64,000 bases of DNA, from the IMG/VR virus record IMGVR_UViG_3300045988_144682; one strand, given 5' to 3'. Shown one piece after another: positions 1 through 64,000 of the stretch. Below the pieces are notes generated by a model. The model made no database searches, had not been told where the DNA came from, and was given only the letters and a program-made list of their open reading frames with translations. The position numbers and the translations under genes were made by a program. This DNA is from a virus. Numbering within the stretch: the stretch's first letter is position 1; each line of letters opens with the position of its first letter.

Positions 1-145
1 TTACAGCATCAATGTTTTCATCTGTTATTATTCCAAGTTTAATAAGTTCATTGACAACAGAACTTTTTATTTTATCAGGAACATCATCTAAATTTTTTTC
101 TCCATTTTTAACAAGGTTAGTCCAAAAATTTGTTAATTGAATCAT
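1..145 (-). CDS. hypothetical protein, C-terminus cut by window edge
   Basis: ATG at 145-143 lies six nt after GGAGG (rc of 152-156). Frame stays open to position 1 (MIQLTNFWTNLVKNGEKNLDDVPDKIK...). Confidence 0.4.
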   Translation of the reverse strand, partial: MIQLTNFWTNLVKNGEKNLDDVPDKIKSSVVNELIKLGIITDENIDAV

Positions 146-155
146 ATAATCCCTC

Positions 156-428
156 CTATAATAAAGAACTCATTTCGATAATGCAGCGTTTCATTTTTTC
201 CATTTCTGTCATTTCCCGAATGATAAATCTTGTATGACCGTCTTCTTGCCAAATATTTGTACATATCATATCGGCATAGTCAACGCCACCTATATTAACT
301 GTTGTTAAATTGTTATCAGACAAAAGTTCCATATTAACCACATCGTCTGTTATATAATTGTTTCCATTCATTGTGGCGTGAATCTCTGTTTTGTCTGCGA
401 GGATAATATTGTAAATAGTATTTTCCAT
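156..428 (-). CDS. hypothetical 90-aa protein downstream of DGR RT
   Basis: ORF with GGAGG 8 nt upstream of ATG 428. Overlaps the RT 3' end by about 95 nt. No recognisable domain. Confidence 0.55.
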   Translation of the reverse strand: MENTIYNIILADKTEIHATMNGNNYITDDVVNMELLSDNNLTTVNIGGVDYADMICTNIWQEDGHTRFIIREMTEMEKMKRCIIEMSSLL

Positions 429-1656
429 CTATAAAACCTCCAAATAAATCAAAATAAAGAAGATTCAAATTATCTCGTTGTATTTTACTCATTAAATGAG
501 CATGACCGCCCATCCATGCACGAAACATATTCTCAACTTCTTCTTGTGTACGTTCTCCACGTATAACTTTTAGACTAAGTTTCTTTAATTTTCGCCTCAT
601 ATCAACAATTCTTCTTGGATTTATTTTTCTAATAACCCTACCAGTATCGGTAAGAGAATAGGTGATTTGCAGAAATTTATAGTAATCTGATAATTTTACG
701 ATTCTTGTCTTTTTGCGATTGAGAGTCATACCTAATTCTTTTGCTTTTTCTGCAATTTCTATTTCAAGCTGTACTAAAAATTCTCTGTCACGGTGGATAA
801 CATAACTGTCATCCATATACCTTCCATAAAATTTCTGACTTTTTACAATTTTTACAAAATTATCTACAGGTGTTGGATAAAAGATACCTATAATTTGAGA
901 ACATTGATCCCCAATATTTACAGATTTGCGCATATACTTTTCGCCAGTATGAGCAGATTTAGGAATTTTCAATCTATATTCAGTTGAATTAAATGGAACA
1001 TTCATACAATTTGAAAATTCTTCATCATTCATATACGAAACATCAATTTTAAAATTATCAAAAATCTGTTGTAACAACCAAAGAGAAAATTCATCATTCA
1101 CATGCTTGGCAATTTCTCGATAAGCTATATCATGTGGAATATTATCGTAAAACTTACTATAATCCATCAATAAAATATATCCGTCATTACCATACATTCG
1201 ATAATATTTATGTAAATGTTCTTCAAAGCGTTTTCGACTAAAATCAATGCCTTTGCCCTTAAGAGAAGCACCATTATCATAGATAAGATAATCTATGAGA
1301 GATGGAGATAAAACGTTATCACAAAGAGAATGACGAATTACTCTGTCAGACATTTGTAGTCCTGTAATTGGTCGAACTTTACCACGTTCATTGATAATAA
1401 ATTCAGAAGATGGTTTTGAATGATATTCTCTATTCTTTAACAAATCCTTGGTTGATACAATATTAGGCAAAAAGTCAATTCCATACTTTTGTACTTGTGG
1501 TTTCCAATCAGAATCTTTCTTGGCTGCGAGAAATGCAGAATATAATGAGTTCAAATCATATACAATATTATCTACATTGTCTTGAGCATTTTCTTTATTC
1601 ATTTCATAATCTTTTCTTTCATAATCATATTTATTTATATTTGACGTATATAGCAA
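334..1656 (-). CDS. DGR reverse transcriptase
   Basis: 440-aa ORF with RT motifs, including the DGR-type IGDQCSQ and YMDD. Lies immediately downstream of the template repeat. Start uncertain (TTG 1656 or ATG 1602). Confidence 0.9.
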   Translation of the reverse strand: MLYTSNINKYDYERKDYEMNKENAQDNVDNIVYDLNSLYSAFLAAKKDSDWKPQVQKYGIDFLPNIVSTKDLLKNREYHSKPSSEFIINERGKVRPITGLQMSDRVIRHSLCDNVLSPSLIDYLIYDNGASLKGKGIDFSRKRFEEHLHKYYRMYGNDGYILLMDYSKFYDNIPHDIAYREIAKHVNDEFSLWLLQQIFDNFKIDVSYMNDEEFSNCMNVPFNSTEYRLKIPKSAHTGEKYMRKSVNIGDQCSQIIGIFYPTPVDNFVKIVKSQKFYGRYMDDSYVIHRDREFLVQLEIEIAEKAKELGMTLNRKKTRIVKLSDYYKFLQITYSLTDTGRVIRKINPRRIVDMRRKLKKLSLKVIRGERTQEEVENMFRAWMGGHAHLMSKIQRDNLNLLYFDLFGGFIDGKYYLQYYPRRQNRDSRHNEWKQLYNRRCG

Positions 1657-1778
1657 TCAGTCGTAACGAATTGCATCGTCTTTATCTTTTTGCGTATTAT
1701 ATAACACACGCAAGGACAACTTCTCCTTTCTTCGTTTCCTGTATCTGCATATAGCATAGTTAAACAGGCAGAAGAAAT

Positions 1779-1891
1779 CGGGCGAACACCATTAGAATTA
1801 GAGGCGTTGTTGTTGTTCGCATTACCGTTGTTGTTCACATTAGCGAAGTTAGTCGCACTCCTCACACCACGAAGCCAATAGTTGAAGCGAC
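1779..1891 (-). repeat. DGR template repeat (TR)
   Basis: 113 bp matching 2671-2783 at 99/113 positions. All 14 mismatches are at T on the plus strand, i.e. A on the coding strand. Rich in AAC (Asn) codons. Confidence 0.9.
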
Positions 1892-1935
1892 AAAACAGTA
1901 CATAAACATGTAGAAGTAGCCCTAATAAAACAGAA

Positions 1936-2565
1936 TTATGAGGTTGATAAATCAGGTGTTATGATAGTCACCCATAATTCTTTTAACAAATTATAAGATT
2001 TACGCAACTTACTTTCAGTAAGCTGCCCAGTTAATTCTTTCTCAAGAATCTTCTTACGAACCTTATTATCAGATTTACGCCATCCTTTAATAAGTTGTTG
2101 TTCATGAACAATCATTTTTGTGATTGTCTCATATTTTTCTATATTTACATGAAGAGTAGTAATAACATACTGCAATTCCTGGATCAAATTTTCACAATAT
2201 CCAATTGCTAAATCTTGGTGAAGTCTACGTTCATCGCATTCACAAAGATGTTGCGGATATATTTCATTTGCAAGAAATATTTCATGAATCATATTTCTGC
2301 ACAAATTTAATATTGATTTTTGTTCATCTGGTATGAACCATTCAATGAACGCTTCATAGCGTTCCTTATTCTTTGCTACAGATTTATCATAACCATCCTT
2401 TTGTTGTTGACTCCATTTACTGTATGTTTCTGGTTTAGGCTTTTCAACGTATTCTTTTAATCCAAATTTACGAAGTGCTAAATCAGTTATTACAGTTCTA
2501 ATTTTATATGCATAATGTTCAACTTCAAAAGGAGAGGGCTTTTGATTAGCTTTTAGTACAGACAT
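1936..2565 (-). CDS. DGR accessory protein candidate (Avd-like by position)
   Basis: 209-aa helical ORF with an AAGGAG RBS, sitting between the target gene and TR as in canonical DGRs. Longer than typical Avd; homology not verifiable by eye. Confidence 0.5.
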   Translation of the reverse strand: MSVLKANQKPSPFEVEHYAYKIRTVITDLALRKFGLKEYVEKPKPETYSKWSQQQKDGYDKSVAKNKERYEAFIEWFIPDEQKSILNLCRNMIHEIFLANEIYPQHLCECDERRLHQDLAIGYCENLIQELQYVITTLHVNIEKYETITKMIVHEQQLIKGWRKSDNKVRKKILEKELTGQLTESKLRKSYNLLKELWVTIITPDLSTS

Positions 2566-2587
2566 TTTAATCTCCTTCGATTTGTAG

Positions 2588-2625
2588 CTGTAACACCACC
2601 CACCTAAAGGTGGATGGGATTACAG
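2588..2625 (-). promoter_or_regulatory. hairpin downstream of VR (possible DGR cruciform/homing enhancer)
   Basis: CTGTAA-CA-CCACCCACC-TAAA-GGTGGATGG-GA-TTACAG. About 15 bp of stem, 4-nt loop, no T tract. Starts 27 nt past the target stop. Confidence 0.45.
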
Positions 2626-2652
2626 ATATTGTTTTATATTTCCGTCAACATC

Positions 2653-3585
2653 TTAATTAACGAAGAAGAGCGGGCGAACACCAAAAGAATGAGAGGCGTA
2701 GCTGTCGTCCGCATCACCGTCGCTGTTCACATCAGCGAAGGCAGTCGCACTCCCCACACCACGAAGCCAATAGTTGAAGCGACGGTGAATGTATTCTGGT
2801 GCTAATGCAAACAATGGAAGCTGAGAGTTGATACATCCAACTTCATAGCCACTATCAGCCCATACTTTAGTTCCATATACCATTACTTCTGACATCAGTT
2901 CAACTTTGCAGTCATACCACGCCCAACCCGAAGATTGTCCGTCAGCAGTAGCATTCGGTAAAATATCTCTGTATGATATAACATGAGAAGATCCAAAATC
3001 ATTTACAATTTTCTGAGTAGCTTGTGCAAGGTTAGATGTTCTCATATCTGAGTTTGCATATGCACCAGTTGTATTATTTGCTGTGCTTCCAGATTCATAC
3101 TGTCCGCTATCTGTATTATGCATTTGTGCGTTATATAAAGCAGAATCAGGAACAAGGCACATATTATTACCAATTGACACATTATCACCACAGTTTTTAA
3201 TAATGTTAAAACCAGCAATTCGGTAAACAGTACCATTGATCGTCAGATAATCTCCAACATATAAATCATCAAAAGTTCCATCTTGAATAGCTTTTGACAT
3301 AGCTGAAGTATAAGAAGTCCCAAGATTCTTGCCTCTAAAAATAGAGTTGTGACCAGCAGCACTGTTTCTTACAGAACTTTTATAAAGTTCATTGACAGCC
3401 GTTGGTAACGTTTTTGTACCTTGATCGAGTCCATAAGTTTTTGAAGATAATTTGTTTAAAATTGTTGTTGCGAGATTCGCCAAAGTGATACCTTTAGTTC
3501 CGTTTGCGCCATCGACAGCAATGACATCAGAATCGGAAGGAGTGGTAACACTAGAAAGATCTTTTATTCGAGTCGTATTTGCCAT
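2653..3585 (-). CDS. DGR target: tail fibre / receptor-binding protein with C-terminal variable region
   Basis: 310-aa ORF with GGAGG RBS and a phage-fibre-like N-terminus. The last 38 codons (YWLRGVGSATAFADVNSDGDADDSYASHSFGVRPLFFVN) are the VR copy of TR. Confidence 0.85.
   Translation of the reverse strand: MANTTRIKDLSSVTTPSDSDVIAVDGANGTKGITLANLATTILNKLSSKTYGLDQGTKTLPTAVNELYKSSVRNSAAGHNSIFRGKNLGTSYTSAMSKAIQDGTFDDLYVGDYLTINGTVYRIAGFNIIKNCGDNVSIGNNMCLVPDSALYNAQMHNTDSGQYESGSTANNTTGAYANSDMRTSNLAQATQKIVNDFGSSHVISYRDILPNATADGQSSGWAWYDCKVELMSEVMVYGTKVWADSGYEVGCINSQLPLFALAPEYIHRRFNYWLRGVGSATAFADVNSDGDADDSYASHSFGVRPLFFVN
2671..2783 (-). repeat. DGR variable repeat (VR)
   Basis: Counterpart of TR 1779-1891 with 14 adenine-specific substitutions. 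Ends 16 nt before the stop codon. Confidence 0.9.
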
Positions 3586-3603
3586 AGTATATTTCCTCCA
3601 TTT

Positions 3604-5520
3604 TTATATACCAAGTATCTTTTCGATATTTTTTAAGCGTTCATCATACGCTTGCAATTTCATCTCATCGTAAAGCAATCTGACAATTAAAAAATGAGTA
3701 TACTCAATACAGTAATACTCATCTTCATCATCAGGATTAAGTTTTCTTGTATCTAACATAAGTAACTTATCGGCTACTCCATGTTTTTGAAATGATCGTT
3801 GTAGATCTTGTGCCAAAATACCGACATAAAGTACCTCATGGTCATAATCTGGTGCAGACATTCTAAATTGTTTGAACGGCACTTCTCCTACTGCGTCTAT
3901 GATATTTTGTACAATTGGTTCAATATCACGTTTCATTCTTCTATCTGAAAGTGAACCACTCCATGTTCCATCAAGAAATCCCTTTCCATTTTCTGCTTTG
4001 ATATGTATACCATCAGAATTTGCGTAGATACGCCCACGTTTTCCTTGAGTTCCATTATTATTATAGTACCAATCAGACCATCCATATCCACCGGGTGTAT
4101 TTTCATTCATTAGATTTACACCTTTAAAAATACGCATCAGCATAGCACAATCAAAACCAGAGCGATTAGCGGTTTTTCCAAACGCAATACCATCACCACC
4201 AGCTTTATAATCCATAGTTGCGAAGCCGTTTGATAATGTCATTGTGGCTGTGGCTTCACGACCTGCTTTATCTCGAATGACAATTCTGATATCGTATGCT
4301 TCAGTGTCCGAAACAGCGATAACACGAATATCATTAAGAGATAAGGAACTTGTACTGATATCTAGGTTTGTCCAAGCGGATTGCCCTGCAATTCTGTATT
4401 GTAGGACAGGAGTGAGCGTGTTGCCGGATATACTGCTTACAGAACCTTTGGCAACGATTTTAGCATGATCTCCAGTATCGTCTGATACGAAATTACTGGT
4501 AGTTGTTCCAGTACCACGAGATGCTGTGATAGAAGCGGATGGGAGACTATAATCAACTACCGTAACATCTAATGCAACAAATGCAGAACGACCTCTACTA
4601 TCGGTAGCAGATACTTTGACAACTTTTGTTCCTGTCTTTGTAAACGCATCGAATGTATATTCCGTTCCGCTTGATGCTGTTTTATCTGACATATCAGTAA
4701 CGGATATCTTCAGTGTTTTTATGGATGACCCGTACACACCAGAAGCAGTAGGTTTTACCTTAACTCCAGAAAGCAACTTCGCATAACATCCAAACGTATT
4801 ATTCGTATTGGAAAGCGATGCAATATTGCATGTAGGAACTACGGATGCCGGGAGATAAGCAGTAACTGACACAGTTTTCGTACCAATCTTTGTGCTTCCA
4901 TTCATCGTATCAACAGTGAATGTTAATGTTCCGCTTGTCGCATTCGGTATCTGACCAGCATATTTTGCTATCGTAAATCCATTCCATACGACATTATCCA
5001 CACAAGAGTTCGTTACTACTTCTGACTTATTTCCGAATGTAGCTGTTACCTTATGTGTAAAGTTCGCTTTCTTGTTCATATGTATGGTTATTTGATCGCC
5101 AATGTTTACCGAAGATACGCTTGAAGGCCAGTTGTTTACAGAGGGCTGCGATGCTCTTGGTATGGTGTCAAGAGACCAGCTACCACTTCCGTTTCCAGTA
5201 CCATCTGCGTAATAGTAAATAGCACTAGAAATACTTGCTGAAAAAGATTGCGTACCATTACTGTTATGACTAACAGTAACAGATCCACTACACAGCTTTC
5301 CTTTATATTGTTTCCATCGACCAGTGTTGTTATAAACTATGTTCCCGGCAACAACTACCTTACATGGTCCAGTCATATACCATCCAGCACTACCTCCTAT
5401 AGCTTCGACAGTATAAGAGATTGTAGATGTATTTGCGCCAACATTTTGTGAAGCAGTCCAGCTGAATTTCCAGCATCTTCCTTCGTATCCACTGGTCGTA
5501 AAACTTCCGCTTAAAGCCAT
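3604..5520 (-). CDS. tail fibre with C-terminal S74 intramolecular-chaperone (autoproteolytic) domain
   Basis: 638-aa ORF with GGAGG RBS. C-terminus carries LSDRRMKRDIEPI...ILAQDLQ, typical of the peptidase S74 chaperone. N-terminus resembles siphovirus DUF859-type tail proteins. Confidence 0.8.
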   Translation of the reverse strand: MALSGSFTTSGYEGRCWKFSWTASQNVGANTSTISYTVEAIGGSAGWYMTGPCKVVVAGNIVYNNTGRWKQYKGKLCSGSVTVSHNSNGTQSFSASISSAIYYYADGTGNGSGSWSLDTIPRASQPSVNNWPSSVSSVNIGDQITIHMNKKANFTHKVTATFGNKSEVVTNSCVDNVVWNGFTIAKYAGQIPNATSGTLTFTVDTMNGSTKIGTKTVSVTAYLPASVVPTCNIASLSNTNNTFGCYAKLLSGVKVKPTASGVYGSSIKTLKISVTDMSDKTASSGTEYTFDAFTKTGTKVVKVSATDSRGRSAFVALDVTVVDYSLPSASITASRGTGTTTSNFVSDDTGDHAKIVAKGSVSSISGNTLTPVLQYRIAGQSAWTNLDISTSSLSLNDIRVIAVSDTEAYDIRIVIRDKAGREATATMTLSNGFATMDYKAGGDGIAFGKTANRSGFDCAMLMRIFKGVNLMNENTPGGYGWSDWYYNNNGTQGKRGRIYANSDGIHIKAENGKGFLDGTWSGSLSDRRMKRDIEPIVQNIIDAVGEVPFKQFRMSAPDYDHEVLYVGILAQDLQRSFQKHGVADKLLMLDTRKLNPDDEDEYYCIEYTHFLIVRLLYDEMKLQAYDERLKNIEKILGI

Positions 5521-5541
5521 ACAATACCACCTCCTTTATGG

Positions 5542-8500
5542 CTAAGAATTTATTGCCCCCCCCAAGTACCTAAATGACAGGTTGCCATTTGAACGTGGGA
5601 TAAAAGCAAATTTTCCAAGTTGCAATCTATCTAAGATTTCAGCATCCGTTACATACAGCTTATTGTTACTGAAATAAGCAACTTCATCTGTTCCTTGGTA
5701 GAAACTTAACTTTTGCTCGCTCAACAGCATTGATAACTGCATAGACGGATCTTGGCTAGAAATCTTTCTTGTAATACGCAGTCCGGCATCTTCCATAGAG
5801 AAACATTCAGTCGTTTGCTCTATACTTTCAACTCTTCCGTTTATGGCATCAACACGAACAATGTATGTATTGACATCAGTTTGTACCTTATCAACTTGTT
5901 GTTGTGTCGTGACATTACTTTTCCGGATTTCTTCTATACGCCCATCTTCGCCGACCAAATCATCAAAGTCTTTTCTATTTGAAACAACATCATTGATTAC
6001 ATCAGAGATAATCTTCTTCAATTCGTCAGACATATCACCAGTAATCTTATCTGCGTAATCTGTTAAATCCTCTGGAGCAGGGTAGTAGTCTGTAGGACGG
6101 TTTCCTTTTTCCAACTGGATATAATCAATTGCATAATAGTCATTACTGTTCATGTTATCTGTAATTCTAAGCACATTTGATGTCACCCCAACATTGCCAG
6201 TAGAAATCAACTGACCTGAAGATGTAACAAACATGTCACGATTGTCAGATACAATATCAAACTCTGTATCTTCTAAAGTCAGGACGGTGTAAACCTTGTT
6301 CCATCCAGATGTAAGCTGTATCTGTTGCATATCAGTTGTCTGCATTACACCATTCGTATTTGCAAGGCAAACATTGAGTGTCATATTTTGACGAGAATAT
6401 ACATTCATTGATACCGTCAGTTTCGTTCCAAGTTCCGTAGCAACCAAATTGTCCGTATATACTTCGTAGTACACAGCCTTGGCAGCATTTGAGCCAGTTC
6501 CAGGCTGTACCTTGATTACACGCTTTGCATCAATTTCAGCTTCAGAAATAGAATATACTTTGTCAGTTCCATAATAATGACAACCTTCAAGCTGGTTCGA
6601 TTTCTTCAACAGGTTTCTTGCTCCGATAAGCATGTTTGAACTATCAACTAAGATAGGAACTGTCTGAATATCAAGTAGATTATCTTCAGTTGGAATTTGA
6701 TTAGCTTTGTGCATTTCTATAGTGTAAAAAGCTGGCATGTTAGCCTCACCATAAATAGTAAATATTTGTTCGGAAATATTATTTGATGAACTTATAATTT
6801 CTTCTGTACGATTATCACTATAAGTTTTTGATATAATAAAACGGCATGGGTAAACAACTCGATCACCATCCCCATCTCTATAATATCCTTTTGCTTTTAT
6901 CGTATCTGGTGTGATAATATTATTTCCGTCAATTTTTACAGCACTTGTATCAAGTTCTAAGAAATAAGTTCTTCCGGCATCACCAACATCACCTTGTTTT
7001 GCATTAGTATATGAGACAGTAGAGTTGCCATCTGAATATTGAACGGTTGTTCTTGTCCAAAGGTACATGCCATCTACTAAATCAGGGATTTCATCTGACC
7101 ATTTATTCGTTACGAATAAATTAGAAGAATTATCAATCAATGATTTTCCATCATTTGTAACAAGCTCAACTGATTCTGGAGGAACAGAAGAATTTTCTGT
7201 TGTGGTGATATATTCTACTTTAGTAGAAGTGATAGTAACATCATCACCCTTGATTTTTGACCAAGTGTAATCTGTGGGATTTTTACTATCTGTCTCAATA
7301 TTGTCAGTATATTGTCCGATATATTTTTTATTTGTTCCATTAACTGTATCAAAACCAGTTTTACCGTCAGAGGAATCGGCATAAGCTATATGAATATATC
7401 CGTTTTCACCAGGAACGCCATTTTCACCTACATATTTAGACCACTTATATTCGCTTGATTTTGTTGGTGCGATTGAAGTGGTAGTTGATGCTATACCAAC
7501 ATATTTTGTCGTTGATGATGGAGTTGCAGTCATTCCAGTACCATTTGCATCAGTAGCATAACGTACCCAAAGGTAAGAAGATGTACCATCGAAATAATCT
7601 ACACCCTTAATAGGTGTCTTTCCGTCCGTTCCTTTAATTAAAGTCCACGTATATTTTGTCGAATCATCACTATCGGCTTCAATATTATCGGTATATTGAC
7701 CAATGTATTTTTTACCCATTCCAACTGTTTTACTAAATCCAGTTTTGCCATCGGCAGAGTCAGCATAAGCAATATGAACATATCCATTCTTTCCAGGAGT
7801 TCCGTTTTCGCCTACATATTTCGACCATTTATAATTGCTTATTGTAGTTGGCGCAGTGTTTGTTGTGGTAGTCGCAGTACCTATATATTTTGTATCTGCA
7901 CTTGGAGTCGTAGTCATACCACTTCCATCAGAATTAGCGGAGTAACGAATCCATAAATATGAAGATGTACCGTCAAAATAGTCAACACCTTTTACTGGTG
8001 TTTTACCATCATCACCCTTGATTTTTGACCAAGTGTAATCCTTATAATTTCCACTGTCTGCTTGTGTATTGTCGGAATATACTCCAATATAAATTGCACC
8101 AGTAAATTCGGATTTAGAGAATCCTTCCTTACCATCAGCACTCATGGCGTAAGCAAAATGGACATAACCATTTTTACCTGGAATACCATCTTCACCATCT
8201 TTACCAGCGAACTTAGACCATACATAAGAATTTGCAGAGTCAGGATCTTTTATTACATCGTTGACACAAATACCTATATAATCAGAAGGAATTTCTGAAA
8301 TTTGGTCATCTGTAGGATTTGGATAAGCAGAATATTTTATATGGACATAATTACTTGAACCATCTCTACCATCACGTCCATTGATACCGTCTTTACCGTC
8401 AGTTCCATCAATACCTTGTCTCGATACACTGTATGTGACGGTCGAATTTCCGTCTGAATAATTTACAGTAGTTCTCGTCCAAAGATAAGAACCTTCAATT

Positions 8501-11500
8501 ACATATGGAATAGAAGATAACCATTTATTCGTTGCAATTTCATTTCCATTACTATCAACAATATTTTTGCCATCACTGGTAGCAAGAGAATTTGCTTGCG
8601 GTGGTGTAATTCCGTTATCGCTAGGAATATATACAACTTCCGTAGAAGTAATATATATACTATCTCCGTCTTTACCATCATCGCCCTTAAATTTTGACCA
8701 TGCATATTTTTTATAATCTGTACTGTCTGCTTTGATATTGTCAGTATATACGCCTATATAGGTTGCACCTTCATACTCACAAACGTTAAAGTTTACACTT
8801 CCATCGGCAGATTGAGCATATGCGAAATGCACAAAAGAATCTTCACCATCTTTTCCATCTAAACCAGGTGTTCCATCAGCACCGTCCTTACCTGAAAAAC
8901 GACTCCAAGTATAAGAACTTGCAGTAATAGGATCGTTTAAATTTGTATCAACACAAATACCAATGTACGCAGCCGGAACTTCTGTCAACATATCATCAGT
9001 AGGATTTGCTACAGAACTATATTTAATATGAATATAAGTGCTAATACCATCCTTACCATCTTTTCCTGGAATACCTTGTATTCCTTGTCCACCAGTTGCA
9101 CCAGCTTTAAGTTTTGCAATACGCAGCTTTTTACTTATGGCAATTTTACCCATATAAATGAGATCAAATACTACTTCTCCACGGTCGGTAGACAGTCCCT
9201 TTAAGGTGTAGCGATATTTAGTTTTATCCCATTCACCAGTAACACCACTTGTTGCAGTGATTGTCCAAGATAAGTCTGATGACTTTGTGATATCAGTGCT
9301 TCCAGAAAATACAGTTACATTTGTATAGCAATCCGTAAAATTACCACCATTACCATTGGAATCAGTCGTAATGCCTATATATTCATTGTCAAGTTGAACC
9401 ACAAGAGCAGATGCTTCTTGCTTGATTGTTTTATCAATATAAGAGCCAAGATCATCACTGGTTGTCATCTGAATATGTTTGCCGTTAATTTTGATATTTC
9501 CATCATCATCGACATATACATATTTAGTGTAAGATCCATCTTCGTTCTTTCGTTGCAAAGTAAACAAATCTTTATTTGTATCGTTTGCGTCCGAAGTAAC
9601 AGTAAAACCATTTTCGTCAATTTTTACTGAACCAGAAGTGTTATAGATTCCAACTTTATTTCCGAGAATAATGTTACCGACAATTTTATGAGCGATAATT
9701 CCATAGTCCTCTTTGTATGTACCAGATTCAGGATCAAAGTAAATATACTTACCAAGTCCAGTTTGAACAGTCTTCCAACCATCGTTTGTATAGTAAAAGC
9801 CATGATTGATTATTTTTGTTTGCTCAGAACTGTAATCATCACCAAACTCATTTTTTTCACGCATGAGCAAACCAGTCTCATCCACAACCATATTTTGATT
9901 GTCTGCAGCATTTACAATTTTCTTGTTAGTAAGGTTTAATCCATTTTCAACCATATCCATGATTTGTTTGTTGGCATTATTACCCTTATTCGCTTGATGC
10001 TGCACCATTGAATATGATGTTGACATAGACTGAGCTTGTGATAAGATACTCTGGATATCAGAAGCAGAATTTAATCCATAGGTTACATCAGAAAATTCTA
10101 CATTCAAAGAATCAAGATTATCATAATCAATCTTATATGAAGTCAAACGCAATTTATAAATTGTTTCATCAATCTCTATACGAACCCAATTACCAACATC
10201 AAAATTTACTAAGAGTGGAGAAAATGTTGCATCACCTTTCACGAAATATAATTGATCGTGTGACACAATATTTACACCAGCCAAAGTAACAATTGGAACA
10301 GGAGATGATTCAACATCTTGTTCTTTTACGAGTAAAAAGTTACTCAAATTACAACTAATGGTGTGTTGCAAAGTAGCAGATTTTACAATTTCACGTTCCG
10401 CATTTTTGATAAATTCTTTGGCTTGCATAATAAGTTCTTTGTCTGACAATCCATCAGAAATGAAATTATCATTCTTATATGTGTCATCACGTCTAAATGA
10501 ACAAAACTCAGTCCAAAGTGAATTCCCAAGATAAGTATGCAAATCCAAATTATTCGCAATAACCTGACGCTGCTTTTCGATATAATCAAGAACACCTTCT
10601 GGATTACTTTTAGAACCACGCAATTTCAGAATTTCAGATTCACGTTCCCTCAACTCATCTTCAATCCATATGCTTTTACTGTAATATGGATAATACATTG
10701 ATTCATACATATCATTTTCTGGATCAGCAATACCTTGTTGAATTAGAATGTCTAAACAACCTCTTACAATACTTGCAAGAATATTCAAATTATCGACACT
10801 ATAAAAGGACAAAGCCTTTTTGAATTCAGCCTCGTCCTTTTTAAATAAAGCAACTGTTCCAGTAGCATCAACATCATTTTTTTTCATTGCTTTTTCAAGC
10901 TGACATTTAATAAAATCCGATGTAGCATCTGATACATATATTGTTATAATTGATGTGGTTGCCTTATCATTCTCATCTGCATAACTTGATAGAGTGATAG
11001 TTCCTTTCCAAACATTCCCACTGTATGAATCATTTGTTGCTGTAATTCTATACAATGATGTGTCTACAAAAACTTTCGCATAATTTTGTAGAGCCAAAGT
11101 AACCGTAGATACAGACGCTTTATTGGCATTTTGAATACCAAGAGGTGAAAGCGTATTGGTAGTCAATTTCTTGATTTCTTGTGCAGCCGTTGTTTTCGTC
11201 CCACGTTCTGAGACTGGTGCAAGAGTAGTTTTTAATAAACTGTAAAAATTTAAAGCAGAATAATATAAATCTGTTAAAGAAGAATACCCTACAATTGGAT
11301 ATTTCACATTCATTAAAGAACTATCGTACAACTTATATTTATTGATTAGTGTATTGTAATCACTAATAACAGTAGATGGAATATCAATTTTTTTATCTGA
11401 TGAATATGAAGCATATTCTTTTTCGTAAGTAGATAATTTGTCACGTAATGTTTTTGACATATCGGCACGAACAGAATCACTAAAATACCAAATATATTGA

Positions 11501-12420
11501 CTTCCGCTTGGATTTATATTTCTAATTGTGGCTGTCATTAAATCATCACCAGCGACCAAACGAAAACAGTTTTTTACTTCATCCTTATTTGAAGAATACG
11601 AAATATTTCCGGCGAAATTTTCATGGCTTAAAAAGATACCACTATCTGAACCATATCCAAATTTAATATTAGCAGAGTTACATTTGGTACACATTTTGTT
11701 TGTGAATGTTCCACGTTCTCCACATTCCATACAAACATCGTTTAAATCATAAACAGAAATTGTCCTGTGGATTTTTCCATCATTATTGACAGATTCGCCA
11801 TAAACAAACAAACATTCTACTTCATTTGCGATATCATCAAATGCGCCTTTTATAGTAGAACCATCCCATGAAAATGTTCTTTGCAAATTAGCGATAGAGG
11901 AATCTACATGAACAATTGTATAATGGGATGCTTTATCTTTTAAAATTCTATCTAATGCAGATCCTTCTGGATTAGTTGGATCATATATAATAGTAGGGGT
12001 GTAATCGTCCCTTGCAATATCATCCTCTGTGTTGATTTCAATATCATTTAAACTAAGCTGTCCAAGTTCAGCTTCTTGTAAATGAACACCTTGACAGTGT
12101 TTTATAGTAGCATCATCCTCATCTGTTTCAACGGAAAGTTCATACCACGGATTAAAAGATGCTGTGTCAAGATGTGGGATATAGATCAATCTAAAGTCTC
12201 TAATGTCGTTCCATAATTCACATGTAACATTATCAACCTTTTTATAAACATCAAAAGTAATTTCAGCAGCTTGTGCAAGATCATTTTTATTGGTAAGTGA
12301 TTGAACATTATGAATAATTCCTTGTTTTGTCCCACCACGATAAGCCAATACGAGATCAGGTGCAATAGGCTGTCCATCTGGACTTATTTCTATAAGACCA
12401 CCATATAAAGAAGTATTCAT
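5542..12420 (-). CDS. giant tail-associated (Tal-like) minor structural protein with collagen-like repeats
   Basis: 2292-aa ORF. Its start overlaps the Dit stop (TAATG). The N-terminus follows Dit as in siphovirus baseplates. Gly-X-Y runs (GIQGIPGKDGKDG) and duplicated ~190-aa modules are present. Confidence 0.75.
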   Translation of the reverse strand: MNTSLYGGLIEISPDGQPIAPDLVLAYRGGTKQGIIHNVQSLTNKNDLAQAAEITFDVYKKVDNVTCELWNDIRDFRLIYIPHLDTASFNPWYELSVETDEDDATIKHCQGVHLQEAELGQLSLNDIEINTEDDIARDDYTPTIIYDPTNPEGSALDRILKDKASHYTIVHVDSSIANLQRTFSWDGSTIKGAFDDIANEVECLFVYGESVNNDGKIHRTISVYDLNDVCMECGERGTFTNKMCTKCNSANIKFGYGSDSGIFLSHENFAGNISYSSNKDEVKNCFRLVAGDDLMTATIRNINPSGSQYIWYFSDSVRADMSKTLRDKLSTYEKEYASYSSDKKIDIPSTVISDYNTLINKYKLYDSSLMNVKYPIVGYSSLTDLYYSALNFYSLLKTTLAPVSERGTKTTAAQEIKKLTTNTLSPLGIQNANKASVSTVTLALQNYAKVFVDTSLYRITATNDSYSGNVWKGTITLSSYADENDKATTSIITIYVSDATSDFIKCQLEKAMKKNDVDATGTVALFKKDEAEFKKALSFYSVDNLNILASIVRGCLDILIQQGIADPENDMYESMYYPYYSKSIWIEDELRERESEILKLRGSKSNPEGVLDYIEKQRQVIANNLDLHTYLGNSLWTEFCSFRRDDTYKNDNFISDGLSDKELIMQAKEFIKNAEREIVKSATLQHTISCNLSNFLLVKEQDVESSPVPIVTLAGVNIVSHDQLYFVKGDATFSPLLVNFDVGNWVRIEIDETIYKLRLTSYKIDYDNLDSLNVEFSDVTYGLNSASDIQSILSQAQSMSTSYSMVQHQANKGNNANKQIMDMVENGLNLTNKKIVNAADNQNMVVDETGLLMREKNEFGDDYSSEQTKIINHGFYYTNDGWKTVQTGLGKYIYFDPESGTYKEDYGIIAHKIVGNIILGNKVGIYNTSGSVKIDENGFTVTSDANDTNKDLFTLQRKNEDGSYTKYVYVDDDGNIKINGKHIQMTTSDDLGSYIDKTIKQEASALVVQLDNEYIGITTDSNGNGGNFTDCYTNVTVFSGSTDITKSSDLSWTITATSGVTGEWDKTKYRYTLKGLSTDRGEVVFDLIYMGKIAISKKLRIAKLKAGATGGQGIQGIPGKDGKDGISTYIHIKYSSVANPTDDMLTEVPAAYIGICVDTNLNDPITASSYTWSRFSGKDGADGTPGLDGKDGEDSFVHFAYAQSADGSVNFNVCEYEGATYIGVYTDNIKADSTDYKKYAWSKFKGDDGKDGDSIYITSTEVVYIPSDNGITPPQANSLATSDGKNIVDSNGNEIATNKWLSSIPYVIEGSYLWTRTTVNYSDGNSTVTYSVSRQGIDGTDGKDGINGRDGRDGSSNYVHIKYSAYPNPTDDQISEIPSDYIGICVNDVIKDPDSANSYVWSKFAGKDGEDGIPGKNGYVHFAYAMSADGKEGFSKSEFTGAIYIGVYSDNTQADSGNYKDYTWSKIKGDDGKTPVKGVDYFDGTSSYLWIRYSANSDGSGMTTTPSADTKYIGTATTTTNTAPTTISNYKWSKYVGENGTPGKNGYVHIAYADSADGKTGFSKTVGMGKKYIGQYTDNIEADSDDSTKYTWTLIKGTDGKTPIKGVDYFDGTSSYLWVRYATDANGTGMTATPSSTTKYVGIASTTTSIAPTKSSEYKWSKYVGENGVPGENGYIHIAYADSSDGKTGFDTVNGTNKKYIGQYTDNIETDSKNPTDYTWSKIKGDDVTITSTKVEYITTTENSSVPPESVELVTNDGKSLIDNSSNLFVTNKWSDEIPDLVDGMYLWTRTTVQYSDGNSTVSYTNAKQGDVGDAGRTYFLELDTSAVKIDGNNIITPDTIKAKGYYRDGDGDRVVYPCRFIISKTYSDNRTEEIISSSNNISEQIFTIYGEANMPAFYTIEMHKANQIPTEDNLLDIQTVPILVDSSNMLIGARNLLKKSNQLEGCHYYGTDKVYSISEAEIDAKRVIKVQPGTGSNAAKAVYYEVYTDNLVATELGTKLTVSMNVYSRQNMTLNVCLANTNGVMQTTDMQQIQLTSGWNKVYTVLTLEDTEFDIVSDNRDMFVTSSGQLISTGNVGVTSNVLRITDNMNSNDYYAIDYIQLEKGNRPTDYYPAPEDLTDYADKITGDMSDELKKIISDVINDVVSNRKDFDDLVGEDGRIEEIRKSNVTTQQQVDKVQTDVNTYIVRVDAINGRVESIEQTTECFSMEDAGLRITRKISSQDPSMQLSMLLSEQKLSFYQGTDEVAYFSNNKLYVTDAEILDRLQLGKFAFIPRSNGNLSFRYLGGAINS
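7000..9105 (-). repeat. internal duplicated modules of the Tal-like gene
   Basis: Repeated protein units (collagen run - YVHIKYS..NPTDD - YIGICV - WSKF - GYVHFAYA - YIGVY - YTWSKIKGDDG; LWTRTTVxYSDGNSTV). An exact 32-nt repeat occurs at 7241-7272 and 8009-8040. Confidence 0.75.
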
Positions 12421-13220
12421 TATGCAATCACCACCTTCGCTATTGGGTTATATGAAATTGAGTATGTACAAGGTAAGTTAAATGTCAGTTTATTAACTGT
12501 TTTGCCATACTCATTGTTAATTCGTATAAACTTATAATTAAAATCATCACCCAACTCATGAGAATTATTACTTGACATAATTTGCAAAAGATGAGTGAAA
12601 GTCAAAGTTTCACCAGATGAGCAACCACGCACAACAGTTGTCCGTTTATCGTACTCATTAGTGATTTTTAAATCACCAGCAGATTTAAGCGTTATTGTAA
12701 TATCAGGATACAGATAACCTTCTTCATCGCTTGTGTCATTGATACTAATTGATCCGTCCTTGTCAACAGATCCACTAAAATTCAATTTATCCTTATAGCC
12801 GAACGGGGCAGTGGCAGTAAATGTTAGATGAAAGCCTATACAGCCAAAAGCATAATGAATTTCTTCTATATTAAATGTACCATTCCAAAAGTAACCATCA
12901 TATTCATCACTACATAACCGCAGCTCAGATGCATTTGGAGATCCAAGCCATCTTTTTATAACTGCACATTCAGTTGGAGAAATTAAATTTTTATTGTTTT
13001 TATCGCCTATTTTACATATTGAGAATTCCATAACTAATTGGCTGTTATATGTATAATATAAAATAGGAAAATATTTACTTCCAAACATTGAAATAGAAGT
13101 AAAATCTCTTTGAGAGTCAGTAGTCGCAGTATTTGCAGACGAAGCATCATCAAAATCGCATACCATATATCCATGACTACTTAATTTTTCATCACGAAAA
13201 ATAAAATCATAACCATACAT
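12420..13220 (-). CDS. distal tail protein (Dit) candidate
   Basis: 266-aa ORF with GGAGG RBS, positioned between the tape measure and Tal. Confidence 0.6.
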   Translation of the reverse strand: MYGYDFIFRDEKLSSHGYMVCDFDDASSANTATTDSQRDFTSISMFGSKYFPILYYTYNSQLVMEFSICKIGDKNNKNLISPTECAVIKRWLGSPNASELRLCSDEYDGYFWNGTFNIEEIHYAFGCIGFHLTFTATAPFGYKDKLNFSGSVDKDGSISINDTSDEEGYLYPDITITLKSAGDLKITNEYDKRTTVVRGCSSGETLTFTHLLQIMSSNNSHELGDDFNYKFIRINNEYGKTVNKLTFNLPCTYSISYNPIAKVVIA

Positions 13221-13258
13221 AATAATTCCTCCATTAGTTTATTGTGAAAAATAACTGT

Positions 13259-13561
13259 TTACTTTTGACGTTTCATATTTTTTACTAAGTCATCCATTTC
13301 TTTTTTATATTTTTTCTTCATAGAATTAACAGACATAATTGCCTGAGAATATTTTTCTTTTAGTTCCTTTATATCCGCTATACCGTCACGATAGATTTGC
13401 TCGGATTCTTGTATGTCAGATATAACTTTTTCAAGAGAGGATATCTTCTGTTTCAATATAGTATTTTCTTCGATAAGTTCTTTATTTTTGAGTATTAAAG
13501 AATCATTCGATTTCAGAAGTCGTTGAATTTTTCTTTTTTGCATTTCTTTTTCTAAAATCAT
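13259..13561 (-). CDS. hypothetical coiled-coil protein
   Basis: 100-aa Lys/Glu-rich ORF with an AGGAG RBS. Confidence 0.5.
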   Translation of the reverse strand: MILEKEMQKRKIQRLLKSNDSLILKNKELIEENTILKQKISSLEKVISDIQESEQIYRDGIADIKELKEKYSQAIMSVNSMKKKYKKEMDDLVKNMKRQK

Positions 13562-13573
13562 GTTTTACTCCTA

Positions 13574-13605
13574 ATAAAAATGAAGGGCGTATTACAGCCC
13601 CTCAT
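13574..13605 (-). terminator. intrinsic terminator after tape measure
   Basis: Minus strand reads ATGAGGGGC-TGTAATA-CGCCCTTCAT followed by TTTTTATT. Confidence 0.5.
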
Positions 13606-16600
13606 TTACCACTTATATTTATTTTTGGCTAATGTGCTTTTACCAGCAACAACACCAATCGTCATAGCTTGAATCATATCTTCAAACTTTTCATCCTTTT
13701 TTGCACGATTCATAAATTCCTCATAGTTTGTTACATTTGGCAGATTAAATGTAACTTCACCTATGCTGTTATTATTTACACGCATATAAGGTTCAAGACC
13801 AGAAAGAATACCATTATTAAACAAGTTCCCACTAATAAATCCAGACGGATCGCTTGCCATATCCCATATGTTTCGTGTGGCATCGGCGGTAAGCACACTG
13901 TCACCTTTTGCGATATGAGTTACAATAGCGTTCTCAGATGGCTTGACAATAGATTCACTACCAAGCTCATTTACCCACGCATTTTCAGCTTTCGGAGCAT
14001 TTTTCAGACCGACAGCATATTTATTGTAATGATATGGTGAAAGATCACGGATTCCCTGGTATCTACCAACCCACGCACCAGAACGTACATAACCTTCTCT
14101 GCCCATCTGATTTACGATACTTTGAACTCTATTGGCATCAAAACCTTTAGCTTGCAAACGGCTAACTCTGGTATTTCCAGTTCCCCAACCATAGTTACCG
14201 TTCCAAATAGCAAGAGCAACACCATAGTAATCCTTATCGGTTCGTGCCGGTTTTAATGGTGTAGAAGGAGTATTGTTTGACGGTTTTGAAGGTTGACTTG
14301 CTGGTTTACTTGCTTCCGTCTGTTTCTTTGTGGCTTCCGCTTTAGCTTTCGCCTCTGCATCTGCCTTTGCAATCAAAGCATCAGTATAAGCCTTAATACC
14401 AAGAATCGCATTCAATGTAGAAGTATTCTGTGTTAAGAACTGATCGCCATATTTAGAAATAACAGTGAAAGCACCACCATCATTCGTCCAGATAGAATTC
14501 ATGGTTTCTGACAATGTATAGCCAACATTTGCACATTCTTGTTGAATTGTATCGCTAATAGAAGATGAATTTGCATTGATTGAATCAATCATGTCAGATA
14601 AAAAAGCATCAACGTTATCCAATCTTGCATTAAGAGATAACTCATATTCATTATACAAATCATCTAATAATTTTTTCTGGTCTGTGATGTATCTGTCATA
14701 CTCTGTTTCTTGCAATTCTTCCATAGCTTTTGATAAATCAACCTGAATTTTCTGAATTGTAGCTTTAGTTTCCTCTGAATTATCTCCGGCATAAGCTGAT
14801 AACTGTTTCTGCAAAGAAGCAATTTCATCAGATTGTTCTTTTACCTTTTTCTGATAATCATAGAGGTCTTTTGCACTATCCAATGAATCTGTATAAGCAT
14901 CTATCAAATCTTTGAGAGAATCAAGCTGCGCTTCAATTCCGTCTTTTACCAAATCAATCATAGCCTGTTTTTCATCTTCGGCAGCAAGAATAGATTTTCT
15001 CTGTAATTCGAGAAGTTCCTGTCTACGTTCAATGAGGTCAGTGTTATATGGATCTTTAGCAATTTCCGCATTTAACTCTTTGATAGCTTTGGCATATTGG
15101 TCAGCTTGTGCCATATCGACATTGTAATTCTGTCCATGTAATCCCATAGTTGCCATGCCGGTATCTGTCATTTGACCTTTATCATCAAATAACTTTCCAT
15201 TTGCCATTAAGTCAATGAGAAAATCTGCTTCATCGGTAATATTTGATATACGGTCTTCCATATAATCAAAATATTCCCAATCAAGCTCACGCATTGTTTT
15301 CTGATATTCAAGCAGCGAGAGATTAGATTCATCAATTGCCTCTTTGACATCATTGATGCTTTTCTGCATCTCATACCATTGCTCAGAACCCTTTTCGATT
15401 TCACCAGAAGCCATTGCCTGATTGAAAGATTCCGTTAAATCAACTAATTCTTTTTGGAGAATTGCCTGATTTTCTTTTTCAGCTTTTTGGAGAGCTTGAT
15501 AATAAACCTTGCTTCCTTTTAAGCCTTTTGCTTCCAGTGTATCAAGCCCAGTGTTATATGTATCAGTCAAATGTTGTACAAGAGCTAACTGGTTATCAAA
15601 ATCAGTGGAAATGTTACTGAATCTGTCAGCATATAACTGGGCGATTTCTTCATGCAAATCGGCTACAGCGTCTTTTGCTTCAATCGCTTTTTCATAAAAG
15701 TCTTGAAAATCCTTAATCTTATCAGACAAGTCTTCATCAGTAATCGTGGATATATCAATCGTGCCATTCTTTACCTTGTCCATCCAGTCAGATGATAAAC
15801 CGACAGAATTAGCCTGTTGCATATATCTGGTGTATGCTTGATTCTGAGTATTGATTTGCTGAGTGATTAAAGAGATTTCATCGGCAGCAGTACTATTACG
15901 TTTTACCAACGTTTTGAATGCACTTTCTGCTTTTACTTTTACTCTGTCAATCGCTTCACTGATTCGATTTATGGCAATTTCAATCCAGTCAAATGTTTCT
16001 TCAAAATCTTTTTCTGTTGAAGAACTGCTTGAACTAGAACTTGATTTACTAGAAGAAGATGATCTTCCACTAGAACCGCTTGATTTTCCAGAAGACTTAC
16101 TACTTGATTTTCCAGAAGACTTACTACTTGATTTTGATGAAGAACCGCCACTTGTAGAAGGAAACCTCCAACCACTAGCATAAGCAGTACCACCAAGATA
16201 AGAACGTCCCCTAGAGTTAATCTTGCCACTTGATAAAAGTTGGCGTGATTGCTCTGCATCGAATACAATAGAACCTTCTGGAATATGGGCAAATTCAGCA
16301 CCACGATCTCCGACAGTCCACCATTGATTACCATTGACAACAATTTCTTGTCCTTTTTCACCGGTTAAAGCATCTTCAGATACTTTTGTCTTCCAACTGT
16401 CTTTAAGCCAACTTGTATCAAACAATGTTCCAGAAGCTCTTGCCGTACCACCATAACGAGCAGTACCAAGTAATTTACCCTTTCCAGTAGAAGAATATGT
16501 ATCTATATGATGCGTATAGATATACATATTTGAGGTTTTGCCATTTACACCATTCAAAGCAGAAGCAGCACTACTAGCAACAGAAGTTGCATTTTCTGTA

Positions 16601-19340
16601 GCTGTAATATTTGCCTTTGGTGATAATTTCGGTTGCAAAGAATTTAAAGCATTGTCTACAGTCTGGATTTCGCCAGTTGCAGTATCAGTAATGGAAATTT
16701 CACCATTCAAATATGCTTCTTTTTGTTCTGGTGTAAGAGAATTCCAAGTATTGATAACCCATGTTGCTTGATCTTCGGCAGACAATGATGCAAATTTTGG
16801 ATTTGCACTTGCATCATTCCATAACTGAATCAACTGAGTTGCATAATCTTCTGAGTATAAAGCACAAGTTTTAGAAATTAACTCACGTTTATTAACATCC
16901 TCGATTACAGGTGTTGCTTGATCTTCCGCAAGAATATTAAATGTGAGTGTATTATCTTCACCTTGTAAAACCTCTATTTTTTTCTGAACACCATCAATTT
17001 CGGCGGTATAAGTAATCGTACCGTCTTGATTTTTAAGAGCCTTTACTTCATCCTCAATGCCATCGCCATCAACGTCAGCATTAAATGTAATAGAACTTCC
17101 AGAAGCAAGTTGCTCAAGTTGTGATTGAATTTCATCAGTTGAAAGTTCCGCATTAACATGAAGCTCTTGAGGTTTGCTAAAGAAATCTTCCCATGCACTT
17201 TGTACTTCTTCTATAGAACTGTCAGTATTGATTTCTGGGTGAGTTTCAGAAAAAGCATTGAGTATGGATTTTTGTAATTCTTGAGTATTCTGGATTTTCG
17301 CTTGAATCTCAATAAATTTATTACTACCATATTCCTCTTTTGAAAGCTGGTCGTATAAGTCATTGATTGTATTTTCATTGACTTTTATCTTAGCTTGTAC
17401 TTCTGCAGAAACATTATCAACTTGTAAACCTTGTTTGGCAGTAGTGAGATATTTTTGATTGGCAGCCAATACCTCTGCATTCGTATCTGCATTTTTACCA
17501 CCTTGTCCAGATTGTTTTGCTGTCAGTTCATCAATCTGAGCCTGAATAGTAGAAAGGTCATATACAAATTCGATATGTACAATCTGGTCTTCCGTGAGTT
17601 CTGTCATATCATCTTGATATTTTTGATACTCGTCATCCCAGTTTTCAATAAGACTTCCAAGATGTTTTTTAAGCTGTCCGTCTTCCATATCTTTGTAAAC
17701 AGAATGAATTCCATCAAGTGCAGTCTTATATCTGTTTAATCCTTCAGCACTGAATACAACATCGTCAAATTCAGCACCATAAGATTCAAGACTATGCATA
17801 AGAGACTCAGTAGCCTCAACACTAATTCCAAGTTCTTTAGCAGCAGCAGCACTATTCTTGAATTTCTTTGTCCAAGAAAATTCGCCATTATCTTTTGTGG
17901 CAAATCCGCTCTTAACCAAATCATCGGCAAAATTAGTTACACTCTGAAGTGGGTTATCACTATCAAAGTATCGTTTTATTTTCTGCTGTGCTTTCTCCCA
18001 ATATTCAACATAAGCATCAGCATCATATTTATAATCATCTGGATTTATTTTTCCATATGTCATAAATTGGGCAGCAGTTTGGAAATCATCTGTGCCAACT
18101 TTGCCTTTCTTGTAAAGCTCTTGTGCTTTACTCAAAGCATCTGCCATATCAGTCCAATCTTGATCCTTATTTTTAGAATCCATTGCAGCTTTTACGCCAG
18201 CGATAGAACCATCTACACCAATAATTGCTTCTGAAGCTTCATCGGCACTTGCAGCTAAATCATTGAAATACTTCGCAATATCGGAAGCGTCCACACCATC
18301 AATGGCAATTCCCATACGCTTAATATCATCCGCTGTAAGTTCTGCCTGTTTTGCAGCTTCAAGGAGATTATCTTTAATGAAGTTTTTGCCGGTACTTCCA
18401 TCAAAGAAAGAATTGATTTTATTTAATTTCTTCTCTGCTTCTGATAAATCAACATTATTGTAAGCATCAAATAAATCATTTATACGATTTACAGTGTCTT
18501 CATATCCTGGAAGTACACTACCGTCTGTAGAGAAAAGAGAAGAGTAGTTTGAGTTAATTGTCTCAACATCTTCACTAACTTCTTTTTCCAAGTCACTAAC
18601 ATCTGATTTGAGATTTTTAAGCTGCTTTGTCTTCTGCTCATACTCAGTATCAGCTTGCCAGAAATGCTTATGATATTCCGGCTCCATGTTAGCAATTTCT
18701 TCTTCAAGTTTTACTTGCTCTGCTTTCTTCTCATTAAGTTTTTCTTGTTTAGATGTAGCACGATCAATGATATCACCAGACATATATTCCATGATTGGCA
18801 TACCATTGGTATCAGTCATCATATATCCATTTTTATCTTTAAGGAAATCGCCAGTTTGCCATGTTAAATCTTTCGTCAAAACATGGTTCGCATCTTCGGC
18901 AGCTACACCTTGTTGATAATTAGCAAGTTTCTGTTTGATTGCTAACTGTCTTTCAAGCTGGTCGTTTTCAGCCTGTAACTTTTGTAATTCAGCCTCTTCG
19001 GTTATGGTAAGAGAATCCATAGAGTTTAACTCATTGATTCTGTCCTTTACCTCTGAAAGCCGAGACTCTAAAGATTCTACTTCACTTGCTGTCTGTTCAT
19101 AAGCACTACGAGACTTATCGGCTTTTTCTACGGCTTCATCAAATGATTCTGTGACAAGATCGACTATGGCAACAACAGCAACGATGCCAGCAGCAATAGC
19201 AAGAAAGCCACCTAAAGCAGCAGTAGATATACCTATCGCACTAGCAAGACCTTCAAAACCTAATGATGCTGCAGCAGCAACATCACCTAAAGAAGTTAAG
19301 CCACCAGCAGCGGACATAGCACCAATAAGATCTTTTATCG
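13606..19340 (-). CDS. tape measure protein, exon 2 (C-terminal ~1911 aa)
   Basis: Long ORF without its own RBS. It continues the Gly/Ala hydrophobic segment of exon 1, then long coiled coils, a Ser/Lys low-complexity run and a CW_7-like motif (IWNGNYGWGTGNTRVSRLQAKGFDANRVQSIVNQM). The exon boundary is inferred. Confidence 0.7.
16081..16135 (-). repeat. 24-nt perfect tandem repeat in Ser/Lys-rich tract of TMP
   Basis: TGATTTTCCAGAAGACTTACTACT occurs twice (16081-16104, 16105-16128), followed by a 7-nt partial copy. Encodes the SSKSSGKS repeats. Confidence 0.85.
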
Positions 19341-19347
19341 CCAATAA

Positions 19348-19374
19348 TAATCTTGCAAATAATAATAGTAATAA
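19348..19374. repeat. left arm of 27-bp inverted repeat
   Basis: Reverse complement of 19962-19988 with one mismatch, including 19 consecutive perfect bp (19348-19366 / 19970-19988). Confidence 0.9.
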
Positions 19375-19385
19375 ACAGATTTTTG

Positions 19386-19394
19386 TGATATAAT
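19386..19394 (+). promoter_or_regulatory. extended -10 promoter (TGATATAAT) for the intron-embedded plus-strand gene
   Basis: TGnTATAAT lies 33 nt upstream of ATG 19427. AAGGAG RBS sits 7 nt before the ATG. The -35 is weak. Confidence 0.5.
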
Positions 19395-19426
19395 TATAAA
19401 TAATATCAAACAATAAGGAGAAAAAT

Positions 19427-19960
19427 ATGGCACTTATTAAATGTCCTGAGTGCGGAAAAGAAATTTCCGACAAATCAAAACATTGCATTCATTGTGGATA
19501 TCCACTTGATGAATTAAAAATAAATAATACCAACCAACTCTACAAAATTGTATTAACAGATCATGGCAAAAACAAAGTTCAAACAATTGCCAAAATCCGT
19601 GAATTTACCGGCATGGGATTAGCCGAAGCAAAGAAATTTTCTGAATCTTTACCACAAGTAATTCAATCTGGTATCAACATGGATGAATGTAATTTGATAC
19701 AGTCACACTTTTTATCAGTCGGTGCAACCGTAGAAATTCAGCCAGATAATGAATCTGTTTCAAAAAACACAGTTTTAGAGAATAAACCAATAGCAAAAGC
19801 TATAGTTAAAGACAAAAATGTAATTACTTGTCCGAAATGTGGATCTACTGCTATCGTAACCACAAATAGAGGATTCTCTATAATGACTGGATTTATTGGC
19901 TCTGGCAGTCCACGTAATGTATGTCAAAATTGTGGATTCAAATGGAAACCAAGAGCATAA
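19427..19960 (+). CDS. zinc-ribbon / ribosomal protein L7-L12 C-terminal-domain-like / zinc-ribbon protein
   Basis: 177 aa. N-terminal CPECG..CIHCG. Central region YKIVLTDHGKNKVQTIAKIREFTGMGLAEAKKFSESLPQVIQSGINMDECNLIQSHFLSVGATVEIQ aligns along its length with the E. coli L7/L12 CTD. C-terminal CPKCG..CQNCG. Confidence 0.8.
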   Translation: MALIKCPECGKEISDKSKHCIHCGYPLDELKINNTNQLYKIVLTDHGKNKVQTIAKIREFTGMGLAEAKKFSESLPQVIQSGINMDECNLIQSHFLSVGATVEIQPDNESVSKNTVLENKPIAKAIVKDKNVITCPKCGSTAIVTTNRGFSIMTGFIGSGSPRNVCQNCGFKWKPRA

Positions 19961-19961
19961 A

Positions 19962-19988
19962 TTATTACCATTATTATTTGCAAGATTA
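19962..19988. repeat. right arm of 27-bp inverted repeat
   Basis: Pairs with 19348-19374. Starts 2 nt after the stop of the 177-aa gene. Confidence 0.9.
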
Positions 19989-20047
19989 GATATGCTACTT
20001 CGTGTATTGGACTACAATGACAGTTTGGTTACTGACGAGCATATCAA

Positions 20048-20075
20048 CATGACTATGATATAATCATGTTTTATC
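20048..20075 (+). terminator. probable intrinsic terminator of the plus-strand gene (same hairpin as intron P9)
   Basis: CATGACTAT-GAT-ATAATCATG (9-bp stem) followed by TTTTAT on the plus strand. Confidence 0.45.
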
Positions 20076-20383
20076 CGACTGTCTATCACACTTGCCTATG
20101 GCAAGCGAACTCCCTTACAGTCTGTGAACCTTCCCGTTTATCACAAATTCCAACGTGATACAAACCTATAAAATAGGAGAGGGGATTGGATGCTGACTAT
20201 CCATTGTCCTATACAGTATACTTAGCATTATTTTTTAGCATATATACATTTTGACGTATAGTGTAAATTCAAACTTTTTTCTGCATTTCTGCGACTATCA
20301 CGCCTATCCGTTAGGATTACGTTGTAGCGTTGAATTGTTAGGATTTCCCAGCAGTTTGAAAGTTTATGCATCTATGGACTCGC

Positions 20384-22541
20384 ACCCATAGAGGGCAAAT
20401 TCTTTACCAAAATTTTTAATTAGTGCTACGATTCCAACACCAGCACCTATTGTTCCCAAAGTACCAATGTGGTCGATTACTGTAGTAATTGCTTCCGCAA
20501 TTTCTGTCAGACCAGAAACTACGCCTTTTACGAAACCAGAATCTAAGAAAGAATTTGAAAGTCCTTCCCATGCAGCTTTGAGCTGATTTACTCTTGCTTC
20601 GATAGAATCCATGTATTTTTCGTGTTCTTGCATTGCAGAACCTTCAGAATTCATGGATACATCAAGGGCTTGTCTTGCAATATCAAAGTTCTCCATAAGA
20701 GATGCCATTACATTACCTTGATGTTTTCCGGCAAGCAATTCAGTAATACTTGCCTGTTGAATATCCGTTAAGTCTTTCCATTTCTGAGATAACTCGTCCA
20801 TGATTTGATATGTAGACTTAAAGGTATTTTTATCAAGCATAATATCTACACCTGATAATGCTTTTATTTCTGCTTGAAGTTTAGCGGTAGATTCTGCCAT
20901 ACCATCTGTTTCTAAACCAGCTTCTTCAAGCTCAGTTGTTGCGCCACGTATACGCATTGAGATCGTCTTAAACGCATTACCGACTCTTGGAGCATCCTGA
21001 ACTACTGTATTAGCAGCAGTAATTAACGCTATGGTTTCATCAAGAGTATTATTTGCAGCAGCCATTGAAGATGCGGATCTTGTTAAGGCATCACCAATAC
21101 CGCCGGAACTGATAGCAAATCTGTTACCTACTTCATTGAATTTATCAACAATAGAAATAGCATCATTGGCTTGTATACCGAATGCTTGCATTGTTGAAAT
21201 TACACTGGAACTTGCTTCATCAATGCCAGAAATTTCGTCACCAACAACACTATAGATATTGGCAACTTCTGAAAGCTGTGTAGCGTCAGCCATTGAGTAA
21301 CCAAGTCGTGCAAAGTTAGCTGTTGAATTTACATAGTCGGTAATAGTCGTGCCAAGTTCTACAGAACGCTTTGAAGCATTTGTAAGAAAGCTAGAATAAG
21401 CGGAGTCCGTTTCATCTGTAACTTTCTTCAATTCTGTCATGGCACTATCAATATTTACTACATTTGAATACATATCTTTCAATCCACGAATGGCGGTGTT
21501 AATCATAGCCCCCATACCAAACAAAGGACTAAGACTTGTCATATTGTCTTTTAATGTAGCAAATACGCCCTTGCCGAGACTTCCAGACGCAGCAGCAGTA
21601 GTTTTTAATTCTGTAAATTGTCTATTTACATCTTTAAGTGCGCTACCAGTAGTGGCATTAGCCAAAGCTGTTTGTATATCTTTCAGTTCATTCTTGTACT
21701 TTCTAGCAGCTATCGTATTTTTGTTCATCCAGGTTTCAATTTGATTACCCAAAACTGTTCTCTGAGATAACAATTGCTGTGATGCTGCAAGAGAATCATT
21801 TTCTGCCTTTGCTTCTTTATAAGCAAGTTTAAGTTTTCCAACTTCTTGTGTTATTCTGTCAAATTCAGCTTGTTGTTTATCTAGTCCAGATATATTACCA
21901 ATACCAGCTAATTCAGATTTTAATTTTGACAGTTCTGCAGAATAACTATTTGTATCACCTTTCAGCTTTACAAACCCAGCATTAAGTGATGCAATATCGG
22001 AGTTTAATTTTGACACATCCGCACCAGTAAACATCTGCCTAAAAGATTCACGTACTCTGGAAGACGTATTTATCAAATCACCAGTTTGTGCGCTGAATGA
22101 TTGCATAGCTGTTACTGCACGACCTAAATCATCCACACCAGTTACAGTAACATTTAAGCGATCACCGTTTAATTCGTGACTTATGCCAGTTACAGTAACT
22201 TTTAAATTATCCAATTCCTTTGTAATATTGGATATGGAACTTTTATTAAAACCAAAATTCTGCAATGAATTTTGTAGATTTTTTATTTCTGTTTTCGTTC
22301 TACTTAAATCAATACTGTTTAAAGACGCATTAGCATTTCTGGCGAAATTATTGCCAGCAACATTACCAGCCTGACCAAATTGTGATTTTATCTGATTCAA
22401 ATAGCCGTTTATATTTCCATTTTTGGACACCAAATTTACATCAACATCAATTTTGTGCTTTGCATTTGTGAAAGCATTCATTTGTTGCTGTGCCTTGGCG
22501 GTATCAAGCTCCGCTATAACGTGAGCAATAAAATCTGACAT
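20384..22541 (-). CDS. tape measure protein, exon 1 (TP901-type core)
   Basis: GGAGG RBS. Contains the TP901-family TMP core (…LGYSMADATQLSEVANIYSVVGDE…NRFAISSGGIGDAL…). The genomic ORF runs on to a TAA at 20364, inside the proposed intron. Confidence 0.8.
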
Positions 22542-22555
22542 AACTTCACCTCCCC

Positions 22556-22984
22556 TTATCTAAAGAAACTACTAAATGTACTGTCTAAGTCAGATTGAAT
22601 TTTCTGTTCTGATCTTGCCCAGAAACCAGAACGACCTTTGATATTTGCTGTACCAGCTTCGGCAGCATCAAATACCATAGGGGTTGAAAAATAACTTGAA
22701 AATCCTTTTTCTATAAAGTCTGGATTTGGAACTACATAACTGTAAGTTCTATCCAACCAAATATAGAAATGAACATTTTTTCCGTATTTAGAAACACCAT
22801 AGTTCCTAACACTTTTTCCAAGTTTTCCAGTTCTTTTATAAATACTAGGAGAACCCTGCGAATAGAAAGACTGGACTTCGTTCTCTGTATCTTTGAGAGA
22901 TTTTGAATGTACAACCGTCATGGCTTTTTGCATCTCATTCAAGATCAACTGTTCAAGTTCTGCCATGCTATTTGCTTTTTTCAT
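22556..22984 (-). CDS. HK97 gp10-like tail/neck component candidate
   Basis: 142-aa ORF with GGAGG RBS. The YKRTGKLGKSV motif resembles the gp10 family. Call is weak. Confidence 0.4.
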   Translation of the reverse strand: MKKANSMAELEQLILNEMQKAMTVVHSKSLKDTENEVQSFYSQGSPSIYKRTGKLGKSVRNYGVSKYGKNVHFYIWLDRTYSYVVPNPDFIEKGFSSYFSTPMVFDAAEAGTANIKGRSGFWARSEQKIQSDLDSTFSSFFR

Positions 22985-23010
22985 GGTAGTCCTCCTTTAT
23001 TATTGCTTAT

Positions 23011-24045
23011 TTATAGATCACTTAAAGACGAACTCTTACCTTCCACAATTCCATCTTTTGTGAAATACTTACTGAATTCTTCGGAAACCTCACTATCGTT
23101 GTAGAGATTAACCATGTCCGAACTACTCCATCCGAAAAATTCCTGAACAACATTTGCCGGGATATTCAGCTTCAATAATTTTGTGTTGAGATAATGTCTC
23201 ATGCAGTGCCAGTAAAAATCCACACCTAATTCATTTGAGAAGATGTTCGCCCAACTATCAAGAGTACTGACTTTCATTTGTGCATAAGAACCATCACCAC
23301 ATCTATGTACAAAAAGCCATTCGCTCTCAATGCCTTGTTTCTTACGTTGTTCCATCCATAAATCAAGGTATTTCTTAAACTCATAAAGCACATATTTATT
23401 GAGCTGTTTACCTGTTTTACCAGCTCCCTTAGTTTTGATCTTAGGAGTCTTATATAAACCACCATAAACAATATTGTTCTCATCGAAGTATTCAACTTTG
23501 AATCTCAACAATTCTGATTTTCTAGCACCACTCATTGCAGCCAAAGCAAAAGCACATGCCTGTTGGTATCGTTCTTCACTAACCAATTTATCTAAGAATT
23601 TATCTACGTCATCATCTGGGATAATGGTTTTCTCACGAACAGCTTCGTTCTTCGGGGATTCAATCTTTCCAATAATGGATCGGAAATTCTCAAAATCTTC
23701 GTCTTCGTCCTGTAAAATATTTTCAATATAATTTGACATGCTACTGATAGCAGATTTTACCCTACGAATTCTTTTCGGACTCCAACCCCATTCATTGATT
23801 GCATATCCCTGGAATCGTGCAAGCTCACGTTTCTTGATATCAACAAAAAATTTATTGTTGTTGTACTCTAAGTTCCAGCAGAAGAAAATTTCTAGGTCGT
23901 TTCTGTACCCGTTAATTGTAGAAGGGGCACGATCAATAGACGCAAGATATTCAAGAAAATCTTCACAAAGTTGTTTATTGTTTGGATTGATTTTCTTGAT
24001 AGATTCTTCGTTTGTAATTTTGTTATAAATTGTTGTTCTACCCAT
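23011..24045 (-). CDS. tyrosine recombinase (phage integrase / XerC-D family)
   Basis: 344 aa. SAM-like N-domain (INGYRNDLEIFF). Catalytic ARKSEL (R), HCMRHY (HxxR), GWSS and LY (Tyr). Confidence 0.85.
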   Translation of the reverse strand: MGRTTIYNKITNEESIKKINPNNKQLCEDFLEYLASIDRAPSTINGYRNDLEIFFCWNLEYNNNKFFVDIKKRELARFQGYAINEWGWSPKRIRRVKSAISSMSNYIENILQDEDEDFENFRSIIGKIESPKNEAVREKTIIPDDDVDKFLDKLVSEERYQQACAFALAAMSGARKSELLRFKVEYFDENNIVYGGLYKTPKIKTKGAGKTGKQLNKYVLYEFKKYLDLWMEQRKKQGIESEWLFVHRCGDGSYAQMKVSTLDSWANIFSNELGVDFYWHCMRHYLNTKLLKLNIPANVVQEFFGWSSSDMVNLYNDSEVSEEFSKYFTKDGIVEGKSSSLSDL

Positions 24046-24071
24046 GTTACTAACCCTCTTTCTTAAAAGCG

Positions 24072-24103
24072 TAAAAAATAGAAGAGGGGAGTAACCCTCT
24101 TCT
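24072..24103 (-). terminator. intrinsic terminator between chaperone gene and recombinase gene
   Basis: Minus strand reads AGAAGAGGGTTACTCCCCTCTTCT followed by ATTTTTTAC. Confidence 0.5.
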
Positions 24104-24657
24104 TATTCGACTTTAGTATTGTCTTGTTCTTTTTGAGAATTCTCATACGCTAAAATTCCACGAACTACATCATCTTGTGGCATTTTTGCAAGCTCTGCTA
24201 CATTCTGTAGTTTATTCATGAAATCATCAGTGTTTAAATTCTCTAATGTGGAAGAATATTTATTGGCGATAGAAATTAACACCTCAAATAATTCGTCCAG
24301 TTTTGATGTATTGACAAGTTTGCTCCGCTCAAAATCAATTTTTCTTTCAGCAGCATCAATAACATCTTTTATATTAACTGTTTCTTTGATAACCTGTCCA
24401 ATGCGTGTTTTCTCGATGAAATCCGCACTTTCAGTAAAAGACTCTGGCAATGCAATATCAGTCAGATTATTTACAAGAGAAACAGCTACAAAATAATCAA
24501 ACAGAATAGGCTCATACCCTACGGTATCATTGATAACACCGTGAACGATATCATCAACAATGTCCATTTTCTGTGAAAGAGTAGGAGAGGACACATATCT
24601 AAAAACTATGTGTTTTCCGTTTAATTCAAATGTTGATTCATCAGTATATTTTCTCAT
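24103..24657 (-). CDS. tail assembly chaperone candidate
   Basis: 184-aa acidic ORF downstream of the major tail protein. Called on position and composition only. Confidence 0.45.
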   Translation of the reverse strand: MRKYTDESTFELNGKHIVFRYVSSPTLSQKMDIVDDIVHGVINDTVGYEPILFDYFVAVSLVNNLTDIALPESFTESADFIEKTRIGQVIKETVNIKDVIDAAERKIDFERSKLVNTSKLDELFEVLISIANKYSSTLENLNTDDFMNKLQNVAELAKMPQDDVVRGILAYENSQKEQDNTKVE

Positions 24658-24660
24658 AAA

Positions 24661-24957
24661 TTACACCTCTGTACTTTCTTTAGCAAACTGTGAATAGTTG
24701 TTTTCCAGGAATCTACGGCTCTTATCGGAAAGAGTTTTAGAAACACTATAAATTTCTTTGTTTTCTTTCTTGCCAATAGTATATGTACATGTAGGACACG
24801 CACAAATATTCGTACCCTCTACCCAGTTCATCGGCTGTTTACATTTCGGGCACATCAGGATTTTTTCCATGATTTCTTTAGCCTTACGTTTATTCTTCAT
24901 TGCTCTACTTTTCTCTGTATTCACATTGAACATTTTTGCTACTTCTTTAATAGTCAT
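24661..24957 (-). CDS. zinc-ribbon protein
   Basis: 98 aa with an AAGGAG RBS and CPKC..17..CPTC. Confidence 0.55.
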   Translation of the reverse strand: MTIKEVAKMFNVNTEKSRAMKNKRKAKEIMEKILMCPKCKQPMNWVEGTNICACPTCTYTIGKKENKEIYSVSKTLSDKSRRFLENNYSQFAKESTEV

Positions 24958-25023
24958 AATTTAGATCTCCTTTTGTAAACGAACTTTTTAATAATTATGG
25001 TGGATAAACATTTGTATAATTTG

Positions 25024-25085
25024 CGATAAAAAATGATACCCATTAAAAAAGCCAAAACAGTTTTTAACCTCTTTAATAGGTATCA
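25024..25085 (-). terminator. intrinsic terminator
   Basis: 14-bp stem (25034-25047 / 25072-25085, one G.U) followed on the minus strand by TTTTTTAT. Confidence 0.55.
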
Positions 25086-25122
25086 TACACAAGTGCAGTG
25101 CTTAATAAAAACACCACACTTG

Positions 25123-25305
25123 CTAACAATCCTCGTAATATTTACAATGCATTTTATCTTGATTATGTGGGATATAACAAGATTTGTCTTTACAATATCT
25201 TTGGCAGATACATAAACCTTCTGAGTTTATCTTCACACCACCAGAACAATAAATCATATTCTGCTTAGTTTTTTCATTAAGCTGAATGTATGCATATTTA
25301 CACAT
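25123..25305 (-). CDS. Cys-rich 60-aa protein
   Basis: 9 Cys residues. Start overlaps the upstream stop (TAATG). Confidence 0.4.
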   Translation of the reverse strand: MCKYAYIQLNEKTKQNMIYCSGGVKINSEGLCICQRYCKDKSCYIPHNQDKMHCKYYEDC

Positions 25306-25574
25306 TATTTCTTCTCAACTTTAAAATTCGGAGAATGAATATCTCCCGAATATTTGACAGAAATTTTATTACCAGGATTTTTTGATATACCAGTTAATTC
25401 ATACCCGAAACCATCAAAAGAAATGATAGCGGTATTAGTACGCTCATTGTATACTAATACGTCACACTCTTTGGTAAGAGATGCTTTTCGTTTCGGTGTA
25501 CTTGATTTTGTTTCAACTTTATTTTTTCCTTTATCTTGAACAATCTCAGTTGTATTTTCTTTTACATCTGTCAT
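25305..25574 (-). CDS. hypothetical protein
   Basis: 89-aa ORF with an AAGGAG RBS. Confidence 0.55.
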   Translation of the reverse strand: MTDVKENTTEIVQDKGKNKVETKSSTPKRKASLTKECDVLVYNERTNTAIISFDGFGYELTGISKNPGNKISVKYSGDIHSPNFKVEKK

Positions 25575-25594
25575 AATCTCAGCTCCTTCTTCCT

Positions 25595-25629
25595 AATAAA
25601 AATGTAGGCAGGTATAAACCCACCTACAT
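25595..25629 (-). terminator. intrinsic terminator after major tail gene
   Basis: Minus strand reads ATGTAGGTGGG-TTTATA-CCTGCCTACAT followed by TTTTTATT. Same CCTAATAAAAATG context as at 13574. Confidence 0.55.
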
Positions 25630-25642
25630 ATAGTTACTGAAA

Positions 25643-26668
25643 TTATTTTGTTACAGTGATCTCAATTGTATCTTCGAGTCCATTGTAAACGGCTTTGACT
25701 GTTGCTGTACCAGATGCAGTTGCACCACTCACAACACCCGTTTTTACACCTACAGTCAATGCAGTGTTTCCGGCATCTACGATTGAGAATGTACAATCCT
25801 TTGGATCAAGCTCTGTAGGTTTATACATAACTCCGATAATACCAAGAACTGAAAGTGTCATGTTTGCACCAGTCTTAATTGTTGTAGCCGGTGCAGAGAT
25901 AGCGATTTCAGAAACAGCCATATCTGTATTATCATCATCAATTTCAGAGATGTATGCATATACGGCACTACCATCTTCACAAGCGTCACCTTCGACAGCA
26001 AGGGCACTACCAGATAACTTTGTACTTACTACACCATCAGGTGTGAATGAGATATCAAAGTTACCGTCAAGTGAGTAAGACGGAATTACGATTTCAACGA
26101 CACCAACTTTACCTTTCTTACTGTTATGCTTGTCTGCCTGAAGAACAAGTTTTCCAATGTAAGGTGTTGATTCCGCATCAATAGTAATACGTTTTGAAAT
26201 AGCATTGTACTGATATGTACATTTTACTTTTTCAGTTGTAAGACCATATGATGTCAAGTCAATTGAAGTACCATCGGCAGTAACTTCTACGAATGTACCG
26301 TTTGGAAGTTCTACACCAACTTTTGCACCAGTCAGAGGTGTATGGTCAATTGTACCTTTTCCAGCTACAAGTGTTACGCACTCATTAAGACTATATGAAT
26401 CTTTGAGTCCTTTAGAAATTTGAGAACCAGCCTGTAAAGCAATGTACTCAAGTTTCCAGTCAGCAGCTTCAAGTTCTGCTGTAAGTTCTCTACCATATTT
26501 GTATGAGAATACTTTCTTATTACCTTTACCAGCATTTACAGCCTGTTCCTGCATAGATACAGAAATAGAAGAACTAAGGTTAGTCACTCCTGTACAAGCT
26601 AATACACCATTGATGTAAAATGCAAAGTCGGCAACTGAAACAACGAATTCTTTTCCCTTTGTATTCAT
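25643..26668 (-). CDS. major tail protein with C-terminal Ig-like (Big_2) domain
   Basis: 341 aa with GGAGG RBS. C-terminus ...TIKTGANMTLSV...GTATVKAVYNGLEDTIEITV is Big_2-like. A terminator follows. Confidence 0.7.
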   Translation of the reverse strand: MNTKGKEFVVSVADFAFYINGVLACTGVTNLSSSISVSMQEQAVNAGKGNKKVFSYKYGRELTAELEAADWKLEYIALQAGSQISKGLKDSYSLNECVTLVAGKGTIDHTPLTGAKVGVELPNGTFVEVTADGTSIDLTSYGLTTEKVKCTYQYNAISKRITIDAESTPYIGKLVLQADKHNSKKGKVGVVEIVIPSYSLDGNFDISFTPDGVVSTKLSGSALAVEGDACEDGSAVYAYISEIDDDNTDMAVSEIAISAPATTIKTGANMTLSVLGIIGVMYKPTELDPKDCTFSIVDAGNTALTVGVKTGVVSGATASGTATVKAVYNGLEDTIEITVTK

Positions 26669-26695
26669 TGCAAATTCCTCCTGATTTATAAATCA

Positions 26696-27463
26696 TCAGC
26701 CACTAATCATTTTCTTTAATGACATGGCATCTGTTTTCACATCTTTGAACTTATCGCTCTCATCAAGTTCAGTCATCCAATACTGGACGGGTTCTTTGAA
26801 TTTTACAAATCCCGTACTTTCAGCAGATTTCATAACATTGAAAATATCACGCTTATTTATTCGTTTAACATATCGCCAGAACTTACGAATAGTTAGCCCC
26901 TTAACTTTTTCTTCAGTTAAGTCCATTCCAACACAAACAGAATCAATATAATCTTCAAGAGAGGCTTTATCTTTGCCAGATATAGCATCCTGGGCTTTCT
27001 TTAATTCCTGTTCAGTGTCGTAGTGAATGAATTCATCAATGTCAAAATCAATACCATTTTGTAGGATAATAATTCTCCGAATATCATCGAACTGATCGGC
27101 GGTTATAACATTGCCATTTATTCTGAATCCCCCTTGTGTAGAACTAGCCAATACCTCTTGATCCTTAAATACAAGCTGTAAAAGACGAAGTGCAAAAGAA
27201 TAGTAGTAAGGGAGAAATGGCATGTTAAATTCTTTTGCTAATTCTACGTTGTTATGACAGTAAAATAAAAAATCAAGATATGGCATCTTGATGATTTTCT
27301 TTACTGGAAATATACTGTTTTTGCGAACAATAATACTTGACTTATATAAATTGAAATCAAGCACATTACCCATTTTTACAGGGTATAAAACTAAATCTTC
27401 GGTATAATAAATTGGTGAGCTATATATAAGGTACTGATATAAAGATTCGTTACTGATGTCCAT
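26696..27463 (-). CDS. neck/tail-completion protein candidate
   Basis: ORF trimmed to ATG 27463, which has a GAAGGA RBS. Called on position only. Confidence 0.45.
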   Translation of the reverse strand: MDISNESLYQYLIYSSPIYYTEDLVLYPVKMGNVLDFNLYKSSIIVRKNSIFPVKKIIKMPYLDFLFYCHNNVELAKEFNMPFLPYYYSFALRLLQLVFKDQEVLASSTQGGFRINGNVITADQFDDIRRIIILQNGIDFDIDEFIHYDTEQELKKAQDAISGKDKASLEDYIDSVCVGMDLTEEKVKGLTIRKFWRYVKRINKRDIFNVMKSAESTGFVKFKEPVQYWMTELDESDKFKDVKTDAMSLKKMISG

Positions 27464-27935
27464 ATGATTCCTTCTTTGCAGTAAACGTAAGTATTCTGCA
27501 TGGGTATTCATAGTACAATACTTCCTCAGTATTGCTTGCACATGTCAATTCACCAATCCAATTTGTTTCCATTCCAGATAAAGTTTTTTTCAATTCTTCA
27601 CCCAAAATATCAATAACTGTACCCGATAGATATTCCTTTGTTTTATAGCTCTGCACTCTTTGTGCCATTGCCTTTTCATGGCAGACAATATATATGACCA
27701 CTTTTATCTCTTCCAAAAAATATTGTTGGTTTCTCACATGATCGACCTTGAAACAGATGAATGGAGAGGTTTTCTCAATGGTCTTTGGATTCTGCAAATA
27801 AGGGAAAATTTTCTTATAAAGCAGACCACCACCGGCATCTATATATTCCTTATCGAGATTAAAAATAATCTCGTTATTTTCGACAATTGTATTTATTACC
27901 GCAGATTTAAAAGAGTTAATGTCAAAATCTTCCAT
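27450..27935 (-). CDS. head-tail connector candidate
   Basis: ORF trimmed to ATG 27935 (GAGG RBS). Called on position only. Confidence 0.45.
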   Translation of the reverse strand: MEDFDINSFKSAVINTIVENNEIIFNLDKEYIDAGGGLLYKKIFPYLQNPKTIEKTSPFICFKVDHVRNQQYFLEEIKVVIYIVCHEKAMAQRVQSYKTKEYLSGTVIDILGEELKKTLSGMETNWIGELTCASNTEEVLYYEYPCRILTFTAKKESYGHQ

Positions 27936-27947
27936 AATAAACCTCAT

Positions 27948-28979
27948 TTACCATAAAGCGGTAATCGTAATAACAACAGATGCCAATATTGTATCTACCG
28001 ATGAAAGAACATTTAAGTGGAATTGCTTTCCAACCAAATCACGATTGTTTTTTACAGTAACTTTTACAAAATTGTCACCAGTAGTTAATACCAAATCTTT
28101 CTCATCGAAATCATTATCAGAAATTCCCCAATGATATTCGATATCATCTACCACATTATGTTCATTGTCATAAAATGTAGCAGAGTATTTTTCAAACGAT
28201 GATAAACTGATAGTGTCAGCTTTATATGTAAGTTCGCAAGTATAACCGTACTTTTCAGTAGGCTCAACATTATTTTGTTTATAATCTGCAAGCATCATAT
28301 CAACACTGTCTGTATTTTCATCGTATACAGTTTGAGTCAATGACAAATTTAACAACTTTACATTTTTATTGTTGTTTGTTAAACCATTGAATTTTGTGAG
28401 TTTATATACCAACGGTACATCGTTGGACATTTCCAACATAAATCGCATACCGTCATGAAGCCTTCTTGTATTTTTATCCATTGGCAGTAAAAGGCTATAC
28501 TGCTTATCATAAGTGATAACAATATTTCCTTTGAAGACACCAGAACTATACCGTGTCACATCTTCACACCAATACCAATATTCAAATATTTTCTTGGTTT
28601 CTGGATCTTGCCATCGTAACTGATTGTGACAAACTTTAAGAACTGCCTTTTCATAAAATTTATTATTACTTGGTTCAGAAGCAATAATCCAAATTTCATC
28701 TTCAAAACGAATGTAAGAGTATGTTTGTAAAGTTCCAATCGGCACTAAAATTTGTCTGTCTTCAGCTTTCAATTGTGTGTCTGGCGTAACACTCTGTATA
28801 ATTGCCTTGCCGGGAGTAATAACAGAAAAATCACTGTTTATAAACTCAACATTATCGCACAACATAGTGGTATCAAGCATTTCCTTAAAACCATCTTGTG
28901 CATAAGCGAAAAATTCTTCGCCCTCAAAACCACCATTATAAATAGGTGGTTGATCCATTAAATACCAATCCACAGCCAT
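27948..28979 (-). CDS. structural protein (unknown role)
   Basis: About 343-aa ORF in the head-tail joining block. Confidence 0.45.
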   Translation of the reverse strand: MAVDWYLMDQPPIYNGGFEGEEFFAYAQDGFKEMLDTTMLCDNVEFINSDFSVITPGKAIIQSVTPDTQLKAEDRQILVPIGTLQTYSYIRFEDEIWIIASEPSNNKFYEKAVLKVCHNQLRWQDPETKKIFEYWYWCEDVTRYSSGVFKGNIVITYDKQYSLLLPMDKNTRRLHDGMRFMLEMSNDVPLVYKLTKFNGLTNNNKNVKLLNLSLTQTVYDENTDSVDMMLADYKQNNVEPTEKYGYTCELTYKADTISLSSFEKYSATFYDNEHNVVDDIEYHWGISDNDFDEKDLVLTTGDNFVKVTVKNNRDLVGKQFHLNVLSSVDTILASVVITITALW

Positions 28980-28991
28980 AAATATCACCGC

Positions 28992-29414
28992 CTATGTATA
29001 AGCTGGACATTTTTGCTTTGTGTAAAGGTCTGCAATTTTTGAATCTATTGCATCAGCTTCCGCTCTTGTGTATTTCTTTGTATCACCAGTTCCGTTAAGA
29101 CTGATATCTTTACCGATGATATTATTTAACTGATTTACACGCCTTACCTCTTGTTGCATATAGTAAGACTTCATAATCTCAGCTAGACTCAAAATGACAT
29201 AGTTTTTCAAATCACCATTATCATCGAAAGAATCTGAATCAGAAGAGGGTGGGGTAAATACTAAATCTTGTTTATCGAATCCTAAAGAATCAATATTTAG
29301 TTCATATTCACCTAATGCATTCAAGAACCATTGACGAACTAATCCGTCTGCAAGTACATACTTACATTTAATGATTGATTCAAATGCAGATACAACGTCT
29401 GTATATGATGTCAT
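28992..29414 (-). CDS. head-tail adaptor candidate
   Basis: ORF trimmed to ATG 29414, 8 nt after GGAGG. Confidence 0.45.
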   Translation of the reverse strand: MTSYTDVVSAFESIIKCKYVLADGLVRQWFLNALGEYELNIDSLGFDKQDLVFTPPSSDSDSFDDNGDLKNYVILSLAEIMKSYYMQQEVRRVNQLNNIIGKDISLNGTGDTKKYTRAEADAIDSKIADLYTKQKCPAYT

Positions 29415-29435
29415 TGAATGCACCTCCAATTATTT

Positions 29436-30011
29436 TTAATCGAGATTTAATCCACTGACTGCCTCAATTTCAGCAAGCATATAAGACGGAACTTCATCAG
29501 TGTTGACAGAAGGGTATAAGTCCTTATCTGAACACATAATTGCAATCATTTTCTTTTCTGATTCTGTTACAACCAAAGAAGAAAGTTTATCATGGAATTC
29601 TTTCTTACTCTTAGATGCGAACAAATCATTCACTGCATCCACTGTTAATTGAACCGGCGAAATATCTTCTCCGAAAACATATTCTCTTACGAGTGGATCA
29701 TTGATTTTAAAAGCAGCATGAGAGCCAAGTCCATCAACTCCGCAAAATGCAACATTTCCGACTTTAACTTGTGAATCAATCTCAGCAAGTGTTAATCTTT
29801 TATAATCTTTGATGTTCGGATCAATCTGAATTGATTTTCCATTTTCCTCAGAAACAAATCCGATAGTCCATCCACAAAGATTGTCAATAGAAACTCTATC
29901 GCTTAAAGAGAGATTGTCTACTGTACGTGTCTTTGCTTTTGTACGTGGTGTTTTTGCTTTCGTTGTCTTAGTTACAACATTTTCGCTTTTTTCAATAACT
30001 TTTTCGTCCAT
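29436..30011 (-). CDS. hypothetical structural protein
   Basis: ORF trimmed to ATG 30011 (AAGGAG RBS). Basic N-terminus. Confidence 0.45.
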   Translation of the reverse strand: MDEKVIEKSENVVTKTTKAKTPRTKAKTRTVDNLSLSDRVSIDNLCGWTIGFVSEENGKSIQIDPNIKDYKRLTLAEIDSQVKVGNVAFCGVDGLGSHAAFKINDPLVREYVFGEDISPVQLTVDAVNDLFASKSKKEFHDKLSSLVVTESEKKMIAIMCSDKDLYPSVNTDEVPSYMLAEIEAVSGLNLD

Positions 30012-30088
30012 TGATGTATAACTCCTTTTATAATAAAAGCATGGAGAAAAACAGATTTCCCCATGCTTATACATTTATTTTCGTTTAA

Positions 30089-31201
30089 TTAAGACTGTTT
30101 AGCAAGTAAACCAATCTCAAATTCACGACCTTTTACAACGTCAGCACCAAGTTCAACATCAAAACGAGTTTTGATTGTACCTGTTTCAACGTCTGTACCG
30201 CTCATTGTTGTGATACCACCACGTCTGAAGATATTCAGCGGAGATTTATTACCAGCAGCAGTAAAGTACAGCTCATCATCTGCGTAATAAGTCTCGAATC
30301 CAGACTTGTCAGCAAGCGGTTTTGTATAGTTGAACGGATTTTCAAGTTCTACAAGTGTGCTTCCTTTATAGAATCCGTTTACACCAGCTTTGGCGATTTC
30401 ATCTACCTGTGATGGGCTATAGAATGGAATCTTAGTATCACCAACAGTTTTATATCCGTTCCATCCACTGATTTCCTGGATTAAGCTGTAGTCACCTAAG
30501 ATAGCAACTTTACCCATTTTACGAGTAAATGCAACTCTCTTAGCAACGTCTGCCTCTGTAGGGAGATCACCTGTATATGTGCTATAGTTCTTCACATATT
30601 TAGTGTTGTTTGCAAGAGATTTCTTCAGAACACCAAGAACGTATGCTACACCTTTGTTGTTCATATCAACCTGAACCTGAGCCATTTCCTCTGCAATTGT
30701 TCCATCGAAGTTACCAGAAGCAAGTTCACGGTAATCAATAGCCATACCAGCAGAAATGGTTCTTGTAGCAACAGGATATTCCATCCAGTTTCTTCCAGCA
30801 AAACTTACATCAGAATTTGCAGCTTGCATACGAGCGTCAATTCCTTCGTAGTTGTAAGTTTTAACCTTCGGCTGTTCATGATAAGCAAGTTCATGATAGT
30901 TTCCTAAGAAATCATAAATCTTCATAGCCTCAAGCAGTTTCGGCTCAATAATGAACTTAACGATTGTATTGATTTCAGCTCTAGCTTTGAAATCGCCCAT
31001 AGCTGCAGCTTCTCCAAGTGCAGAAAGTTTCTTTGCTACAGCATCTTTCTGTGTTCCATATTTACCGGCATCTGTACCAGTGAACAGGGCAGAACAGATT
31101 TCAACCATCTGTTTGAATTTAGCCTGATCCTTGATAGTTACATCATCTTTTACTGGATTTGCTAATTCAAAAGAAGTATTTAATTCAACGATATTTCTCA
31201 T
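30089..31201 (-). CDS. major capsid protein candidate
   Basis: 370 aa with GGAGG RBS. Position follows the scaffold and decoration genes. Confidence 0.6.
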   Translation of the reverse strand: MRNIVELNTSFELANPVKDDVTIKDQAKFKQMVEICSALFTGTDAGKYGTQKDAVAKKLSALGEAAAMGDFKARAEINTIVKFIIEPKLLEAMKIYDFLGNYHELAYHEQPKVKTYNYEGIDARMQAANSDVSFAGRNWMEYPVATRTISAGMAIDYRELASGNFDGTIAEEMAQVQVDMNNKGVAYVLGVLKKSLANNTKYVKNYSTYTGDLPTEADVAKRVAFTRKMGKVAILGDYSLIQEISGWNGYKTVGDTKIPFYSPSQVDEIAKAGVNGFYKGSTLVELENPFNYTKPLADKSGFETYYADDELYFTAAGNKSPLNIFRRGGITTMSGTDVETGTIKTRFDVELGADVVKGREFEIGLLAKQS

Positions 31202-31236
31202 TGTTTCGTTCCTCCAATTAGTGTATTAAGTTACAA

Positions 31237-31707
31237 TTAGGCAATAACAACCTCAACAGCAAGTCCTTCACCGTTGAAACTTGTTTTCTCGCTTACTACA
31301 AAATATTCTTTGTAGTCAGCTACTCCTGTGGCTTTCTTTACAGCTTTCAGTTTTCCACTGGCTTCTGCAACAAGGAAATCGCCAACAGCAATATCTGCGT
31401 ATGTGCCATCTACCTGATCCATATCCATGTCAATAATTCTTCCTTTCAGTGAAGTAAGAACAAATAAACGTGGATTCTCACCAACTTCGATTACATAATC
31501 GTTTGGTGTAAGAGTCTCAGGTTTGTCGATAGTGTTCATAACAATTGCAAGCCCTGTTTCTTTTCCATCAGTAGGAACAGCAGCTTTCTTTGTAGCTTTA
31601 TCGAAAGTTACAACATTACCGTTATGCAGCTCAACGTCTGCTGTGCAGTAACCAACATTAACGGCATTTTTGTATGTACCAATTTCTCTAAATTTTAACA
31701 TGGTCAC
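31237..31707 (-). CDS. head decoration-like protein
   Basis: 156 aa with GGAGG RBS, between scaffold and capsid. Confidence 0.45.
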   Translation of the reverse strand: MTMLKFREIGTYKNAVNVGYCTADVELHNGNVVTFDKATKKAAVPTDGKETGLAIVMNTIDKPETLTPNDYVIEVGENPRLFVLTSLKGRIIDMDMDQVDGTYADIAVGDFLVAEASGKLKAVKKATGVADYKEYFVVSEKTSFNGEGLAVEVVIA

Positions 31708-31730
31708 GTTCCTCCATTATTTTTGTTTGA

Positions 31731-32954
31731 TTAAGCAAAACAATCAAAATCGTCAACGGAATTATCATCTTTGACGATAGGATCAATTGCTGACATAATG
31801 CCATCAAATTCGTCTTTCATTGAGTTCATTTCAAGAGATTTCTTTGCATTTTCCTCACGAATTTTCTTATATGCAGTTGCATCAATCTTTGTTACGATTG
31901 AATTGATCTCTACAGAGAACGGATCAGCATTGAATGCTTCGATTTCTTCTTTGGCAAAATCTTTCTGCTCATCTGTATAGTCTGCAAGGGCACTATTTAA
32001 CTCAGCGATTTTATTTGCTTTCTTCAGTTCATTGAGTTCTGTAGCCTGTGTCTCAACAAGGGCATTCAGCTCTTTATTTTTCGCATCAAGCTCGTCTTCT
32101 TTTGCTTTGGCATCACTTTCAGATTTTTCACATTTCTGGTTAAGTTCAGAAATTTCCTCATCCTTTTCTTTGATAGAAGCATTCAGCTCATCAATCTTAG
32201 AATTGAGTTCTGCAACCTGTGATTCAAGACTAGCAACCTGTGAATTTACTTCAACTTTTCTAGTGTCCTGAAATTCTGAAATAATGTCAGTTTTTAAATC
32301 AGAAAGTGCTTTCATCATTTCTTCATTCATTTCAATAACCTCCAAGTTTTTACGATTGAACTGGTTAAGTTCAACTAATACGGCAGTCGAATCGGAAGGT
32401 TTTACGGATAAGATACAATATCCACTATAATCATAAATCATAGGGATACGACCTTGCTCTTTCCAACCGCCATCATAAATTATTTCACCGTCATTTTCCT
32501 TTGTACCAACAAATTCAACACTTCCTCGAATAGTAATGCCATCAGCAATCTTATCCTCAATCCATTTTACGAATTTTGGATATCTTGCTTCATTTATGTA
32601 GCCGACACCACATAAACATCTATGCATTCCGTCTTCCAATTCAATGTCTTCAATCGACCAGTCCTCAAACACACCTACTTGCACAGAATCTTCAAATACC
32701 GGCATATTTTTAATCTGACCAGTCAATCCATGACCATATGGAATTTCTTTATCATTATCCAGGAACTCAGCGCATAATGGCATACCTTTTACGGTATCTG
32801 CATTGTCTCTTGTGTATTGTTCAAGATAGGAGATACCATTGATATTCCAACGTGTGTTATCGGGGTAAATTTCATGCAAAACAATTTTGACTCGTCTGCG
32901 TCCATTTGGGTTGGTGGCTTGTGAAATTTCTAAAAATCTTTTTTCCATTTCCAT
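31731..32954 (-). CDS. scaffolding protein (possibly protease-scaffold fusion)
   Basis: The C-terminal ~200 aa form an acidic coiled coil. Position follows the portal gene. Confidence 0.5.
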   Translation of the reverse strand: MEMEKRFLEISQATNPNGRRRVKIVLHEIYPDNTRWNINGISYLEQYTRDNADTVKGMPLCAEFLDNDKEIPYGHGLTGQIKNMPVFEDSVQVGVFEDWSIEDIELEDGMHRCLCGVGYINEARYPKFVKWIEDKIADGITIRGSVEFVGTKENDGEIIYDGGWKEQGRIPMIYDYSGYCILSVKPSDSTAVLVELNQFNRKNLEVIEMNEEMMKALSDLKTDIISEFQDTRKVEVNSQVASLESQVAELNSKIDELNASIKEKDEEISELNQKCEKSESDAKAKEDELDAKNKELNALVETQATELNELKKANKIAELNSALADYTDEQKDFAKEEIEAFNADPFSVEINSIVTKIDATAYKKIREENAKKSLEMNSMKDEFDGIMSAIDPIVKDDNSVDDFDCFA

Positions 32955-33037
32955 GATATGTACCACCTTTTTGTATAATTTATTGCAATAAAAAAGACAC
33001 CCTAAAGTGCCATTTCTAACAATAACGTAATAAACAT

Positions 33038-33238
33038 CTATTCAGATGTACTTAAAATAGTAGTGAAATCATTTACAAATTTTTCCGTTTCCACAAATAT
33101 GAAAATAGAAGCGTCTGGATTTTCTTTCTTCGGCTTGATATCATAAACAGGATTTCCCATTTTGATTAAATGCCTTGCAACACCAGGCTTAAAAACTGAT
33201 TTGCATTTCACTACAGAATTTGTTTCTGTCATGCACAT
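33038..33238 (-). CDS. hypothetical small protein
   Basis: 66-aa ORF with an AGGAAGGA RBS. Confidence 0.45.
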   Translation of the reverse strand: MCMTETNSVVKCKSVFKPGVARHLIKMGNPVYDIKPKKENPDASIFIFVETEKFVNDFTTILSTSE

Positions 33239-33249
33239 AATCTTCCTTC

Positions 33250-34908
33250 CTAATCTGTACTTGGTTTAGGATTGGTGTTTGAACCAGAAGATTGTGATTG
33301 TATCGTATTTTCATTTGTCGCAAAATCTACTGTTTCACGACCACTTTCTTTACTATCTGCTTCATCACGACCACTCATTGTAAATGATGTAGCATGAACA
33401 GGATATTTGTTTTCAAAATCAGACTCTAACTCATAGTCAAGCAGAGAGATATATGCATCTGGATCAAACCCAGTTGCACTTACCCAAGCGGTCAGAGATC
33501 CCTTACCATGAGAATATAAATCCTGCATGTATTTTACTTGTTTATCTCTGTTTGCAAAGGTTGTAGGTAAAATATAGCAATCAACCACACAAGAAGAATC
33601 CATGATAATATTTGCGTTAATGCATTTATTAAGTTCAAACATGAAATTCTCAACCCATGTGTAGGTATTGCTTGCAACAAGCTCTAAGTTGAGAGAAGCA
33701 GTTGCATAATTACCTTTTGTATTACCGTCAAGACTGGCAGAACTGATACCTAAAGCACCAGGCACAGCGTCCTTAATAGATGCTTCATTTTTCTCATCGA
33801 AAATATCTATATCAACGTCCATTTTGTCTATCTTAGTTCCACTTGCAAGGGAGAAGAAAGATATACCAGACTGACTTCTTCGAGTGATAACAGCCTCTTT
33901 TACTTTTTCATGCTGTTCTCTCTGTTGGTCTTTTGTAAGAGATGACGTTCCTTTTTCTTTTCCTTCCGGGAATGTCATATAAATAATCTGATTATTGATT
34001 GAATCCAAAACTGTACGTTTAGTATTGACAAAATACTCAGCATACATAATATCATCAAAGGCAGTTACAGCCATTGGTACACCCCAGGGCTGGTTAATTG
34101 CAGCATTTACTTTTGTAACGATAGTTTTTGTATCGTCAAGTATAATCCAATTATTGATGCTGCCTTTATTCTGATTATATCCATCACGAATTTCTTTCGG
34201 CATAGCTTGTAATCGTGCTTTTAATTCTCTGTCATTGAATTGATCGAAATATCTCAAATTAAAAGCCATACGATAATGATTACCTACTCTGCCACAAATT
34301 CTACACCAATCAACAGGCAAAGGAATAATAGAAACATCCATACCAATTTCATTTATCTCAACAATATTAGCCATTTGATAATCAGATATGAATTTCTCAT
34401 TGCTAATAGGTCTGTTTGCAGTTTCAAAATAGTAGAAAGCAGTTCCATCATTTGCATTTTTCATCAGATTGTCTCTGATTTGTTGCTTATAATTGATTTT
34501 GTCAAGAACAGATAACATTTTGAGTCTGTTTCTTTCAAAATTTCTCGGACGCTTTTTTCTATTCTTACAAACAATTACCTTATCAAGAGTGTGCATAGAG
34601 CCAATATAATTAACGGCACTCCTTACACTACCGTTAGTGTTATACGCCCACCAAGCCAAATCTCTTAACTGTTTGTTGTAATACTGGGGATTTTTAGAAA
34701 ATGTTCTAATATCCTTTATCGTATATGGGGAGGCATCAAGAAAATCCCCTAAGACAGAATAGATATAAGGTAATGTAGTATTATAGGCATAAGCATTTGT
34801 TTCTACATTATGGTTAGCACGATTATTCGTGTTTGCCTTACGTTTAGGTGCAGATGATCTACCACGCTTTTTGGTAGTAGAAGCTGCCACTTCATTCTGT
34901 TCTGGCAT
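33250..34908 (-). CDS. portal protein candidate
   Basis: 552 aa with GGAGG RBS, immediately downstream of TerL. Confidence 0.6.
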   Translation of the reverse strand: MPEQNEVAASTTKKRGRSSAPKRKANTNNRANHNVETNAYAYNTTLPYIYSVLGDFLDASPYTIKDIRTFSKNPQYYNKQLRDLAWWAYNTNGSVRSAVNYIGSMHTLDKVIVCKNRKKRPRNFERNRLKMLSVLDKINYKQQIRDNLMKNANDGTAFYYFETANRPISNEKFISDYQMANIVEINEIGMDVSIIPLPVDWCRICGRVGNHYRMAFNLRYFDQFNDRELKARLQAMPKEIRDGYNQNKGSINNWIILDDTKTIVTKVNAAINQPWGVPMAVTAFDDIMYAEYFVNTKRTVLDSINNQIIYMTFPEGKEKGTSSLTKDQQREQHEKVKEAVITRRSQSGISFFSLASGTKIDKMDVDIDIFDEKNEASIKDAVPGALGISSASLDGNTKGNYATASLNLELVASNTYTWVENFMFELNKCINANIIMDSSCVVDCYILPTTFANRDKQVKYMQDLYSHGKGSLTAWVSATGFDPDAYISLLDYELESDFENKYPVHATSFTMSGRDEADSKESGRETVDFATNENTIQSQSSGSNTNPKPSTD

Positions 34909-34927
34909 CTATCTACCTCCTAATTTT

Positions 34928-36679
34928 TTAATTGATAAAAGTTGAAAATCCGTATTCGTCTTCAATATTACGCATGTCTCTTTCAAGCTCATTTGCAATA
35001 TAGTTGGCATAGGAGATAGAAGAGTATCTATCCTTTCTCATACCAGCCACTTCAACGACTTTAATTTTTCCGTCAGTAGCAGTGTAGTCCAAGTTAATCA
35101 TTTCTTTAATCATGGCAGTTGTCTGATAAAATGGTTCTTGGAACATTACTTGATCTTCAACTAATAAATTCTGGAAAGCCTTGCTACGATTCAAAATATC
35201 ATTAGAATCTATTTCATTGATAAGAAGTCGTAACTTTCCACGTTTGATACAGTCTCTAAGATATACTGCAGCATCAGAGTTGAATTTAGCAGTAGCCTTA
35301 ATACTGTAGATGACTTTCTCTGCTTCAGGATCTTTACATCTTTCAGCCATTTTGTCATCATTGATACATGACCATGCCGGATATACAGTATTTCTTTCAT
35401 CGTCAACCTGTTCAATAACAAGGTTATCGAATACACCAATACCGACACCATTTGTATCTACGATTATGTAATCACAATCGAAATCCTCAAATAACCGCCT
35501 TGCTTTTAAAGCCTGGTCAAATGTATGACCACCATCTAATGTAGTAATATACAGAACATTTCTAATATATTGATTGCTTGAAGTTGGAAGCAATTGCATC
35601 AGTGTAAAACAAGTAGCGTCATTTTTAGAACCGCCTTGTGTCGCAATATCCATTGATAAAAGACGTATCTCACCATTTCTTTTTGGTTCATACTTATACT
35701 TACTGTCATTCAACAGCGCATAATAAGGCTTCGGATATAATGCTCTCTGAATCTTACGAATCTTATCTACAGTTTCAAAGTTATAGAAAGCCTTTTCAGA
35801 ACTACCAAAGAAAAGAGAATCCATCTCCATTGACCATGCAATGCTATCAAAGTCATCTTCCTGCATTTCTTCACGAATCTGTTCTTCTGGGTAATATCCT
35901 TCATAAACAGGTAATTGATACGGGAATCCAACGACCATGTAGCTTTCGCCTTTAATCATGGATTTAAAAAATGCCTTGAACTTTGCCCAAGACCAATGAT
36001 ACTTGTAGTATGCACTACTCAAATAAATCTCTTTATTAGGTTCTTTTGGATATTTAGCCTTATTTTCTTCAACCTTATCGCTGTATTCTTCTTTATTATA
36101 GAAGTTAGGTCTACGTTGTCCGGCTTTGAATTTTCTCAGTACCTTATCAACGACACCTTTATCAATAAGTCTAAACTCGTCCATTATAATGATATTTGCT
36201 CTGGCAGAACGGGCAGAATCCCTTGCCGTTACAACTTTTATAACAGAACCATTCTTCCAATATATAAATCCCTCTGAGGGAGAAGTATTTGTTTTGAGTA
36301 TCTCATTCCTTAGATTAGGAGATTGTGGCATAAATTCCTCTACAATCTTCAAGAGGACGTTAATTGATTGACCACGTTGACCGGCAGCAATACATACCTT
36401 GACACCAGGATATAGTGTACAATAGGCACATAGGAAAGCAGCAACGATCATGGACTTACCCATACCACGACTCGCAATAGTCATAAAATTATTGAATCTG
36501 AACATAAATGTGATTAGCACTTGTTGGAATGGGCGAATCCACTCCATACCGTAATAATCAATAAGGAATCGTACAGGGTTTGCACGATAGTAGCCTATCC
36601 ATATATTCAGACCACACATTATTTTGTCGTATTTAGAGTCCGATAAACTACCTTTATTCTTTCGTTCCATCAGCGTCAC
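34928..36679 (-). CDS. terL: terminase large subunit
   Basis: 583 aa. Walker A ASRGMGKS and Walker B IIIMDEF, with a C-terminal nuclease-like half. Confidence 0.85.
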   Translation of the reverse strand: MTLMERKNKGSLSDSKYDKIMCGLNIWIGYYRANPVRFLIDYYGMEWIRPFQQVLITFMFRFNNFMTIASRGMGKSMIVAAFLCAYCTLYPGVKVCIAAGQRGQSINVLLKIVEEFMPQSPNLRNEILKTNTSPSEGFIYWKNGSVIKVVTARDSARSARANIIIMDEFRLIDKGVVDKVLRKFKAGQRRPNFYNKEEYSDKVEENKAKYPKEPNKEIYLSSAYYKYHWSWAKFKAFFKSMIKGESYMVVGFPYQLPVYEGYYPEEQIREEMQEDDFDSIAWSMEMDSLFFGSSEKAFYNFETVDKIRKIQRALYPKPYYALLNDSKYKYEPKRNGEIRLLSMDIATQGGSKNDATCFTLMQLLPTSSNQYIRNVLYITTLDGGHTFDQALKARRLFEDFDCDYIIVDTNGVGIGVFDNLVIEQVDDERNTVYPAWSCINDDKMAERCKDPEAEKVIYSIKATAKFNSDAAVYLRDCIKRGKLRLLINEIDSNDILNRSKAFQNLLVEDQVMFQEPFYQTTAMIKEMINLDYTATDGKIKVVEVAGMRKDRYSSISYANYIANELERDMRNIEDEYGFSTFIN

Positions 36680-37715
36680 CGCCGTTTACAATGAAATCAA
36701 AGATATCTTCATCATCAGCTTCTTCTAATTCAGGAATCTCAACTCTGTATTTAGCCATTTCTTCTTCATAAAGAGCTGAGTATTTATTTTTTAATTTCAA
36801 CATCTTGCATAAATGCCCTAAGAAATAGATAGTGATATATTTTACAATACCGTCTACATCTTCCCATTCTGGTCGGCACTTATCTATCGGACGTTCATCC
36901 TCAAACATTTTAATCATTACACCAATTGGTTTTTCAGATGCTTTATCATTTTCATCTTCTTGCTTCGGCTGTAAGTTTGCGGATCTCATAGTCTCTTGAT
37001 ATGTTTTCATCAGCTTTGTGTAAAGCTCAACATTATTATCCTTCAATGCAAGGTTCATCTGTAACTTAATAATACACAGTTCCCTTACAAGGGTTTCTCT
37101 TGTCTTGCCATCAATAACAACCCTAGATTTCCAATCGTCAAACATATCATTCAAAATACCATACTGCTCCGGCTCAAAACCAAATCCCCAAACACCAACA
37201 GCTTTTTTCAACTGAGTAGCATCCAATCCACTATATTCAGCAACGTCATCGGCTGAATTGATAGAGTTTGATTTTTGCTCAATCAAAGTATCGCTATATG
37301 TTTTCCCAGTATGAGGTTTAATCTGTATCTTGCTGATGTATACAGAAATACGACTACGATCCTCACTGATTTTTCTTGATGCAGCAAGGGCACTTTCATT
37401 AAAGTACAAATCAAACAACTGGCATATTCTTTCAATAGCACGTTCTTCATTACCATTGAAAAAATTAGTGTAATGTATAAACAATTCATCAACACAATTT
37501 TTACATGTGTTCATATATCCATCTGTACCGGCATAAATCGGTGACTTAGATGGAGAGAAATTGCCTTTTCTTTTTTTATAGTGCTTACCACAAGTCTGAC
37601 AAACGTAATCATCTGGTTCTTCTTTGGCAGAGATTTTTTCAAGCGTGACATCGCTATTTACTGAAACGTCAGAAGCGAGTGATTTTTCCACTTGCTGTTT
37701 TTTTGTAACACCCAT
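36654..37715 (-). CDS. small terminase candidate / Zn-ribbon DNA-binding protein
   Basis: 353 aa upstream of and overlapping terL. Contains CQTCG..CKNC. Confidence 0.4.
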   Translation of the reverse strand: MGVTKKQQVEKSLASDVSVNSDVTLEKISAKEEPDDYVCQTCGKHYKKRKGNFSPSKSPIYAGTDGYMNTCKNCVDELFIHYTNFFNGNEERAIERICQLFDLYFNESALAASRKISEDRSRISVYISKIQIKPHTGKTYSDTLIEQKSNSINSADDVAEYSGLDATQLKKAVGVWGFGFEPEQYGILNDMFDDWKSRVVIDGKTRETLVRELCIIKLQMNLALKDNNVELYTKLMKTYQETMRSANLQPKQEDENDKASEKPIGVMIKMFEDERPIDKCRPEWEDVDGIVKYITIYFLGHLCKMLKLKNKYSALYEEEMAKYRVEIPELEEADDEDIFDFIVNGGDADGTKE

Positions 37716-37766
37716 TTGTCAAACCTTCTTTCTTTATGCAATTTTTCCACTATAGAATAGTGGGAG

Positions 37767-37850
37767 TAGGAGATGTGGGACTCGAACCCACACGCCAATA
37801 ACGGCACTGCGCCCTTAACGCAGCGTGTCTACCAATTCCACCAATCTCCC
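37767..37850 (-). tRNA. tRNA-Leu, anticodon reads AAG in a standard 7-nt loop
   Basis: Cloverleaf with a Leu-type D arm (GGAATTGGTAGAC), long variable arm and T loop GGTTCGAGTCC. Anticodon stem CTGCG/CGCAG, loop TTAAGGG. G1.U72. Confidence 0.8.
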
Positions 37851-37893
37851 ATATAAAAAAGCATGGGAAGTTTCCAACCCATGCTATAAAAGA

Positions 37894-39336
37894 TTACAAC
37901 GAAATTTTCATTCCTTTATTTGAACATAAGACTCTGAAAGTCTTATTATTTTTAGAAATTTCTTTTCTTAAACTTTCAGATAATGACTTTTTGCTTTCTT
38001 CGCTACCATGAACCAAGATAAGTTTGTTTGTATTCAAAGAACTACCGAACTTAATCAAGTCATCTCTATTGGCATGGCTACTGAAAGTAGAGAGCGATAT
38101 ACAGTCAGTCCTATTTACAACCGGCACTTTATTGATTGTCAGTTTCTTGTAGTCTTTATAGTTCTTGATTCGATAGGAGAGATATGAAGGATTATCGCCA
38201 ACATATCCAGAGAATACAACCATACTGTTTGGATCGGGCAAGAACTTTTGTAAATAGTTTACAATCCTACCATTTGTACAAAATCCAGAGGATGACAATA
38301 CAATCTTCGGAGTAGTATCATTCTGGCACATTTTGGATTCTTCTTTCTCAGATAAAAAAACAACATTTTTCCAATTTCGCACTTTCATCCATAATTCCAG
38401 GTCTTCGCCTTTAAGTATGGTTTCATATAAGTCAGAAATTTCACAGCTAAGTTTTGAATCAACAACTACATCAGCTTTAAATGAATCGTCACAACCAAAA
38501 ATCAAATAGAGAACAGTAAGTAATTCTTGTGTCCGACTAAAACTGAAACATGGCAGCAGAAGAGTACCTTTTCGCTCCAATACAGTATTGACAGCTACTC
38601 TCAAATGCTCAACGTCAAAATCCCTGGTTTTCTTATTTACTTTTTCTCTACTTCCATATGTACTTTCCATAATGGCAACATCATTGAACATTGCCGGAAT
38701 TTCAGTATTTCTTACATAATGATTTTTCGTATTCAAAGCACCAAGATCAGATGTATACAGAATTTTCTTTGTCTTCAATCCATCTGACAAAATCAATTGT
38801 AATTGAGCAGCACCTACACAATGAGAGTTTGGAATCCACTGAAAACTAACTACATCGTCAAGTTGGAAAACAACACCATATTCACTATAAGGTTTAATTA
38901 ACTGCAATGTTTTAGAAACATCATCTTCACTATAAATAGGAGAGTAATTTCTGCTGTAGCGTTTTGAAAGAATTCTTGCTTCATCAGCTACAATAAAAGC
39001 ACAATTAAAAAGCAGCGATTTCATAACCGCTGCAGTGTTAGGTGTAGTTATAATTTTTCCATTGAATCCCTGGGCAACCAATCGAGGAATTAAGCCACAA
39101 TGATCCACATGTGGATGTGCCACAAACAAGTAATCAATCTCACTTGGTTTGAATCCAAATTTCTTTGAATTGATTTTATAGGAATCAAGATAACTATTGC
39201 TTTTGGATTGATATAATCCGCATTCCAGTAATATCTTTTTGCCTCCAAATTGTACAAGGTACTGAGAGCCGGTGACATCTGTTGATGATTCACCTAAGAA
39301 ATAAATTCCATCATTATTTTGTTTGTGTTTAGACAT
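37894..39336 (-). CDS. beta-CASP metallo-beta-lactamase-fold nuclease (RNase J/CPSF-like)
   Basis: 480 aa with an AAAGGTGG RBS. HPHVDH (HxHxDH) motif and a beta-CASP-sized C-terminal half. Embedded between tRNA genes. Confidence 0.7.
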   Translation of the reverse strand: MSKHKQNNDGIYFLGESSTDVTGSQYLVQFGGKKILLECGLYQSKSNSYLDSYKINSKKFGFKPSEIDYLFVAHPHVDHCGLIPRLVAQGFNGKIITTPNTAAVMKSLLFNCAFIVADEARILSKRYSRNYSPIYSEDDVSKTLQLIKPYSEYGVVFQLDDVVSFQWIPNSHCVGAAQLQLILSDGLKTKKILYTSDLGALNTKNHYVRNTEIPAMFNDVAIMESTYGSREKVNKKTRDFDVEHLRVAVNTVLERKGTLLLPCFSFSRTQELLTVLYLIFGCDDSFKADVVVDSKLSCEISDLYETILKGEDLELWMKVRNWKNVVFLSEKEESKMCQNDTTPKIVLSSSGFCTNGRIVNYLQKFLPDPNSMVVFSGYVGDNPSYLSYRIKNYKDYKKLTINKVPVVNRTDCISLSTFSSHANRDDLIKFGSSLNTNKLILVHGSEESKKSLSESLRKEISKNNKTFRVLCSNKGMKISL

Positions 39337-39368
39337 ATAATTCCACCTTTATTATTATTTGTTTATAG

Positions 39369-39448
39369 TAGTAGATACGAGACTCGAACTCGTAAGGTTT
39401 CCCGGCAGTGTTTGAGACTGCTGCGTTTGCCTGTTTCGCCAATCTACC
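39369..39448 (-). tRNA. tRNA-Leu(CAA)
   Basis: Anticodon arm GCAGT-CTCAAAC-ACTGC, long variable arm, T arm ACGAG-TTCGAGT-CTCGT. Confidence 0.8.
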
Positions 39449-39535
39449 ACAATATATAAACAAAGCTACTTGATAAGTGTCAGATAGCTTCGGAATAATT
39501 TATGATTTACACTATTTGATAGTGGTAATTTTTAA

Positions 39536-39618
39536 TGTGGATGATGGGACTTGAACCCATACACCATTAAGATAGCAGAGCTTAAATCTGCTGCGTCTGC
39601 CAATTACGCCACATCCAC
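39536..39618 (-). tRNA. tRNA-Leu(TAA)
   Basis: Perfect acceptor GTGGATG/CATCCAC. Anticodon arm GCAGA-TTTAAGC-TCTGC. Long variable arm. Confidence 0.9.
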
Positions 39619-39696
39619 ATGATATATTGTAGAATTATAGTCTAATTGAAAATGTAATGTTCCATATAATATAATCATTGCATCACACTCTCAATA

Positions 39697-39769
39697 AGCT
39701 GGTAAAGGGACTCGAACCCTTAACCTACTGATTACAGGTCAGTTGCGCTACCAATTGCGCCATACCAGC
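39697..39769 (-). tRNA. tRNA-Thr(TGT), with C at position 33
   Basis: Acceptor GCTGGTA/TACCAGC. Anticodon arm ACTGA-CCTGTAA-TCAGT. T loop TTCGAGT. Confidence 0.85.
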
Positions 39770-40014
39770 AGATGTGTTCAATGAGGTTTACCTAGTGCGC
39801 CCTCTGACAGACAATGAACTGTGCCATCCCCACGTGTATAAATAGTTATAGATTATCCTGGTGACTATTTCGGATACATACATGGTTTCAACCTTAACAC
39901 CAGTTTCGATAAAACATCTACCCATCTATTATTGATATCTGATAATAAATAGACATAGCGTAATATCTAGCGCACTAAAAACCTTCATCCATCGCTTTAA
40001 ACTTTGTGCGTTTC

Positions 40015-40039
40015 AATTGTATTTTGCTTTGTTACAATT
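40015..40039 (-). ncRNA. small hairpin with ACAAAGCAAAA loop (mini version of the array stem-loop motif)
   Basis: Minus strand reads AATTGTA-ACAAAGCAAAA-TACAATT (7-bp stem). Confidence 0.35.
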
Positions 40040-40091
40040 CAAGTTTATTGTTATTTATCTTCAAAGCTAAGACTTTCACATCCACGGTAAA

Positions 40092-40163
40092 CTGGGGTAG
40101 CTGGATTCGAACCAGCGAATACAGGAGTCAAAGTCCTGTGCCTTACCGCTTGGCGATACCCCA
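40092..40163 (-). tRNA. tRNA-Gln(TTG)
   Basis: TGGGGTATCGCCAAGCGGTAAGGCA body. Anticodon arm CAGGA-CTTTGAC-TCCTG. Confidence 0.9.
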
Positions 40164-40170
40164 TTATAAA

Positions 40171-40242
40171 CTGCCCCGGTGGGGATCGAACCCACAACAT
40201 ACAGATTAACAGTCTGCCGTTCTACCATTGGACTACAGGGCA
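40171..40242 (-). tRNA. tRNA-Asn(GTT)
   Basis: Anticodon arm GCAGA-CTGTTAA-TCTGT. T arm GTGGG-TTCGATC-CCCAC. Confidence 0.85.
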
Positions 40243-40309
40243 TTAAAAACTGATAATGACTATGCCAAAATCAGATTTCCTATCTACACATGGTAGATGG
40301 ATAAAAGAC

Positions 40310-40432
40310 AAGTCGCTAAGATCGAAGAAAATCTGATGATAGACAATACACTGAAGATTGTCTGGTCAGATTTTTATGTAAATATTTGCATTACTTACCC
40401 AATTTTTCGTTATAATTTGCTGTATGCGACTT
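40310..40432 (-). ncRNA. array stem-loop module A
   Basis: 7-bp closing stem AAGTCGC / GCGACTT. Loop starts ATACAGCAAATT. Confidence 0.55.
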
Positions 40433-40436
40433 TCAC

Positions 40437-40550
40437 TAGGCTCTAAATGTAAACTATTTCATTCATCAAAAATACTTAGTGTTTGAGGGGAAAATATAAA
40501 ATATTCTTTAATATGTTTTGTTAGTTGTTCATATTTGCTGTGTGAGCCTA
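40437..40550 (-). ncRNA. array stem-loop module B
   Basis: 7-bp closing stem TAGGCTC / GAGCCTA. Loop starts (A)CACAGCAAATA. Confidence 0.55.
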
Positions 40551-40553
40551 TAC

Positions 40554-40706
40554 TAGACACTTTGACAGAGGATATCATTATCTTCTGTTGATTTACAATA
40601 GGATATTAAGGGGAGGAATAATATCCTATGCTTTTTCATATAATTTTCATTTGCTTGTAAAAATAATTTGAAAGAATTAAATCAAAAATTTTGCTGTATG
40701 TGTCTA
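40554..40706 (-). ncRNA. array stem-loop module C
   Basis: 7-bp closing stem TAGACAC / GTGTCTA. Loop starts ATACAGCAAAAT. Begins 2 nt after the tRNA-Ile 3' end. Confidence 0.55.
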
Positions 40707-40708
40707 AA

Positions 40709-40779
40709 TTGGAATAATAAGAATCGAACTTATGTGACCTCCGTATCAGAGAGGCATTCTACCATTGAATTATATTCCA
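40709..40779 (-). tRNA. tRNA-Ile(GAT)
   Basis: Acceptor TGGAATA/TATTCCA. Anticodon loop CTGATAC. T arm ATAAG-TTCGATT-CTTAT. Confidence 0.85.
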
Positions 40780-40791
40780 GTATAATATGAG

Positions 40792-40883
40792 CGGTAAGGG
40801 TGGGCTACGACCCCACGGTACATGACTTAACATGTACGCTAGATTAGCAATCTAGTGCATTAAACCAACTCTGCCACCTTACC
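40792..40883 (-). tRNA. tRNA-Ser(GCT)
   Basis: Acceptor GGTAAGG/CCTTACC. Anticodon arm CTAGA-TTGCTAA-TCTAG. Long variable arm. Unusual T loop GTCGTAG. Confidence 0.8.
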
Positions 40884-40887
40884 ATGA

Positions 40888-40958
40888 TGGGTGTAGTGAG
40901 GCTTGAACTCACGACTTACCGGTTAAAAGCCGGTTACTCTACCAACTGAGTTACACCC
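40888..40958 (-). tRNA. tRNA-Lys(TTT)
   Basis: Anticodon arm ACCGG-CTTTTAA-CCGGT. T arm GTGAG-TTCAAGC-CTCAC. The acceptor-to-D connector looks 1 nt short. Confidence 0.75.
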
Positions 40959-41023
40959 AGATTAAATAATGTACCTATAATATTACATGCCAACCAATCG
41001 CCAAATTGATTATAACTGTAAAA

Positions 41024-41116
41024 CGAAGAGGGTGGGATTTGAACCCACGAACCGCCATCACTGACGGTTGCCAGTTTTCAAGACTGGTGCAATAATCCAG
41101 ACTCTGCCACCTCTCC
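41024..41116 (-). tRNA. tRNA-Ser(TGA)
   Basis: Anticodon arm CCAGT-CTTGAAA-ACTGG. Long variable arm. T arm GTGGG-TTCAAAT-CCCAC. Confidence 0.85.
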
Positions 41117-41125
41117 AAAAATAAA

Positions 41126-41197
41126 CACCCATACTTGGAATCGAACCAAGATCATAGCTTTAGAAGAACCATGTTCTCTCCATTGAACTATACGGGC
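41126..41197 (-). tRNA. tRNA-Arg(TCT)
   Basis: Anticodon loop CTTCTAA. T arm CTTGG-TTCGATT-CCAAG. G1.U72. Confidence 0.8.
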
Positions 41198-41201
41198 AAA
41201 A

Positions 41202-41273
41202 CAGACATAATAGGAATCGAACCTATATCGCACGATTCGTAGTCGTGAACTCTATCCATTAAGCTATATGTCC
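41202..41273 (-). tRNA. tRNA-Arg(ACG)
   Basis: Anticodon arm CACGA-CTACGAA-TCGTG. T arm ATAGG-TTCGATT-CCTAT. Confidence 0.85.
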
Positions 41274-41343
41274 ATGATTATGTTTTCTTCACCATTTCAT
41301 GTATACCTCATATGCCTTTTTATAAGGGCTTTATTTGATTGAG

Positions 41344-41416
41344 TGGGAAGTGGTGGAGTCGAACCACCTACACTTAGGGCTTCAACCTAATGCTCTACCA
41401 GTTGAGCTAACTTCCC
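41344..41416 (-). tRNA. tRNA-Phe(GAA)
   Basis: Acceptor GGGAAGT/ACTTCCC. Anticodon arm TTAGG-TTGAAGC-CCTAA. Confidence 0.9.
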
Positions 41417-41532
41417 AAATGTAGTTTACCCTTGCTATCGTGGAAGGAAAGATCTTCATTACCGCTTGTCGTAAACGCCAATTTCTACCGTTTGAAGTGA
41501 GTCGTTAGAATTGGTAAAGCAACTATCTCACA

Positions 41533-41616
41533 TGGGCGTGGAGGGAGTCGAACCCACTAGATCCCGAAGGCAGCAGATTTACAGTCTGCCCGATCTCCGT
41601 AGTCGTTTACACACCC
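41533..41616 (-). tRNA. tRNA-Tyr(GTA)
   Basis: Anticodon arm GCAGA-CTGTAAA-TCTGC. Long variable arm. One mismatch in the T stem. Confidence 0.8.
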
Positions 41617-41642
41617 AAATATAAAATTGCATAAATGCAAAA

Positions 41643-41715
41643 AGCATCTGACCGGGAATGATCCGGCATCGCCTGGGTGGAAGCCAGGTATGTTATCCAA
41701 TTACACCACAAATGC
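41643..41715 (-). tRNA. tRNA-Gly(TCC)
   Basis: Anticodon arm CCTGG-CTTCCAC-CCAGG. Unusual T loop ATCATTC. Confidence 0.8.
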
Positions 41716-41719
41716 AGAA

Positions 41720-41791
41720 CAGACGCAGTAGGACTCGAACCCACATCTTACAGTTTTGGAGACTGTTGTTTTACCATTAAACTACACATCT
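41720..41791 (-). tRNA. tRNA-Trp(CCA)
   Basis: Anticodon arm ACAGT-CTCCAAA-ACTGT. Acceptor stem has three G.U pairs. Confidence 0.8.
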
Positions 41792-41917
41792 ACAGTTAGT
41801 TTTTACTCGGCTTACACTATAACCCAACAAGCATATCACGTTAATATAACTTGCTACATTTATTTCTCGTTGTAAATGCTAAAAAACGTTTCTGGTTGAC
41901 TGCAGATTCACCAGTAA

Positions 41918-41990
41918 TAGGGTGTATGGGAATCGAACCCATCTCGTAGCCGTGAAAGGGCTATAACTTAAACCGCTTGTCCAACACCCC
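41918..41990 (-). tRNA. tRNA-Glu(TTC)
   Basis: Anticodon arm TAGCC-CTTTCAC-GGCTA. T arm ATGGG-TTCGATT-CCCAT. Confidence 0.85.
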
Positions 41991-41994
41991 ATAA

Positions 41995-42066
41995 CGGTCT
42001 AGGTGGGAATCGAACCCACGACTTCGGAGAGACAATCCGATGTTATTACCACTTAACTACAAGACC
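41995..42066 (-). tRNA. tRNA-Asp(GTC)
   Basis: Anticodon arm TCGGA-TTGTCTC-TCCGA. T arm GTGGG-TTCGATT-CCCAC. Confidence 0.85.
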
Positions 42067-42072
42067 AAAATC

Positions 42073-42136
42073 AAGGCACAATCCACTTAAAATATTCATC
42101 CATTTGAAAGTATAAGTAATTTGCTGTACGTGCCTT
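42073..42136 (-). ncRNA. array stem-loop module D
   Basis: 7-bp closing stem AAGGCAC / GTGCCTT. Loop starts GTACAGCAAATT. Ends 6 nt before the tRNA-Asp 5' end. Confidence 0.55.
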
Positions 42137-42143
42137 ACGAAAC

Positions 42144-42204
42144 TAAGCTCATTTCGGTAGTATTTTTAACAGAAATATCCCAAATAAATTGCTGTATGAG
42201 CTTA
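42144..42204 (-). ncRNA. array stem-loop module E
   Basis: 8-bp closing stem TAAGCTCA / TGAGCTTA. Loop starts TACAGCAATTT. Begins 3 nt after the tRNA-Cys 3' end. Confidence 0.55.
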
Positions 42205-42207
42205 AAG

Positions 42208-42281
42208 AGAGTACAGTTGGATTTGAACCAACGAATACTGATTTTGCAGACCAGTGCATTGCCAGACTTTGCTATGTACTC
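42208..42281 (-). tRNA. tRNA-Cys(GCA)
   Basis: Acceptor GAGTACA/TGTACTC. Anticodon loop CTGCAAA. T arm GTTGG-TTCAAAT-CCAAC. Confidence 0.85.
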
Positions 42282-42368
42282 TTACATAAACGATAGAACT
42301 ATTACGCAATGAATAGCCCCACCGCTTATTAACAAAAACATATAGGACAAAACATAAAACAAGATAAA

Positions 42369-42441
42369 TTGCGGATGGGGGATTTGAACCCTCGACCTCT
42401 TGCTTATGAGGCAAGCGAGCTGACCACTGCTCTAATCCGCA
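42369..42441 (-). tRNA. tRNA-Met(CAT), elongator-like (could be Ile2 if lysidinylated)
   Basis: Acceptor TGCGGAT/ATCCGCA. Anticodon arm CTTGC-CTCATAA-GCAAG. No initiator GGG/CCC stem. Confidence 0.85.
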
Positions 42442-42547
42442 TTATGCATTTATTATAGTTTGATTAAAAGTAAGAGATAAATAGAAGTTTATGGATGGTA
42501 AACCTCTATTTATTTCATTTACTTTATTTCCTGTTCCTTATGTATGT

Positions 42548-42575
42548 ATTATAGCATATATTCAGAAAATGTCAA
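42548..42575 (-). promoter_or_regulatory. sigma-A-type promoter for the tRNA array
   Basis: Minus strand reads TTGACA, 16-nt spacer ending in TGC, then TATAAT. The -10 lies about 105 nt upstream of tRNA-Met. Confidence 0.65.
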
Positions 42576-42588
42576 TACATTTCTACAT

Positions 42589-43008
42589 TTATTTTTGCTT
42601 GTTAAAAATAAAAGTTCCCAAAACAGTAGAAGATAAGTCATCAACAGACATATCTTTTACAAGCTGCGAACTTACTGTATCTTGAACAATTGCAAATTTT
42701 GCTTCGTTACGATACATATTCTCCCCATTATAAGCTGGTTGAATGTAAAGCTCATTTTCTTCTGTAAGAGATAAGACATACAGATCCTTGCAAACAGGAT
42801 CAATATCTGAAAGAATTATATCAATAGAAGCAATAGTAATATCGCTATACTCTGTAATAGCATATTTCAATGCATCTATAATAAAACTTGACTCCCCATA
42901 TAATTTAACCGATTCGTATTCTTCGTGTGGAATTTTTGAATGAATCTCCAAACAATCAAAAATTTCCTTCATGCTGCTAAATGTTCTACATTGTATTTTG
43001 TAACTCAT
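42589..43008 (-). CDS. hypothetical protein
   Basis: 139-aa ORF with a weak RBS, 9 nt after the upstream stop. Confidence 0.5.
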   Translation of the reverse strand: MSYKIQCRTFSSMKEIFDCLEIHSKIPHEEYESVKLYGESSFIIDALKYAITEYSDITIASIDIILSDIDPVCKDLYVLSLTEENELYIQPAYNGENMYRNEAKFAIVQDTVSSQLVKDMSVDDLSSTVLGTFIFNKQK

Positions 43009-43016
43009 TATTAAGG

Positions 43017-44255
43017 TTAATTGAGAACAAATGTATGCTCATCAACTTTTCCTTTTCCAGTTTCAAATATAACAAAAGATGCTGTGGCATCGGCAGTCTT
43101 CCTTATTGACATTGAATAATCATCTGATCCAATAATTGATCCAACACCAATCACCCCTCTACGGACTCCACAGTTTACAAACTCTGAATGGTGTTTATGA
43201 CCAGCCACAAGATAATCTATCTTGGTATCATAAATATCAGAGTAATCTTTAATAGCAGCAGTTAAACTACGGACTTCCCCATGAATCCCTATAACATTAT
43301 ATCCAGCAATATCAGTAAAAATAAAGCCGGATTTATTCGTTATGTAACGGAAGTTGGGATTATCCTCATTTATAATACGAATAATACTTCCAGTAACCAT
43401 TTCAATGTTATCATGTGAATGTTCACCTTTTTTACCATCCAGTAAGCGAAGTTCACCATGATTTCCATTTGTTTGATAGTATTCTATGTCAAATTCATCG
43501 GACAATCTTCTCAGCCATTTACCCATATACTCCCCGTATATAACGGCACTTTCCGGCACACCATACCGTAATGTCCATAATTGTGAATTACGCAAGAATC
43601 CATCTAACGAATCCCCTAAATTAAATACTTTGAATCCTTTGAGTTTCTCTTTGTGTGCATAATCCACCACTTCATTGTAGAGAACTTCCATACGCATAAA
43701 AAATATCTCAGGACTATAAGCATTTACAATTTCATCATTCAGACCATACACTTTGAAATCTTTTCCAAAATGACAGTCTGCTATATTCAAAAGACCATAA
43801 CGAGATGAAAGCATACCACCGATTTTTTGCGGAGGATCTACTTTATTCAGCGTTTCGTGAATAGCAGTAATGACTTTTTCCTCAAATAAATCATCCCTGG
43901 CATCTTCACGTAACCATCTGTTATACTCCAACTTTTCAGTATGAAGTTTCGCACGCTCTTTGATAAGCTCTCTCTTTTTCAATTCAAGCTCTTTCAAATA
44001 ACTTTCAGTATCATCACGGCTTTGATTTTCCATTTTCTCTTTGAAATACTGCATAACTTTATAACCAGAAAATTCAGTTACATTTGCAGCTTTTCGTAAG
44101 CTATCCCTATGGCAGTCTAAATGTAAAAGCGTGACAATATCTTCCCAGTCCAAATCGTCCGGCTTTTCTTCGACCTTTATAGAGATGAGTCTAAGACCAT
44201 ATTCGTAATCAGTCTCATTTTCCAACTTTTTGTACTTCGGATTGATACCAACCAC
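43017..44255 (-). CDS. calcineurin-like metallophosphoesterase (Mre11/SbcD-like nuclease or phosphatase)
   Basis: 412 aa with motifs IADCHFG (DxH), NLGDSLDG (GDxxD), GNHGE and GHKHH. GTG start. Confidence 0.75.
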   Translation of the reverse strand: MVGINPKYKKLENETDYEYGLRLISIKVEEKPDDLDWEDIVTLLHLDCHRDSLRKAANVTEFSGYKVMQYFKEKMENQSRDDTESYLKELELKKRELIKERAKLHTEKLEYNRWLREDARDDLFEEKVITAIHETLNKVDPPQKIGGMLSSRYGLLNIADCHFGKDFKVYGLNDEIVNAYSPEIFFMRMEVLYNEVVDYAHKEKLKGFKVFNLGDSLDGFLRNSQLWTLRYGVPESAVIYGEYMGKWLRRLSDEFDIEYYQTNGNHGELRLLDGKKGEHSHDNIEMVTGSIIRIINEDNPNFRYITNKSGFIFTDIAGYNVIGIHGEVRSLTAAIKDYSDIYDTKIDYLVAGHKHHSEFVNCGVRRGVIGVGSIIGSDDYSMSIRKTADATASFVIFETGKGKVDEHTFVLN

Positions 44256-44337
44256 CCCTTTTTATTTTTTGACTGTTACCATAAAAGCAAGGTTTTATGT
44301 ACGTTCCTACATACTCCCTTATTCATAATAGGGTGCA

Positions 44338-44383
44338 AAAATAAAAATCCTCTGTAAAAAGCAAAGACAGCTAATTACAGAGG
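44338..44383 (-). terminator. intrinsic terminator
   Basis: Minus strand reads CCTCTGTAA, a 17-nt loop, then TTACAGAGG, followed by ATTTTTATTTTT. Confidence 0.55.
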
Positions 44384-44393
44384 AAAAAGATAA

Positions 44394-45377
44394 CTAAATT
44401 GATTCCGTGACATTATTTATATTGGCTTTATTACGCATTCGTTGTTTCCGTTTTCGTTCAGCAGCCAATTTTTTTGATTGAATTTTTTGACATTGTTCAC
44501 ATCTACAAGACTTACGACTTTTTGCGCCAACTTTAAATTTTATGCCACAATCAATACAAATAAGTTCTTGTATATTTTTTTTATGATAACCACGATGCTT
44601 ATAACAATATGCAGAATCTTTTGTTTTACTCTGCTTGAATAATCTGCCACAAAATTTACATGTACCAATTTTTCCACCATTCAATCTATCATAATGCAAA
44701 TTCAAATGGTCATAATCGGTAATGTAATCCAGAACATCATCTGGATTCTCTGCAGTGTCAACGAATTTTACAAACCACGATCTGTATTTATTATTCGTGA
44801 TATCAAACACACCCTCACGATACAAACAACCAAGAGAAAAATTCTTCTCTTCCGCATTTTTAAATCTACATCCACCGGCTTTATAAATATCCCGTTTAGG
44901 CATATGACAATAAAAAAGTGTATCTTCTGTGATAGTGGCAGAATTCTCAATGGAAATACTATGCAGCCTGTGATATTTTGCATCAACAAGCATTACAAAT
45001 AACATTCGGCGGTAATTGTCATTCTCAATTGTGCAAATTTTCTCCCACTCCTTTTTGGTGATAGGAGTAGGGAGTGGCAATTTTAACTTATACAGTCGTG
45101 AGCTGGCAACTGCATTGTCGATATCCTGAAATTTCACAATGTAATTGAAATCAATGTAATACCTATTGCAAAATGCTTTTAGTTCTTTTTCTATTTGGCT
45201 GTCTAATTGTTCCATATCTTCAACAGTGACATTATTGTAGTCCTTCCCGGATTCTGTAATCGCCTTGTATCTCAAATATTTTGCATACAAGAGCAAATCG
45301 GATCTTTTGTATTCGTCAACAGCAGTAGTGGAAGCCTCCATTTCCTGCGCAACGGACAATTCATCGAAATAAATCAT
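44394..45377 (-). CDS. hypothetical protein with C-terminal multi-Cys zinc-finger cluster and basic tail
   Basis: 327 aa with GGAGG RBS. Contains CKFCG..CYKH..CIDCG..CRCEQC followed by KKLAAERKRKQRMRNK. Overlaps the RNAP gene stop. Confidence 0.6.
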   Translation of the reverse strand: MIYFDELSVAQEMEASTTAVDEYKRSDLLLYAKYLRYKAITESGKDYNNVTVEDMEQLDSQIEKELKAFCNRYYIDFNYIVKFQDIDNAVASSRLYKLKLPLPTPITKKEWEKICTIENDNYRRMLFVMLVDAKYHRLHSISIENSATITEDTLFYCHMPKRDIYKAGGCRFKNAEEKNFSLGCLYREGVFDITNNKYRSWFVKFVDTAENPDDVLDYITDYDHLNLHYDRLNGGKIGTCKFCGRLFKQSKTKDSAYCYKHRGYHKKNIQELICIDCGIKFKVGAKSRKSCRCEQCQKIQSKKLAAERKRKQRMRNKANINNVTESI

Positions 45378-48193
45378 ACATTTACCTCCACAACGCTATA
45401 TTTTTTACCGAGATATGATATTGTACCGTTTTTTTCATCCAAAACTGGCATTTTTGGTGTGACAGTAGAGTTCTTTTTCAAGTTTTCTACAATTTGGTTG
45501 CCAAAAATACTCCAACAGAAGTCTTTTGTACGGCTAGGATGCAGCTCATAGCATACATAGATTGCCAAATCACAAGCATATTGCACATCACCGATAAACT
45601 TATCTGTAATTCTGTCTCTGATGGCAAGCGGATATTTGATAAATTCCGATGTCTGAGAGACACTGTGAGTATAATCACTCTTGCGTTTTACTCTTAAACT
45701 GTCTTTTTGTGATTTGTAGTCCAGGTATTGAGCGTTCATGTACTCAATATCTTCTTCAGCAAAGTTCAAATTAGTGCCAGAATACATTGATTTAACCAAA
45801 TGTTCCGGCGTTTTCATATGTCTTTTTCTTTTTATTTCACTTAAATGCTTCTCCATATAGTGACAAATCTTATTCATCCTGCCATTATAATCAATCAGTG
45901 GCGAATAAGGGTAAAATTTATCAATTAGATAATCCCTCTCAGCGTCAGTAAGATCTTCCGGCGCAGAATCCAGAATGTCATAAATTGATTTTTGGAACAA
46001 CATCATGCACACATCGTTCTCTTTATCCAGGTATTTAAGATACTTAGAGTTCTCAGAGCTGTAAAGATAACGGAAGAAGTAAGGTTTCTTGTCTGCAACT
46101 ATTGAATTGTAAAACTCAAAGTCAATATCTTCCACATCGTCTGGCTTTTTAGAAATCTTCCTTGTCCAATGTTTAGGCATTGGCTCAATTTTTATTCCCT
46201 TCGCCTTATCAATCGAATCTCCCTGAGACTTTCTGATAAGTTTGAGGCGTTCCAAAATCTCATCTTGCTCACGCTTGAATGTAATATCACCCTCATAGCG
46301 TGCTAAAATCTCATAGAATGCAGTTGAAATATTCGTAATACGACCAATTGTACTATCGAATGATTGAATGTCTGCTTTGTACAGTTCATCTTCTGAAATG
46401 TACTCTTTATCTACAGTAGATTTTGAGTATGTAATTGGAAGATTGTCGTAACGGCAGCGTAAGAACACTGGATTATCAGTAGTGGCTACAATATCTCCGT
46501 CAAAATCGGAGTCTGCATGAATTATGCAGTCACAACCCCAAACATTATAAACAATGCCACTTGTCAGATATTTGAACCATTTTTCTGTTAATTCATTGTT
46601 CTTCAAGTTAAGTTTATTCACTTCTGAACGCCATGTAAGCGGTGATCTCATAGCAACAACATCAGTTTTTCCACGTTTGTTCCAAAAGTAAGAGTAATGC
46701 TCAAATTCTTTTAATGCACCGGTAACTGTATGACCAAATGCGTGCTGCATAAATGCATACATATCTGGAATCATTACACTAAAATTACCGTCCAGAATAA
46801 GTTTTCCTAAATAAGTTTCTCTGATTTTTTTATTTATGCTCATTATGATATTTGATTTTATATATTCTTCGCTAATCATTTCTGGATTAACAATCAGTGC
46901 TTTCGCAACATTGTCACTTGTCAAGTCAAAAATGTTGTTAAAATCAATATCATCTTTATCACATAGTTTTCCAAGCAAAAATAATATCGCCTGGTTTGGA
47001 TCGTCAATCGAAATACCATTCAGCCACTTTACAGTAGGATCACATAACTCAGCTACGTCATCATCATTTGTGAGATCAATAGCCTGACAGAATTGATAAT
47101 TGGAACGAAAACAATTATCGTCTGTTTTAGGAGTAACTTTTGTAACTCCCCACAAGAAACCATTTTCTTCACATAATCTATCATATTCTTGAATTGAATC
47201 ATAAGCATTCCATAATTTAAACTGTGACTTTGTAAGGATCATATCTGTTTTAGTTATATCTACCAGATTCCCATACAGATCTTTCATTTCTGTAATCCCA
47301 CATTCTGCAGCATACTGTTTGAAATCAACAACGAACACCATACCTTTTACATATGCGCATCTTACACAGAATGCAGATGGGATATAATCTAATTCCAGTT
47401 CATCAGCTACACGCTTTGCGAATTCCACAGAAACAGCACCACATCCATCGAATAAATTAAACGGCAGAGTTTTTATCTCTTCAGAAACTCGCTCATTATT
47501 TGCAATAGCGTCTTTTTCTTCTTTTGGAATCTTTGAAATCCAATCAACTTTCTTTTCCATTTCGATTTCGCAGTCATCAATAAGATAAACATTCGGGTGT
47601 GGAATTGTGTAGGTTGCAGAAGATGAGAGAGCAAAGTAAGCATTGTATTTGTTTTTCGTTATTTTGACGCTTTTTGCCCCACAACGTAATCTTTTCTTTA
47701 ACTCTGCATCAAAATCTTCACGAATTAAGATTACAGTATTTACTCTCGCTTGTCCGGCACTACACATGAGGCGAACATACTTAAATCCATTTATATATAA
47801 TCCATCACGAATGATTTTTCTGTAATGAGAAATATCATCAATGACAACAGAAACATATTCTGGAATGAATAGCATTTCATCAATCTTACCGTTGATTATT
47901 GAGATTTGCCGTTTCGCATAATCATTAAATTGCTTTTTTAAATTTTTCTTTTGGGCGTATAGGTCACTTAATATAGCCGGATCATACCGCATTATATTAG
48001 GGTTACGCTCATACCGTATATTTCTAATAGTTCTCAATGCCTGGTTATCTGCCAGAGCAATCAATTCACCATTTTGCCGAATATCACGAATATGATATCC
48101 CGAATTACCAAGAATCCTCTTTAAGTGATATCCAAACTTATCTAATCTAGTGGAAGAGAATTTCATGATATAAAATTGTTGTAATTTTTTCAT
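45374..48193 (-). CDS. YonO-like single-subunit two-barrel RNA polymerase (RdRP/QDE-1-like fold) candidate
   Basis: 939 aa with GGAGG RBS. Contains HADSDFDGDIV (DxDGD metal-binding loop, as in beta-prime NADFDGD and RdRP DbDGD), with an upstream MRSPLTWRSE segment. Size matches SPbeta YonO. Confidence 0.6.
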   Translation of the reverse strand: MKKLQQFYIMKFSSTRLDKFGYHLKRILGNSGYHIRDIRQNGELIALADNQALRTIRNIRYERNPNIMRYDPAILSDLYAQKKNLKKQFNDYAKRQISIINGKIDEMLFIPEYVSVVIDDISHYRKIIRDGLYINGFKYVRLMCSAGQARVNTVILIREDFDAELKKRLRCGAKSVKITKNKYNAYFALSSSATYTIPHPNVYLIDDCEIEMEKKVDWISKIPKEEKDAIANNERVSEEIKTLPFNLFDGCGAVSVEFAKRVADELELDYIPSAFCVRCAYVKGMVFVVDFKQYAAECGITEMKDLYGNLVDITKTDMILTKSQFKLWNAYDSIQEYDRLCEENGFLWGVTKVTPKTDDNCFRSNYQFCQAIDLTNDDDVAELCDPTVKWLNGISIDDPNQAILFLLGKLCDKDDIDFNNIFDLTSDNVAKALIVNPEMISEEYIKSNIIMSINKKIRETYLGKLILDGNFSVMIPDMYAFMQHAFGHTVTGALKEFEHYSYFWNKRGKTDVVAMRSPLTWRSEVNKLNLKNNELTEKWFKYLTSGIVYNVWGCDCIIHADSDFDGDIVATTDNPVFLRCRYDNLPITYSKSTVDKEYISEDELYKADIQSFDSTIGRITNISTAFYEILARYEGDITFKREQDEILERLKLIRKSQGDSIDKAKGIKIEPMPKHWTRKISKKPDDVEDIDFEFYNSIVADKKPYFFRYLYSSENSKYLKYLDKENDVCMMLFQKSIYDILDSAPEDLTDAERDYLIDKFYPYSPLIDYNGRMNKICHYMEKHLSEIKRKRHMKTPEHLVKSMYSGTNLNFAEEDIEYMNAQYLDYKSQKDSLRVKRKSDYTHSVSQTSEFIKYPLAIRDRITDKFIGDVQYACDLAIYVCYELHPSRTKDFCWSIFGNQIVENLKKNSTVTPKMPVLDEKNGTISYLGKKYSVVEVNV

Positions 48194-48441
48194 TTGTCCT
48201 CCCTGTCCAGTCTATCTTTTATCAGTCTTGCTTTCCATTTCTCCAATTCATATACAGATTTCACATCTGGAATATCGGATATGGTAGCAGTAATGCCAAA
48301 ATCCTTCAGAACAGATATCGCTATCTTCAAATCTTTTTCGGTTGGTTTGGCTTTCACTTGATTTTCAATTCTACGAATTTTATCCCTTTCATAATCAAGG
48401 TTGTCGTAGAGTGTCTTGTCATATACTTTGTCCTGATTCAT
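48190..48441 (-). CDS. hypothetical protein
   Basis: 83-aa ORF with an AAGGAG RBS. Confidence 0.55.
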   Translation of the reverse strand: MNQDKVYDKTLYDNLDYERDKIRRIENQVKAKPTEKDLKIAISVLKDFGITATISDIPDVKSVYELEKWKARLIKDRLDREDK

Positions 48442-48445
48442 TTTC

Positions 48446-48835
48446 TTATTTCTCCTTGCTCACATAAAAAATCCCATTACTCTTTACAACATTCACATCT
48501 GGAACAAACTTAACAATTTCCGTAAGCTGCTCAATTGTAAATACATATCCTTTTGCACCGTTATACACTTCACGTAACGCATCATTCACAACATCCCGAA
48601 ATCCAAGAGCATATTTTCTGGACTTCTTGAGATATTTCTGATTGGCAGGATATGGTGTTGTACTTCGTTTGAGTTTTGGCAAGGTGATATCATAAAAATA
48701 TTCTTGACTACTTCTGGTATGTGGATCTGAATGATATTCTTCAATCGTGTTGGCATTTGCCCCAGATACACATGTGTTATAACAATTCTTCGGTAGCCAA
48801 AAATAATTTAAAACATCTAAATTTGCACTAACCAT
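48446..48835 (-). CDS. hypothetical protein (may start at TTG 48916)
   Basis: ATG at 48835 preceded by GGAGA. First gene after the minus-strand promoter. Confidence 0.5.
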   Translation of the reverse strand: MVSANLDVLNYFWLPKNCYNTCVSGANANTIEEYHSDPHTRSSQEYFYDITLPKLKRSTTPYPANQKYLKKSRKYALGFRDVVNDALREVYNGAKGYVFTIEQLTEIVKFVPDVNVVKSNGIFYVSKEK

Positions 48836-48936
48836 ATTGTTGCGTTCTCCATTTATTATTGTTTGATTATAGAAAACGAAAATAATTGGATCAATCCTTT
48901 TCTCCACAAAATCCAACTATATTCGTTCCTACACTG

Positions 48937-48964
48937 ATTATACCACTAATTCAAATATTGTCAA
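48937..48964 (-). promoter_or_regulatory. sigma-A-type promoter, leftward early/middle operon
   Basis: Minus strand reads TTGACA, 16-nt spacer ending in TGG, then TATAAT. Confidence 0.65.
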
Positions 48965-49021
48965 CATTTATTATAGTTTAATTATAAAAACCAACCAACA
49001 AAGAAAAACTTAAATCGTGGC

Positions 49022-49128
49022 GTTATTTATATTTATATATATTATATATATTTATATTATTATATTATATATAAATAATAAAGAGATATATAAATATTTA
49101 TATAATTGGCTATACGTTAGTATAGACA
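49022..49128. repeat. TA-only low-complexity block (left)
   Basis: About 100 bp with almost no G/C. Shares ATATTATTATATTATATATA-type strings with 50030-50070. CTATAC-GTTA-GTATAG hairpin at its right end. Confidence 0.8.
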
Positions 49129-49139
49129 ATTATGGGACA

Positions 49140-49800
49140 TATTTTGTTTTCAATTTTCGCCACAACATAACGGAGATTCGGTCTTCAGATTGCATTTTTT
49201 TGTAAGTTCGGTAAAGCATCGAGGTCGAAAAGAGCTGGAACGCCGATAAATAGCTTATTTTGGCATAATTTTCTTTCTGGTTGGTTCTTGAATTTATGGG
49301 GCAAAAATGATAGGTAAAAGCCATATTTTTAATTAGTTCGGAAGAAACCTTGATTTATGGGGATTTTAAAGGATTACATCACTATTATAGGTTTAAAATT
49401 GCGTCTTTTTATAATAGTGAAAAAGTCGGGAAATAGCTAAATAGGCTAATTCCATCGAAGTCGGTTACGAGTTCGGAGAGGGTAAAAGAGGGGGTAGACT
49501 GAGATAGACCTCGAAGCGGATTGAAAACGCCGGGAATCGCTGCAAAAATGTAAATATACCCCCCCTGGTACGTTTTAAAATAAAAAAATCGCTTGTAAAC
49601 GGCACTATTAGCGGTTTTCAGTGTACCCCGTTGAATATTACTTTTTGAGGTTAAGTAATATTCAGGCAGATCAGCACACAAAAGCTGGATTTCATCGCCA
49701 GAAATCGCCCCGGAAAATTGCCAGTAAAACCCGGAAAAATCGGAAGCCGGAAGAATTGCGGAGTTCGGAAGCAAAAGAAAAATTTTAGAAAAAGACTTGA
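49140..49800. other. non-coding GC-richer core with iteron-like repeats (candidate replication origin)
   Basis: AGTTCGG(W)A occurs at 49206, 49336, 49471 and 49763. CTTGAWTTTATGGGG occurs at 49287 and 49349. CCGGRAAAWT(T)GC is repeated in 49530-49760. No convincing ORF or RBS. Confidence 0.45.
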
Positions 49801-49974
49801 CTAATAAATTTTATATACTTTCCTGCTCTTTTCTGCTGCTTTTTTTCTTGAATATCACGAAATTACAAATTCAGGTATAAAAATATTATGATCTGTATTT
49901 TGATTGATGGAGTGGGGCGAAACTTAGAATATAAAATACAGAGTTATATATTTATCTTGGATAGATTGAATAAA

Positions 49975-50175
49975 TATTATATACATACACTTTATGATTT
50001 AACTATTTTATATTCTTTATATCTTTAATGTTATAGTTATATTATTATTATATTATATATATTATATATCTATTATCTATATTACTATACTATATATTGT
50101 ATATATATCTATATATCTTGTATACATATACTAGATATAGAATATAGATATAGTGTATATGTATACTGGTATAGT
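49975..50175. repeat. TA-only low-complexity block (right)
   Basis: About 200 bp of TATA / ATAT / TATAGATATAG strings. Confidence 0.8.
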
Positions 50176-50242
50176 GGCGGTAAACTCTACACGCTACAAC
50201 CTCACATGATCCAGACTATACGAAAAAACTTTTAAAAAACAC

Positions 50243-50271
50243 TTGACACATTTATTATTGCGTGATAATAT
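50243..50271 (+). promoter_or_regulatory. early promoter P1 + CA-rich leader
   Basis: TTGACA-17-TAATAT with TGn. About 40 bp nearly identical to P2. Confidence 0.7.
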
Positions 50272-50318
50272 ACAGTCATAACAAACAAACAGACACAACA
50301 AAAACGGAGGAAAACAAA

Positions 50319-50612
50319 ATGAGTATTTTTGAAATTATCGCAGAGGAAACAGTTAAAAGATTTGGTCGTGATGATAAAGCCTATAAGGTATATCAGGATG
50401 GGATTAAACACTATAAAGAAGCTGCAAGTGTGGGTTACAAAGTTTTATGTGAATATTTCAACGGATCAGCAGACCGTACTGGAATAAGTACTGTATCAGA
50501 AGAGAGATGCATTGAGGTTATGGGTTATAATATGATAGAAGGATCACGGGTTCTTGCTATGATGTATGAAATGAATATCACAGAACGTCAAGGTGGTTTA
50601 GTAGTCCTTTAA
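50319..50612 (+). CDS. hypothetical early protein
   Basis: ATG 8 nt after GGAGG. 97 aa. Confidence 0.6.
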   Translation: MSIFEIIAEETVKRFGRDDKAYKVYQDGIKHYKEAASVGYKVLCEYFNGSADRTGISTVSEERCIEVMGYNMIEGSRVLAMMYEMNITERQGGLVVL

Positions 50613-50644
50613 TAAAACGATAATAAACGACAAAATATAAAAGG

Positions 50645-50675
50645 GATTCAGGGCAAAACCTGGATCTTTTTTATT
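50645..50675 (+). terminator. intrinsic terminator
   Basis: GATTCAGG-GCAAAA-CCTGGATC followed by TTTTTTATT. Confidence 0.6.
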
Positions 50676-50722
50676 GTGCAAAAAACATAAACAAACTAAA
50701 ATAAAAATATTTTAAAAATGAC

Positions 50723-50751
50723 TTGACAACTTTATTATTGCGTGATAATAT
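50723..50751 (+). promoter_or_regulatory. early promoter P2 + CA-rich leader
   Basis: TTGACA-17-TAATAT with TGn. Confidence 0.7.
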
Positions 50752-50799
50752 ACAAGTACAAACAAACACAACTTAAAAAAACATATGGAGGTAAATGTT

Positions 50800-51273
50800 A
50801 TGAAGTATTTCAATAATTGTAAAACACTGGAAGAGTTAAGAAAAGAGTATAAAAGATTAGTAAAACAGAATCATCCAGATAACGGTGGTTCTGAGGATGC
50901 TATAAAAGTTATCAATGTAGAATATGAAACAGCATTGAACAACTTAAAAAATGCAGATGAAAATGAAAACGCTTGGAAATATGACAAAGAAAAAGATGAG
51001 CTTTTCCGTAATGCATTAAACAAGATCATCAACTTGGAAGATGTTAAAATTGAAATTATAGGTTGCTGGATCTGGGTTACTGGTAATACATACAATGTAA
51101 AAGAACTTTTAAAGGCTGCCGGTTTCAAATATTGTGGAAAGAAAAAAGCGTGGAGCTGGCACGCTGGCGAAAGATATTATAAAAAATCTAAAAGGGCTTT
51201 AAGCATGGACGAATTGCGCAACCTTTACGGATCAGAAGAAATAGAAAAAGGACATGCTGACAGAATCGCATAG
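50800..51273 (+). CDS. J-domain (DnaJ-like) protein
   Basis: LEELRKEYKRLVKQNHPDNGGSEDAIKVINVEYE contains the HPD motif. GGAGG RBS. Confidence 0.8.
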   Translation: MKYFNNCKTLEELRKEYKRLVKQNHPDNGGSEDAIKVINVEYETALNNLKNADENENAWKYDKEKDELFRNALNKIINLEDVKIEIIGCWIWVTGNTYNVKELLKAAGFKYCGKKKAWSWHAGERYYKKSKRALSMDELRNLYGSEEIEKGHADRIA

Positions 51274-51280
51274 CAGCAAA

Positions 51281-51312
51281 AGAGGGATCAAAAAAGATCC
51301 CTTTTTTATTTT
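51281..51312 (+). terminator. intrinsic terminator
   Basis: AGGGATC-AAAAAA-GATCCCT followed by TTTTTATTTTT. Confidence 0.65.
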
Positions 51313-51345
51313 TACAAACAAATGAAAATAAATTTAAAAAAGTGC

Positions 51346-51374
51346 TTGACAAACAATCAATAATAATGTAATAT
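51346..51374 (+). promoter_or_regulatory. early promoter P3 + CA-rich leader
   Basis: TTGACA-17-TAATAT preceded by TG. Leader AAACAAACACAACTTTAAA. Confidence 0.7.
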
Positions 51375-51421
51375 ATAATTAAACAAAACAAACACAACTT
51401 TAAATTACGGAGGAAAAGATA

Positions 51422-51625
51422 ATGGAAGATATTATTAAAGATATGATTACATATGCAAATGATCATCATGATTATGAAATGGCAGATTTTGCTTATAGGA
51501 TAATGGACGAAATGCAAAGAACTTTTAATTGCCCTTCAAATTGGCGTGATATTGGCGAAAACATGAAAAATGATTTTGCTGGGAATGATTGGATAGAGGA
51601 AAATTGTAAGATGTGGGATTTTTAA
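51422..51625 (+). CDS. hypothetical early protein
   Basis: 67 aa with GGAGG RBS. Confidence 0.6.
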   Translation: MEDIIKDMITYANDHHDYEMADFAYRIMDEMQRTFNCPSNWRDIGENMKNDFAGNDWIEENCKMWDF

Positions 51626-51661
51626 TGAGGTAAAAAATTTAAAAGAAATTATAAAAATCTA

Positions 51662-51690
51662 TTGACAACAAGCAATAATAAATGTATAAT
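51662..51690 (+). promoter_or_regulatory. early promoter P4 + CA-rich leader
   Basis: TTGACA-17-TATAAT with TG. Confidence 0.75.
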
Positions 51691-51740
51691 ACAAACATAA
51701 ACAAACAACACACAACTTTAAATTATCGGAGGTAAAAATC

Positions 51741-52094
51741 ATGATGAACGCAAGATTAAAAAATGTATTTTCTTTGAGTAGCAAGGTAACAGTTTATGTA
51801 CCAGCAACAATTGACATTGACAAGGAAATTGACAATAAGGAATTTGTTGATAGAGCTGCAACACTTCTTTCTGATTGTTTCGGAGGCGCAACAAGTACAG
51901 ATGCCCTGGGTTACTGGACAAGTCCAACAGCTGGACTTGTAAAAGAGAAAACAACAATGGTTTTCGCTTATGCAAGTGAAAAAGATTTAAGAAACAAGCT
52001 GGATCAAGTAATTGATTTATGTGAGGATCTTAAAAAAGAAATGACTCAGGACGCTATAGCGTTAGAGGTCAACGGCGAAATGTTTTTCATTTAG
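51741..52094 (+). CDS. hypothetical early protein
   Basis: 117 aa with GGAGG RBS. Confidence 0.6.
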   Translation: MMNARLKNVFSLSSKVTVYVPATIDIDKEIDNKEFVDRAATLLSDCFGGATSTDALGYWTSPTAGLVKEKTTMVFAYASEKDLRNKLDQVIDLCEDLKKEMTQDAIALEVNGEMFFI

Positions 52095-52160
52095 TAAAAC
52101 AAACTATAATAAATGGGGCGAGCCGTAAACGGCAAGTCCCTATAAATTGGAGGGCGTGCA

Positions 52161-52274
52161 ATGTATCAAGAATTTAATGAAATCTATTTGAAATATAAAA
52201 AGTTTTTACCTCAGAAATTAGCTTTTAAAATGGCATATAAAGCCGTTCAAGGGAGAAAATGCAATGAATAAAAT
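52161..52274 (+). CDS. possible 37-aa ORF
   Basis: ATG 6 nt after GGAGGG. Overlaps the next start. Confidence 0.3.
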
Positions 52275-52563
52275 TATGGGATATAATACGGGAATCGTTG
52301 ACGAATGGGAAAACGTTTTTGAATTGGCTATGATCGTGCCCGGTTTCGCATATTATGCAAATTATGAAGAATCAGACGAAAACGGTAATACAATAGTTGT
52401 AAATGATAAAAACGAAATTTTATCGAATAACATTTTTGCAAATAATGATTTTATGCAAGCATTGGAGCAAGTGAACGCCAGAAAGCTACAAGCGTTATAT
52501 ATTAGCGATAAAATGAAAGAAAATATTGATTTATTGCGTGAGTCTGGTTATTTTGATTCATAA
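52264..52563 (+). CDS. hypothetical early protein
   Basis: 99-aa ORF with a GGGAGA RBS. Confidence 0.55.
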   Translation: MNKIMGYNTGIVDEWENVFELAMIVPGFAYYANYEESDENGNTIVVNDKNEILSNNIFANNDFMQALEQVNARKLQALYISDKMKENIDLLRESGYFDS

Positions 52564-52589
52564 TCAAACAAAAATAAATGAAAACACTA

Positions 52590-52618
52590 TTGACAAACAA
52601 TCAAAAATAATGTATTGT
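52590..52618 (+). promoter_or_regulatory. early promoter P5 + CA-rich leader
   Basis: TTGACA-17-TATTGT with TG. Confidence 0.6.
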
Positions 52619-52662
52619 ATTTATAACAACAAACACAACTTTAAATCATGGAGGTTTTAGAA

Positions 52663-53049
52663 ATGGCAAAATTAACAAGAGATCAGTTAGAAAAATTCAA
52701 CGGGAAATGCAAAAACGGTTTTTCTTTAGATTTGTTTTTCTTTTGCACCTGGGGCGAAAAGAGATGTAAGAAAATCGTGAAAATTGGCGATGATTCAATT
52801 ATTTATGAGGTAATCGTTGAATTTTACGATAAATATGAAAGTTTCAAGAAAGCTGGAAGCGTGCCGACACTTATTATTAACAAGTGTGTACCGACTGGTA
52901 CAGAGGGCGTTTATAGTGTGCATGAGATCCACCGGGAGGAAGTCGGGGAAATGGTAACAAGAAAGACCGTTAAAATCCTTCAGGAGCTTACAGAAGGATA
53001 TACAGACGAAAAACTTGTTGATATGATTAAAATGCTGATTGCAGCATAA
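52663..53049 (+). CDS. hypothetical early protein
   Basis: ATG 8 nt after GGAGG. 128 aa. Confidence 0.6.
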   Translation: MAKLTRDQLEKFNGKCKNGFSLDLFFFCTWGEKRCKKIVKIGDDSIIYEVIVEFYDKYESFKKAGSVPTLIINKCVPTGTEGVYSVHEIHREEVGEMVTRKTVKILQELTEGYTDEKLVDMIKMLIAA

Positions 53050-53066
53050 AAATGGAGGTTTTGACC

Positions 53067-53483
53067 ATGAAAAAGAAGATTTTGACAATATTATCAGTAT
53101 TTAGCATTGTTGCAAGTTTAACCGCTTGCAATAGTGCAACAGAAGCCGTAAAAGAGCCGGAAACAGCGAAAAACTGGGAAGTTAGCACATATTATATGAA
53201 CGGGTATTATAATCCAGAAACAAAAGAACTAGCAACCGTAGATGCTGCCGGAAATTGTGATATTTGGGACAATATCGAAATTTTGGATTTATACAAGGAT
53301 GCAGACTATTGGAAGGATATAGACGAAAACAACGAGGTTTTTGTGTGGGCAAAAATCAGCACAAACGGCACAAAGTCAATAAATGACGATGAAGCGGTCG
53401 TTTTTCCTGGAAATTACAGTGTTTTCAAGGATCACGCAAAAATATTTATATTAGATGGCGAAATCATTGTGAAGGAGAAATAA
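53067..53483 (+). CDS. lipoprotein
   Basis: MKKKILTILSVFSIVASLTAC: signal peptide plus LTAC lipobox. Confidence 0.7.
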   Translation: MKKKILTILSVFSIVASLTACNSATEAVKEPETAKNWEVSTYYMNGYYNPETKELATVDAAGNCDIWDNIEILDLYKDADYWKDIDENNEVFVWAKISTNGTKSINDDEAVVFPGNYSVFKDHAKIFILDGEIIVKEK

Positions 53484-53485
53484 AA

Positions 53486-53647
53486 ATGTTTGGTTTACTG
53501 TTTACTTTAATTTTCGGGATCAGTGATGAAATCAAAATCAGAAAGGATATAAAAAATGAGCGTATAGAGTCAGCAAAACGATGTGCCGACTTTAAACGCC
53601 GGATGAATCAGTGGGAAGAACTAAAAAAGAGAGATTATAGAAGATAG
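53486..53647 (+). CDS. small membrane protein (53 aa)
   Basis: GAAGGAG RBS. Hydrophobic N-terminus MFGLLFTLIFGI. Confidence 0.45.
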   Translation: MFGLLFTLIFGISDEIKIRKDIKNERIESAKRCADFKRRMNQWEELKKRDYRR

Positions 53648-53660
53648 GGAGGATCATATC

Positions 53661-54158
53661 ATGAAGAAAATGAATAATATTGTTATTGTGGCGTTGTGTG
53701 TGGCTATTTTAGGCGTTTTATTGATGGGATGCGGTAAAATATCAAGCAATAATAATAAAGCCGTTAAAAATGAAAATACGGCGTTTTCTGAGGTATTAGA
53801 AGCGGAAGAACTGGAAGCAGAGCAGCCGGAAGCCGTAAAAGACGAAACAGTATTAAAATGCGAAGAAATAGAGAAAGAAATCATTGAAGAATACGGAGAT
53901 TTTGAAATATTTTCAACTTCTGAGTTGACCGGCGAAATGTTAGAAAATCGTATGAACGGCGATAAAGTTATCGTTGAGCGTACAAAAGGAATTGTATTAG
54001 ATGACGAATTAAACGGATCAGCGGAAGATCATTATATCAGTTATAGAAGCGTAGAAGGGGCGCAGCCTGGGGACGAAATTATAACATATTTAGTATATAA
54101 TCCGGCAACAAGCTATATAGATGATATCATTGAACGTTATGACGTTATTGTTAAGTAA
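53661..54158 (+). CDS. lipoprotein
   Basis: MKKMNNIVIVALCVAILGVLLMGC: signal peptide plus LMGC lipobox. GGAGG RBS. Confidence 0.7.
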   Translation: MKKMNNIVIVALCVAILGVLLMGCGKISSNNNKAVKNENTAFSEVLEAEELEAEQPEAVKDETVLKCEEIEKEIIEEYGDFEIFSTSELTGEMLENRMNGDKVIVERTKGIVLDDELNGSAEDHYISYRSVEGAQPGDEIITYLVYNPATSYIDDIIERYDVIVK

Positions 54159-54171
54159 ATACAGAAAAAGG

Positions 54172-54205
54172 GAGATCCGGCGTAAAAGTCGGATTTTCTT
54201 TCTTA
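54172..54205 (+). terminator. probable intrinsic terminator
   Basis: GAGATCCG-GCGTAAAAGT-CGGATTTT followed by a T-rich tail. Confidence 0.45.
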
Positions 54206-54235
54206 TAAACAAACAAAAATAAATGTAAAATGCTA

Positions 54236-54264
54236 TTGACAAACAGGCTAAAATAATGTATTAT
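54236..54264 (+). promoter_or_regulatory. early promoter P6 + CA-rich leader
   Basis: TTGACA-17-TATTAT with TG (or TATAAT with a 20-nt spacer). Confidence 0.65.
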
Positions 54265-54308
54265 AATATTAACAACAAACAACACAACTTTAAACGGAGG
54301 TTTTTGAT

Positions 54309-54845
54309 ATGGTTAATTGGTTAGAGCTTATCGAGGAAAAAGAAGATCAGATTTTAGCAGAGGGCGAAAAAGCATATAAAGAAGCAATAAATAACCCTCA
54401 TTTGCGTTATATCGTTGAAATTGATGAGGACGGCGATGTTTATTCATGGTACGATGTAGCTGGTGGAAATTCTTTTCATGTTTCAACATTTGAGGGAAAA
54501 TCAAAAGAATTATTTGAGCTTTGTTTTCAGTTTTTAGATATTGAAATTTCAAGTGATGCACTGGAAAGTAAATTGATTGAAAAAGGATATAAAAAAGAAC
54601 TTGAAGAACTGGCACAACTGGCAAGTGAAAATCAAACCAGTATTGAAGTTGAAATAATCAACGGTGATAACGATATATTAAAAGAATTTGTTGAAGAGTG
54701 CCGAAAAGAAGAAATTGATTTTATGGTTTCTGAGTATGCAAGATCTGAGTCAGAAAATAAACTTGATTATTTTAAAGAAATATTAAAAAGTTTACAACAA
54801 ACAGACTATAATAATGTAAATTATGAAAATATCGGAGGCATATAA
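54309..54845 (+). CDS. hypothetical acidic early protein
   Basis: 178 aa with GGAGG RBS. Confidence 0.6.
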   Translation: MVNWLELIEEKEDQILAEGEKAYKEAINNPHLRYIVEIDEDGDVYSWYDVAGGNSFHVSTFEGKSKELFELCFQFLDIEISSDALESKLIEKGYKKELEELAQLASENQTSIEVEIINGDNDILKEFVEECRKEEIDFMVSEYARSESENKLDYFKEILKSLQQTDYNNVNYENIGGI

Positions 54846-54847
54846 AA

Positions 54848-55285
54848 ATGAAAGTTAAATATATTGGTTTCGGTGGCTATATGGAAGTTCCTTGTTATCA
54901 GGACGAAAACGGTAAAATCTATTTTGATGAAAATAACGGGCGTAACGGTTTAGACCTTTATACTGGTGCTTATATGGATTGTGGCGAAATTTGCGGAGAA
55001 CCTTGTAGCAGAGTAACAGAGCCGGTAGAGTGCGAAAATCCTTTTGTGAGAAGTCCAAAAGAAAGAGAATACATGCTATTAAACAGATTGCAGCTTGATT
55101 GCAAGTATTATATCAATTGTGCTGGAAAATGCAGATCATCAAGTCTCTGGGCTGATATTGATACCATTATAAAAGAAATGGAAAATATCATGGATTCATT
55201 TACAGAAGAAGAGAAGCCGGAATGGTTGACAGATGTGGATTTTGAAGCACTTAAAAACGAGATAAAGGGGGATTCGATAAAATGA
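54848..55285 (+). CDS. hypothetical protein (resembles LPD-type polyvalent-protein domains of mobile elements)
   Basis: 145 aa. REYMLLNRLQLDCKYYI...SSSLWA...KPEWLT pattern. Assignment is from memory only. Confidence 0.5.
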   Translation: MKVKYIGFGGYMEVPCYQDENGKIYFDENNGRNGLDLYTGAYMDCGEICGEPCSRVTEPVECENPFVRSPKEREYMLLNRLQLDCKYYINCAGKCRSSSLWADIDTIIKEMENIMDSFTEEEKPEWLTDVDFEALKNEIKGDSIK

Positions 55286-55497
55286 AAGGATATACAGTTT
55301 CAAAAGATTCTAAAACAGGTTTATGGTATGCACATATGGAAGGATTTGCATATATACCAGTTTCAGGTAGTTTTTGCGAAAAGAAATCGGAAGCAAGAGA
55401 ATATGCAAAAATGTATATGGGATTGCAGCATAAAGTTGAAGAAATAGAAAAGAAAAAACATGAAAAATTCATAAAAGAGATGGAGTTGATCCGATGA
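55282..55497 (+). CDS. hypothetical early protein
   Basis: 71 aa. ATGA overlap with the upstream gene. Confidence 0.55.
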   Translation: MKGYTVSKDSKTGLWYAHMEGFAYIPVSGSFCEKKSEAREYAKMYMGLQHKVEEIEKKKHEKFIKEMELIR

Positions 55498-55946
55498 AAC
55501 GAAAAACATATAACAATGTATTGAAAGCCGGTAAATTGATCCAAGCAAAAGGATATAGTGAAAAAGAATCATTAGAAATCGCAGTACAGAAGTTTGACGA
55601 ATTGGCAAGTCTTAAAAATGGTATGTCAGTAGAATGGTTGATTGACAGAATGGCAACCAAAACAGAAAGAGAGGGCGAAAGCATGAAGTTATCAGAATCA
55701 GACAAGAACTATTTCAAAAAGTGCGGATATCTTGACCAGGATATCCCACAAATTGAAAAAGCTATTGAAGTGATGCAGTATGAAGACGAAAACGACAAGA
55801 AAGTATCAAGAAAATACGTTCTTGATAATATGGATCGTGAAACCTGGTTATCTGGTATCGGGCGTGCAGCTTTTCATTGGAGTGCAGCAAGAGAGACAAA
55901 AGACGGTAAAACAATCTTTTTTGATGCAAGAAAACTGTTTAAATAG
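55494..55946 (+). CDS. hypothetical early protein
   Basis: 150 aa. ATGA overlap. Confidence 0.55.
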   Translation: MKRKTYNNVLKAGKLIQAKGYSEKESLEIAVQKFDELASLKNGMSVEWLIDRMATKTEREGESMKLSESDKNYFKKCGYLDQDIPQIEKAIEVMQYEDENDKKVSRKYVLDNMDRETWLSGIGRAAFHWSAARETKDGKTIFFDARKLFK

Positions 55947-55958
55947 GGGGCGAAAATC

Positions 55959-56303
55959 ATGTTGAAGTTTGAAAATACAACCACAAAAGAGAGTTTTGAA
56001 AAATCCGTTAAATGGAGCAAAAACAAAATTGAAGAGATGGAGAAACCGCACGAAAATCAAAGATTGTGGAGAATTTCAGATTGTTTCGGGAACGTTTGGA
56101 ATATGTTATTTACTGGTAATATTGACGAGTACCGCATTTCATATAGCGATGAATTTTCAGTTGATATTCTGATGTCTGGTAATATGGTAGAAATTCATAG
56201 AGCTATTAAAGACGGGCGAAATCTTAAAGCAGACAGAAATTTAAAACAGTTCATGCAGTTGGCTCTATTGATGAGCTGTTATAAAAAATTTGGATATTTG
56301 TAG
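55959..56303 (+). CDS. hypothetical early protein
   Basis: 114 aa with an AGGGGG RBS. Confidence 0.55.
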   Translation: MLKFENTTTKESFEKSVKWSKNKIEEMEKPHENQRLWRISDCFGNVWNMLFTGNIDEYRISYSDEFSVDILMSGNMVEIHRAIKDGRNLKADRNLKQFMQLALLMSCYKKFGYL

Positions 56304-56337
56304 TATTCAAGAGAGTTTTAATCGGAGGTAAATAATA

Positions 56338-56580
56338 ATGGATGTAAGCTGTAAAAGTCTTTATAATGCAATAACAGATTTTTCAAATAAATATGGTTGT
56401 CATAGATTTAATGATGAAGAAAATCATAGAGAGTATATGCAACTTGTAGATATGTGCATAGATGCCGGATTGATTCCGAAAGTAAATAGAAATGAGTTTT
56501 CTACACATGGAAGACTAAAAGCAGCAATTATATATACAGATAATAGAATCAGATTTTGCATGGATATGGGAGGTAAATAA
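56338..56580 (+). CDS. hypothetical early protein
   Basis: 80 aa with GGAGG RBS. Confidence 0.55.
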   Translation: MDVSCKSLYNAITDFSNKYGCHRFNDEENHREYMQLVDMCIDAGLIPKVNRNEFSTHGRLKAAIIYTDNRIRFCMDMGGK

Positions 56581-56581
56581 A

Positions 56582-57010
56582 ATGTTAGTTTCATCAAAGA
56601 AAATCGAGAAAATGTTGCGTGATCGTGATAGACTTGAAAGAATGGCAAAAATTGAATACCAGGAAGCAAAGGATCTTTTTAGCGTTGGAAATATGGAATT
56701 CGCTATTGAATTGCAGCTTGCTAATCAGCATTTAGGAGCGTCAAGAGAAATTACAAGAACATTGAAAAATATTGGATATGAAGAATGTAAACGAATGTCA
56801 GAAAAAGAGAAACAGTTGCTTATTGCTGGCATTAAACAAAAATTGTGTGGTATTGGTGTTATTGGTGTAGGTGTAATTTTTATATCTTCTGGGATGCCGG
56901 TTGTATTTATTGCATTGTCAGCAATTGGAAGCACTTTATGCGTTTCAAAAGAAAATGTTGTAACTGTATGTAAAAATAGGCTTGCGTTATTAACAAACGC
57001 AAATAAATGA
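56582..57010 (+). CDS. membrane protein (two C-terminal TM helices)
   Basis: 142 aa with LCGIGVIGVGVIFISSGMPVVFIALSAIGSTLCV. Confidence 0.55.
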   Translation: MLVSSKKIEKMLRDRDRLERMAKIEYQEAKDLFSVGNMEFAIELQLANQHLGASREITRTLKNIGYEECKRMSEKEKQLLIAGIKQKLCGIGVIGVGVIFISSGMPVVFIALSAIGSTLCVSKENVVTVCKNRLALLTNANK

Positions 57011-57012
57011 TA

Positions 57013-57040
57013 TTGACAATAATAGAAATAGTGGTATAAT
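57013..57040 (+). promoter_or_regulatory. early promoter P9 (different leader)
   Basis: TTGACA-16-TATAAT with TGG. Confidence 0.7.
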
Positions 57041-57091
57041 CGTTTTAAGGATGGATATACCACTTATTCTATATTCAGGAGGTAAAAAATT

Positions 57092-57319
57092 ATGAAATTA
57101 TTAAATAGTAAAGTTATGTCATTTGAGGAAGATTGTGTTGAGTACGAAAACGAGCAGGAATATTTAGAAGATCTTGACAGACGAAGAAAAGATGGCTGGA
57201 CACAAGTGAAAACACCAGATTTTGAAAATGGAGTCATGAAACGTGTAAGTAAACAATTACCAAACGGTCATTTTACACAACGTTATAAGCGGTACAATGG
57301 TATTAAATTAAATGTTTAG
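57092..57319 (+). CDS. hypothetical early protein
   Basis: 75 aa with an AGGAGG RBS. Confidence 0.55.
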   Translation: MKLLNSKVMSFEEDCVEYENEQEYLEDLDRRRKDGWTQVKTPDFENGVMKRVSKQLPNGHFTQRYKRYNGIKLNV

Positions 57320-57328
57320 GAGAGAGAT

Positions 57329-57631
57329 ATGGGATCTATATTTTCGTATACTGGAGAAGCAGCCAAAACAAAAGAAATGATTGAAGAGGGGCGAAAAGAT
57401 ATTACTTTAAATACTCTCTACAAGCATTCCAGAGGCTTTTATTGGAAAGTAAATAGCCGTGGTTATATTCATGTTGTATTGCCTGGTAAAGTGACTTTAA
57501 ACGGCGAATTTAGCCATTATGAGGTGCAGGATCATTTACTGACTGGATATAATACATTAAGAGTAAAGAGTGCATACGGCAATTACAACACAAGAAAAGA
57601 ATGTATAGAAGAGATTGAAAAAGAATTATAA
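57329..57631 (+). CDS. hypothetical early protein
   Basis: 100 aa with an AGGAG RBS. Confidence 0.55.
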   Translation: MGSIFSYTGEAAKTKEMIEEGRKDITLNTLYKHSRGFYWKVNSRGYIHVVLPGKVTLNGEFSHYEVQDHLLTGYNTLRVKSAYGNYNTRKECIEEIEKEL

Positions 57632-57641
57632 GGAAGGAAAA

Positions 57642-57923
57642 ATGGACGTAGTAGCATTAAAAGATGGAAGTATTGAAATAATTGGAAATCATAGAGATTT
57701 AGTTGATATTGTCCGGGATAAATGCGGAGATGATATTGCTAAAAGGGTGGAAGAGCTTGATCCAGTATGTTATGACGAATTATATACAGCAAATTCTACA
57801 ATCTGGGAAATAGCTGATATTTTAGAGAATAAGGACGAAGACGGAACATTAACAGCGGATCAAGTTGATAGCATAGAAAACAAGTTTGAAGAATTACAAC
57901 ATTGTATTTCTTCATGTATTTAA
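57642..57923 (+). CDS. hypothetical acidic early protein
   Basis: ATG after AAGGAAGGA. 93 aa. Confidence 0.55.
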   Translation: MDVVALKDGSIEIIGNHRDLVDIVRDKCGDDIAKRVEELDPVCYDELYTANSTIWEIADILENKDEDGTLTADQVDSIENKFEELQHCISSCI

Positions 57924-57932
57924 TAAAAATAC

Positions 57933-57961
57933 TTGACAATCAAACAATAATAATGTATAGT
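57933..57961 (+). promoter_or_regulatory. early promoter P7 + CA-rich leader
   Basis: TTGACA-17-TATAGT with TG. Confidence 0.65.
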
Positions 57962-58011
57962 ATAAATATAAACAAACACAACTTATAAAGTACATTACGG
58001 AGGTATTGATT

Positions 58012-59070
58012 ATGTCAAGTAATAACAACTATTATGAATTTAAGGATGCGAAAGTTGCAATTGCAATGGAGCTTGTAAAAAGAGGTTGGAAACTGTACGG
58101 TTTTCATGAGGATGAAAGTGACTGGATGACAGATTATTGGAGTCCGGCATGGTGGGAAGGAATTGCCACAAAAGATGGCTTTGTAGTAGTTGTTGATTGC
58201 CGTTGGAATGATAAAAGTGGTAAAGAAATCATTCAGCATATCTATAATAGTGAAGAAGTTATTCTTTCAGCGAAAACAAGAAGCCTGATTGAAAGACTTT
58301 CAGAAGTTAGACAAGATCGTGGGGCATCTGCAGCGGAAGAACAGACAGCAAAAGCGAAAATTGAAAAGCTGAGAGCGAAAGCTAGTAACCAGACAGAAAA
58401 AATAAAAGTGACAGACCGTTATCCAGAATATCAGCCGAACCCACCTAGAATGTCGTGGCATGTTGAAAAAGATGGTGTTATCATTGCAAAAGGTAACGGA
58501 GTCGCAAAGTTTTCTGATATGAAATACTTTGATAAAGAAGGTTATGAAAAAGACTTGAAGGAATGCGACAAAGACAGCTATAGATATGAAAGAGCTGAAA
58601 AACTTCTGAAACTGGCAAAACAGTTTGAAAAGTTCATGAATAAAATTGACTCTGCTGCCGGTTGCATGATCGGTGGAAATGGTAAAGCATATGTATATAC
58701 TAATGTTGAGACAGTGGAATATAAAACGGAAAATAAAGCCGTTGAATGCCCTGGATCATTAAGGGCTAATCAGTGTTTTGTCGTAAAATCATGCTTTAAT
58801 CATGGTATTAGCAAAGGTTATGTATACCAGTTAAACGAGCATGAAGGTGTGAACGGCGAAAAGTATTATATTGCATACCGACTTGACAAGAAACTGAAAA
58901 AGCAGTTGACGGGAAACGCTAATCCGGCGAACTGTTTCGGATATATTTCAGGATCTTACAAAGAAAGATTTTTGAAATGGATTGAAACTGGCGCACTTGC
59001 ATGGTGTGAGATTCAGGAAGTTAAAACGCCGTATAAAGTGCAGAAATGTGTTAAAAAGAAAATTGGATAA
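58012..59070 (+). CDS. hypothetical early protein (352 aa)
   Basis: ATG 8 nt after GGAGG. Largest early ORF. No domain recognised. Confidence 0.6.
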   Translation: MSSNNNYYEFKDAKVAIAMELVKRGWKLYGFHEDESDWMTDYWSPAWWEGIATKDGFVVVVDCRWNDKSGKEIIQHIYNSEEVILSAKTRSLIERLSEVRQDRGASAAEEQTAKAKIEKLRAKASNQTEKIKVTDRYPEYQPNPPRMSWHVEKDGVIIAKGNGVAKFSDMKYFDKEGYEKDLKECDKDSYRYERAEKLLKLAKQFEKFMNKIDSAAGCMIGGNGKAYVYTNVETVEYKTENKAVECPGSLRANQCFVVKSCFNHGISKGYVYQLNEHEGVNGEKYYIAYRLDKKLKKQLTGNANPANCFGYISGSYKERFLKWIETGALAWCEIQEVKTPYKVQKCVKKKIG

Positions 59071-59100
59071 AACAAACTATAATAAATGAAAGGAAGATAA

Positions 59101-59130
59101 AAGAGTGGGACAATACCCACTCTTTATATA
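59101..59130 (+). terminator. possible terminator hairpin
   Basis: AAGAGTGGG-ACAATA-CCCACTCTT. The T tail is weak. Confidence 0.35.
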
Positions 59131-59135
59131 GAGAG

Positions 59136-59669
59136 ATGACAGCAAGAACAGCAAGGGTTTTATATGACACAACAAAAACAATCACTGTAGTAAGTGGCAT
59201 TATAGGCGGTATATTAACTTTTATCGCTGCTGGTATTTCAGACAATTATACATTAGTGGGGCAAGCAGTTCCGGGAGATTATGATTTAAAGATAATACAT
59301 ATAGCGTTTTTTATTATGGCTATTGCTATTTTAGGGATTTTTATAATGGATCACGCTTTATTCGATGCAATGTATGACTTGGAAAGAGTGCCGGTTAAAT
59401 ATAGTGAATATATTGGTTGTTGTTTAGAGCGTAACCAGATATTTGATAGACAGATAAAACAAGCACTTGACAGGTACTATAATTTGGATTGGGGTATGGT
59501 AGACCGTTGGGACTCGAAAATAAATGACGATGCGGTAGAAAATGGCTATGATCGTGTCCGTGGGATTTATCAAACCATATTAGGAAAAATATTTATTGTT
59601 ACAGATTCAGAAAGATACGCAACAACTATATATTCTGAAAAGGAATATCTGAAAGAAATAAATTACTAA
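59136..59669 (+). CDS. membrane protein (two TM helices)
   Basis: 177 aa. RBS is weak. Confidence 0.5.
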   Translation: MTARTARVLYDTTKTITVVSGIIGGILTFIAAGISDNYTLVGQAVPGDYDLKIIHIAFFIMAIAILGIFIMDHALFDAMYDLERVPVKYSEYIGCCLERNQIFDRQIKQALDRYYNLDWGMVDRWDSKINDDAVENGYDRVRGIYQTILGKIFIVTDSERYATTIYSEKEYLKEINY

Positions 59670-59682
59670 AGGAGATTGAAAA

Positions 59683-59871
59683 ATGGAAAAAGACAAGAGC
59701 ATTCATAAAACAAGTACAGGAAAGTTATTCCAGTTGATAGATTTAGAAGGGAATCCGATTGACTATGTAAAGTGTAAGGGTATTTTTACACGGTCATATA
59801 TGGCAGCATTAGAAGTTGGTCAGGCGTTAAGATCTTCCGATAACGGTATGATGTTAAAGCGTATTCAGTAG
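59683..59871 (+). CDS. hypothetical early protein
   Basis: 62 aa with an AAGGAG RBS. Confidence 0.5.
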   Translation: MEKDKSIHKTSTGKLFQLIDLEGNPIDYVKCKGIFTRSYMAALEVGQALRSSDNGMMLKRIQ

Positions 59872-59880
59872 GAGGGTTTT

Positions 59881-60471
59881 ATGTCAGCAAGAATTTTAGT
59901 TGCCGGTAGATCTGAAATATGCAGAGAATTATTTAATGATCCAGAAGCATATGGTTCACGTATAGCCGATAGATTATCATGTATCAATAAGCCAGCCGGT
60001 TGTTTATGGGGTTCTACATTACTTCATAATGGAGGATATCCGTCTGATTGGTTAAGATGGGTAGCAAGTGAAGGGTTTATGCTTAATAAGTATAGCAGCA
60101 TGGCGGTCAGCTTCAAATTGAGCAGAAAAGCCAAAATTTGCACGATTGACACAGTAGAAGATTATCATAGATTGATGCGAAAATATGCAAAACCTAAATA
60201 TGAAAATAGTGAGTATAGCAGTTTGTTTAAAGAAAAAGTAATTGACTGGAAAAAGTTATCGAAAGATTATGATGCTTTTCATTTGACAGAACGGGCATTT
60301 TGGGAAATGCGATTACCACTATCTAATATATTGGAGTGTGAGGATGGTAGCGAATTATGTGATTTCTATTCATACGATTGTGAAAGTTGGATTCTTTTCA
60401 ATTTAGATTGTATTAACTGGGGATCGGTTATCAATCAAGATGTGAAAATAAAGTCTTTGTATGATGATTAA
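59881..60471 (+). CDS. hypothetical early protein
   Basis: 196 aa with GGAGGG RBS. Confidence 0.55.
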   Translation: MSARILVAGRSEICRELFNDPEAYGSRIADRLSCINKPAGCLWGSTLLHNGGYPSDWLRWVASEGFMLNKYSSMAVSFKLSRKAKICTIDTVEDYHRLMRKYAKPKYENSEYSSLFKEKVIDWKKLSKDYDAFHLTERAFWEMRLPLSNILECEDGSELCDFYSYDCESWILFNLDCINWGSVINQDVKIKSLYDD

Positions 60472-60497
60472 GGAAAGAACAAGGAGGGAAATAAGCT

Positions 60498-60662
60498 ATG
60501 GAAAAATGTGCAATTTGGAAAGATCATAAAGTCGTTGGTTATATTGATTTAACCGAAGAACAGAAAAGAATCTTGAATAAAGTTCCTGGAATTGGCGTAT
60601 ATTTTGGATTTGACAGAACAACACGCCCAGAGAAGTATGCAGAAAGTTATAAACAAACGTAA
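60498..60662 (+). CDS. possible 54-aa protein
   Basis: ATG 9 nt after AAGGAGGG. Below the ORF-track size cutoff. Confidence 0.45.
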   Translation: MEKCAIWKDHKVVGYIDLTEEQKRILNKVPGIGVYFGFDRTTRPEKYAESYKQT

Positions 60663-60669
60663 ATAAAGA

Positions 60670-60698
60670 TTGACATTACACAACTTATAATGTATAAT
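60670..60698 (+). promoter_or_regulatory. early promoter P8
   Basis: TTGACA-17-TATAAT with TG. Confidence 0.75.
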
Positions 60699-60728
60699 AG
60701 GATTATAAGTTAAGGGAGGAACAAACAC

Positions 60729-61811
60729 ATGAAAAATCAGTTAGAAAACAATGGATCATATTTAGGTTTCACAGATAATAAGACAGCTTTACAGAAAGCA
60801 AAAATTGAGAGCTGCCTAGATAAAGTATTTAGATACAGTAATGGTATTATGGCAAGAAAAGATGCTATGCTTTATGGTCTGAGAAATGGCAAAAAGCCGG
60901 AAGTTGCCGATGAAGTAAGAGGAAACGGCACTGTTAAGAAATCATATCGCATGGCATGGGACAACCTTTATAATGATATCACGAAAACAGAATATGATTT
61001 TTGTATTTATCTGATAGAACATGATCTTGTTTCTGAGGAATCTGTAAATGCTTTTATTGAAGCAGAAAACCAGGAAAAAGAAAGAGCTGCGGAAGAACAG
61101 AGAAAAGCGGAAGAAGCAGCCAAAAAAGAAGCTGAAAGAACTAAAATTGAAAAGGAAGAATTTAAAATCTGGCTTGCAGAGGCTTCAAAAATGTATAGTG
61201 GTACAACCAGAGGAAATTTAGTTGAACGCATTTATCTTGATGTATACGGCGAATTTCGTTTTCCTTTACGAGCTTTTGAATTATTGGTTTGTATTGATAA
61301 TATTGAAAAGGTATTATGCCGGGAAGAGTTACAAGCACGTTTACATACAGATAATAGAGCAAGTCGAAAAGTATTTCAGTGTGTAACAGGTTTGAAGCTG
61401 CCAAACACAAATAGAGATACAATGGCATTTTTGGATAGTGTACAGAAGAGTGACTATCAGGATGCAGTTGAATATAAAACACGTAAGAAGCCAGAAAAGC
61501 AGCCGGAAGCAGAGAAAGAAAAGTTCTATGTGCTTATGGGTACAGAAAAAGGGGAAAGAGAATATGTACCAGTAATAGGCAGTAAAATTGAATATCATGG
61601 TATAGAAATGTTTATTCATGAAACGCCAGACGGTAAAATTGCTATTTCATCTATAAAATGTGGTTTACGGATGGCAACCGGCAATAACAAGACAGAAGCA
61701 ATTAAGGAAATGAAAGAACTTTTTAAGAAAATGGATATTGATACCATAAACAGTAGAATTGATGAGATTGCAAGCTATTATGGTGTTAGCCCATACTTAA
61801 AACAAGCATAA
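60729..61811 (+). CDS. hypothetical early protein with central charged coiled coil
   Basis: 360 aa with GGGAGG RBS. Confidence 0.6.
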   Translation: MKNQLENNGSYLGFTDNKTALQKAKIESCLDKVFRYSNGIMARKDAMLYGLRNGKKPEVADEVRGNGTVKKSYRMAWDNLYNDITKTEYDFCIYLIEHDLVSEESVNAFIEAENQEKERAAEEQRKAEEAAKKEAERTKIEKEEFKIWLAEASKMYSGTTRGNLVERIYLDVYGEFRFPLRAFELLVCIDNIEKVLCREELQARLHTDNRASRKVFQCVTGLKLPNTNRDTMAFLDSVQKSDYQDAVEYKTRKKPEKQPEAEKEKFYVLMGTEKGEREYVPVIGSKIEYHGIEMFIHETPDGKIAISSIKCGLRMATGNNKTEAIKEMKELFKKMDIDTINSRIDEIASYYGVSPYLKQA

Positions 61812-61830
61812 ATAAATGGAGGAATACAAA

Positions 61831-62697
61831 ATGGGAATTGCAGATAAATTCGGAAACTTTCAAATTAAGAAATCTGACAGAATCAGCCAGGAAGATCAAG
61901 CTTGGTTGACTCACAGAGAAGAATTATATAAACGAGCGATTGCAGTTTACAAGTCTGTTTATGATATCTACAAGGCAGAAAATGAATCATATTCAGAAGA
62001 AGACCGCAAAAATTACAAGTATTCTTCTTTTTTAGTCGGGAATTTTGGTGTCCCAAAATCGCTTTCTGATGTTCAGAATAGTTATATAAGTGGTATTTTC
62101 AGTTACTTTTCAAATAAGTATAATGTGCAACTTGAAAACAATTTTGATAGATATGATCTGGATAGAGAATATTACAGATACAATGACTCAGATCATATCA
62201 AAGAGCTTGTTGTTGACTTCATCGACTACCATGCAGTGCTTGACAAAATTTTTGACCAGTTAGGCGGTATGAGTTTTGAAGAAAAGGCTATCAAAGAAGT
62301 AAAAGATAAATTGAAAGAAAAATGTTACAACGGCTATCGTGATACATGGGAAATTAAAGTAAAAGGTAATAAATTCACATATACAGGCGGTTATTGTAGC
62401 AAAGATAAATATTTTGATTATTACAATTTCGGTAGTACAGAATGGTTACGTGCTTTTATTGATGCGTTGGCATTTAACACATATGGAGAAAAAACACAAG
62501 TTTATTCACTGAATCATCTATATAGTTCTTATTCTATAAGACTTGAAGAGGATGATTTTCAAAATGGATTTTCAGCACCAGAGGTCGGAGTCAAGCATGT
62601 CAAACTCTTCAAGAATGGAAGGATTGATGTTACTTTTACAGATGCAGAATTTTGCCGTAAATTTGCAAGAGAATGGTGTGGTTATACACTTATTTAG
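61831..62697 (+). CDS. hypothetical early protein
   Basis: ATG 8 nt after GGAGG. 288 aa. Confidence 0.6.
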   Translation: MGIADKFGNFQIKKSDRISQEDQAWLTHREELYKRAIAVYKSVYDIYKAENESYSEEDRKNYKYSSFLVGNFGVPKSLSDVQNSYISGIFSYFSNKYNVQLENNFDRYDLDREYYRYNDSDHIKELVVDFIDYHAVLDKIFDQLGGMSFEEKAIKEVKDKLKEKCYNGYRDTWEIKVKGNKFTYTGGYCSKDKYFDYYNFGSTEWLRAFIDALAFNTYGEKTQVYSLNHLYSSYSIRLEEDDFQNGFSAPEVGVKHVKLFKNGRIDVTFTDAEFCRKFAREWCGYTLI

Positions 62698-62707
62698 GAG
62701 GAATCAT

Positions 62708-62914
62708 ATGCACGACTATAAATGGCATAAGGTCAGTGAAATGCTGCCGGATAAATGTGGAATTTATGATGTTAAAATCAAGAATTGCTATGATGAAATT
62801 GTAGAAGTCAAAGCATTATATACATATACAGTAGATGAAGGTTTTACATTTTGCCGGTATGGTAGCACGATAACAAATGTAATTGAATGGAGATATACAA
62901 GTCATGAAGTATAA
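62708..62914 (+). CDS. small phage protein, DUF551-like
   Basis: ATG after AGGAGG. The W-x-KVSEMLPD pattern is typical of DUF551. Confidence 0.5.
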   Translation: MHDYKWHKVSEMLPDKCGIYDVKIKNCYDEIVEVKALYTYTVDEGFTFCRYGSTITNVIEWRYTSHEV

Positions 62915-64000
62915 ATGTACCAACGAAGTAATCCCACAGGAAATGAGGGAAGATATCAACACAAAAATTGAATATATTGTAAATAATGATTTGCCAGAAG
63001 CAGAAACAGGCATTTCAAAAGATGATATTTTCAATGCATATACTGGATTAGGTGGGCTTCACGGTTTAGAGTTCAACAACTATGATAGTTACTATGATTA
63101 TCAGAGAGCGAAAGCAGATATTGAGCAAGGGCAGTTCTTTACGCCTTATAAGCTGGTTGAATGGATTTATAATTGCTTACATATTTCAAATACTGATTTG
63201 GTAGCGGATCTTACTTGTGGTCATGGTTCATTTATCAGTTGTGCGCCGGTTGAATCAAATTTTTACGGTTGTGAATTGGACGGAAAACCGTACAGAGTGG
63301 CAAAATACCTTTATCCTGATGCGAAACTGGAAAATACAGATATTCGCTTTTATGAGCCGAAAGTTACATTTGATTATGTTTTGGGAAATCCACCATATAA
63401 TTTGAGATGGAGAAAAGACGATAACAGTTATTTATCAGAATATTATTATTGTCTGAAAGCTGCGGAACTGTTAAAACCAGCCGGAATTATGGCTATTATC
63501 GTGCCTATGTCATTTTGTGCTGATGATTTTTCTGATGGTGGTATGATTGACGGAATGAACGAACATTTCAATTTTATCTGCCAGGTAGAACTTGACAAGA
63601 ATACTTTTAAGCATTTGGGTGTTGAGAACTACAAGACCAAAATAGTATTCTTTCAGAAAAAATCTGAATATACGAAAGAAGTTCCATATAGTACAGAGAT
63701 ACTTTCCGGCGTTACTTCCGATGAAGTATGGGAGCAGTATTTAAAGCCTATTACAGAAGAAAGAGAACAGATTAAAAACAAGATTTTTCTGGAAACTGTA
63801 AGAAATAGTAAAGACGATGAAGCGTGGAGCTTTAAGGTTGAGAAACTTCTGTATGATATCAAACGAAATCCGAAAACATGCAGCCAGTATGCAGAATGTT
63901 GTGAATATGTCAATAGATATAAGATACAGAAAAAGCCGGATCATATCAAATGGGACGAGTGGGAACAACTTAAAATCAAGCCGAAAGACGTTATTAAGCA
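62904..64000 (+). CDS. N6-adenine DNA methyltransferase, 3' end beyond window
   Basis: Frame is open from ATG 62904 to the window edge; I translated it by eye. Motifs: QFFTP, motif I DLTCGHGSF, motif IV GNPPY. Confidence 0.8.
   Translation, partial: MKYKCTNEVIPQEMREDINTKIEYIVNNDLPEAETGISKDDIFNAYTGLGGLHGLEFNNYDSYYDYQRAKADIEQGQFFTPYKLVEWIYNCLHISNTDLVADLTCGHGSFISCAPVESNFYGCELDGKPYRVAKYLYPDAKLENTDIRFYEPKVTFDYVLGNPPYNLRWRKDDNSYLSEYYYCLKAAELLKPAGIMAIIVPMSFCADDFSDGGMIDGMNEHFNFICQVELDKNTFKHLGVENYKTKIVFFQKKSEYTKEVPYSTEILSGVTSDEVWEQYLKPITEEREQIKNKIFLETVRNSKDDEAWSFKVEKLLYDIKRNPKTCSQYAECCEYVNRYKIQKKPDHIKWDEWEQLKIKPKDVIK

What the first reader, a model, noticed from the sequence alone, without database searches (positions are those of the whole stretch)
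40310..42204. Five tiled stem-loop RNA modules with covarying closing stems and a shared ACAGCAAA loop motif
Two tRNA-free gaps are filled end to end by units spaced 3-7 nt apart, like the tRNAs themselves. Each unit has a 7-8-bp terminal stem whose sequence differs completely between units yet stays complementary: AAGTCGC/GCGACTT, TAGGCTC/GAGCCTA, TAGACAC/GTGTCTA, AAGGCAC/GTGCCTT and TAAGCTCA/TGAGCTTA. Each stem is followed immediately by a conserved (A/G)(T/C)ACAGCAA(A/T)(A/T)T. Unit lengths are 61-153 nt. Two units start 2-3 nt after a tRNA 3' end, and one ends 6 nt before a tRNA 5' end. A 7-bp hairpin at 40015-40039 has the related loop ACAAAGCAAAA. The acceptor-stem-like closure and tiling recall the stable RNAs C and D of the T4 tRNA cluster, but I recognise no known RNA family. 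They could be processed small RNAs, protein or nuclease recognition modules, or ribozyme-like elements.
Basis: seen in the sequence. Interest (0 to 1): 0.75.

Follow-up and report, generated by a model that had tools for sequence, protein, structure and literature searches.

The report
Y-RNA-like modules in phage tRNA array
Five small structured RNA genes tucked between a gut phage's tRNA genes belong to a large RNA family that no paper I found and no Rfam model defines; the family sits next to a phage version of the Ro60 RNA-binding ring protein, so the five units are most likely the phage's own 'Y RNAs'.

Summary
On the minus strand, five units (61-153 nt) sit among the tRNAs. Each is closed by a perfect 7-bp stem of different sequence, followed by two bases and ACAGCAA. 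The same architecture (stem, NN-ACAGCAA on the 5' strand, variable interior, 3' arm followed by G-U) recurs in hundreds of phage and giant-virus contigs, and in cultured phages such as Felix O1-like phages, Listeria A511 and mycobacteriophages. It is tightly linked, on the same strand, to a DUF2828/DUF7788 protein whose predicted fold matches full-length Ro60. In 80 loci picked by the protein alone there were 107 units on the gene strand and 3 on the other. A covariance model built only from those foreign units finds four of the five window units. The gene is not in the window, but near-identical genomes carry it about 63 kb from the array, flanked by more units. Some family members carry a YrlA-like tRNA-mimic domain. 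The best reading is a new variant of Y RNA, partner of a Ro60-like phage protein and released from the tRNA precursor. The handle also closely resembles Dictyostelium Class I RNAs. Binding, processing and function are untested.

The parts
42144..42204 (-). Unit E (61 nt). 5' arm 42204-42198 TAAGCTC, AT, motif ACAGCAA 42195-42189, 3' arm 42150-42144, then G at 42143. It starts 2 nt after the 3' end of tRNA-Cys.
   Evidence: Family model R1 scores 37.8 bits, E 3.9e-6. In the fold the motif is unpaired and a second helix abuts the 3' arm. Orthologues are present in L035, L022 and L095.
42073..42136 (-). Unit D (64 nt). 5' arm 42136-42130 AAGGCAC, GT, motif 42127-42121, 3' arm 42079-42073, then G. 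tRNA-Asp starts 5-6 nt downstream.
   Evidence: R1 scores 38.9 bits, E 2.2e-6. The internal hairpin loop AAAUGGAU is shared with L088/L209.
40554..40706 (-). Unit C (153 nt). 5' arm 40706-40700 TAGACAC, AT, motif 40697-40691, 3' arm 40560-40554, then G. It starts 2 nt after the 3' end of tRNA-Ile.
   Evidence: The fold z-score is -4.7. The syntenic orthologue in L087 has compensatory stem changes; the L085 copy pairs only 6 of 7. R1 misses this unit, probably because the interior is too long.
40437..40550 (-). Unit B (114 nt). 5' arm 40550-40544 TAGGCTC, AC, motif 40541-40535, 3' arm 40443-40437, then G.
   Evidence: R1 scores 17.1 bits, E 0.21. Orthologues in L085 and L087 have compensatory stem changes.
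40310..40432 (-). Unit A (123 nt). 5' arm 40432-40426 AAGTCGC, AT, motif 40423-40417, 3' arm 40316-40310, then G. tRNA-Asn starts 67 nt downstream.
   Evidence: R1 scores 28.3 bits, E 5.8e-4. Orthologues are present in L087, L095, L102 and L118.
40015..40039 (-). Possible minimal or degenerate sixth unit: AATTGTA-AC-AAAGCAA-AA-TACAATT, followed by G.
   Evidence: Read directly from the sequence. R1 does not report it at E <= 10, so membership is uncertain.
37766..42441 (-). The host tRNA array: 19 tRNAs by ARAGORN plus tRNA-Lys(ttt) at 40888-40958, found only by Rfam. The units are embedded in it. A beta-CASP nuclease gene (37894-39336) lies inside the array.

Best explanation
The five units are genes for Y-RNA-like small non-coding RNAs, the RNA partners of a phage-encoded Ro60-like ring protein of the DUF2828/DUF7788 family. 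The proposed mechanism has five steps.

1. The units are transcribed with the tRNAs as one precursor. This is inferred from strand and tiling.
2. Each unit folds on its own through its 7-bp closing stem and is cut out by the tRNA-processing machinery, with RNase P-like cleavage at the 5' end of the stem and RNase Z-like cleavage after the conserved G that follows the 3' arm. This is inferred from the tRNA-like 2-7-nt spacing and the conserved G-U.
3. The closing stem together with the single-stranded NN-ACAGCAA on its 5' strand is the docking site for the Ro60-like protein. It plays the role that the terminal stem plus the GNCGAA/CGAA 5'-strand motif plays in canonical Y RNAs. This is inferred from strict genetic linkage and architectural analogy.
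4. The variable interior is the effector or gating module. In some relatives it is a YrlA-type tRNA mimic.
5. By analogy with published work, the resulting RNP re-directs or blocks host RNA decay and quality control, or counters host defence.

Shown here: the structure, family membership, linkage to the protein, and the protein's predicted fold. Not shown: expression, processing sites, binding and function.
For: Structure: there are five of five perfect closures and orthologous compensatory changes. Across loci fetched by motif alone, closure is specific to the 2-nt offset (20% against 1.5-3.7% at control offsets).

Family: the same handle occurs in many unrelated viral contigs, often as tandem arrays.

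Linkage: loci fetched only by the RNA pattern repeatedly carry a DUF2828+DUF7788 gene beside the array. Conversely, 80 loci fetched only by the protein carry 107 strict units on the gene strand against 3 on the other strand. Forty-six of the 80 loci have at least one unit, 49 units lie within 1 kb upstream, and 13 loci have units but no tRNA.

Protein: the AlphaFold model (pLDDT 86, pTM 0.86) matches full-length Ro60 (1yvr, E 2.5e-8, TM 0.57-0.60) and the Thermus phage TROVE protein 9kop. The protein is annotated 'Ro-like RNA binding protein' in mycobacteriophages and occurs in 711 cultured phage records.

Independent model: covariance model R1, built from 48 units beside DUF2828 genes in other phages, hits window units D, E and A, and B weakly. 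It finds nothing else credible in the 64 kb. It also hits units beside the gene in Staphylococcus, Campylobacter and Bacillus phages that were not used to build it, and in Listeria A511, a Felix O1-like phage and a mycobacteriophage.

Same genome: ten near-identical contigs of the window's lineage, plus two with a split or cut copy, encode the protein (L475 15696-17258, HMM E 6e-182, Pfam DUF2828+DUF7788). Five further R1 hits flank the gene on its strand.

Y-RNA topology: relatives carry T-arm, acceptor hairpin and D-arm interiors and give sub-threshold YrlA hits.

Literature: very abundant RNAs lie less than 2 kb upstream of the Rsr-like gene of the P100-like phage CKA15 (PMC12282133). The Ro60-like gp130 of Bas63 counters the Ppl defence system, and the authors guessed that Y RNAs lie among the tRNAs (PMC11482910). 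The Ro60 of phage phiLo binds adjacent Yrl RNAs through a 5'-strand CGAA motif (PMC12135203).
Against: There are no expression, end-mapping or binding data for these units. The protein gene is not in the window; it is inferred from relatives that are 98-99% identical, and it lies about 63 kb away on the other strand. The motif ACAGCAA is not the canonical Y-RNA motif GNCGAAN0-1G. The five window units have no tRNA-like domain. Thirty-four of the 80 DUF2828 loci show no strict unit within 3 kb, and Vibrio phage K567 shows none. Relatives at 75-77% identity of the beta-CASP marker protein lack the units in their arrays. Unit C is not scored by the model.
Confidence: 0.75

Rival explanations
1. 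The units are passive punctuation of the tRNA precursor. They would be self-folding spacers that insulate neighbouring tRNAs and guide RNase P/Z, with no function once excised.
For: They are tiled at tRNA-like spacing and closed like acceptor stems. Their interiors are poorly conserved even between orthologues.
Against: A 7-nt motif and the stem termini are conserved across phages of Proteobacteria, Firmicutes, Actinobacteria and Bacteroidota and in giant-virus bins. Units occur next to the DUF2828 gene where no tRNA is within 3 kb (13 loci). The tRNA arrays of 72 relatives lack them almost entirely.
Confidence: 0.08
2. The units are trans-acting regulatory or sponge RNAs of the Dictyostelium Class I type. 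They would work through an RRM-type or other host RNA-binding protein, or by base pairing of the variable loops, independently of the Ro-like protein.
For: The handle matches the Class I consensus. Class I RNA DdR-21 binds the RRM protein CIBP/Rnp1A directly. C-rich apical loops (UUCCUCCCC, UUUUCCCCUCA) are kept in units C and B of the window and L087, with different stems.
Against: The genetic linkage is to DUF2828, not to an RRM gene. Interiors turn over fast. No target complementarity was tested.
Confidence: 0.1
3. The units are decayed or circularly permuted tRNA genes, that is, remnants or precursors of real tRNAs.
For: Some relatives hold full tRNA-like sets of arms in normal or permuted order inside the closing stem. 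The units occupy tRNA slots in the array.
Against: The five window units contain no T-arm or anticodon arm, and at most a D-loop-like UGGRU hairpin loop in D and E. ARAGORN and Rfam find no tRNA in them. The handle is conserved where no tRNA part exists, in units of 44-65 nt.
Confidence: 0.03
4. The units are DNA-level elements (miniature transposons, recombination or promoter sites) or self-cleaving ribozymes.
For: They have flanking inverted repeats and occur in tandem copies.
Against: The arms differ between copies yet stay complementary, which argues for selection on RNA pairing and against shared terminal repeats. The strand bias relative to the gene is strict, 107 against 3. No ribozyme family matches even at E <= 10. 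There is no conserved 3'-side core.
Confidence: 0.03

Closest known systems
Bacterial and phage Y RNAs bound by Ro60/Rsr (YrlA, Rfam RF02553; Yrl1/Yrl2 of Thermus phage phiLo)
   Same: The 5' and 3' ends pair in a terminal stem. A short conserved motif on the 5' strand next to that stem is the protein-binding site. The rest of the RNA is a variable module, which can be a tRNA mimic (T-arm, acceptor hairpin, D-arm). There are several different copies per genome. They are encoded within a few kb of, and on the same strand as, a ring-shaped HEAT-repeat + vWA protein. They are often found next to tRNA genes.
   Different: The motif is (N)CAGCAA rather than GNCGAAN0-1G/CGAA. The protein is Pfam DUF2828+DUF7788, not TROVE, with only about 11-14% identity to Ro60 in the structural alignment. 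Rfam YrlA scores stay at about half the gathering threshold. Many members are far shorter (44-65 nt). In this phage most copies sit inside the tRNA array, about 63 kb from the protein gene.
Dictyostelium Class I RNAs (Rfam RF01414; Kjellin et al. 2021, PMC7919456)
   Same: Both have a short terminal stem (6-7 bp) whose sequence covaries. ACAGCAA lies directly 3' of the 5' arm and is predicted to be unpaired. The stem ends are conserved, (A)AG...CU followed by G-U. The remainder is highly variable, there are many different copies, and they are often clustered. The typical size is about 60 nt. Short viral units score 20-28 bits on the Rfam model.
   Different: The linker between stem and ACAGCAA is 2 nt in the viral units and 3-4 nt in Class I (CCUU). 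The AG/CU register is shifted by one pair. The viral units have no DUSE promoter and are polycistronic. The window units gave no RF01414 hit at E <= 10. Class I RNAs were reported as unique to Dictyostelia, with an RRM protein as the known direct binder. Homology as opposed to convergence is unproven.
T4 stable RNAs C and D (species 1 and 2) in the T4 tRNA cluster
   Same: They are non-tRNA stable RNAs embedded in a phage tRNA cluster and released from the same precursor. This rests on established knowledge and the annotation.
   Different: They have no closing stem followed by ACAGCAA, and the family model gives no hit on rnaC or rnaD. No DUF2828 gene was annotated in the 6 kb of T4 examined.
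Unnamed abundant RNAs upstream of the Rsr-like gene of Listeria phage CKA15, and putative Y RNAs near Bas63 gp130
   Same: These are probably the same family. A511, a relative of CKA15, has three units directly upstream of gp57 (DUF2828). A Felix O1-like relative of Bas63 has four units in the tRNA array just downstream of the gene.
   Different: Those papers propose Y RNAs only as a possibility and define no motif, structure or family. I did not examine the CKA15 or Bas63 sequences themselves.

Membership tests
Y RNA / YrlA (Ro60-associated RNAs) | Terminal stem formed by the 5' and 3' ends | tested here: met
   Perfect 7-bp stems in all five units. Covariation is seen in orthologues and across 48 family members (these were selected for closure, so that count only shows sequence diversity).
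Y RNA / YrlA (Ro60-associated RNAs) | Conserved 5'-strand motif GNCGAAN0-1G (CGAA) that Ro60 contacts | tested here: not met
   The conserved motif is NN-ACAGCAA in the same position, and no GNCGAA is present.
Y RNA / YrlA (Ro60-associated RNAs) | Encoded near, and on the same strand as, a Ro60 (TROVE + vWA) gene | tested here: inconclusive
   For the family the feature is met, but with a Ro60-like DUF2828 protein rather than TROVE. For the window it is not met locally: the gene is about 63 kb away in near-identical genomes, where further units flank it.
Y RNA / YrlA (Ro60-associated RNAs) | tRNA-like domain (T-arm, acceptor hairpin, D-arm) in at least one Y RNA per genome | tested here: not met
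   None of the five window units has one. Other family members do, for example L147, L187 and L206 7385-7510.
Y RNA / YrlA (Ro60-associated RNAs) | Rfam RF02553 gathering score (69 bits) | tested here: not met
   There is no hit on the window units. The best relatives score 36-37.5 bits.
Y RNA / YrlA (Ro60-associated RNAs) | Physical binding to the Ro60-type protein | not testable with these tools
   This needs RIP, EMSA or a structure.
Dictyostelium Class I RNA (RF01414) | Short 5'/3' stem conserved in structure but not in sequence | tested here: met
   compared with the description.
Dictyostelium Class I RNA (RF01414) | 11-nt motif CCUUACAGCAA adjacent to the 5' arm and unpaired | tested here: inconclusive
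   The ACAGCAA core and its position are met, and the motif is unpaired in the folds. The linker is 2 nt instead of CCUU, so the full 11-mer is not met.
Dictyostelium Class I RNA (RF01414) | Conserved termini AAG ... CUGU | tested here: met
   The window units start (A/T)AG or TAA. Their 3' arms end in TT or TA (CTT/CTA in A-D, TTA in E) and are followed by GT or GA, compared.
Dictyostelium Class I RNA (RF01414) | Length 42-65 nt | tested here: inconclusive
   Units D (64 nt) and E (61 nt) fit. Units A, B and C (114-153 nt) do not.
Dictyostelium Class I RNA (RF01414) | Rfam gathering score 41.5 bits, and a DUSE promoter about 60 nt upstream | tested here: not met
   The window units give no hit at E <= 10. 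Short units elsewhere score 20-28 bits. The units are tiled 2-7 nt apart, which leaves no room for individual promoters.
tRNA | Cloverleaf detectable by ARAGORN or Rfam RF00005 | tested here: not met
T4 rnaC/rnaD-type stable RNAs | Sequence and structure similarity to T4 rnaC or rnaD | tested here: not met
   Model R1 gives no hit on L299 1909-2172, and the closing stem plus ACAGCAA layout is absent from the sequences.

The most novel reading that the evidence does not exclude
The viral ACAGCAA RNAs and the Dictyostelium Class I RNAs are one ancient family. On this reading, Class I RNAs, orphan since 2004 and thought to be unique to social amoebae, are the Y-RNA equivalents of a DUF2828 Ro60 paralogue. 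This RNP would then span phages, giant viruses and eukaryotes. A concrete lead is that the Class I pull-down recovered DDB_G0281243, a protein of unknown function conserved in all Dictyostelia. Its fold could not be checked here. Giant-virus bins (L193, L100, L174) hold arrays of 44-55-nt units. In L193 and L100 these lie next to a DUF2828 gene; L174 was not seen to carry one. These bins could be the bridge.
Probability: 0.25. Interest if true: 0.92.

Novelty: new variant of a known kind. Interest (0 to 1): 0.8.

Why it matters
Ro60/Y-RNA particles are a conserved but poorly understood RNA quality-control system. This finding defines the missing RNA half of a second, much larger phage branch of that system. 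The DUF2828 'Ro-like' protein has 711 cultured phage records and at least 7,900 protein clusters.

The definition is simple and searchable: a 7-bp stem, NN-ACAGCAA, and G-U after the 3' arm. It reaches tractable model phages (Felix O1-like phages, A511/P100, staphylococcal, campylobacter and mycobacterial phages).

It gives a concrete candidate for two published loose ends: the very abundant unexplained RNAs of Listeria phage CKA15, and the RNA partner of Bas63 gp130, which counters the Ppl defence system.

It shows that 'empty' gaps in phage tRNA arrays can hold a distinct class of genes.

It also offers a testable hypothesis for the function and origin of Dictyostelium Class I RNAs.

Tried and rejected
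- **Rfam.** Searches at gathering thresholds and at E <= 10 over the region found nothing on the units.
- **Ribozymes.** I checked hammerhead, HDV-like and hatchet layouts by eye. There is no conserved 3'-side core and no GAAA or CUGANGA.
- **Bacteroides -7/-33 promoter on the plus strand.** The spacing does not fit and it is the wrong strand.
- **CRISPR-repeat mimic or type III antitoxin repeats.** The arms differ between copies.
- **Beta-CASP nuclease as specific partner.** It is conserved in relatives that lack the units.
- **Search for the partner in the window.** A Pfam screen of 50 ORFs found no TROVE, DUF2828 or RtcB. An HMM search of the window and of 10-kb extensions on both sides was negative. 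The gene was found only after walking four steps along the lineage's IMG/VR contigs.
- **Megablast against cultured phages.** The region has no close relative.
- **Relatives at 75-77% identity (L082, L083).** They lack the units but hold other closed non-tRNA elements.
- **T4 rnaC/rnaD.** No match.
- **Dictyostelium link through proteins.** Homologues of the L193 protein are all unnamed metagenomic sequences. The Avesson 2011 paper is not held. A literature search for DDB_G0281243 gave nothing further.
- **Covariation counts on alignment A5.** These are circular for pairing, because members were chosen for closure. They are used only to show stem diversity. The non-circular tests are.
Full report
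**What is in the window**

The tRNA genes of this window lie on the minus strand (37766-42441). ARAGORN finds 19, and Rfam adds tRNA-Lys(ttt) at 40888-40958. Read on that strand, two tRNA-free gaps are filled by five units:
- E, 42204-42144
- D, 42136-42073
- C, 40706-40554
- B, 40550-40437
- A, 40432-40310

Each unit begins with a 7-nt arm (TAAGCTC, AAGGCAC, TAGACAC, TAGGCTC, AAGTCGC). Two bases follow, then ACAGCAA(A/T)(A/T)T. Each unit ends with the exact complement of its arm, followed by G.

The window holds 24 copies of ACAGCAA. The five in the array are closed in this way and none of the other 19 is. The units lie 2-7 nt from each other and from tRNA-Cys, tRNA-Asp and tRNA-Ile, which is the spacing between the tRNAs themselves. 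In the minimum-free-energy folds the closing stem forms and the motif is unpaired in all five. The z-scores range from -1.7 to -4.7. The only correction is that the motif is the 5' strand leaving the stem, not a loop.

**The genome and its relatives**

The genome is a gut phage of about 160 kb. It has SPbeta-type structural genes, a YonO/RdRP-like RNA polymerase (45374-48193) and a beta-CASP nuclease inside the tRNA array. It has no close cultured relative.

Near-identical metagenomic contigs keep all five units. Two relatives with 86-87% beta-CASP identity (L085, L087) keep the C-B-A triple between tRNA-Ile and tRNA-Asn, with compensatory stem changes. Unit C changes from TAGACAC/GTGTCTA to TAGGCAC/GTGCCTA. 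Unit B changes from TAGGCTC to TAGACTC and TAGACCC, each with the matching 3' arm. This covariation is independent of how the units were found. More distant relatives mostly lack the units. Only L035 and L022 keep one, of type E.

**A widespread family**

A scan of IMG/VR for two motifs about 110-140 nt apart returned many unrelated contigs. In those loci, 20% of non-redundant ACAGCAA occurrences are closed by a perfect 7-bp stem at exactly the 2-nt offset. At control offsets the figure is 1.5-3.7%.

The units are 44-190 nt long and often form tandem arrays with 4-10-nt spacers. The consensus is (A/U)A(G)N(C)NC-NN-(A)CAGCAA(A) ... GNGN(C)U(U/A), followed by G in 75% of cases.

The interiors vary widely. 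Some units have almost none. Others have one hairpin, often with a UGGRU loop like a D-loop. Some hold a whole tRNA-like set of arms in normal order. Others hold the permuted order T-arm, acceptor hairpin, D-arm, which is the topology of YrlA Y RNAs. Rfam gives sub-threshold YrlA hits on such units (36-37.5 bits against a threshold of 69).

**Linkage to a Ro60-like protein**

Two giant-virus bins fetched by the RNA pattern carry a DUF2828+DUF7788 protein beside the array. tblastn and a custom HMM then found the same protein beside the arrays in about 20 independent RNA-fetched loci.

The reverse test is not circular. Eighty loci were fetched only by the protein, with 3 kb on each side. They contain 107 strict units on the gene strand and 3 on the opposite strand. 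Forty-six of the 80 loci have at least one unit. Forty-nine units lie within the 1 kb upstream of the gene. Thirteen loci have units but no tRNA. By contrast, the tRNA arrays of 72 relatives without a nearby DUF2828 gene almost never have units. The link is therefore to the protein and not merely to tRNA arrays.

An AlphaFold model of the protein (pLDDT 86, pTM 0.86) matches full-length Ro60 over both the helical ring and the vWA domain (1yvr, E 2.5e-8, TM 0.57-0.60). It also matches the TROVE protein of Thermus phage phiLo. A sequence profile reaches only the vWA part weakly. The family is huge, with at least 7,948 protein clusters and 711 cultured phage records. It is annotated 'Ro-like RNA binding protein' in mycobacteriophages.

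**Cultured phages**

Units sit beside the gene, on its strand, in:
- Felixounavirus UAB_Phi87: four units in the tRNA array downstream, one of them YrlA-like
- Listeria phage A511: three units directly upstream of gp57
- Mycobacterium phage Gardann: two units around tRNA-Asn
- Staphylococcus phage S-CoN_Ph12
- Campylobacter phage F352
- Bacillus phage 2S-4

Prevotella phage Lak-A1 gives only a weak hit and Vibrio phage K567 gives none.

**The family model applied to the window**

A covariance model (R1) was built from 48 short units. Forty-two came from the protein-anchored metagenomic loci and six from the Felix O1-like, A511 and Gardann loci; none came from the window's lineage. In the window it scores D at 38.9 bits (E 2e-6), E at 37.8 bits, A at 28.3 bits and B at 17.1 bits (E 0.21). 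It finds nothing else credible in the 64 kb. It misses C, probably because of its 153-nt length.

**Where the protein is in this phage**

The protein is not in the window, nor within 10 kb beyond either end. Walking along the lineage's IMG/VR contigs found it. Contig 3300045988_139784 is 164 kb long. It has the same five units and a beta-CASP 98% identical to the window's. It encodes a 521-aa DUF2828+DUF7788 protein at L475 15696-17258, about 63 kb from the array. That position would be roughly 41 kb beyond the right end of the window.

The same gene is present intact in ten contigs of the lineage, and split or cut in two more. It is flanked on its own strand by five more R1 hits (41.8, 30.9, 22.9, 19.3 and 19.2 bits) and by a tRNA-Met. 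The phage therefore most likely has two clusters of these RNAs, one around the protein gene and one inside the main tRNA array.

**Mechanism**

In canonical Ro60 particles the Y RNA's terminal stem and a 5'-strand motif (GNCGAAN0-1G, or CGAA) dock on the ring. A variable module tethers or gates effectors such as PNPase. Some Y RNAs mimic tRNA and are cut by RNase P (PMC4201824, PMC12135203). The ACAGCAA family has the same layout, with a different motif and a divergent ring protein.

I therefore propose that the units are co-transcribed with the tRNAs. They would be excised at the stem boundaries by the tRNA-processing enzymes; the conserved G-U after the 3' arm looks like a discriminator base followed by a U-rich trailer. 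They would then be bound through stem plus ACAGCAA by the DUF2828 protein. All of these steps are inferred.

Two published results fit. First, very abundant unexplained RNAs lie less than 2 kb upstream of the Rsr-like gene of the P100-like phage CKA15 (PMC12282133). Second, Bas63 gp130, described as structurally similar to Ro60 and located next to the tRNA genes, counters the Ppl defence system (PMC11482910). Neither paper defines the RNA.

**Comparison with known families**

Membership of Y RNA/YrlA in the strict sense fails on the motif, on the Rfam score and, for the window units, on the tRNA-like domain. The working analogy is nevertheless strong.

The handle also matches the consensus of Dictyostelium Class I RNAs (Rfam RF01414: GaUcuC-CUU-ACAGCAA ... 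GagAuC-UG; start AAG, end CUGU). Short viral units score 20-28 bits against a threshold of 41.5. Class I RNAs are reported as unique to Dictyostelia and have no known mechanism. Whether the resemblance is homology or convergence could not be settled here. The Class I pull-down did recover an uncharacterised protein, DDB_G0281243, whose fold should be checked.

**Verdict**

This is a real feature, correctly spotted. It is best explained as a new variant of the Y-RNA/Ro60 system, defined here by a stem-plus-ACAGCAA handle and a DUF2828 Ro60-like partner.
- Confidence that the window units belong to this RNA family: about 0.9.
- Confidence that the family is the RNA partner of the DUF2828 protein: about 0.8.
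- Confidence in the whole mechanism as stated: about 0.75.

Noticed in passing
window 40888-40958 (-): Rfam finds a tRNA-Lys(ttt) at 58.8 bits that ARAGORN misses, so the gap 40884-41022 is not tRNA-free.
   Followed up: partly
window 37894-39336 (-): A beta-CASP/RMMBL metallo-beta-lactamase nuclease (RNase J/CPSF-like, with a weak Apyc1 hit) is encoded inside the tRNA array. More than 1000 homologues scored at E <= 1e-10; the listed ones are 64-99% identical, and the neighbourhoods examined held tRNAs. It may be a phage tRNA-processing enzyme. It is not specific to the ACAGCAA units.
   Followed up: partly
window 334-1656 (-) and L289 10964-12232: A reverse transcriptase (RVT_1) gene lies next to the tail-fibre genes (2292-aa and 638-aa ORFs). 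This may be a diversity-generating retroelement. Template and variable repeats were not searched for.
   Followed up: no
L289-L291 17719-20630 (about 7-10 kb beyond window position 1): Tn7-like genes (TniQ, TniB, TnsB) lie just beyond the lysis module in contigs that carry the window's genes. This could be a transposon within or next to the phage genome.
   Followed up: no
window, one of the 40 ORFs screened: One phage ORF matches the ribosomal protein L7/L12 C-terminal domain (E 2.4e-17). An integrase and a DnaJ-domain protein are also present. The output did not show which ORF carries the L7/L12 domain.
   Followed up: no
L207 3483-4034 (Listeria phage A511): There is a near-threshold ROOL RNA match (87.5 bits; gathering score 99.1) about 650 nt upstream of the three ACAGCAA units and the Ro-like gp57. 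ROOL, the Y-like RNAs, tRNAs and the Ro-like gene therefore cluster together.
   Followed up: no
L082 12649-12780 and L083 about 12525-12650: Relatives that lack ACAGCAA units carry other non-tRNA elements in their tRNA arrays, closed by long-range stems (AAGGTTGGC...GTCAACCTT). There are apparent compensatory changes between the two loci. This is a different, uncharacterised element.
   Followed up: no
L097 1599-1708, L195 3114-3222, L107 2618-2695, L108 11692-11766: Some units contain a complete permuted tRNA-like set of arms including an anticodon arm (anticodons UCA and UUU). ARAGORN calls tRNA-Pyl and tRNA-SeC-like suppressor tRNAs in neighbouring arrays, which hints at recoding phages.
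   Followed up: no
window units B (about 40474-40487) and C (about 40604-40612); L087 129-381: C-rich apical loops (UUUUCCCCUCAAAC and UUCCUCCCC) are conserved between the window and L087, although the surrounding stems differ. They resemble anti-Shine-Dalgarno or UCCC-type sRNA seed loops.
   Followed up: partly
L330 20906-21262; L423 18898-20544; L443 18803-20188: In more distant relatives of the window's phage, the DUF2828 gene sits 8-10 kb from genes that lie 20-30 kb from it in the window's lineage. The gene's position has therefore shifted within this phage group.
   Followed up: no
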